In this document: positions 1 to 64,000 of the stretch, piece by piece
Position numbering within the stretch: the stretch's first letter is position 1
Layout of the letters: each line of letters opens with the position of its first letter
DNA from: Ranitomeya imitator
Lineage: Eukaryota
DNA: 64,000 nucleotides
Reading direction: 5' to 3'
Assembly: GCF_032444005.1 (NCBI RefSeq)
Contig: NC_091283.1
Coordinates: forward strand, 613,428,001 to 613,492,000
The notes under the pieces: generated by a model
Databases searched by the model: none
What the model saw: the letters and a program-made list of their open reading frames with translations, nothing else
Told to the model about the DNA's origin: nothing
Made by a program: the position numbers and the translations under genes

Positions 1-22999: not shown

Positions 23000-24634
23000 A
23001 AAATCCACAAAATCATTTTGTGTGATTTTTACATAATCGATTATTTTATTGCATGAAATGTATTTAATACAATAGAAAAACAGAACTTAATATTTGGTAC
23101 AGAAACCTTTGTTTGCAGTTACAGAGGTCAGACATTTCCTGTAGTTCTTGACCAGGTTTGCACACACTGCAGCAGGGATTTTGGCCCACTGCTCCATACA
23201 GATCTTTCAGATTTCGGGGCTGTCACTGGACAACATTGAGTTTCAGCTCCCTCCAAAGATTTTCCATTGGGTTCAGGTCTGGAGACTGATTAGGCCACTC
23301 CAGGATCTTGAAATGCTTCTTAGGCCGGGGTCACACTGGCAAGTGCACTGCGAGAAACTTGCGCATCAATTCCCAGCACTGCCACCGACACTCGGGACGA
23401 GAGCGTTCAGCTACATAGAAATACATGAGGCCGAGTGCCAGCGGCGGCACCGGGTATTGATGCAAGAGACTTGCGTGAGTTTCTCACATTGCACACGCAA
23501 GTGTGACCCCGGCCTTACGGAACCATTCCTTAGTTGCCTTGGCTGTGTTTCAGGTCATTGTCATGCTAAAAGACCCAGCCATGACCCATCTTCAATGCTC
23601 TTATTGAGCGAAGGAGGTTGATGGGCAAAATCTTTCAATACATGACCCCATCCATCCTCCCTGGTCGTCCTATCCCCTTTGCAGAAAAGCCTCCCCAAAG
23701 TATAATGTTTCCCCTACCATGCTTCACGGTTGTGATGGTGTTCTTAGGGTTGTACTGATCCTTCTTCCTCCAAACACGCCAAGTGGAGTTGACATTTAAA
23801 AGTTCTATTTCTTTCTCATCTGACCACATTACCTTCTCCCATGCCTACTCTGGATAATTCAGAAGGCATGAGTGGACTTCAAACGGGTGTGGACATGTGT
23901 TAGCGTGAGAAGGGGGATCTTGCGTACACTGCAGAATTTTAATGCATGACGGCCTACTGGGTTACTAACGGTAATGTATGAGACTGTGGTTCCAGCTTTC
24001 TTCAGGTCATTGACCAGATCCTCTTGTGTAGTTCTGGGCTGATTCATGACCTACTCCAAATCATCCTTACCTCATGAGGTGAGACCTTGCATAGCATAGA
24101 GCCACAGACTGAGGAAGATGAACAGTCATCTTGTGTTTCATCCATTTTCTAATCGTTGCGCCAACAGTTGTTGCTTCCTCACCAAGCTGCTTGCCCATTG
24201 TCCTGTAGCCCATCTCAGTCTTGTGCAGGTCTGCAATATTGTTACTGGTATTCTTAGACAGCTCTTTGGTCTTGGCCATTATGGAGAGGTTGAAGTGATT
24301 GAGTGTGTGGACTGGTGTCTTTTATACAGGTAATGAGTTCAAACAGGCGCAATGAATATAATAATGACTAAGTGCAGAGTAGGAGGGCTTCTTAGTTTTT
24401 ATTTAACAGGTCTGTGAGAGCCAGAATTCTTGCTGGTTGGTGGGTGATCAAATACTTATTTCAGGCAATAAAATGCAATTTAATTATTTTAAATTCATAC
24501 AATGTGTTTTATTTTTAAATTCTGCCTCTCAGAGTTGAAGTGTACCTACGATAAAACTTACAAACCTCTCCATTCTTTGCAAGTGGGAAAACTGCAAAAT
24601 CGGCAGTGTATCAAATCCTTCATTTTCCCCACAG
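23000..24634 (-). mobile_element. Degenerate Tc1-like transposon
   Basis: Fragments MAKTKELSK..., [33 protein letters not shown]...[15 protein letters not shown]; TA-flanked terminus at 24634. Confidence 0.88.
23323..23514. mobile_element. Harbinger-type MITE nested in the Tc1
   Basis: TIR GGCCGGGGTCACACT with a TTA duplication on both sides. Confidence 0.88.
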
Positions 24635-27634
24635 TACAAGAATGAGCCCACATTGGTGATATATACTAGGATGTGGGATATATATAGCAGTAAGGGGTTC
24701 AGGATTGAGGACATTACTACATAATGGTGAGTGAGGGGGGCACACGCATGTCCTTATAGTATTTAGAACGCTATAAGGGCTTATACAATTGACCAACATT
24801 TAGGTGGGGTCGGTCCAGGTCTAAATTTTGCACTGGGGTCATCGAACTCTGGTTACGCCACTAGGGGTTTTATGACACATTCTGGATGTGGGTTCAGATG
24901 TTTCGAAGGGGTTGTCTAGTAGACTTTTCAATGTCCACAATATGCCGGTTCGGTCTGGTGATGGAGCGCTCGGAGCAGAGCTGACTTTTTTTTTTTTAAC
25001 ATTTTACTTGGCACATTAGGAACATTGAAAGGGCTACACTGACAGCTGATAAATACTGCATGAGTCCAGCCATATATATTGGACTCAAAAATCCTGCAGC
25101 ATTTCAGAGAAAAAGATCGGGGCATGACAGCCTGCTTGATGTTGTTGCATGATATCATGGGGCTGGACAGTGGGGCTACATTGTCCCATTGAACATCGCC
25201 AGAATGCATCTTCCTGGGCTGCGGCTGTGGGTGCATGCTATGGGACTACACTGCATCTAATGTCGCCATCTAGCTGAAGCTTTGATCACTGCATGCACCA
25301 CTACAGAGATTCACACATTTGTAGCCAAAAAAAATCAGAATTCTGAGAAATAGTAATGAGGTTTAATAGGGATTGTACTAATCCGTATACAATGAGCCCC
25401 CCAGACAGAGCTGACCATTGGACACAGCAAGAGACCACTGCTGGATTCAGCGATCCTTCCAGCCCACCCCCCACAGACGGTTTCCTCGCTTTCGGGAGAA
25501 AGCTATCAATCACTTGTCGATATTTGGAAGATCTCATGTATAAGGAGGGCTCCGGTCCATATTGGGGGACTCCCGGGCTTTGTTCACACTGCAACAAATA
25601 CAGTTAGTGCTGTCGACTAGATTTTATTACACTAGAAGTTAAAGAATTGTAAATTTTTCTTATTTTTTTAGGCAGGTTCTATATTACTATGATATGCCTA
25701 AGGCGGTAATCGCATAAAGCAAATTGTCTGGATTTTTTTTCTACAATCATGGAAAAATATTTAGCAATCTTAGGCCATAAGGGGCGCAGTTTATATTAAT
25801 CACCCCTACATATGAGTGATTGGTGAGGTTCGGCAGAGGCAGGGGAAGTACTAAAACAATTCTACATTTCTTGCACAAATGCTGGAAACTATATAAAAGT
25901 ATGACCTATATGCCTGATCTGCACCAAATGCCTTCTACAGTGTCTGCCCTTATTATATATTTTGCTATTTCATGTTTTTCTTGCAGCACTATGGAGAAAT
26001 GCGCTCCAATGAAAGTGATGATGGCAGCAGGAGCCGGGTACATGGCCGTCATCCTGGTACAGGGCTGGAATCCTTTTACTTTATTGATGGTTTAAAGGCA
26101 GTCTCAGTGGGCAGACCAAGATGGCACAACCTAAACCAAGCTGACAAACACTGAAAGAGGACCTTCTTTCAGCCTGGAGCTTACAGTCCATGGGAACACA
26201 GAGCAACCTTGGCAGGATGCCCAGATGTCTTACAGAACAGAGTCGCTTGTCCAGCGATGCCAAGCAGGGAACCATCTCTGCGTTCTTGTTCTCAGACATA
26301 GATTTTACAAGTCCTTCATTCATGGGGCGAACAGTGACTACAGTACTAACGCTATATGGGCTGGATTGCTAGAGGTCATTAACAGTAGCCCGGCGTATAC
26401 TGGACCGCTATGGGAAGAAATGTCTTGGCTCAGCTTACCTAATAATCTACATTTACCCCAGTATTTCTATAGTAATTATAAGCTCTGCTCCTGTCACGCA
26501 ATGTAATAGCTTTTTAACATACAGGAATGATAATGAACTACATGACAATCCTTTATTAACCCCTTGGTATAGGAATGAAACAGATTTGGTTACTTTCTGT
26601 AAAACAGCGCCACCCTTGTGTATGGGCTACGACAGTATTGCACTTAAGCTGGGATCAAGTGAACGTGACTAAGCTGGATACCAGACATTACCTATGGGCA
26701 AGGTGGTCATAATTAATAATGCTTTATTAACTCATTCAAAGTACATCACGTGTTGACTCACGACACGGATGCTCATCGTGCTGATCGTGCGAGCACCACA
26801 ATGGTGCCGATGTAATCAAGAGCGAGGCAATGGCTGTACTACACAGCCCCACTAATTCCAGGATCATCGGATTCAAAGGTAGAGACTGAGAGGAGAAGCC
26901 GGTATCAGGGCCAGCATGCTGTGTGGGCTGACAGCCAAGGGTTGTAGGACCAATTGCCTTTTATTAGTGCTTATCAAAGTATAGCTATCCAGTATATGCT
27001 AGTAGATTACAGTTAAAAACACAAAAATCTAAATTCAAATTCCAGGATGTGCATATATTTTTTTTTAAAAGTAAAAGAAAAAAAAAGCGAAAAACACATT
27101 GTATACATAAATAAACTTTATTAAAAAGAAATCCTAAAACATTGCATAACAGATATTTGGTACAGCCATAGCCATACGAAAATGTACAATAGATGTGTAG
27201 CATCACTGATAAGCGAAGTAAACCGTAAAAAAAACTGATCATGTATTTGTAGAAACAGCATCAACGATTAATTCCTGTAAAAAACAAGGAAATAAAAATG
27301 TACCATTAATGAGCATTAAATAAGCGTTTTAAAGGGAATCGGTCACATTGAAAACGGTATCCGAGATGCAGGCAGGATGTTATAGAGCAAAATGAGCTGA
27401 TGAAAAAAGTTTAAGTAAAACTTGTATTTTATTCATTGAAAATTCTGGTGTATATATGCATGCGAGTCCGGTGGGCGGTCCTACTTAGTGATTGACAGTC
27501 TTCCCTGTGTCTGCGCATGCAGAGAAAGCTGTCAATCACTCACAGGACTGCCCACTGGACTCATATATACAAGCACTGGGGATTTCAATGAATACATTAC
27601 AAGTTATACTGAATCTTTTTAACAAACCTATATA

Positions 27635-29208
27635 CACTGCTCAAAAAAATAAAGGGAACACTAAAATACCACATCCTAGATATCTCTGAATGAAATATTC
27701 CAGTTGCAAATTTTTATTCATTACATAGTAGAATGTGTTCAGAACAATAAAACATAACAATTATCAATGTAAATCAAAATGAATATCCCATGGAGGTCTG
27801 GATTTGGAATGATACTCAAAATCTAAGTGGAAAATCAAATTACAGGCTGATCCAACCTCAGTGGAAATGCCTCATGACAAGGAAATGATGCTCAGTATTG
27901 TGTGTGGCCTCCACATGCCTGTATGACCTCCCTACTGTACAACCCCTGGGCATGCTCCTGATGAGGCGGCGGATGGTCTCCTGAAGGATCTCCTCCAAGA
28001 CTTGGACTAAAGCATCCGCCAACTCCTGGACAGTCTGTGGTGCAACGTGACGTTGGTGGATGGTGCGAGACATGATGTCCCAGATGTGCTCAATCGGATT
28101 AAGGTCTGGGGAACGGGCGGGCCAGTCCATAGCTTCAATGCCTTCATCATGCAGGAACTGCTGACACACTCCAGCCACATGAGGTCTGGCATTGTCCTGC
28201 ATTAGGAGGAACACAGGGCCAACAGCACCATCATATGGTCTAACAAGGGGTCTGAGGATCTCATCTCGGTACCTAATGTCAGTCAGGCTACATCTGGCGA
28301 GCACATGGAGGGCTGTGCGGCCCTCCAAACAAATGTCACCCCACACCATTACTGACCCACTGCCAAACCGGTCATGCTGAAGGATGTTGCATGCGGCAAA
28401 TCGCTCTCCACGGCATTTCCAGACTGTCACGTCTGTCACATGTACTCAGTGTGAACCTGCTTTTATCTGTGAAGAGCACAGGGTGCCAGTGGCGAATTTG
28501 CCAATCCTGGTGTTCTGTGGCAAATGCCAAGCATCCTGCACAGTGTTGGGCTGTGAGCACAACCCCCATCTGTGGACGTCGGGCACTCAGACCATCCTCA
28601 AAGAGTTGGTTTCTAACGTTTGTGCAGACACTTGCACATTTGTAGCCTGCAGGAAGTCAATTTGCAGGGCTCTGGCAGTGCTCCTCCTTGCACAAAGGCT
28701 GAGGTAGCGGTCCTGCTGCTGGGTTGTTGCCCTCCTACAGCCCCCTCCACGTCTCCTGGTGTACTGGGCTGTCTCCTGGTAGCACCTCCAGCCTCTGGAC
28801 ACTATGCTGACAGACAGAACAAACCTTCTTGCCACAGCTCGCATTAATGTGCCATCCTGGATGAGCTGCACTACCTCCCGAGCCACTTGTGTGGGTTGTA
28901 GAGTCCGTCTCATGCTACCACGAGTGTGAAAGCCCAACCAACATTCAAAAGTGACCAAAACACCAGCCAGAAAGCATTGGTACTGAGATGTGGTCTGTGG
29001 TCCCCACCTGCAGAACCACTCCTTTATTGAGGGTGTCTTGATAACTGCCAATAATTTCCATCTGTTGTCTATTCCATGTGCACAACAGCATGTGAAATTG
29101 ATTGTCAATCAGTGTTGCTTCCTAAGTGGACAGTTTGATATCACAGAAGTTTGATTTACTTGGAGTTATATTCTGTTGTTTAAGTGTTCCCTTTATTTTT
29201 TTGAGCAG
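27635..29208 (-). mobile_element. Near full-length Tc1 transposon with frameshifted DD34E transposase
   Basis: TIR CACTGCTCAAAAAAATAAAGGGAACACT at both ends; FTDKSRF, MQDNARPH and SPDLNPIEHIW split across frames. Confidence 0.93.
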
Positions 29209-29500
29209 CTTCTCCTTCTCTACACCGTCCTGCCACAGATCGAACTGCATGTACAACATGATCGTTTCCCTTTGAGAAAAATGTAATTGTACAGGGCTTA
29301 CAATTATGATACTTATGCCTTGAGTGAAGTCATGTCATTAACTTACTAGGTGTCTACTGAGTTTGTAAATTAAGATAATTTACTAATCTCTGAGCACCAT
29401 TCATTTTCTATGAGACTATTTAGCAGAGAGTAGAAGACAATTCATACTTATTAGTTCTGTTATCACCTGAAAAGGGAAGCAACTGCTCCATTAAACTCAA

Positions 29501-29664
29501 TCAGTCTCGTAGGTTATAGTTCCGGATTTTTGGAGTGTTGTGGGGTCCTCGGCCCTTTGTCTGTTTATTATTCAATGGGTGACTGGGCTTCTCAGAACCT
29601 TTCCTCAAGGAAGACTGTTTTGTATTTTGATTCCTCAGATCTGGCTGGATTCTTGTAGCGGTCA
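29501..29664 (-). CDS. ccdc57: ccdc57 last coding exon (VTATRIQPDLR...TPKIRNYNLRD*)
   Basis: Branch point TACTAAT and TAG acceptor, phase 1. The C-terminal KIRNYN motif matches the recalled CCDC57 end; TGA at 29503-29501. Confidence 0.85.
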
Positions 29665-30196
29665 CTATATGTAGAACATATTAGTAAAATACATCTCATT
29701 ATTGATAGATCTAGGCACAACTTGTATGCATTACAATCATCACACACACCACTATTCACATATATCACTTTTCGATCCAGGAGTAGATGTGTGTCCTCTA
29801 GTTGGGCCCAGTCCGTCTCAGCCCTTATCCACATGCATATTACTTGACAAACGGTAAGATTTTTAATATTGGAGTTAGGACTGTCCCAATTACGGTCACC
29901 GTGAAGAAGTGGGATGGCTTTCACATTTTTTTTAATTAAAAAAATATGTTAACTAAGTACAGTATATCATTTTCATGCTCTATGCTATTTATTTATTGCA
30001 GGGTATTTAATTATTATGTTTCTGTCTTTGGTAGATATTGCTGAAGACATTGATTGGAATCATAGTATTTTTAGATGGAGTGCAGGTGGTTGTGGACTCT
30101 TTAAGGGGTTGGTTACCTCGTGCGACCAGTGATTGGCTGCAGCTGTGACATAAAACAACCCCTGTAAGTCAAGACTCAAATAAGCTTTATTATATA

Positions 30197-32311
30197 CTAG
30201 ATGGTGGCCCGATTCTATGCATGTCCACGTAGTATATTGCCCAGCCACGTAGTATATTGCCCAGCCATGTAGTATATTGCCCAGTAATGTAGTATACAGC
30301 ACACAGCCACGTAGTATATTGCCCAGTGACGTAGTATACAGCACACAGCCACGTAGTATATTGCCCAGTTACGTAGTATATTGCCCAGTGACGTAGTATA
30401 TTGCTCAGTGACGTAGTATATTGCCCAGTGACGTAGTATATTGCCCAGTCATGTAGTATATTGCCCAGCCACGTAGTATATTGCCCAGCCACGTAGTATA
30501 TTGCCCAGCCACGTAGTATGTTGCCCAGTGACGTAGTATACAGCACACAGCCATGTAGTATATTACCCAGTGACGTAGTATATTGCCCAGTTACGTAGTA
30601 TATTGCCCAGCCACGTAGTATATTGCCCAGCCACGTAGTATATTGCCCAGCCACGTAGTATATTGCCCAGTGACGTAGTATATTGCCCAGTGACGTAGTA
30701 TATTGCCCAGTCATGTAGTATATTGCCCAGCCACCTAGTATATTGCCCAGCCACGTAGTATATTGCCCAGCCACGTAGTATATTGCCCAGTGACGTAGTA
30801 TATTGCCCAGCCACGTAGTATATTGCCCAGCCACATAGCACATAGTATATTGCCCAGTTACGTAGTATATTGCCCAGCCACGTAGTATATTGCCCAGTGA
30901 CGAAGTATATTGCCCAGTGACGTAGTATATTGCCCAGCCACGTAGTATATTGCCCAGTGACGTAGTATACAGCACACAGCCACGTAGTATAATGCCCACC
31001 AACGTAGTATATTGCCCAGCCACGTAGTATATTGCCCAGCCACGTAGTATATTGCCCAGCCACGTAGTATATTGCCCAGCCATGTAGTATATTGCCCAGT
31101 GACGTAGTATATTGCCCAGTGACGTAGTATATTGCCCAGTCATGTAGTATATTGCCCAGCCACGTAGTATATTGCCCAGTGATGTAGTATATTGCCCAGC
31201 CACGTAGTATATTGCCCAGCCACATAGCACATAGTATATTGCCCAGTTACATAGTATATTGCCCAGCCACGTAGTATATTGCCCAGTGACGAAGTATATT
31301 GCCCAGTGACGTAGTATATTGCCCAGCCACGTAGTATATTGCCCAGTGACGTAGTATACAGCACACAGCCACGTAGTATATTGCCCAGTGACGTAGTATA
31401 TTGCCCAGCCACGTAGTATATTGCCCAGCCACGTAGTATATTGCCTAGTGACGTAGTATATTGCCCAGCTACGTAGTATATTGGCCAGTGACGTAGTATA
31501 TTGCCCAGTCATGTAGTATATTGCCCAGTGACGTACTATATTGCACAGCGACATAGTATACAGCACAGAGCCACGTAGTAGATTGCCCAGTGACGTAGTA
31601 TATTGCCCAGCCACGTATGTCACAGGTTAAAAAATAAAAAATAAACATACTCACCTAACGATCCGAGGGCCCCTTGTAGTTCTAACATACTCACCATTCT
31701 CGTCGCTGCTCCTCAGCGTCCTGTCTTTCCGCCTCCTGGGGTCCAGCGGAGCTCCGGCGATAGGCGCGCGGCTGCCGCCATCTTGCGTTCCCAGGATGCA
31801 TTGCGAAATTACCCAGATGACTTAGCGGTCTCGCGAGACTGCTAGGTCTTCTGGGTAATTTCGCAAAGCATCGCTGGGAAAGGAAGATGGCGGCAGGCGC
31901 GAGCAGCTCAGCGGACAACGGAGGGTGAGTATAGCAGGTTTTTTTTTTTATATTATTATTTTTAACATTACTTTTTTTACTATTGATGCCGCATAGGCAG
32001 CATCAATAGTAAAAGGTTGGGGACACACAGGGTTAATAGCGGCGGTAACAGAGTGCGTTACCCGCGGCATAACGCGGACCGTTACCGCCGGCATTAACCC
32101 TGCGTTAGCGGTGACCAGAGGGGAGTATGCGGGCGACAGGCACTGACTGCGGGGAGTAAGGAGCGGCCATTTTCTTCTGGACTGTGCCCGTCGCTGATTG
32201 GTCGCGGCAGCCATGACAGGTAGCTGGCTAGACCAATCAGCGAATGAATAACCGTGACAGACAGAAGGACAGACAGACAGACGGAAGTGACCCTTAGACT
32301 ATTATTATATA
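30197..32311 (-). mobile_element. Non-autonomous Helitron-like element containing a 21-bp minisatellite
   Basis: Minus-strand 3' end ...CGGGCCACCATCTAG|T; 5' end TATATAATAATAGTCTAAGGGTCACTTCCGTCTGTCTGTC; no TIR or TSD. Confidence 0.65.
30225..31620. repeat. 21-bp minisatellite (GCC/GTG)ACGTAGTATATTGCCCA
   Basis: About 65 directly visible units. Confidence 0.97.
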
Positions 32312-32820
32312 TTTGTATCTACAAATGTTATAGTTAGTTTTCCTATGTTAACTTTACCATATATCATACAAATTAAAAATGGCTGAATGCTATCTTCAGG
32401 ATGTTCTCACAGCAAACCCAGGAGAGGTTCACGCTGGCGAATGATTTAATAACACTCTGCAATGTGTGGCATCTCACCCAGACGGTGAGTTCATAATAGC
32501 CCAATAGCCTGATGTAAACACTGTTGACATTGTGTCTGATGGGGAAGTGGTGCGATAACCCGCTGATCGCTCCAAACTGGATGAGGCAATGATGCTGCAG
32601 GCCAATGAGACGTTCTGCAATGCTGCTCTGCAGTTACAACACACAGAAAAGGACACTGGGTCAAATATTGAAACTGGAGACATATCATGCCATGTGGAGT
32701 AACGGTGCACAGGCCTAGTCACTGTCAGCCACATGTGAAATACAAGGAACTGCATGGGACTGTGGGTGGCATCTAGAGGGCAATATGGTCTCCACCGTGG
32801 TCCTGCCCTATGGGGTACAG

Positions 32821-33006
32821 CAGTGTTCCCCAACCCCAGTCCTCAAGAGCCACCAACAGGTCATGTTTTCAGGATTTCCTTTGTATTGCCCAGGTGATAA
32901 TTGCATCACCTGGACAGGCAAGCATTCAATCACCTGTGCAATGCCAAGGAAATCCTGAAAACATGAGCTGTTGGTGGCTCTTGAGGACCCGAGTTGGGGA
33001 ACACTG
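32821..33006. mobile_element. hAT MITE
   Basis: TIR CAGTGTTCCCCAAC with a perfect 8-bp TSD GGGTACAG. Confidence 0.92.
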
Positions 33007-33583
33007 GGGTACAGCAAACTTCTTCAGAATGACTAGACAGATTCATTTTATTGTCAGCAAAGCAGCAGATAACAGTGGGGCTGCGGAGTCAGAAATCAGA
33101 GAAAAGTAATCATTTGGGTGGATTTCACATAACAAATAACTGGTGACATCCCCTGAAAAGGAGTTCTGGAAAAGGAAACTGGTCATTGGCAGTGTGTTAG
33201 TTGAAGGAGGTGTTAGTTTGTTTTTGTTTTTATAATTTTTTAAGTTTTTTTTTTAACTTGACGGAAAATTGACTCCAAATAAATCTAACATAACAAAGCA
33301 GATACACACCCTCCTTGGGTCTAATTGCGGCTCCCTACCTCTGCGTTTCGCCTGCAGTGGAGATGACACGTTAACTGCACACATGACAGCTGCAGCCAAT
33401 CACTGACCTCAGCGGCTCGTGTCATCTACCGTGGCACAGCTGCTGAGCTCAATAATTGGCTGCAGCCATGATGCGAGTGGTCACTCTGATGTCACCATTG
33501 TAGGCAAAACAGAGATTGGAGCAGTGGCAGGGTGCTGGTCGTGGACCCATAAAAGGTGAGCACCTGTTCTGCTATTTTAGGTA

Positions 33584-35463
<1,880 letters not shown>

Positions 35464-36279
35464 TAAATAAAACTGTTTAGGGTCCATTTTCATCTTTATT
35501 TTGTACGTTTACGTTTTTATTTGTAGCTGTTTTTGTGTCTGGAGGAAGCTGGGATATATGATCTGTGTGATCCCAGCATTCCTGTATATGGACTGCAGAC
35601 AGAGCCAGATTGGCTTCTACCATGTATTATGAAGGACACAGAACCTGGCATCCCATCCACCGAGAAGGAATCCACCGATAATACAAATCATGTAGAGGTG
35701 TTGTGTAATACAGGGATCACACAGCAAACACAGCACGTGACCTGAAGGTAATGGCCGGCAGTAACTCTGCCACTCAGGCAGGTTACCACGGGTCAGGTCA
35801 CTGGGAATCATTTACCAGACATGTAAAAAGCAAAGTGCTGACACAGCGCTATGTATGTTACTTGTGTTCCGGCACTACTGACGGGTCTTCTCTAGTTGGG
35901 AGCATTTGTGCCTGCTCCATAACACTGTGCAATTAAAAAGTACATTTTTTCACTTTAATATTTTTCCCTCATTTACATGCCCTGTAGATCGGTGAGGATC
36001 CAGATACTGAGACCTCCACCAATCACTCAAAAAACTGCACTGAGGAGTGCTGCTCTGCAGGCAGGAGCAATGAGCTGCAGCGTGGGCATGTGTACAGAAC
36101 GCAACACGGGCTCAGTAGTAGACATAACCTTTCTGCTGGAGCCCTACTATACGCGTCCTGATGACTGCGAGAGCGGACTTGTCTGACAGTGTGATAAAGC
36201 TAATGTGTACCTTCAGAATATACTAGTACTGTTCATACGCGTATGCCATTCATTGCCAGCATGCAGGGTTCCTGCCTAT

Positions 36280-36493
36280 TAGTGATGGGACGTGCTCAGA
36301 TAAGGTGTTGTTGGGTGTGCTTGAAAAATATGTAAGAAACCCCGCGGCTGCATGTCTCGCGACTAACAAACAGGCAATCCCTGCATGTGTTGTTGAACAG
36401 CCCTGAGACATGCAGCCACAGGGTCGATGATACTCTATTTGCACCTGACCATGCTCAAATAACACCTTATCCCAGCATGTTCTCTCATCACTA
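36280..36493. mobile_element. hAT-type MITE
   Basis: TAGTGATG...CATCACTA ends with a perfect 8-bp TSD CTGCCTAT. Confidence 0.88.
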
Positions 36494-37579
36494 CTGCCTA
36501 TCATACAGATATTTAGCAAAAAACTTGACCCCTTGGCAAGATCAACGAGTGCCATTACCCATACAGGGAGTTACAATTTTATTATAGGCTAAGGTCACAC
36601 AAGTGTATAAAAAAAGTCTTATTTTCATCCAGAAACATGGATCTAGGGCCGAACGTTTGCCACTGCTCCAGTCTCTGTTTGACTGCAGTGGTGATATCCC
36701 ATTTATAGTACTGTGTCCATGTAGAAATATGATCTACTGCACTCACTGACTGGTGGCAGCACACTCAACGTTACGTTACTCCTGAAGCCATACAAAAGAA
36801 TGGAGTAGCATTGGAGAGCCAGCACCGGACCCAAGGAGCTACGTAATGCTCAGTGTGTTGTTAACTCAATTTATGACCTAAGGTTTTCTCAAATGATACA
36901 ACCCCTTTAATTGGACTGACATGTAAAGTGATCTTCTGTGCCAGATTTTCAGCCTCGAAATCACTGGACCAGGAGTTTAATAGAAGCCATAAGTGCCCAG
37001 CATTCCCCCAGAGAAAAACAGACAGGAAATTGTGAAATACCATTTCAGAAAGCGAAAGACAAATTAGACTTACAAAACGTAAAGTACCAGATCTGGAGAT
37101 TTGTTTTATATGTTGCCACCAGATAGGTATCAGTAATGAATGATTCTACTTACCTCTGTCTGTTTTCTACTGTTTCCGGCACCATTCTGGTCCCTCTCCG
37201 CCATGCTGTGACCACAGGTCTGACTATGAGGAAGTCACTCCTAATGTCTTTGAAAAATATTAGGATTTGAGACTCTCAAATCTTAATATTTTTCTATTAA
37301 CACAGTATGAAAATGTATATTTATCCTGTATGTTGTCTTTGACAATTCTGAGTCTCATAGAATTGCATCCGGCAGAGCCTTCCAATCCGTCCTGCAAACA
37401 TTGGACTGGTCACTAATCGGTCATGTGGTGTTAACGTGGACCAGAACAGCAGAAGACGGCGGCCGGTAAGTATTTTACTAGACAGGGAGCATACCTATCC
37501 AGAGGTAAAATGACAAACAAAGTAATACTTTAGACCACAATTTCCCTAAAATTTCATTCACTTTTCATTTCATCCTCAC

Positions 37580-37808
37580 CTAGTGGAGCTTCATCTTGAG
37601 AACTTATCAGTGATGGACTTGACCCCATATCCAATATTTTCCAGACCTCTTGTGACGAGGAGTCTCCTTCTATCCAAGATGGCCCTGACTGAATGGACTT
37701 AGCGCTGTTCACGAGATGTCCAAGTGGTGATGGAGACAGGCTCTTTTTCCGCGGTGACCGAGATATGTCCTCTTTCCGTGTAGGTTTGGGGTCTACAAAG
37801 GTAGAGGG
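37580..37808 (-). CDS. ccdc57: ccdc57 coding exon (PSTFVDPK...SSSQEVWKILDMGSSPSLISSQDEAPL)
   Basis: CAG/GTGAG sites, phase 0 to 1; WKILDMGSSPS matches the recalled CCDC57 WRLLDLGSSPS motif. Confidence 0.88.
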
Positions 37809-38301
37809 CTGTGCAACATACAAGCAGATATCATTGAAATTCCATGTTCCATCAGTAATATAAGACATTAACCCATGAAATCACACAATCTGGCCATTTA
37901 TGATGGCCACTGCTGACAAAATGCAGAAAGAAGTAGAAGGAGATATAAAAAAAAACAGGATTTTTGGTTGCTTACCGTAAAATCTGTTTATCGGAGCCTT
38001 CATTGGGGGACACAGGAACCATGGGTGTATGCTGCTGCCACTAGGAGGCTGACACTATGCAAATAAAAAGTTAGCTCCTCCTCTGCAGTATACACCCTAC
38101 CGACAGGAAGTAGGATATTCAGTTAGTGAGAAAGCAGTAGGAGAAGCAACGTGTAAAAGAGGAATAATAATAATAAACTTTATTCACATAGCGCCAACAA
38201 ATTCTACGGCGCTCCATAGATTAACAGTTTCAAACACTCGAAGAGTGTTCAAAGAACTCAAACGTATACAGTAAACAGAGCTGTTCAACTTGGGAGGGTG
38301 C

Positions 38302-38402
38302 TGTGTCCCCCAATGAAGGCTCCGAGAAACAGATTTTACGGTAAGCAACCAAAAATCCTGTTTTCTCTATCGCCTTTCATTGGGGGACACAGGAACCATG
38401 GG
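38302..38402. repeat. DIRS internal complementary region (ICR)
   Basis: Reads as the right-terminus extension joined to the left-terminus start (...AAAAATCCTG TTTT CTCTATCGCCTTTC...). Confidence 0.92.
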
Positions 38403-38419
38403 ACGTCCCAAAGCAGTCC

Positions 38420-39150
38420 CTGGGGTGGGAAAAACCGACTTCCATCAGGTCCGAGGACTCACCACTGCCGCCTGCAGGATCCTTCTGCCCAGGCTGGAGT
38501 CCGCCGTAGTTCGGCGAAACGTGTGGATGGAAGACCAGGTGCCGCTTGCAAAGCCGTCAGCGATAACCCTGTGACGTACCGCACTGGAAGCGCCGACTGC
38601 CCGGGTAGAGTGAGCCTTTATCTCAGGAGGGGGCACTCTTGTTCTTGACCCGGTAAAGCTTCCAAAATTGCCGATCTGATAGAGCGAGCAATAGTCGCCA
38701 TTGCCGATCTGATAGAGCGAGCAATAGTCGCCTTGGAAGTCGGCAGGCCTCTACGCACGCCATCAGGGATGGCGAAAAGAGAATCCATCTTTCGGAAAAC
38801 GGCTGTGCTAGCCAGGGAGATCCTCACTGCCCTGACGAGGCCCAGCCTGTTCAACGATCACTCCAGAGGAGGAATCGGAGCTGGACAAAAGGAAAGGTAT
38901 AACGATGTCCTCGTTGAGGTGGAAAGATGAAAAACCACCTCGAGAAAGGAAGGAAGGCAGAGGCCTGGGACCACCTTGTCCTGGTTTAAAATCAAAAAAG
39001 GAGGTCGGCAAGAAGCGGCCGCCAACTCAAAAACGCGGCGGATCAAAAAGATGGACCTGAGAAAAGTCACCTTCCGAGATAGAACTGACAGGGAAAACTC
39101 CCTGAGAGGCTCAAAGGGGGGAACCCCTAAGCACAACCAATCCAACCTAT
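38420..39150 (-). pseudogene. DIRS tyrosine recombinase, frameshifted
   Basis: RRVFELAAASCRPPFL, DSLFAIPDG..., KAHSTRAVGAS and WSSIHTFRR spread over several frames. Confidence 0.85.
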
Positions 39151-42100
39151 AAATCCCATGAATCCACAGAGGCCCTGTACGGAGGGACAGCGTGGGCTAC
39201 TCCTTGAAGGGAGGTCTTAACCTGTGGCTGAGAAGATAAAGTCTTCTGAAAGGGAAGAAGAGCGCAGGAACCTGGTCCTTTAGGGAACTAAGAGCGAAGC
39301 CCGAATCCAGCCCTGCCTGAAGGAAAACCAAATGGAAAGCAGGGAAAAAGGACATAGGTGAAAAGTGGTTGGACTCGCATCAACGAAAGTAAGCCTTCCA
39401 GGTACGATAGTAGATCCTGGAAGAAGACAAAGGCTTCCCAGCCTGGATTATAGAGTGACTCATCTGGGCCGAAAGGCCGGACGCTCTTAGAACTGTGGAG
39501 TCCACAGCCACGCCGTTAAACTGAGCGACCGATAATTCGGGTGGCAGATCGGACCCTGAGACAGCAGATCGGGTCCGCCCGGAAGACACCAGGGGTGTCC
39601 GCGGAAGATTGGCGATGTCTGCAAACTAAGACCTCCTTGGCCAATCCGGGACGATCAGAATGACCGGCACCCATCCAGCCTTGATCTTTTTCGACAGCTT
39701 GGAAAGCAAGGGAAGGCGTGGGAACCGATAGGGGAGCCCGAACTGCGACCGAGGAATGGCCAGAGAGACAACACCACTGAGAGGATCACGGGACCCTGGG
39801 CCGACCCGAGGGACCTCCTGTTCAATGGGGACGCCATGAGGTCCACCTCTGGAGTCCCCCATCGAAGAGCAATCCGATAGGAAACCTCCTGAAGTACCAT
39901 TCCCCTGCCGCGAGGCCCTCGCGGCCGAGGAAGTCGGCGGCCTAAATGTCCACGCCGGGGACATGCACTGCGGAGCTCACCAGGACCGTTGCCTCTGTCC
40001 AAAGGAGGGTCCTGGAATCTCGGCCGAGGCCAGCGAACGCCGAGTCCACCCCTGGTGGTAGACATATGCACTGCTGTGTCATTGTCTGTCTGGATTCGAA
40101 TTGGCAGGCTGCTGAGAATCCTTACCCAGTGAAGGAAAGACAGAAAAGATGATCCGGGACTCGAGGACATTGATCGGCAAAGGAGGCTCCTGCACCGACC
40201 AACAACCCTGAAAGAACAGGAGACAAAGCCCCGCGCCTCCGCGAGCGGACAGGCGTCCGTCGTCACCACCTGCAAGGGAACTGGAAGGAAGGATATGCTG
40301 TGAAGGATCTACTCTGGGATAAGAGAAGTGACCTCGGCCACCAGTCGAGGAACCATTTGACCTGGGAGAAAGCCGGATCGGACGATGCAGGGAGAAGACA
40401 GACCTGTACCCTGCGATAAAATAGCCTGCTGAAGAAGTCTTGAAAGAAACGGGCGAAGGGCAAACTGCTTCCGATGTTGCAACCAAACCTCCTTAGGGCC
40501 GAGAACCCTGGAGCAAGCGAACTTCCTGACAAAGGAGGGATATCCTGTCCTCGGGAAGGAAGACTCTGGTCCGACAAGTGTCGAAGAACATGCCCAGAGA
40601 TACGAGACGCTGAACAAGACGGAACTTCTTCCTGTTGATGAGCCACCCGCAACGGTTAGAATGTCGGAAAAGATGGATAGACTTTCGGGAGCCTGAAACC
40701 GAAATTCCTGAGCCTCCATGAAAGTGATTACTGAACGAGGGAATATCATCCTGAAGTGTCTCCGACGAAACTTCCTGTACAGCAAATGGAGATCCGGACT
40801 GGGACGAACCTTGCTGTCCTCTGTCAGTACAGAAAGATTCGAAGAGAAGCCTGTGAACCAATGAACCATTCCTGTTCTGGGACGGGAACGTTTACCCCAG
40901 ATTTAAGGAGGGAAACAATGGCTGTAAAGAAACCCGGGACTAGAGCGGGGTCTCTTGGAGGTTGGGATTTGAAGAAAACGATCCCAGGACCGTGAAATGA
41001 AGATTTTGTATCTAGAGGATACAAGTGCCCTGGCCCATGTGCCCTCTACTGAGGAGACCCAGACGTCCCTGAGGAACAGGAGACGGTTGCCCGGTCTGAG
41101 AAACGGGCTGGGGCCTAGTCGTGGGTCATGCCTAGGTGGAACTTCCAGTCCTGGACCTGGAGAATCCACCTTAGGAGTAGCAGGCACGCCAGGAAAGAGT
41201 GAGTCGAAGAATACCTTCTTCTATCTAACGTGCCAGAGGCCTCTGCTGTTGCGAAGAGGAATCTGATGCCGCAAAACTACGAAAAAGGTCAAAAAGACCG
41301 AAGTAGCCGCCTAAGGGGAAGTAGGCGAGGTCTGGAGAAGGGGACTGGTGCCGCCAGTGTCGTCCTTAATAAATTTGGTCCAGCTTGGAACCGAAAAGGA
41401 CGTGAACCCTGAAAAGGCAGACTCGTAAGGGACTTCTTTGATGACTCTTGAGCCAAATAGTGCGACAGCTGGCAACAACATTACTGGACGCCTGTGCGGC
41501 AGAAGACGCGACGTCCAGGGCACAAATTATTCCCCGGCGTGAGAAATCTGGGAGGCAAGTTCCGCCAGCCGACCTGATGGAGCTCCAGCTTGAATGCCCC
41601 AACGGAGTTGTTTAGCCCCTCGGATACAGACTTCGAAACCCAAGTGGAAGCCCAAGCTGGGCATTGGGATGATTCGGCAGTTTTGAGAGCCGACTTCACG
41701 AAGGATTCCATGATCCTATCGATGGAATCTTTCAGAGCCGCCCACCGGACAGCGTAAGGACTGTGTTGGTGGCAAGTTTAGCAGCCGACGGATCCACAGG
41801 GGGAGAGGTCGTTCTCTAACGCCTCTCATTCCGGTTGGCAATGAGATCCGGAGGAAAGAGATATGAGACTCCAAGACTGTCTCTTTGAGAACGTCTGGTC
41901 GAATTCGCTCTTTCTCTGGACAGAAGCTCCTTGAATTCAGGATGAGGAGCAAATACCTTGGGAGGTAGCTTGGACCGTCTAAACGAAACCGCCTGATCTG
42001 CGGGTTTCGTAGAGGAATCTTTGATGCCACAGGTCTGATTGGTCGCTCCAATGAGGCTTTGAACCATATCCCTCATGTTAGCGATTTGGTTCGAATCCGG

Positions 42101-44124
42101 CCGCAAATTATCCTCCGAAGGCGTATCAGAGAATGCCTCGCCTGACTCAGGGGAGGAGGATCGGGAGGACGCCGACTGCAGAGGAGGACCGAGTGTCGAG
42201 ATGGAGCGAGAAGAGGACTCAGACTGGCATTCCTGTCTGGACCTTTTTCAGCTAGCCTTGGAGGGCTCGGACGGAGCTTTCAGCGACCCGGTGGCTACTG
42301 CGGGGGTCTGCAGGGGTAACCGATCCAGCACGGACACCAGGGTTGAGACACCCGTGTTAGATTGGCCACCGATTGAGACGGAGAGGAGGCCCAGCCTGGG
42401 ACTGGGGAATCACTCTCGGGCGGATCGGCTGGGGGATCCTGGGCGGTGGGCACAATCGGGTTGCTGCAGGAGTAGGAAGACGAAAATGGCCCCCTTTTTT
42501 GCCCGAGTGGATAGAGGGCAGGGGGGAGGTGGGGGCAGAGGGGAGTGTCGGTCTGCAGAGCAGAACTACTCACGGTAGACGAAAAACGGGATCCGGAGGA
42601 CGCTGTTCGGCTTGATAGGATGGGCCTCCGGTAAGAAGTCGTCTTTTAGGCAGGAGGGTGATATGAGCTCCTGCCGCAAATTGGACCGATCTGCGGATGT
42701 GACCGCGGTATGGGCTCCTGAGATGTGGCGACGGATGAGAGGTGCATGTAAAGGAGTCCCAAGATGGCGCCAGTGGGCGGAGAGAAGGCGGGCCGCAGTG
42801 AAAATGTCGGGCGGGAGAAAAGCCCGCCCGATGAGAGAAGAAAGGGGGCGGAGTCTGGCACCGGAAGTAGGCCCAGGCAGAAGCCGGGGCCTAAATTAGC
42901 GATCGGTGCCGGCATGGAAGGGCCGCAGCGGTGAACAGTGCGCCGCAGAAAGCGATAGGTGAGCGGCCGCCTACAGCGGCGGGAGTAGCGCAGCCGCCGG
43001 TCCAAAGCGGTGAGGCGGTCTGGCAAGCCGCCACGCTGAGGGAGGATGCGCGGCGCTGTAAGCGGCCAGAGGGACGCAGCTGCAGGGGGCCCGATTAGCG
43101 ATGCGGCGGCCGTGCTGAAAAGAAATGAACAGCCGCATACAGCGGCCGGAGCAGGGAAGCCACAGCGATGCGGCGGCTGGTAAGCTGCCGCGCTGAAAGG
43201 AAATGAACGGCCGCATACAGCGGCCGGAGCAGGGGAGCCACTGAGGGCCGCGCTAAAGCTGGGGCTGGATAGAGGGCAGGGGGGGGGGGGGGTGGGAAGC
43301 CTGCAGGACCCGAGGCGGGAATGTCCTCCCCTGAGCACGGCCACGCAGATAGCGTGCCCGGACAAGAAGCGGCGCGGTGTTCCGTAAAGGCAGCCGCGCC
43401 GGAACAGGGGACAGGGAGGCCGCATCCACGGAAGTGGCGCGGCTGAAAAGAGATGCGATTCGCATCAGAAAACCCCTAAATAGGAACCCCCTTTTTAGGA
43501 TCCAGGGAAGCCACAGGGTGGGGAGGGAAAATACTCACCTAAACATCCCCCGCCGGTACTAACCTGGAAGGAATGAGACGTCCACGGAGCTGATGGACGT
43601 CCTCGTCTCCTCCGACCGACAGGCTCTGGTGGGCGAGTGGGTGGGGGATGGAGCCAGGACCGGACTTCTAAGCACGCTTGTGTGCTAGGATCTTGGTCCT
43701 GGTGAGGGATCTATGAGGATACGGGGTGGCAGTACACGCCGTACTCATAGTCCACATTGTGGGACTACAGGTGTGACTGTTCACCCTGTATCCCTCCGGA
43801 AAAACCTGAAAGGAAACGACGCACATTGAGGTAGATAAGGGTCTAATGAAAGACCCGTGTCCACCTCCTACTGACACTAAGCTAAACTGAATATCCTACT
43901 TCCTGTCGGTAGGGTGTATACTGCAGAGGAGGAGCTAACTTTTTATTTGCATAGTGTCAGCCTCCTAGTGGCAGCAGCATACACCCATGGTTCCTGTGTC
44001 CCCCAATGAAAGGCGATAGAGAAAGCCAAAGAAGCTCCATGTCTCATCAACACTTGAACTCATTTACACGCGAATTGGTAACTGAGGTTTGAGATTTTAA
44101 ACTTTACATGGAACTACATATTAA

Positions 44125-44443
44125 AGGGAACCTGTCACCTGAATTTGGCGTGACAGGTTTGCGGTCATATGGGCGGGGTTTTCGGGTGTTTGAGTCACCC
44201 CTTCCTTACCCGCTGGCTGCAATATTGGGTTGAAGTTCATGCTGTGTCCTCCGAAGTACACAACTGCGCAAGTCGCAATCTTGCCTTGCGCAGGCGTGTA
44301 CTTCGGAGGACACAGCATGAACTTCAACCCAATATTGCGGCCAGCATGCAGCCAGCGGGTAAAGAAAGGGTGAATCAAACACCTGAAAACACCGCCTCTA
44401 TGACCGCAAACCTGTCCCGCCAAATTCAGGTGACAGGTTCCCT
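44125..44443. mobile_element. T2/Kolobok-type MITE
   Basis: TTAA-AGGGAACCTGTCAC...GTGACAGGTTCCCT-TTAA; fully palindromic. Confidence 0.9.
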
Positions 44444-44447
44444 TTAA

Positions 44448-46400
44448 GCCCTTCGCTCCTCAGGTACTTTGGCCTTTTTGACCATTGGTAATAACTCTTT
44501 AAAGCAGTAATAACTATGGAATGCTTCATCATTTCTCAGTGATTCTTGGATAACTTTTTTTTATAGACACATAATACTTTATGTTAGTGGTAAATGTAGG
44601 TCAATGGGACAGACTCATCAAAGCTTTTATACCACAAAAGTGATGTAAAGACTTGAAAAATGGCAACATTTTTGCACAATTGGAATTGGGCAACAAATTT
44701 GCAACTTTTGTCATTTTCACACCACTTTTGATCAGCTTCTCAGATTAATGAAAAGTGCCTACGTTTTTAAGCCAGGAATGCTACTGACTGGAGTAGCATT
44801 TCTGGCGCGGTGCATGCAGGCGCACACCACTCAGACAAGGCGCCAAATTAATTTGTGCACCTCTTAATGAATCTGGAGCCTATTCTACATGCTCTATGCC
44901 AGTCTTGATGAACTGGCCCCAATATGTTTTGTATTCATAAAAATATAAGAAATTCTCCCCCCCCAAAAAAAGGTAAAATTTGCAATTTTCAAACTTTGAT
45001 TTTTTTATGCCTTTAAACCAGATAGTTGTACCACTCAAAAAAAAATTGTACATACCATATAACATATGTCAGCATGATTGTTTTCAAGGATTTTAGGATG
45101 TTTCCAAAATCTATTTTTAGGGACCTATTCACTTTTGAAGTGACTTTGAGGGGCCTGAAAGAGACCCCATTGTGAAACCACAACCCTAACAGTAATCAAA
45201 ACTGCAATCCGGAAGTTTATTAACCCTTCAGCTGCTTCACAGGAATTCAAAGTAGAATAAAAATTAAAATGTTGATTTAGCCCCACGTTTTTAATTTTGA
45301 CAAAATAAGAACATATACCACACAATTTGTAGCCCAATTTCTTCTGAATGTGCCAAAAGCTCCATTTGTGGTCGTAAACTGGCCACAAGGTGGGGCTCAG
45401 AATGGAATCAGTGCCACTTGGCTTTTGGGGTGCATTTCTTGTCACATTTGCAGAGCCACTGAGATGCCATAAAAACAGAAACCCATCACAAGTGACCACA
45501 TTTTATAAACTACACCCCTCAAGGAATTCATCCAGAGAGTTTAATGAACATTTTGACCACAGGTGAGCCAAAAATAATTTTTTTTCCACTTTAAAGGTGG
45601 CTTAGTGCCACAGCTTTCATTTTCACAAGAAATAATAGGAATAAATAGACCTAAGAATTAGTTATTCCCGAATGTAGCAATACCCTAGTGGTTGGAAGCT
45701 ATTGCTTGGGCACACAGCAGGACTCGTAAGGGAAGAAGCAATGACTGACTTTTGAAACGCAAATTTCACTGAAATAGATTGAGGACACCATGTAACATTT
45801 GCAGAAACCCAAAAGGTGCCCAAACTGCAGAAATCCTCACATATGACCCCATTTTTGGAACTTATCTTGGGCTGTAGTGAACATTTTGAACTCACAGGTG
45901 TTTAACAGATTATTATAACATTGGGCTGTGACAATTACGGTATGTTTTCTCCCTCAATGTTGTTTTAGCCACAATTTTATCATTTTCAAAAGAGGCAATA
46001 TGTAAAAATAATGAACACACAATTAGTTACGCAAATTTTCCATTTGTGACAATACCCTACAAGTGGTCGGAAAGTAGTGATCGGAAGGTATTTGGAGAGC
46101 AGATTTTGCTGGAATAGCTTATTGGCACCGTTTGCAGGGTCCCTAAGGGGCCAGAACAGCAGAAAAACCCCATAAATGACATTTTGAAAATTACACTCCT
46201 CAGGGAATTTATCTCCTGATGCAGTGAGCATTTTGACTCCACAATTTTTTCCAGAAATTAATACACAGTAAATCTTGTGAACTGTAAACTGTATTTTTTT
46301 CCAACAAATACTGTATTCAATTTCAGTTACTAAAATATTGTGCTCAATTTGTGCCACTGTGAAAAGACAGTTCTCTAATTACTATGGTGGGTTTCATGAT
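44448..46400. mobile_element. Old degenerate piggyBac-like non-autonomous element, related to 19408-22991
   Basis: Diverged copies of the ~395-bp subrepeat motifs (CACAAGTGACC...TTTTGGAA). Confidence 0.5.
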
Positions 46401-46593
46401 TTCAAATGTCCTGCAGGTGACCTTAATGTCTTATCTGAACATACAGCATGAAGAATCAGTCCAACCCTGCCCTACGTTGTGAGTCATACAGAGCATAATA
46501 TTTTCGGGGCATGTGGAATGGGAAAAACAGCAATTATAGCATGATTTCCAGAGATTATTCTAAATCGCTCATGGTTTAATATAAATGAATTAA

Positions 46594-47188
46594 AGGGAAT
46601 CTGTCACATACTTGTTCGTATATAAGTTGCGGACACCACCGTTAGGAGCTTATCTATAGCATTCTGGAATGCTGTAGATAAGCCCCCGATGTATCCTGAA
46701 AGATGAGAAAAAGAGGTTAGATTATACTCACCCAGGGGCGGTCCAGTGCAGTCTGCGTCCGATGGGCGTCTCAGGTCCAGCACCTCCCATCTTCATACGA
46801 TGACGTCCTCTTCCTTGCTTCTGTGGCGGCTCCTGCGCAGGTGTAATTCTCTGCCCTGCTGACGGCAGCGTAAAGTACTGCAGTGCGTAGGCGCTGGGCC
46901 TCTCTAACCTTTCCCGGCGCCTGCGCACTGCAGTACTTTGTTCTGCCCTCAACAAGGCAGAGAATTACACCTGCGCAAAGGAAGCAAGGAAGAAGACGTC
47001 ATTGTATGAAGATGGGAGGTGCCGGAAAGGACCGGGATGCCCATCGGACCCAGACTGCCCCTGGGTGAGCATAATCCAACTTGTTTTTCTTATCTTTCAG
47101 GTTACATCGGCATTCTGTAATGCTGTAGATAAGCCCCTAATGGCGGTGGCCGCAGCTTATAGGCGAAAAATGGGGTGACAGATTCCCT
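46594..47188. mobile_element. T2/Kolobok-type MITE
   Basis: TTAA-AGGGAATCTGTCAC...GTGACAGATTCCCT; long internal inverted arms. Confidence 0.85.
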
Positions 47189-47589
47189 TTAGCAAAAACA
47201 TGTTTGCTGACATGGCACCAGAGTTTCTACACATCTGATGACATCTCATTTACATACGGTAGTTCTTTTATATTATGCTAATTTCGCACAATTTTTTTTA
47301 TATAAATCAAGGGTTTTTTGCATGCAGTTGGCCTTTTCAGAGAGAAAGGACAGAAATTCTAGATCCATCTAGAGCCAAACAAGATTTTTTGGTTTTGAGA
47401 GCCTAAATACTGTACTCTACAATTTAAGTCTGCTTAAAAATTGACTAAGTGCCACAAAAAATGCTCTAGGATGCGATCCATCGTAGCCTTCTCCAACAGG
47501 AGAGGGTCTCCAAGAAACTGTCCCTGTCCTTCCAAACCAGAAGGCCAGTGTAGATCAGGAACTAGTGGCCTCCCATAGCTGAAGCTTAA

Positions 47590-47863
47590 AGGGACTCTGT
47601 CACCTGAATTTGGAAGGAACAATCTTCATCCATAGGGGCGGGGTTTTCGGGTGTTTGATTCACCCTTTCCTTATCCGCCGGCTGCATGCTGGCTGCAATA
47701 TTGCCTTGTGCAGGCATGTACTACGGAGGACAAAGAATGAACTTCAATCCAATATTGCAGCCAGCATGCAGCCGGCGGGTAAGGAAAGGGTGAATCAAAC
47801 ACCCGAAAACCCCGCCCCTATGGCTGAAGATTGTCCCCTCCAAATTCAGGTGACAGAGTCCCT
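47590..47863. mobile_element. T2/Kolobok-type MITE (same subfamily as 44125)
   Basis: TTAA-AGGGACTCTGTCAC...GTGACAGAGTCCCT-TTAA. Confidence 0.9.
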
Positions 47864-49458
47864 TTAAGGAGACACAAATCTTGCTCACAGCATCTGCCAC
47901 CCAAGCAGAACTAGGAACCAGTCTAGATTGTCTCCCCTCCCGAAAGAGGTTTGAAGGGGAGAGCATAACCTGATGGCCACTCTCTTCCCCATAGACCGAT
48001 CAGGAGGGAAACTCATAAGACAACAGCTCTCTGAACAAGTCTTAGTGATGTGGACAACTGTGAAAAGGGTGTCAATCAAGTGAATACAATTTTTTTTTTT
48101 TTAAAGAGTCAAGGCTTTCCAAAAATTGTGGCAGACCGGTCGCCTGAGAATTAAAAAAAATCCCTATCCAAGACAAAAGGCGCAGAAATGGATGTGCACT
48201 CAAAAGAATGAAAGTGAAGTGCAGAGAAAAAGTGCCATAAACTCAAGTGGGTTTACCATGCCCAGCGGGGTCACCACTCCTGAGGCACTTTCCACCTCAA
48301 GATCTCAAACTACCTGACCTAATATCTTCAATTTTGGGGGAGGGAGGGGTGGCGGTGTCTCACCTGGATGACTATATAAACCACCCAGTCAGCCCAGAGC
48401 ACCACACCCAGTATGCATGATGTACCATTCTACGAAGATGCCCTAAAACGGTCCTTTCCAATGATGCCACCCTTGGTCTTAACCAAAAAGCCGAGAAGCG
48501 AAAGGCCAACCCAATTGCACATACGTGTATCAGGGTGTTGGTTGTTGATTTGGCAAGGTGAGGCCTCTGACAGGAGGTCTAAGGGTTAAAGATTCTACTT
48601 ATGGAGAATGTCAAGTTGGCATTAGGAGACTTACAAGCCATGCAATGCTGATCTGGGATTTTAAAGATTCGGCCTCATAGTTTAAGAGCCATATCTTTTT
48701 GTTTCCCACCAGAGACGATGGATGAGGGTTTGATTTTTTTTTTTTTGCGTGACAAGATGTTATCTTCATGAGTGCTATTTTTTTGTGCACGTGAATCTTT
48801 TTGACTGCTTATTCTGCAATTTCATCACTCCTCTATTTACAGGGCTCACCATGTGGCATAAATGTCAAAAATTGATAGTTTCGTTTCTGTTTCTCGTACC
48901 AATAATGTTATTTTTTTTCATTTATTTTTTTAGGGAAGGGGATTTTGTCTGATGAACTACAATAGAAAAAGCGTGATCTGTCATATTCTACTATTTCAAT
49001 GAAGGACTAGTAGAATACATATTCTACTCTGAAGTGACATGCCATTGCATGTGCAGCTGCGGGAGCGGGAAGCTGTTTGTCAGACAAAGACAGAATCACC
49101 ACAGAGAAGGCAGAGATGGTTTATTACCGTTCAGCCTTCCTGATCATTGTATACCCAGCAATGAAGATGCTCCATGCCTACTGTATGGGAAGATACAACA
49201 GAGTTTCCTTCACCGGATCCAGTGATTACTTGATGCCAGGTGGAAGCAAAAGCGGCTAGCTCGTAACTGGTTTTAAACACATACAGTATAGTCATCTTCC
49301 ACATACACCTGTAAAGCGGGATCCTATGTCAAAGAAAATATCCATCCAATTGTGATTTCAATAGATAAAAATCGAATAGTGCAAATTACCAAGACGGGAC
49401 TATTCTCCACTTCTGCAGAAAATATCCGCTCAGGGCACAGCCAACATTACTCATTTAC

Positions 49459-49563
49459 CTGCTTAGCACCTAACACTACAGAAGTGTCTCCGTCCATTTT
49501 GTTTCTGGCTGCTGTAGTGGTGTGATCCTTGGTAAATTTCTGGTACTGGGCAAATTGTAACTC
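49459..49563 (-). CDS. ccdc57: ccdc57 coding exon (ELQFAQYQKFTKD...VLGAKQ)
   Basis: Polypyrimidine tract + AAG acceptor, GTAAAT donor; 105 nt, phase 0-0; continues QYQLTSQ|ELQFAQ. Confidence 0.82.
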
Positions 49564-49630
49564 CTTGAGAAGATAAAACAGAAAAAAGTACAGTAAGAAA
49601 CCAAAAGGAATTTCTCATCTGAACACTTTA

Positions 49631-50789
49631 GGCTAAGTGCACACATTGGGTATTTCAGTGCAGAAATTTCTACACCATTTCTGCATTTCTTCACAAGAAT
49701 TTTGAGCATTTTAGGATAGATAATAAATATAGATAGACAAACATAGATATACAGACATAGACCGCCCGAAAGACATAATTGCATAACCCCGACATATTAT
49801 AAAATTGCACCCTGTGAAGCTTATTGGACAGCTTTTTATGATTAAATAAATAAATACAGGAATGAATGAATGATTGAATGAATGAATGAATGAATGAATG
49901 AATGAACAAATGAAAAAAACTGTGGGCTCCTCCCATTTTTTGTAACTGGAAAAGGTAAAGCAGACAGCTCCGGACTTATATTATCAGGCTGGGAACATAC
50001 CTGGTTAATAGGCCCATAAATTCCAAGCTCTCAGCTGCCCCAGAAGTGGCACATCACATTAGATGTGCCAATTCTGGGATCCTGCCTTGGCTTTTTCCGA
50101 TTGCCCTGGTGTGGTGGCAATAGGAGTAATGGGGCTTGGGGTTGATGTCAGCTGTGAATTGTCCAAAAACACAGCTGACATCAAGCCCTGGTGTTAGTAA
50201 TGGAGAGATATCTATTAACGACATCCCCATAACAGAATTGGCATATCTAATCTGATGCGCCACTTCTGGGGTGGCTGAGAGCTGGTATTTTTAGGCTGGG
50301 AAGGGCCCAATGACCATGGACCCTCCCAGCCTGATAATATAAGCTCACATCTGTCTGCTTTACCTTTGCTGGCTACAAAAAATGGTTAAGACTCCAAGCC
50401 ATTTTTTTCATTAATTTATTTAATCATAAAAAGCTACACAGGGTGCAATTTTATTATATGTCAGGGAGTTGTGCAATTATATGTCTATCTGTCTGTCTGT
50501 CTATAATCTATCTCTATCACTTTCACTGGGGTCTAAAAACGCATGTTAAAACGCTACAAAAACGCAGCAAATTCATAATCACTTTTACACTTTTTTTGAC
50601 TGAGTTAACTGAAGTTGATGCGTGAAAAAATGCTGATAGAATTGAGATGCTGCAGATTTAAATCTGCAAGTTACAAATAAGAAACGTGTGCATCAGACTT
50701 CAGGATTCTAATACACTTTGCTAACATCAGATTACCTTTAGTTTTTGTGACAAATCCATGTGGCAAAAAGGCGACATGTGCACACAGCC
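49631..50789. mobile_element. Harbinger-type MITE hosting an ~800-bp palindromic element and a (GAAT)n tract
   Basis: TIR GGCTAAGTGCACAC / GTGCACACAGCC with a TTA duplication; inner inverted arms ~49720-50050 vs ~50200-50520. Confidence 0.7.
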
Positions 50790-51457
50790 TTACAGTTACT
50801 AAACAGATATTGTCTCAAAATTTCACAAACATTTTACAGTGCCAGCAAAGTGCATGGAATTTTAAGAAATCTCATGCACATGTCTTGAATGATATCTGCA
50901 GCATGTATTGGGCAGGAGCTGTTTTGTTCAAGCTATAGCATGTCAATTTATGCTGCAGATGGAGATGCGTATATATAAAAGCATATACATCATGGTGAAC
51001 ATGATTCATGAGAACAGAGGCTAAAATGGGATAAAAAGTTATACAATTCATGGAAACCTACGTTAGATGGCTTTCACACATGCGGCGTGTACCGTTACTA
51101 TATACTACGGGGATGCAATATTACTACACATATTGCATCTCCACCCAAATAATACAGCATTAGATGGGCAAATGGATATTCTCATTCTGCTGTTTAATAG
51201 CATTTCACTTCACAGAAGTTTGTGCTTCAGAGCTGCTGTTTATATTGTGACTAAGTGCAAAATATTTCAACCTCTGATGAGAATTTTGAAGTTCGGGAAT
51301 TGAAATTACTAGTGGCCCACTTACTGAACTATACGTAAAAAAATTATAGTTGTCTGCATTGCTCTCCCCCCCATCCATTCCTGATCTCCCTATTTTAACA
51401 AGAAGGCACTAACACTGGCAGAATGCCAGCAAAAGTGTTATGCCAACAATAGCCTAC

Positions 51458-51579
51458 CTGTGAGGTTAGCTGGTACTGCAGACCCTCCAGTGCTGAAAGG
51501 CGATTCTGAGTCTCTCGTGGGTGAAGTTTAGAAGGAGGAGTCTTGATAACTTGAGAAACGGGTTCCTTTGATGCATTTC
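51458..51579 (-). CDS. ccdc57: ccdc57 coding exon (GNASKEP...QNRLSALEGLQYQLTSQ)
   Basis: CAG/GTAG sites; 122 nt, phase 1 to 0. Confidence 0.85.
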
Positions 51580-51811
51580 CTGCAAAGGGGAACATTTACT
51601 ATATTCGGTATATATAGATGAAAACTGAAAGGGTTAACAATACTTTGGAAGAGGGTCCCCAAGCTTACTTATAGAACTAACACCAAAAGGTGGAAAAACC
51701 CATAGTCATGTACTTTTACTACAGTCTGAGAAACGTTGAAGGCACCTCAATAGACTTCTGTATTAACCACACCATATGCAAAATAAAATGCAAAGGCCTT
51801 TATTAAGTAAG

Positions 51812-53000
51812 AAACGGGAAAATGATGCTCACCGGTAATTTGATTTTCCTAAAACCCATGACAGCACCCGAGACAGTGGGATCTATCCCTATCATTGGAC
51901 ATTGGACAGGAAGCCAAGAGCACAAAATAAAAAGGCAACTGCCACTTCCTCCTTCAATGTGGTTTCCAAGAAGTCATGTAGGAATTCTCATCATTATCAT
52001 TTATACATTCACTCAAGCCCATTCTTCATTTTGAGAAGAGAAGCTTGAGAACCACCACCAACCATAAGCCAGAGGTAGGGAATAAATAGAGGTTTCAGGA
52101 AAGTCAAATTACCGGTAAGTAATTAGAATTTTTTCCCTTCACCCATGAAGTCACCCGAGAAACAATAACTAAGGAATCTTCTGATTGGGAGAGAGCACCC
52201 CAGTAAGATCTTACATCTGAAAAAAGATCCCAAGAACATCCTAGCTCAATGAATAGTTTTTAAGGAAGGAAGATTGTGAAAGTTTTAGATATCATTCTAT
52301 CAAGATAATGTCCCTATCGATTTGGAGCACCAATTAGAGTTAAAAAAAAGCGTTCTTATACTGATTACAATAACTTTTTTTTTTTTTTTAGAGAGGGCCT
52401 ATATTTATAGACTTCACTTGTATGTATGGTTGGTTAGCTTCCTCGGATTTAATTTAGAGATTCTATACTTGTTAAATCACCTAACCAACAATTGAAGTAT
52501 ATAGGAATTAGTACCGAGACTTAGCATATTAATGAAAGCAGAAGTCAAGTGATTTAAAAACCATGGTAAACCTAACAAGGCCCTGATTAGGGTTCCTAGT
52601 GGCCTATCAAGACGACAAACTGGGACAGAGGTGTTAAATGTGGACCAGTTCAATATGCTATCCAATTATGAAGGATGGACTGGAAAACTGTCGGACTCAC
52701 CAGCTACCCCCAGGACTGTGTTTTATTAAGGCCCCTCCTTGATGTTTAATAGACTGTCAACAGACTGACGGTATCATCTGGAAGCCATCCTTACCAATAT
52801 CAATAGTATTGTTAGTAAAGGGAAGTGAAGCTTTGAGACAGTAGTGAAAACAGACCTAGAAGCCACAAGTTAGCTAGGCAAAAATGACAGCTTATAAAGT
52901 TGTACATTCCACTAAAAGTCATAGTCCACTGAAGGCCTCATCAAGTCACGCCGTGAGGCAGAGGCAGCTGAAGAAAATTCTAGACCTGAGGTACCAGAGG
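51812..53000 (-). mobile_element. Older, degenerate DIRS remnant (right terminus + ICR)
   Basis: Terminus CTCACCGGTAATTTGATTTTCC...CCCATGACAGCACCCGAG is mirrored at 52093-52160. The right boundary is approximate. Confidence 0.65.
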
Positions 53001-54241
53001 CAGGCTATTCAACAACTACGAAGCAGCCAGAAAACCTTCAAGCAGGCCAAACACCAGACATGAGGTGGCATGGCAAATAGGCGACATGAGGATATACCCA
53101 AGGTGGCAGGCCAACACCAGACATGACACAACAGGCCATAACACTGGACATGAGGCGGTCAGCCCAACAAACAAAACATGAGGCCAGACATGAGGCAGCC
53201 GGCCCAACATACAAGACATGAAGCCAATCATGAGGCGGCCAGCCCAAAACATGAGGCCAGTGGCCAACCACAACACATGCTTTAAGATTCATACAGAGAA
53301 GATGAACACCAAGCACTGCTGAGAACGGATCTCAGGATCTCCTGCTCACGAGACAGGTGCCCCAAACCAAGGTGCAGTCTAAACAAGAAATGCAAATCTG
53401 CAAGGTCAACGAGGAACGCCAGGCTACAAGGCCACACGAGAGGACAAGTGGAAATCACAAGCCACTGTAGAAGCGAAAACACAAGGCTGCAGGCCCATCG
53501 AAACACAAGGCCTGAAGTATTATATCTAGATTCTCCCAAAGTGAAGTTAGCATTTCAGCACCCAACTGGGCCCCTGTACGCATTGCCATTCCTACTAGAC
53601 TTTGCTATAGAACACACCATGTTGTTCCATGATTCACGGCTGCACCAGCTGTGTGCTCAAGACTTCTACACCAAAGGACAGAAAAACACATTTAAGAAGA
53701 AAGAAGGAGGTGCCCTTTTATTTTCTGCTCTTGGTTTCTGTCCAGTAATAGGGGCAGATCCCACTCTCTCAAATGCTGTCATGGGTGAGGAGAAAAAGAT
53801 GATCTCTTTTACTATTAATGGCATGAATAGTATTATGTCTTTTACAATGTATAGCTTGATAAAATGCAGTTTGTAGCCAAGTCATAGTTTTGTTTTTTCG
53901 ATATATGTTGTGATTAATAATAACGTCACTCCGGAAAAACATCCGGTTGCCTCGAGAGAGCACAGAGTTAAGGGAGTGGTGAATGGGAATCATCTACTAC
54001 ATACTTTTACTATAATCTCAATTCAGTAAGTGCAACCCGATGGCCGATAATAAATGAAATGTCTGTTTTCACTGATAACTTTATGCATCTTTCTATAACA
54101 TTTCCTCATAGTCTGAAGACCCCTGCTTGTTGTCATTGAAAGGAAACCTTTGGTGCTAGTGCACAGCTTGTAAAGGGACATGTGATCCCACTGTACAGTG
54201 TAGAGGTTTGTACCTATGTGATCACAGTAGACCAGAATATA

Positions 54242-56113
54242 CAGTGGAGGAAACAATTATTTGATCCCTTGCTGATTTTGTAAGTTTGCCCACTGACAAA
54301 GACATGAACATTCTATAATTTTAAGGGTAGGTTAATTTTTATATTGAGAGATAGAATATCAAAAATAAAATCCAGAAAATCACATTGTATAAATTCTGTA
54401 AATGTATTTGCATTTTGCAGTGATAAATGAGTATTTGATCCCTCTGGCAAACAAGGCTTAATACTTGGTGGCAAAAACCCTTGTTGGCAAGCACACCAGT
54501 CAGATGTTATTTATAGTTGATGATGAGGTTTGCACACATGTGAGGAGGAATTTTGGTCCACTCCTCTTTGCAGATCATCTCTAAATCATTAAGATTTTGA
54601 GGCTGTCACTTGGCAACTCAGAGCTTCAACTCCCTCCATAAGTTTTCTATGGGATTAAGGTTTGGAGACTGGCTAGGCCACTTCATGAACTTAATGTGCT
54701 TCTTTGTGAGCCACTCCTTTGTTGCCTTGGCTGTATGTTTTGGGTCATTGTCTTGCTGGAAGACTGTTGTGAATTCTGTGGCCAAGCTCCCTCCTGTGGT
54801 CGTGAGTGGTACTGCGGCTGGTTCTGTCTATAAGCTTCCTTTGGTGGATGAGAGTGGTACTGCGGCTTCTGAGTTTCCTTCCTCAGGTGATGTGGTTAAG
54901 TCGTTAGGTGCTGCTCTATTTAACTCCACCTGGTGCTTTGATCCTGGCCTCCAGTCAATGTTCTAGTATTGGTCTTGCTTCCTCCTGGATCGTTCCTGTG
55001 GCCTCTCTATCCTGCATAAGCTAAGTTCTGCTTGTGTTATTTTTGTTTGCTATATTTTCTGTCCAGCTTGCTATATTGGTTTTTTCTTGCTTGCTGGAAG
55101 CTCTGAGACGCAGAGGGAGCACCTCCGTACCGTTAGTCGGTGCGGAGGGTCTTTTTGCCCCTCTGCGTGGTTGTTTGTAGGTTTTTGTGTTGACCGCAAA
55201 GCTATCTTTCCTATCCTCGGTCTATTCAGTAAGTCGGGCCTCACTTTGCTAAATCTATTTCATCTCTGTGTTTGTATTTCATCTTTACTCACAGTCATTA
55301 TATGTGGGGGGCTGCCTTTTCCTTTGGGGAATTTCTCTGAGGCAAGGTAGGCTTATTTTTCTATCTTCAGGGCTAGTAAGTTTCTCAGGCTATGCCGAGT
55401 TGCATAGGGAGCGTTAGGCGCAATCCACGGCTACCTCTAGTGTGGTGTGTTAGGATTAGGGATTGCGGTCAGCAGAGTTTCCACGTCTCAGAGCTTGTCC
55501 TATGTTTTTGGTAAATGACAGGTCACCTTGTGTGCTCTGAACTTCAAGGTCCATTGTGGTTCTAAATTACCTGTTCATAACAGTACTGGAGGCCAGGATC
55601 AAAGCACCAGGTGGAGTTAAATAGAGCAGCACCTAACGACTTAACCACATCACCTGAGGAAGGAAACTCAGAAGCCGCAGTACCACTCTCATCCACCAAA
55701 GGAAGCTTATAGACAGAACCAGCCGCAGTACCACTCACAACCACAGGAGGGAGCTTGGCCACAGAATTCACAACAGAAGACCCAGCCACGACCCATTTTT
55801 AACCCCTTTCTAACCTCGGATGGAATAGTACGTCCGAGGTCAGAACCCCCGCTTTGATGTGGGCTCCGGAGGTGAGCCCGCATCAAAGCCGGGACATGTC
55901 AGCTGTTTTGTACAGCTGACATGTGCACGCAATAGCGGCGGGTGGAATCGCTATTATATAATTTATACAATGTGATATTCTGGATTTTATTTTTGATATT
56001 CTATCTCTCAATGTTAAATTTAACCGACCCTTAAAATTATAGACTGTTCATGTCTTTGTCAGGGGGAAAACTTACAAAATCAGCAAGGGATCAAATACTT
56101 ATTTTCCCCACTG
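54242..56113 (-). mobile_element. Internally deleted Tc1 hosting the fold-back LTR insertion and a piggyBac-MITE fragment
   Basis: TA-CAGTGG...CCACTG-TA long TIRs; the Tc1 sequence resumes after the duplicated GAAGAC. Confidence 0.88.
54765..55775 (+). mobile_element. LTR + PBS + inverted U3 (fold-back derivative of a self-priming LTR retrotransposon)
   Basis: LTR 54765-55582 (TG...CA), then GT, then a 191-bp inverted copy (55585-55775) of 54765-54955; 6-bp TSD GAAGAC. Confidence 0.88.
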
Positions 56114-56259
56114 TATTCTTGACCTCTGGATTTGCATTCAATGAATACTACTATGTGAGGGGCTGATAATGGTGATAGCCAATGGCATAAGGAGTGTCAT
56201 CTAAGCCAATCACCTGTTTATTGGGTTGTTTTCAGGTGTTGCAGTTGAGGTGCTGTTAA

Positions 56260-56698
56260 AGGGAATCTGTCACTGTTTTTTGCTGCCTCATCTAAAAGTA
56301 TCATAATATAGGGGCAGATACCCTAACTTCAGTGATGTGCCACTTACTGGGCTGCTTGCTATTATTTTGATAAAATCACAGTTTTATCTGCTGTAGATCT
56401 AGCATTTCTCTGATTACTGAGCTCTGTATAACCCCGCCCATATCACTGATTGGCAGCTTTCACCGAAAAGCTGCCAATCAGTGGTGGGGGTGGGGTTATA
56501 CAGAGCTCATGAATAAGGAGGACTACAGGCTTACTAGTCCTCTTTTGATAATCTGCTTCTGATAAATCGGTGATTGTATCAAAATATACTAACTATACTA
56601 AGCAGCCCAGTAAGTGATGCATTGCTGTAATCAGGGTCTCTGGCCCTACAATATTCTGCACAAAGTATAGGTGGGAAAAACCTGGTGACCAATTCCCT
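56260..56698. mobile_element. T2/Kolobok-type MITE
   Basis: TTAA-AGGGAATCTGTCAC...GTGACCAATTCCCT-TTAA. Confidence 0.85.
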
Positions 56699-56960
56699 TT
56701 AAAACCGCATCAAAAACATCAAACATCAAAAACATCATCGGAAAAACTCCATGAAGTTTTGTTGTGTGTTATGATGCGGATGTTAATTGAAACATGTAAA
56801 TTAAAAAAAATACGTTTTTCACTCTAAAAACAACCAACGTGTTGAAAACCACAGTAAAACCATTAGTGCTCTTTCAGATGCAGCTTTTTTATTTATTTAC
56901 TGTCAATCTGATTTATTTTATTATTTCCAATACCATCCTAACACAACAGTACTAATTCAC

Positions 56961-57171
56961 CTTCAGCCGCAGACAGTTCTGCTCGCAGTCTGTTCCCCAT
57001 GTCAATAAGTTGTTGTTTCTCCAAACTCAGCTGAGAAATTTTCTTCACTGCTTCCTTCAGTTTGTTTCGGAGTATGTAAGGGTTAGACGGACCACCGCCT
57101 GGGGACGTGAGGGCCACCAGCTGCTGACGAAGAGTTAGGATCTCTTCCCGAAGCTCCTTCATGGTCATAGA
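56961..57171 (-). CDS. ccdc57: ccdc57 coding exon (SMTMKELREEIL...LRNKLKEAVKKISQLSLEKQQLIDMGNRLRAEL)
   Basis: Strong match to the recalled CCDC57 motif LEKEQLIEMGNRLRAE; TAG/GTGAA sites; 211 nt, phase 0 to 1. Confidence 0.93.
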
Positions 57172-57342
57172 CTAAAAGAGAGGCAATTTGCACATGAAAG
57201 GGTTGAAACCATGGCAGCCCGCAAACATAAATATAGAGACTCTGCCTCCATGATACAGGCCCCTGGAGGCGTTCATAAGTACCGTATACACCTGCCACTG
57301 GGCAGTGCCACACAGCGCCAACCAAAAACAAATGGTACATAC

Positions 57343-57399
57343 CTCGCTGAGGACCACCGGGGCCCGCTGACTGGCCAGCTCCAACTTCAGGGCAGAAAC
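57343..57399 (-). CDS. ccdc57: ccdc57 coding exon (VSALKLELASQRAPVVLSE)
   Basis: TAG/GTATGT sites; 57 nt, phase 0-0. Confidence 0.88.
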
Positions 57400-57476
57400 C
57401 TACAAATCAGTAATGCTATGATATAGTAATCCTATTAGAAAAGCTGTGATATCATCTGCATGCTGTGCTGCTTTCC

Positions 57477-58662
57477 ATGTCATGGGCGAAAGTGTTGGCA
57501 CACTTGAAATTGTTCCAGAAAATGAACTATTTCTCCCAGAAAATTATTGCAATTACACGTGTTTTGTTATACACATGTTTATTTCCTTTGTGCGTATTGG
57601 AACTACACAAAAAAGAAGGAAAAAAGGCGAATTAGACATAGTTTCACACAAAACCTCCCAAAATGTTGGCACCTTTCTAAAATTGCGGGAAACAACTTTG
57701 TTTCAAGCATTTGATGATCGTTCAAACTCACCTGTGGCAAGTAACAGGTGTGGGCAATATGAAAATCACACCTGAAACCAGATAAAAAGAGGTGACGTTT
57801 ACTCAATCTTTGCATTGTGTGTCTGTTTCAGCCACACTCAGCATGAAAGAGAAGAAGAGGAAAAGAGAACAGTGTGAGAACTTCAGCACCAAAATTATAG
57901 AAAGATATCAACAATCTCAAGGTTACAAATCCATCTCCAGAGATCTTGATGTTCCTTTGTCCACGGTGCGCAACATAATAAAGATGTTTACAACCTATGG
58001 CACTGTAGTTAATCTCCCTGGATGTGTCAGCAGAGAAAATTGATGAAAAGTTGCAACACAGGATAGTTTGTATGGTGGATAAGCAGCCGCAATCAAGGTC
58101 CAAAGAAATTCAAGGCTCAGTGTGAATCAGTGTCATAGAGAACTATATGTCGACATTTGAATGAAATGAAATGCTATGGCAGGAGACCCAGGAGGACCCC
58201 TTGCTGACACAGAGACATACAAACGCTAGACTGCAGTTTGCTAAAATGTATGAGAGTAAGCCAAAATCCTTCTGGGAAAGAGTCTTGTGGACTGATGAGA
58301 CTAACAGAGCTTTTTGGTAAAGCACATCATTCTACTGTTTGGATGGAAAGCGCTGGAAAGTTCTGAAGTAGCCCGCAATGAGTCCAGATCTAAATCCCAT
58401 TTAACACAGATTGATTGTAGTTATTTATTCCAAAGGGTGTGCAACCAAATATGAAGTTGAAGGGGCCAACAATTATGTCCAGCCTATTTTTGGTGTTTTA
58501 TGTGAAATTATGTCCAATTTGCCTTTTTTTCTCAGTTTTTTTTTTTCATTGTTCCAGTATACACAAAGGAAATAAACGTGTATAACCAAGCATAATATTC
58601 TGGGGGAAATACTTTCTTTTCTGGAACAATTTCAAGAGTGCCAACACTTTTGGTCATGACTG
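57477..58662 (+). mobile_element. Internally deleted Tc1 (same family as 33584)
   Basis: Long TIRs; IIERYQQSQGYKSISRDLDVPLSTVRNII and VLWTDET remnants. Confidence 0.85.
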
Positions 58663-59415
58663 CAAATTTAGCAGTCATCGCGGCTGCACAATAGATAACA
58701 ACAATTTGGTGGTTGAACAATCGATCGTCTGGTGAATGATTATGGTGAAGCAGTCATACACATCTTAGTCCACATTTGCCAGTAGTCCTTTCACCTGGCC
58801 ATTCATGTTCAATGACACCAGGCAACAAATGAACAATCCCTCTAGGAACATTCTTTCAATAACAGATTGTTCCTGGATGTAAAGATCTTTCATTTGACTA
58901 TCGACCTAAGGCACGTACAAATTCATTTCAGATGATTAATTGGCCATAACGATCATTTGCTCTTAAAGGGCTTGGCCAGCATTTACTGATGATCAATACC
59001 TTATCGATGAGGGTGTGATTACTGGAGGCTTCTCAGATGCTGCAGGAACACGGCAGATCCATAATCTTTATAGTGGCTATGTCAGGGTACTATCTGAGGT
59101 TGATCTGTAGTACCCGGTAGCGGCCACTATAGTTTTGAAAGATCTGCCATGTTCTGGAAGCAACCTAAGGATTGCCATCAATAAAGAAGGATTAGAAAAC
59201 ATCCTTAGATGATGGACTTCATTTTTCTTATACAAAATAGAAAATGTTGTAGAGGATCTCCACTAATAGAATAAGAGCAGATCACAATGGGGGGGGGGGG
59301 GGATTACCAAAATGACCATTAACATAACTGGCGAACGAAGCATGAAATATGCTGCATTAACAGCTGCCATATACAGGAAGCACACAGGCACTGCAATTAT
59401 TTGCTCTAAGAAATT

Positions 59416-60339
59416 CACTATATGGACAAAAGCATTGGAGCACACACTTCTTAATCATTGAATTCAGGGGTTTCATTCAGTCCCATCACAAATGTATAAA
59501 ATCCAGCCCCTTGCTGTGCAGTCTGTCTTTACGAACATTTGTGAGGGAATGGGTCATTCTAAAGAGATCATGGATACCATCGTGGTCTTGTAATAGGACC
59601 TTCATTGTAAAAGTCAGTTCATGAAATTTCTTTCCTCTAAATATTCCATAATCACACGTGAGTGGTTATATTGAAAAGTGGAAAGTATAGGAACCCATGA
59701 ATTAGGGACCACGTCAAGTTACAAAGCAGGGTCTACAGATGCTGAGGGACATGAACGTCACCAATGCTCTACTGACTACAAAGCTCCTCTTGGGTTAACA
59801 TCAGCACAAAAACTGTGCCAGGAGCTCCATGAGATGAGCTTCCATGACTGAGCAGCTGCATGTAAGCTTTACGTTACCAAGCACAATGCCAAGAGTTGGA
59901 TGGAGTGGTGTGAAGCTGCCACCTCTGGACCTTGGAGAAGTGGGAACATGTTCTGTGGAGTGCCGGAGCACTAGTCTGATGGACAAGTCTGGATTTTGTG
60001 AATAGTAGAACGTTACCTGCCTGACTGCATTGTGCCAAATGTAAGATTTGGTGAATGTGGATATTGATAGGAGTTGTTTTTCAGGGGTTTGCCTTGACCC
60101 CTTAGCTGCAGTGACGGGAAATTTTAATAATTCAGCTTACCAGGACATTTCGGACAATTGTACCTCCCAACTTTGTGGGAATAGTTTAGGGAAGGCTATT
60201 TTTTGTTTCTGTATGACTGTACAGTGCACAACCAAAGCCAATACAGACATGGTTGGGTCAATTAGTGCCAATGGGCTTAGAATGGGATACTCCTGGAGGA
60301 GTAATGTGTAGGTGTCCCAATACTTTTATCCAAATAGTG
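59416..60339 (+). mobile_element. Degenerate Tc1-like element (CACTATATGGACAAAAG TIR family)
   Basis: TIR at 59416 and its complement ending at 60339, followed by TA; decayed transposase fragments. Confidence 0.75.
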
Positions 60340-60604
60340 TATATCAAATCAGGTGCTATAAAACACTATAAGTGCAGATTCCATCATACCATGACAGCCA
60401 CAGCCACAACTGTGAGAATGCTAGGAGTTGTAGTTCTTCAACAGTTTTTGTGAAGATTGATACACCAGTAAGTTAGTGCCCTAATGGGAAGATGCAACTG
60501 GTATACAGCCTGCACCCAAGAGGATAAAGCATTCATGATGATGGAAAGTGCACCGGATAGACCTGTCACTGTAGCGGTATACAGAGATTATTTGCGTTGA
60601 CAAC

Positions 60605-60805
60605 CTCATTCCCAAGTTCCACCGTTTCCAGGTTTTGCTTTAGGTTTCCTTTGAAAAATTCCTCTGCCTCTTTCCGAGCCTCGGTGAGCTGCACCTCTAG
60701 CTCAGACTGCCGATGGTGCAGGCTGGAGATGGTGGCTTGGTTGTGTCGGGTCTCACTGTGCAGCTGATACTGCAGCTGACTGATTTCTGCCTGCCTCTGC
60801 TGGAC
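60605..60805 (-). CDS. ccdc57: ccdc57 coding exon (VQQRQAEISQLQYQL...FFKGNLKQNLETVELGNE)
   Basis: TAG/GT sites; 201 nt, phase 0-0; coiled-coil sequence; not in the ORF track. Confidence 0.9.
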
Positions 60806-61020
60806 CTAAGAAACATGATAGAAATCAGAAGGAAAAAGCGAAGAGGAGAAAACAGCACAATAGGGCTTAGTCAGAGGGAGATAAAGATATGAAATAAGGT
60901 TCTACTAACCCGATTTAGTTGTGTATACACAACATTTCCATGGCTTAGAAATCCAGCTGCTTCAGGTCCAACGGGTCATCAGACCGGGAAATCACAGAGA
61001 AGGAGCATTTTTCGGATAAT

Positions 61021-61237
61021 GCTGGTATCACATCTGATAGATCTAAGTCCAGACAAAGTATTCAATCAACGTGTTTCAAAGTACTAAAGACTTCTTCATC
61101 AGGACAAGAAAACCATTGTTTTCCATGTTTTTTTGTCCTGATGAAGAAGTCTGTAGTACTTCGAAACGCGTTGATTGAATAAAGAAGAATAGCAAATACT
61201 TTCTGTCTGGACTGGATTTATCAGATGTGATACCAGC
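61021..61237. ncRNA. Inverted pair of minimal hammerhead ribozyme motifs (PLE-derived palindrome)
   Basis: Plus strand CTGATGA-A-GAAGT-ctgtagt-ACTTC-GAAAC-GC-GTT (61138-61172); mirror copy on the minus strand at 61102-61068. Confidence 0.75.
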
Positions 61238-61850
61238 AGCGCAGATTATCCAAAGGTTCTCCTTATCTATGATATAAATCAGACATTTATTTCACAGTCT
61301 AGTCATTGTGCAAGATAGAAATTCTGGGCTGTGCCTAGTGCAGGGAGGGGGAAAGGCATGAATCATGTGGGCATCCCCGAATCTGGCACTGTTCACCCTT
61401 GGGGTCTACACTGCATATAACAAAGCAGGGGACACTTATTAGACTACATGCGCCAGAATTCTAAGTGTCTTAGGCACTTTCTACACCTAGTCTTCCAGGG
61501 TTATAGCTTTGCTAAAAGAGGCCTATCAGGAATTGTGCATGGTCAAGTGTGTCATTCAGTGCCATTGTTCTGGGCAGCACAAGTCCTGATTACACAGGAC
61601 ACTGTGCTGCATAGAGATGATCTTTCATGCAGCACCAAAGATCATTTCACCTGACGATAGGCGTGTTGCTCGTTCATTGAGCGATTGGCAGCCTGTTCAC
61701 ACTTACAAATTATTGTGAAATGAGCATTTCTTGGAATGGTTATTCATGATAATTCTTTGGTGTGACCTTACTAAGAATTAGACCGCCACGATAAATACGC
61801 CTCACTGTCCAGTTTTGCCCGGCGTCTTATCAATCCATTTAGGAACGAAC

Positions 61851-61951
61851 CTTCTGTGTGAGTTCTGTAACCAGAGACTCTAAGTGAGCTGCTCTTGCCT
61901 CCAATTTCTTCTGAGACGCAGCCGACGCCACTTTGTCAGCTCTCAATGCTC
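61851..61951 (-). CDS. ccdc57: ccdc57 coding exon (GALRADKVASAASQKKLEARAAHLESLVTELTQK)
   Basis: CAG/GTTCGT sites; 101 nt, phase 1 to 0. Confidence 0.88.
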
Positions 61952-62703
61952 CTGAAATAAAGCAAACACGGATATTTCATGACGGCTCTATCTCCATCAC
62001 AATTCTGCTTTATGTTCACATATGGATGTAAACCAGACAGTTGCACACGTCATCTATATTTTTGAGGTGGCCCACTGCGTAGGAAGGTATGGCAGACCCA
62101 ATACTTTTACGCTGGGAGCACTTCTCACCACGTTCCAAAAATACATAAAATACACGTTTCCGAGTCTGACTGAACGTGGGTCTCCCACATTTCCCTATTA
62201 AATTAGTTCTCGGGAACTCAGAAAGCTCAGAACAGAAGGAGAAGCTGCTCGCTACACTGACTAGTGTATTAGCGGCGTGTGCCTGCTCGCTCTTGCAGTT
62301 TCACTGTATACATGTGTGATGGAGGTCTCTGTCCAGGCAGCGCGCCCTGTGGCCAAGCAATGTCCATCAAGTTACAGGGAGGTGATGGACATCAGCTATA
62401 CAGATATGGTTTTTATAGGGATTAAGACCTTTCACTATGCTTTTTTTCAGGGAGGTTCCAGGCGGAGTACACCTGAAAAAGACGTCATGTGCACATACCC
62501 AAAATGGTTAATCAGGCTTTATTGAACATCTCTTATGCCTCCACTAAGAGAATTTTTATCTAGTGGAATGCCCCTTTTGTGTCAAATAATAGAAGTATTC
62601 GTTCCTAGAAGCTCCTGTCTGTGATATACAACACCAAGATGAGGAACGCATGGGGACACATGGAAAAATCGTTTCTTTGTACATAAATTTTTTTAGCATT
62701 TAC

Positions 62704-62886
62704 CAATAGTCTCATTCAGGCTACTAATGTGGTTTTGGATGTAGACGTTGTCTGGAGAAACTGCTTTTGCTGTTGAAGGCAGCACAGAATTTTCCTTTGG
62801 TGACAGTGCCTCCTGAAGCTTCTCCTCGCTCAGTCGGTTCTTCTGCTTTAGATCTCGGATTTCTGCTTCCAGTGACCTCACATATT
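62704..62886 (-). CDS. ccdc57: ccdc57 coding exon (EYVRSLEAEIRDLKQK...YIQNHISSLNETI)
   Basis: TAG/GTAAAT sites; 183 nt, phase 1-1; YVxxLEAEIRxLK motif. Confidence 0.9.
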
Positions 62887-62967
62887 CTAGACACAATAGC
62901 AAAATTACAAAGAGGAGAACCAAAGAGAACAAGTGTTATGATAGGACATCCCATGGTGGCATCTCAC

Positions 62968-63157
62968 CAGCAGTGACCACATTCTCTGTAGTGTTATCAG
63001 GTGGGGGTTCTGTTCCTTCAGGGGGGGCAGGAGAAATCTGGTCACATAAAGACTCCATTTCTTTTCTCATTTGATCTATGACTTCTCGCAGCTCTGAATT
63101 TTGTTGGTGCAGCTTCTGAATTTCTTTTGATACAAAGTCTGGGACAGGTCCTGGTGT
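62968..63157 (-). CDS. ccdc57: ccdc57 coding exon (TPGPVPDFVSKEIQKLHQQNSELREVIDQMRKEMESL...)
   Basis: TAG/GTGAG sites; 190 nt, phase 0 to 1; matches the recalled EIQRLxEQNxxLRxxIxQMRKEME motif. Upstream exons lie beyond the right edge. Confidence 0.9.
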
Positions 63158-64000
63158 CTACAAGAAGGTAAATGCAATCGGCTATATTACAGGTAATTCA
63201 TATTTGCAATAAATTACACTAAATTATAGCACTGATGACCGAATTATGGCTGATAGTTATCATTACCCAGAACATCGCAATAGTGCACTCAGGTCCCGAC
63301 ATATCAACCAGAAAGGCAAAACAATAAAATGGATTCATCAACGACAGCTTGTGGACAGTTTCCAAGCAGCAACAGTAACATCCATCTAAAACAACTACGA
63401 GCACTTGCAAAACCTTTTAGAAATGTACGTCTTGACTTTTAGAAGAGCACAGGATAAAGGTGCTCCAGATTACGTTTTCTGAAATCAGACAGTCTGTGCA
63501 CCAAAGTGCAGTCAATGCCAGTTCTGTTGGTCAAGGTTGCCTATGCCCCCTCTCACTAAGCCCCATCCACTTTCTAGAAAAGTGGTGAGAGTGACATAAA
63601 ATTGCAAAAAATAAAGGTAGAATATTTTAGCGCAAATAAACAAGCATCTAAGACTCTGTACATATTGGGGCAGATTCATGAGCACGCCAGTCTTAATGAA
63701 GAGCTCGCTGGAATACAACGTGTCGAATTCATTAGCAACTACACACCACTTAATGAATCTGGCGCATCTTCTCAGTTGCGTGCGCCTCCTTGCACCTTGC
63801 CAGGAAATGTTACTTTAGTCAAGGACTGGCGGAAGAAATGCCAGCACTTTTATAGAATTTGACAGGTAATCGTAGCCCAACCCCACCGATTTTTACAAAG
63901 CTACTTCAAAATTGTGAGAAAACACCAAATGTTACAAATTGTTTGCGCAACTGTGCGTTGCACAAAGATTATGAGATTTTTCAGAGTGTTTTATGCCGGT

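Follow-up and report, generated by a model that had tools for sequence, protein, structure and literature searches.

What kind of event can leave an LTR in a genome with a U3 terminus at both of its outer ends? The question is raised by an insertion of 1,011 bases in the genome of Ranitomeya imitator, at positions 54765-55775 of the window, i.e. the whole stretch of 64,000 nucleotides that was analysed, in which the order is LTR, GT, PBS and inverted U3. The answer favoured here, with a probability of roughly 0.65, is a copy-back of U3 primed by the PBS on plus-sense DNA, either intramolecular or between two strong-stop DNAs, followed by an integrase-type insertion via the two U3 ends. The features on which the analysis is based are collected in Table 1.

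Table 1. Features of the unit, its target site and the comparison element (window positions).
Feature	Position	Strand	Basis or remark
Comparison element of a related self-priming family (family 2)	1-2214	-	5' LTR from 2214 down to ~1470, then GT and PBS ATCGCCGGC
Host, decayed Tc1/mariner-type element	54239-56116	-	163-nt terminal inverted repeats 54239-54401 and 55954-56116 (91%)
Left copy of the target site duplication (TSD), GAAGAC, 6 bp	54759-54764	.	Sequence and empty-site contigs
LTR, complete (TGTTGTG...ATAACA; end TTCATAACA)	54765-55582	+	Sequence; very high-copy family
Predicted U3; with 54946-54955 the left arm of the inverted repeat	54765-54945	+	U3/R border placed by TATA spacing
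Putative TATA box, TATTTAA	54917-54923	+	Motif and spacing shared with the related family
GGCCTCCAGT, predicted R start of 10 nt (self-primer), to which the PBS is exactly complementary; CAATG next	54946-54955	+	
GT, 2 nt beyond the integrated LTR end	55583-55584	+	Mirrors the AC between PPT and LTR of normal copies
PBS ACTGGAGGCC; the right arm begins with these 10 nt	55585-55594	+	
Reverse-complement copy of the whole U3, ending ...CACAACA	55595-55775	-	
Right TSD copy, GAAGAC, 6 bp	55776-55781	.	Sequence and empty-site contigs

Structure of the unit

The initial annotation had described a complete LTR followed by GT and a PBS that matches a site shortly downstream of a TATA-like motif, and the coordinates and sequences of all these parts hold, with GGCCTCCAGT starting 29 nt past the first T of TATTTAA. 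The LTR is 818 nt long; its completeness was judged from this single copy and from k-mer agreement with its family, without use of a consensus. The PBS ACTGGAGGCC, 10 nt in length, is the reverse complement of GGCCTCCAGT and runs unbroken into the reverse-complement U3. The resulting inverted arms (54765-54955 and 55585-55775) comprise 191 nt each and contain a single mismatch, as had been proposed, and a repeat search confirmed both this and the terminal ...CACAACA; the search itself returns arms of 192 nt, because the flanking C and G pair by coincidence. The sole mismatch, a C at 54801 against a T on the other arm (55739), is a CpG>TpG change, and the arms were therefore probably identical at birth. 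A complementary 10-mer is expected by chance about 8e-4 times per 818-nt LTR, and here it is placed exactly at both inner breakpoints; a chance origin of the match between PBS and R start is thus negligible. The unit has neither coding capacity nor a U5 end and is therefore presumably immobile, and we regard it as a single, immobile copy that probably has no function.

Target site and mode of insertion

The shared GAAGAC duplication that had been noted in the Tc1 sequence of the host was found in both copies, and it is supported by empty paralogous sites of the host repeat: in four public runs there are Logan contigs in which 54758 is followed directly by 55776, the 6 letters being shared. These empty sites lack exactly 1011 bp plus one 6-bp copy, and the whole unit is therefore a single insertion. 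The insertion point lies within the remnant of a DDE_3 transposase of the Tc1/mariner-type host. Both outer ends of the unit are trimmed, and the termini TGTTGTG... and ...CACAACA correspond to TG...CA. At the level of sequence, TG...CA termini and a 6-bp TSD show a single integrase-type insertion, in agreement with the proposal that a DNA with two U3 ends had been integrated. TSDs of LTR elements usually measure 4-6 bp, a range that includes the 6 bp of the unit; the 64-kb window contains no other LTR pairs or solo LTRs with which the TSD could be compared.

These data also bear on a rearrangement after integration, be it two head-to-head insertions, an inversion, or template switching or fold-back repair at the 10-bp inverted microhomology of PBS and R. 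All full-length copies contain this microhomology, which could direct a template switch, and the low-depth joints between U3 and inverted U3 discussed below indicate that some inverted LTR junctions, or library artefacts, do occur. However, two insertions would bring two different TSDs, as well as inner LTR ends instead of PBS and R, and the exact size of the deletion in the empty-site contigs also argues against a rearrangement. An ordinary element has U5 (...ATAACA) beside its right TSD, whereas here the TSD abuts the exact U3 terminus (...CACAACA), so that any rearrangement would have had to break precisely at the edge of the element. The initial annotation had named a breakpoint away from PBS and R, or an unshared TSD, as observations that would speak for such a history; the junction was found exactly at the PBS/R start, and one TSD is shared. 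A later rearrangement is accordingly considered quite improbable.

Formally, 191-bp terminal inverted repeats flanked by a TSD are the signature of a TIR-type element, and the unit could be a MITE-like element moved by a DNA transposase and built from LTR sequence by coincidence. This is hardly credible, as the interior consists of exactly one LTR, GT and PBS, the termini are the TG...CA of the LTR itself, the unit is the only copy in the window, and the junction words are missing from most of the LTR-containing runs of the species.

Support for the junction and search for further copies

Two 31-mers sampled from a 60-mer of the junction region both occur in two runs (X1 and X2) of one sample, which is flagged as a possible source of the assembly, and this support is therefore suggestive but does not amount to independent proof. 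One of the two words was also found in two further runs; most runs of the species in which the LTR is present contain neither. A further run (X16) contains exact contigs of the inverted U3 starting from 55585 and neither of the words, which are therefore not plain words of the inverted U3. Among the Logan contigs none bridges 55584-55595, the unitigs being short and breaking at the PBS.

An artefact of assembly or sequencing, either a chimeric fold-back read or a misjoin of repeats, has in its favour that the LTR family is extremely abundant, that inverted repeats are known trouble spots, that the junction words possibly come from the very data used for the assembly and that no independent read was found to span the junction. 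On the other hand, the arm stops exactly at the U3 terminus and is followed by a 6-bp duplication with the host Tc1 sequence back in register. One CpG transition separates the arms, which is unexpected in a fold-back copy of one read, an overlap of 10 nt is far too short for a misjoin of long reads, and there are no Ns nearby. We therefore rate an artefact as highly improbable.

A second unit of the LTR-PBS-inverted-U3 type was not found by repeat search in the 64-kb window. The 75-aa open reading frame that crosses the junction (55562-55789, minus strand) gave 0 candidates in the protein database, and exact patterns gave 0 matches for the LTR end with PBS in metagenome contigs and 0 matches for the junction in viral contigs. 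A 19-mer of the R start hit 11 loci in metagenomes, all of them chance matches of 19-22 nt. The Logan contigs do contain other joints of U3 to inverted U3 at low depth, which were rejected as further instances: their positions scatter, one of them lies at a 4-bp mini-hairpin (CTGG-CCT-CCAG), and they may be fold-back artefacts of library preparation in so abundant a repeat. Of the suggestion that the unit represents a distinct class of by-product, the reality of the unit itself is borne out, but the class consists of one copy, with no second instance found.

Self-priming in two LTR families

The LTR of the unit belongs to a family (family 1) of which tens of thousands of Logan contigs could be aligned with 95-100% identity. 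Normal copies also show the order LTR-GT-PBS, followed by different internal sequence; they diverge right past 55594 into CAAAGTACTAATG... or AAAAAAAGAACC..., and their 3' LTRs are preceded by a PPT, ...GGGGGGGGT-AC. From the GT after 5' LTRs and the AC before 3' LTRs it follows that the full LTR is AC-TG...CA-GT, and the internal GT of the unit is therefore an untrimmed U5 end, with both outer ends trimmed. The U3 end TGTTGTGAA and the U5 end TGTTATGAA have 8 of 9 nt in common, and two U3 ends would therefore look near-native to the integrase.

The element at the start of the window had been described as having the same layout as the unit, which was confirmed: it shows TATTTAA, 23 nt, GCCGGCGAT-CAATG, and ...TGACA-GT-ATCGCCGGC. 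It encodes a gag-protease reading frame from 1288 to the window edge, with Retrotrans_gag and an aspartyl protease. Among its database relatives, which are 66-95% identical and likewise from Ranitomeya imitator, chimeric gene models include SH3_Tf2-1, rve, RVT_1 and chromo domains. For family 1, no pol was seen. In both families CAATG follows the self-primer and ACA-GT precedes the PBS, and the position relative to TATTTAA is alike. The self-primer/PBS pair itself (GCCGGCGAT/ATCGCCGGC) differs from that of family 1 and is again complementary, which supports self-priming. In addition, the PBS of family 2 lacks the TGG that a tRNA-type PBS, pairing with a CCA end, requires. By these features the family of the unit would belong to the self-priming (Tf1/sushi-type) elements, its PBS being complementary to its own predicted transcript start, with a primer/PBS pair that covaries between the two families.

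When free plus-strand strong-stop DNA was folded with DNA parameters, its last 10 nt paired with the R start in both the MFE and the centroid structures, with predicted pairing probabilities of 0.84-0.89 for family 1 and 0.93-1.0 for family 2. Folding of the RNA leader gave predicted primer:PBS pairing probabilities of 0.87-1.0, so that this central duplex is strong. The flanking duplexes of the Tf1 'pretzel', computed with the 13 nt of normal post-PBS sequence at hand, reached -6.1 and -3.6 kcal/mol and were not better than shuffles.

Proposed origin

The starting molecule would be the plus-strand strong-stop DNA of a self-priming (Tf1/sushi-like) LTR retrotransposon, 5'-U3-R-U5-GT-PBS-3', whose 3'-terminal PBS would be complementary not just to the 3' end of the minus strand but, on plus-sense DNA, also to the initial 10 nt of R. 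This PBS end may then have found an R start to pair with, in the same molecule (snap-back) or in a second, antiparallel strong-stop DNA, and reverse transcriptase would have extended it to the 5' end of the template, adding the reverse complement of U3 and placing a U3 terminus at both ends. Finally, integrase would have removed 2 nt at both ends, which gives TG...CA, and inserted the product with a 6-bp staggered cut into the Tc1-like element. Support for the copy-back comes from the four boundaries of the unit, each a natural terminus of plus-strand strong-stop DNA: the 5' end of U3, U5 with the GT that is normally trimmed by integrase, the end of the PBS, and the copy-back to the 5' end of U3. 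Counting against it, strong-stop DNA is as a rule paired with the minus strand, and a displaced or free strand must therefore be assumed. The copy-back is, moreover, read from one instance (n=1).

The initial annotation had assumed that the strong-stop DNA annealed to itself. The complementarity of PBS and R at the junction and the predicted pairing agree with this, but a hairpin by itself is not a two-ended substrate, as it has only one double-stranded end and a single-stranded loop of 629 nt. In the hairpin variant a second strand would be required, for example one primed by the nascent PPT-primed plus strand, whereas in the intermolecular variant two strong-stop DNAs would prime each other and yield a molecule with double-stranded U3 at both ends and a bubble of non-complementary R-U5 between them. 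The sequence alone would fit both variants alike. We infer the start of R, the strand and the enzyme involved, the choice between priming within and between molecules, and the way in which the loop became duplex.

A different step of self-priming could lead to an identical LTR-GT-PBS-inverted-U3 junction, namely an over-long self-primer: a read-through RNA with U3 upstream of R, originating for instance in a tandem array whose elements share LTRs, would form the self-primer duplex and be cut after nucleotide 10 of R, the plus strand would copy this U3-bearing primer past the PBS into inverted U3, and integrase would cut at the internal CA. The integrase of Tf1 has been described as handling PBS tails on cDNA (PMC11042837), which lends this some plausibility. 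However, nothing would naturally halt synthesis at the 5' end of U3, so that it would continue into the PPT and internal sequence, and the exact right U3 terminus would need an additional, unusual internal cleavage; we consider an over-long primer unlikely. It would still be a by-product of self-priming and differ in the step only.

Comparison with known systems

Self-priming in the Tf1/sushi group is said to have been described by Levin in 1995 and 1996 and by Butler et al. in 2001. In these Ty3/gypsy elements, the 5' LTR is closely followed by a PBS that can pair with the beginning of the element's own transcript (PMC10085805, PMC6317226). The unit shares with them a PBS right after the LTR that matches its own predicted transcript start, as well as an LTR ending in CA, and relatives carry gag-protease, integrase, and Tf2-type SH3 and chromo domains, in part in chimeric gene models. 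The Tf1/sushi elements described are normal two-LTR copies, whereas the unit has the form LTR-PBS-inverted U3.

Self-priming of strong-stop DNA in HIV-1 was reportedly observed by Guo et al. in 1997. There, minus-strand strong-stop DNA primes itself via the cTAR hairpin, resulting in extended dead-end hairpins in vitro (PMC6088434). As in the proposed origin, a strong-stop DNA bends back on itself, and its 3' end is extended by reverse transcriptase. The HIV-1 case, however, concerns the minus strand and a local hairpin in vitro, is suppressed by nucleocapsid and is not seen in endogenous reactions, while the unit would involve the plus strand and a 10-nt pairing across 629 nt that is dictated by the priming mechanism, and it is integrated in the germ line. 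Hairpin ('snap-back') strong-stop DNAs of cauliflower mosaic virus, a pararetrovirus, are known from the literature of the 1980s as unintegrated by-products of reverse transcription in vivo. Unlike the unit, they are not integrated, nor is it the mode of priming that dictates their pairing.

About half of Tf1 cDNA has a single-stranded PBS tail at the 3' end, and integrase-independent insertion at PBS homology gives tandem elements without a TSD (PMC11042837). In both this case and the proposed origin, an exposed PBS 3' end of the plus strand anneals to an abnormal complementary partner, which for the Tf1 tail is chromosomal or Tf2 DNA homologous to the PBS and for the unit would be the R start of plus-sense cDNA. 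In contrast to the Tf1 insertions at PBS homology, the unit has TG...CA ends and a 6-bp TSD and is thus integrase-like.

Two further types of element were compared with the unit. A solo LTR likewise consists of one LTR without coding sequence, flanked by a TSD, but it results from recombination between LTRs and ends in U5, whereas the unit retains GT and PBS and ends in an inverted U3; with this right end, the unit is not a solo LTR. DIRS-type elements are autonomous, with inverted terminal repeats, a tyrosine recombinase and no TSD (PMC7192593, PMC3950715). They resemble the unit in being derived from retroelements and bounded by inverted repeats, and an internal complementary region is a further hallmark of theirs, but the unit has a 6-bp TSD, is non-coding and carries a Ty3/gypsy-type LTR, and a DIRS-like assignment was rejected. 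An integrated LTR-PBS-inverted-U3 product is not described in the full-text literature searched, a finding of little weight, since most papers in subscription journals, including the Tf1 originals of the 1990s, fell outside.

Implications

The unit is best read as a variant of known aberrant products of reverse transcription and, so far, as a single molecular fossil. Whether snap-back units form a recurrent class of by-products specific to self-priming LTR retrotransposons, an intrinsic cost of this mode of priming, scattered in genomes rich in Tf1/sushi elements and mis-annotated there as TIR elements or nested LTR fragments, is doubtful on present evidence; in that case, read-through transcripts with the 191-bp U3 hairpin could be a source of small RNAs that silence the family's own promoter. 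For annotation, the signature would be an LTR, 2 nt and a PBS running into inverted U3, with a TSD, which would otherwise be catalogued as a TIR element or as a set of nested fragments. If the proposed origin is true, snap-back units would be expected in self-priming families and none in tRNA-primed ones. The complementarity used for self-priming would then be a built-in liability, as with it plus-strand strong-stop DNA can use itself or a sister molecule as template. Dead-end cDNAs could still integrate, and the chromovirus integrase would accept a molecule with two U3 ends in vivo. The unit would thereby provide in vivo evidence from the germ line for points that are otherwise known from biochemistry only, or are wholly new.

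Structure of the insertion and its host element

The 1011-bp unit at 54765-55775 is a complete LTR that continues through GT plus a primer-binding site (PBS) directly into a reverse-complement copy of U3, and sequence reading together with the repeat search confirmed this layout as claimed in the initial annotation, with two inverted arms of 191 nt and one mismatch. The repeat search returns 192 nt for the arms, as an extra flanking C/G pair matches by chance. At the mismatch, which lies in CpG context, the left arm has C (54801) where the right arm has T; since CpG change is the commonest decay after insertion, the two arms most likely started out identical. U3 also contains a 48-bp tandem duplication at 54774-54867 (two 46-nt copies, 76-78% alike, ending GTGGTACTGCGGCT), of which the repeat search finds a mirror copy in the right arm.

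Positions of the parts of the unit and of the host termini
Feature	Position	Source
LTR, TGTTGTG ... TTCATAACA	54765-55582	sequence reading of window 54500-56100
GT after LTR	55583-55584	sequence reading
PBS, ACTGGAGGCC	55585-55594	sequence reading
Right arm, reverse complement of 54765-54955	55585-55775	sequence reading and repeat search
Host, decayed Tc1/mariner-type element, 163-nt terminal inverted repeats (TIRs)	54239-54401 and 55954-56116	repeat search

The unit has TG...CA termini, is set between copies of GAAGAC at 54759-54764 and 55776-55781, and splits the transposase remnant of its host, which matches Pfam DDE_3 (E = 2e-11). That GAAGAC is a 6-bp target-site duplication (TSD) in host Tc1 sequence was borne out by empty sites: contigs of four public runs join 54758 to 55776, with six letters common to both, and represent paralogues of the host repeat that have one GAAGAC and no insert. 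Therefore, the 1011 bp and the 6-bp duplication were gained in one insertion event. LTR elements usually have a TSD of 4-6 bp, a range which 6 bp fits; that of Tf1 is 5 bp. Short GC-rich, MITE-like palindromes with 20-nt and 34-nt arms and loops of 6-7 nt (repeat search) lie within and beside the host element, at 55847-55893 and 56427-56500.

Rearrangement after integration, or two insertions, is an improbable origin, because the right-hand copy of the same TSD adjoins an exact U3 tip, whereas an ordinary element ends in U5, and a rearrangement would require a breakpoint precisely at the element's edge. Self-comparison of the 64-kb window revealed no second complete LTR insertion. An assembly artefact is very improbable: the host resumes in register with the TSD, the U3 terminus is exact, the arms differ by a single CpG change, and both 31-mers sampled from 55562-55621 are present in the public sequencing runs X1 and X2, although these runs may derive from the sample that was assembled, and no read was seen to span the junction. 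The run X16 contains exact contigs of pure inverted U3 from 55585, yet neither 31-mer, so the two 31-mers are not simply LTR sequence and probably belong to the junction.

Logan contigs, assembled from X1 and X2, also join 54883-54964 to 55586-55699, that is forward to inverted U3, at varied positions and low depth (about 30-240); the mini-hairpin CTGG-CCT-CCAG at the R start forms the centre of one of them. Such joints could be other genomic fold-back LTR copies or library fold-back artefacts of an abundant repeat, and because of the latter possibility they were not counted as further instances.

The parent family and its self-priming layout

The LTR family of the unit (family 1) is hugely abundant, with tens of thousands of contigs from runs of the species and its relatives aligning at 95-100% identity. 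Ordinary copies read LTR-GT-ACTGGAGGCC, followed by CAAAGTACTAATG... or AAAAAAAGAACC... (contig ends diverging at 55594/55595), and ordinary 3' LTRs have the polypurine tract (PPT) ...AAAAAGGGGGGGGT, then AC, directly upstream (contig ends, first aligned base 54763). The break-position convention of these alignments was verified via the ordinary reverse-strand R sequence ...CATTG preceding 55585. With AC before 3' LTRs and GT after 5' LTRs, the unintegrated full LTR is AC-TG...CA-GT, and the GT ahead of the PBS represents the U5 tip, the 2 nt that outer ends lose to integrase.

The PBS exactly complements GGCCTCCAGT at 54946-54955, which begins 29 nt downstream of the initial T in TATTTAA, a spacing from which the transcript would be expected to start at GGCCTCCAGT. 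The truncated minus-strand element at 1-2214 belongs to a related family (family 2), carries a gag-protease ORF, and has an LTR 72% identical to that of family 1 over 354 bp. It reads TATTTAA, 23 nt, GCCGGCGAT-CAATG and ...TGACA-GT-ATCGCCGGC; the self-priming layout which the two elements had been said to share, both with CAATG next, is thus the same plan with a different primer/PBS pair. The primer and PBS halves changed jointly between the families, and the family 2 PBS lacks the TGG for pairing with the CCA end of a tRNA, which together are the signature of self-priming of the Tf1/sushi type (PMC10085805; PMC6317226). Two further duplexes of the Tf1 "pretzel" were, as far as testable, no better than shuffled controls.

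Among the best 28 matches, the relatives of the gag-protease ORF are Ranitomeya imitator gene models, 66-95% identical. Tf2-type SH3, integrase, RT and chromo domains occur in some of these models. The matches point to a dendrobatid poison frog or a close relative as the source of the window, and the domain content would place its elements among the chromoviruses. In poison-frog genomes, Tc1/mariner and Gypsy repeats dominate (PMC6278860). Many of the Ranitomeya imitator models P0001-P0036 combine fragments of gag/pol with host domains (RGS/PX, VWFA, CUB, kinase, EGF, others) and are probably gene-model chimeras from intronic elements.

Probable origin by copy-back of strong-stop DNA

All boundaries of the unit coincide with natural ends of plus-strand strong-stop DNA: the unit has its 5' end at the U3 tip, U5 retains its untrimmed GT, the PBS end is the copy of the primer, and the inverted segment ends exactly at the U3 tip, where a strong-stop DNA template would end. 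The minus-strand 3' end is the only partner available to the 3' PBS of this DNA in tRNA-primed elements; in self-priming elements the PBS also complements the R start on any strand of plus sense. In the most likely reading, the PBS 3' end would anneal to such an R start and be extended by reverse transcriptase, appending the inverted U3 and giving exactly the strand observed. Folding with DNA parameters placed the last 10 nt of the 830-nt family 1 strong-stop DNA on the R start in the minimum-energy and centroid structures (predicted pairing probability 0.84-0.89; 0.93-1.0 in family 2), so that a primed 3' end is predicted in free strong-stop DNA. An over-long self-primer from read-through RNA would yield the same junction, but would offer no natural stopping point at the U3 tip and appears rather unlikely. 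For copy-back of strong-stop DNA, the literature offers indirect support: about half of Tf1 particle cDNA has a single-stranded PBS 3' tail able to anneal to other homologous DNA (PMC11042837), and HIV-1 minus-strand strong-stop DNA self-primes in vitro to dead-end hairpins (PMC6088434).

The boundaries, the PBS/R complementarity and the folding agree with the intramolecular snap-back suggested in the initial annotation. However, a hairpin formed by one molecule is duplex at a single end and keeps a single-stranded loop of 629 nt, and alone it is therefore not a two-ended integration substrate. We infer two routes that could complete the molecule. Either a nascent PPT-primed plus strand of U3 sense would pair with the new inverted U3 tail and prime a second strand throughout, or two strong-stop DNAs, derived for instance from the pair of packaged genomes or from strand-displacing re-priming, would lie antiparallel, each PBS exactly opposite the other's R start, and both 3' ends would be extended. 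The latter product would be linear, with two blunt duplex U3 ends flanking a non-complementary R-U5 bubble, which replication after integration would resolve into the observed structure. By either route, both ends of the molecule would be U3 tips. The U3 and U5 tips match at 8 of their first 9 bases (TGTTGTGAA and TGTTATGAA), and, like ends processed by integrase, the outer ends of the unit are missing the 2-nt AC/GT extension. In vitro, U3/U3 donor DNA is a substrate that retroviral integrases accept.

Other repeats in the window

A tandem array with a 30-bp period occupies 9640-17330 (about 7.7 kb; a 300-nt block repeated in register around 200 times, core 88-98% alike) beside assembly gaps, with N runs just upstream at 8179-8324, 8445-8611 and 8619-9162. 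Two more tandem-repeat blocks, at 30225-31617 and 20025-21359, match themselves with 80-90% identity at many different offsets. An inverted repeat of 126 nt with perfect (100%) identity, at 37999-38124 and 43885-44010 and with arms 5760 nt apart, probably marks the two ends of a young mobile element, perhaps DIRS-like or a DNA transposon; the four ORFs of at least 150 aa inside it (37999-44010) had no Pfam match.

Comparison with known systems

The parent element works like the Tf1/sushi self-priming group and, as far as testable, belongs with it. The unit is not a solo LTR, since its right end is wrong for one, and not DIRS-like, since it has a TSD and lacks a coding region. Nor is it demonstrably a TIR transposon: a TIR-type DNA transposon made of LTR sequence is extremely improbable given an interior of exactly LTR, GT and PBS. 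The 75-aa minus-strand ORF that crosses the junction (55562-55789) has no counterpart in the protein database that would point to a second copy. The unit resembles retroviral self-primed strong-stop hairpins, but differs in the strand involved, in a pairing that follows from the priming mechanism itself, and in being integrated in a germ line. No published description of such an integrated product was found in the full-text literature searched, in which older Tf1 papers are thinly covered, so that this is weak evidence of novelty. Known from one copy, the unit is best described as a product of aberrant reverse transcription in a known type of element, with a probable copy-back mechanism inferred from its structure; it is mechanistically telling and provides a sharp and cheap genome-wide test.
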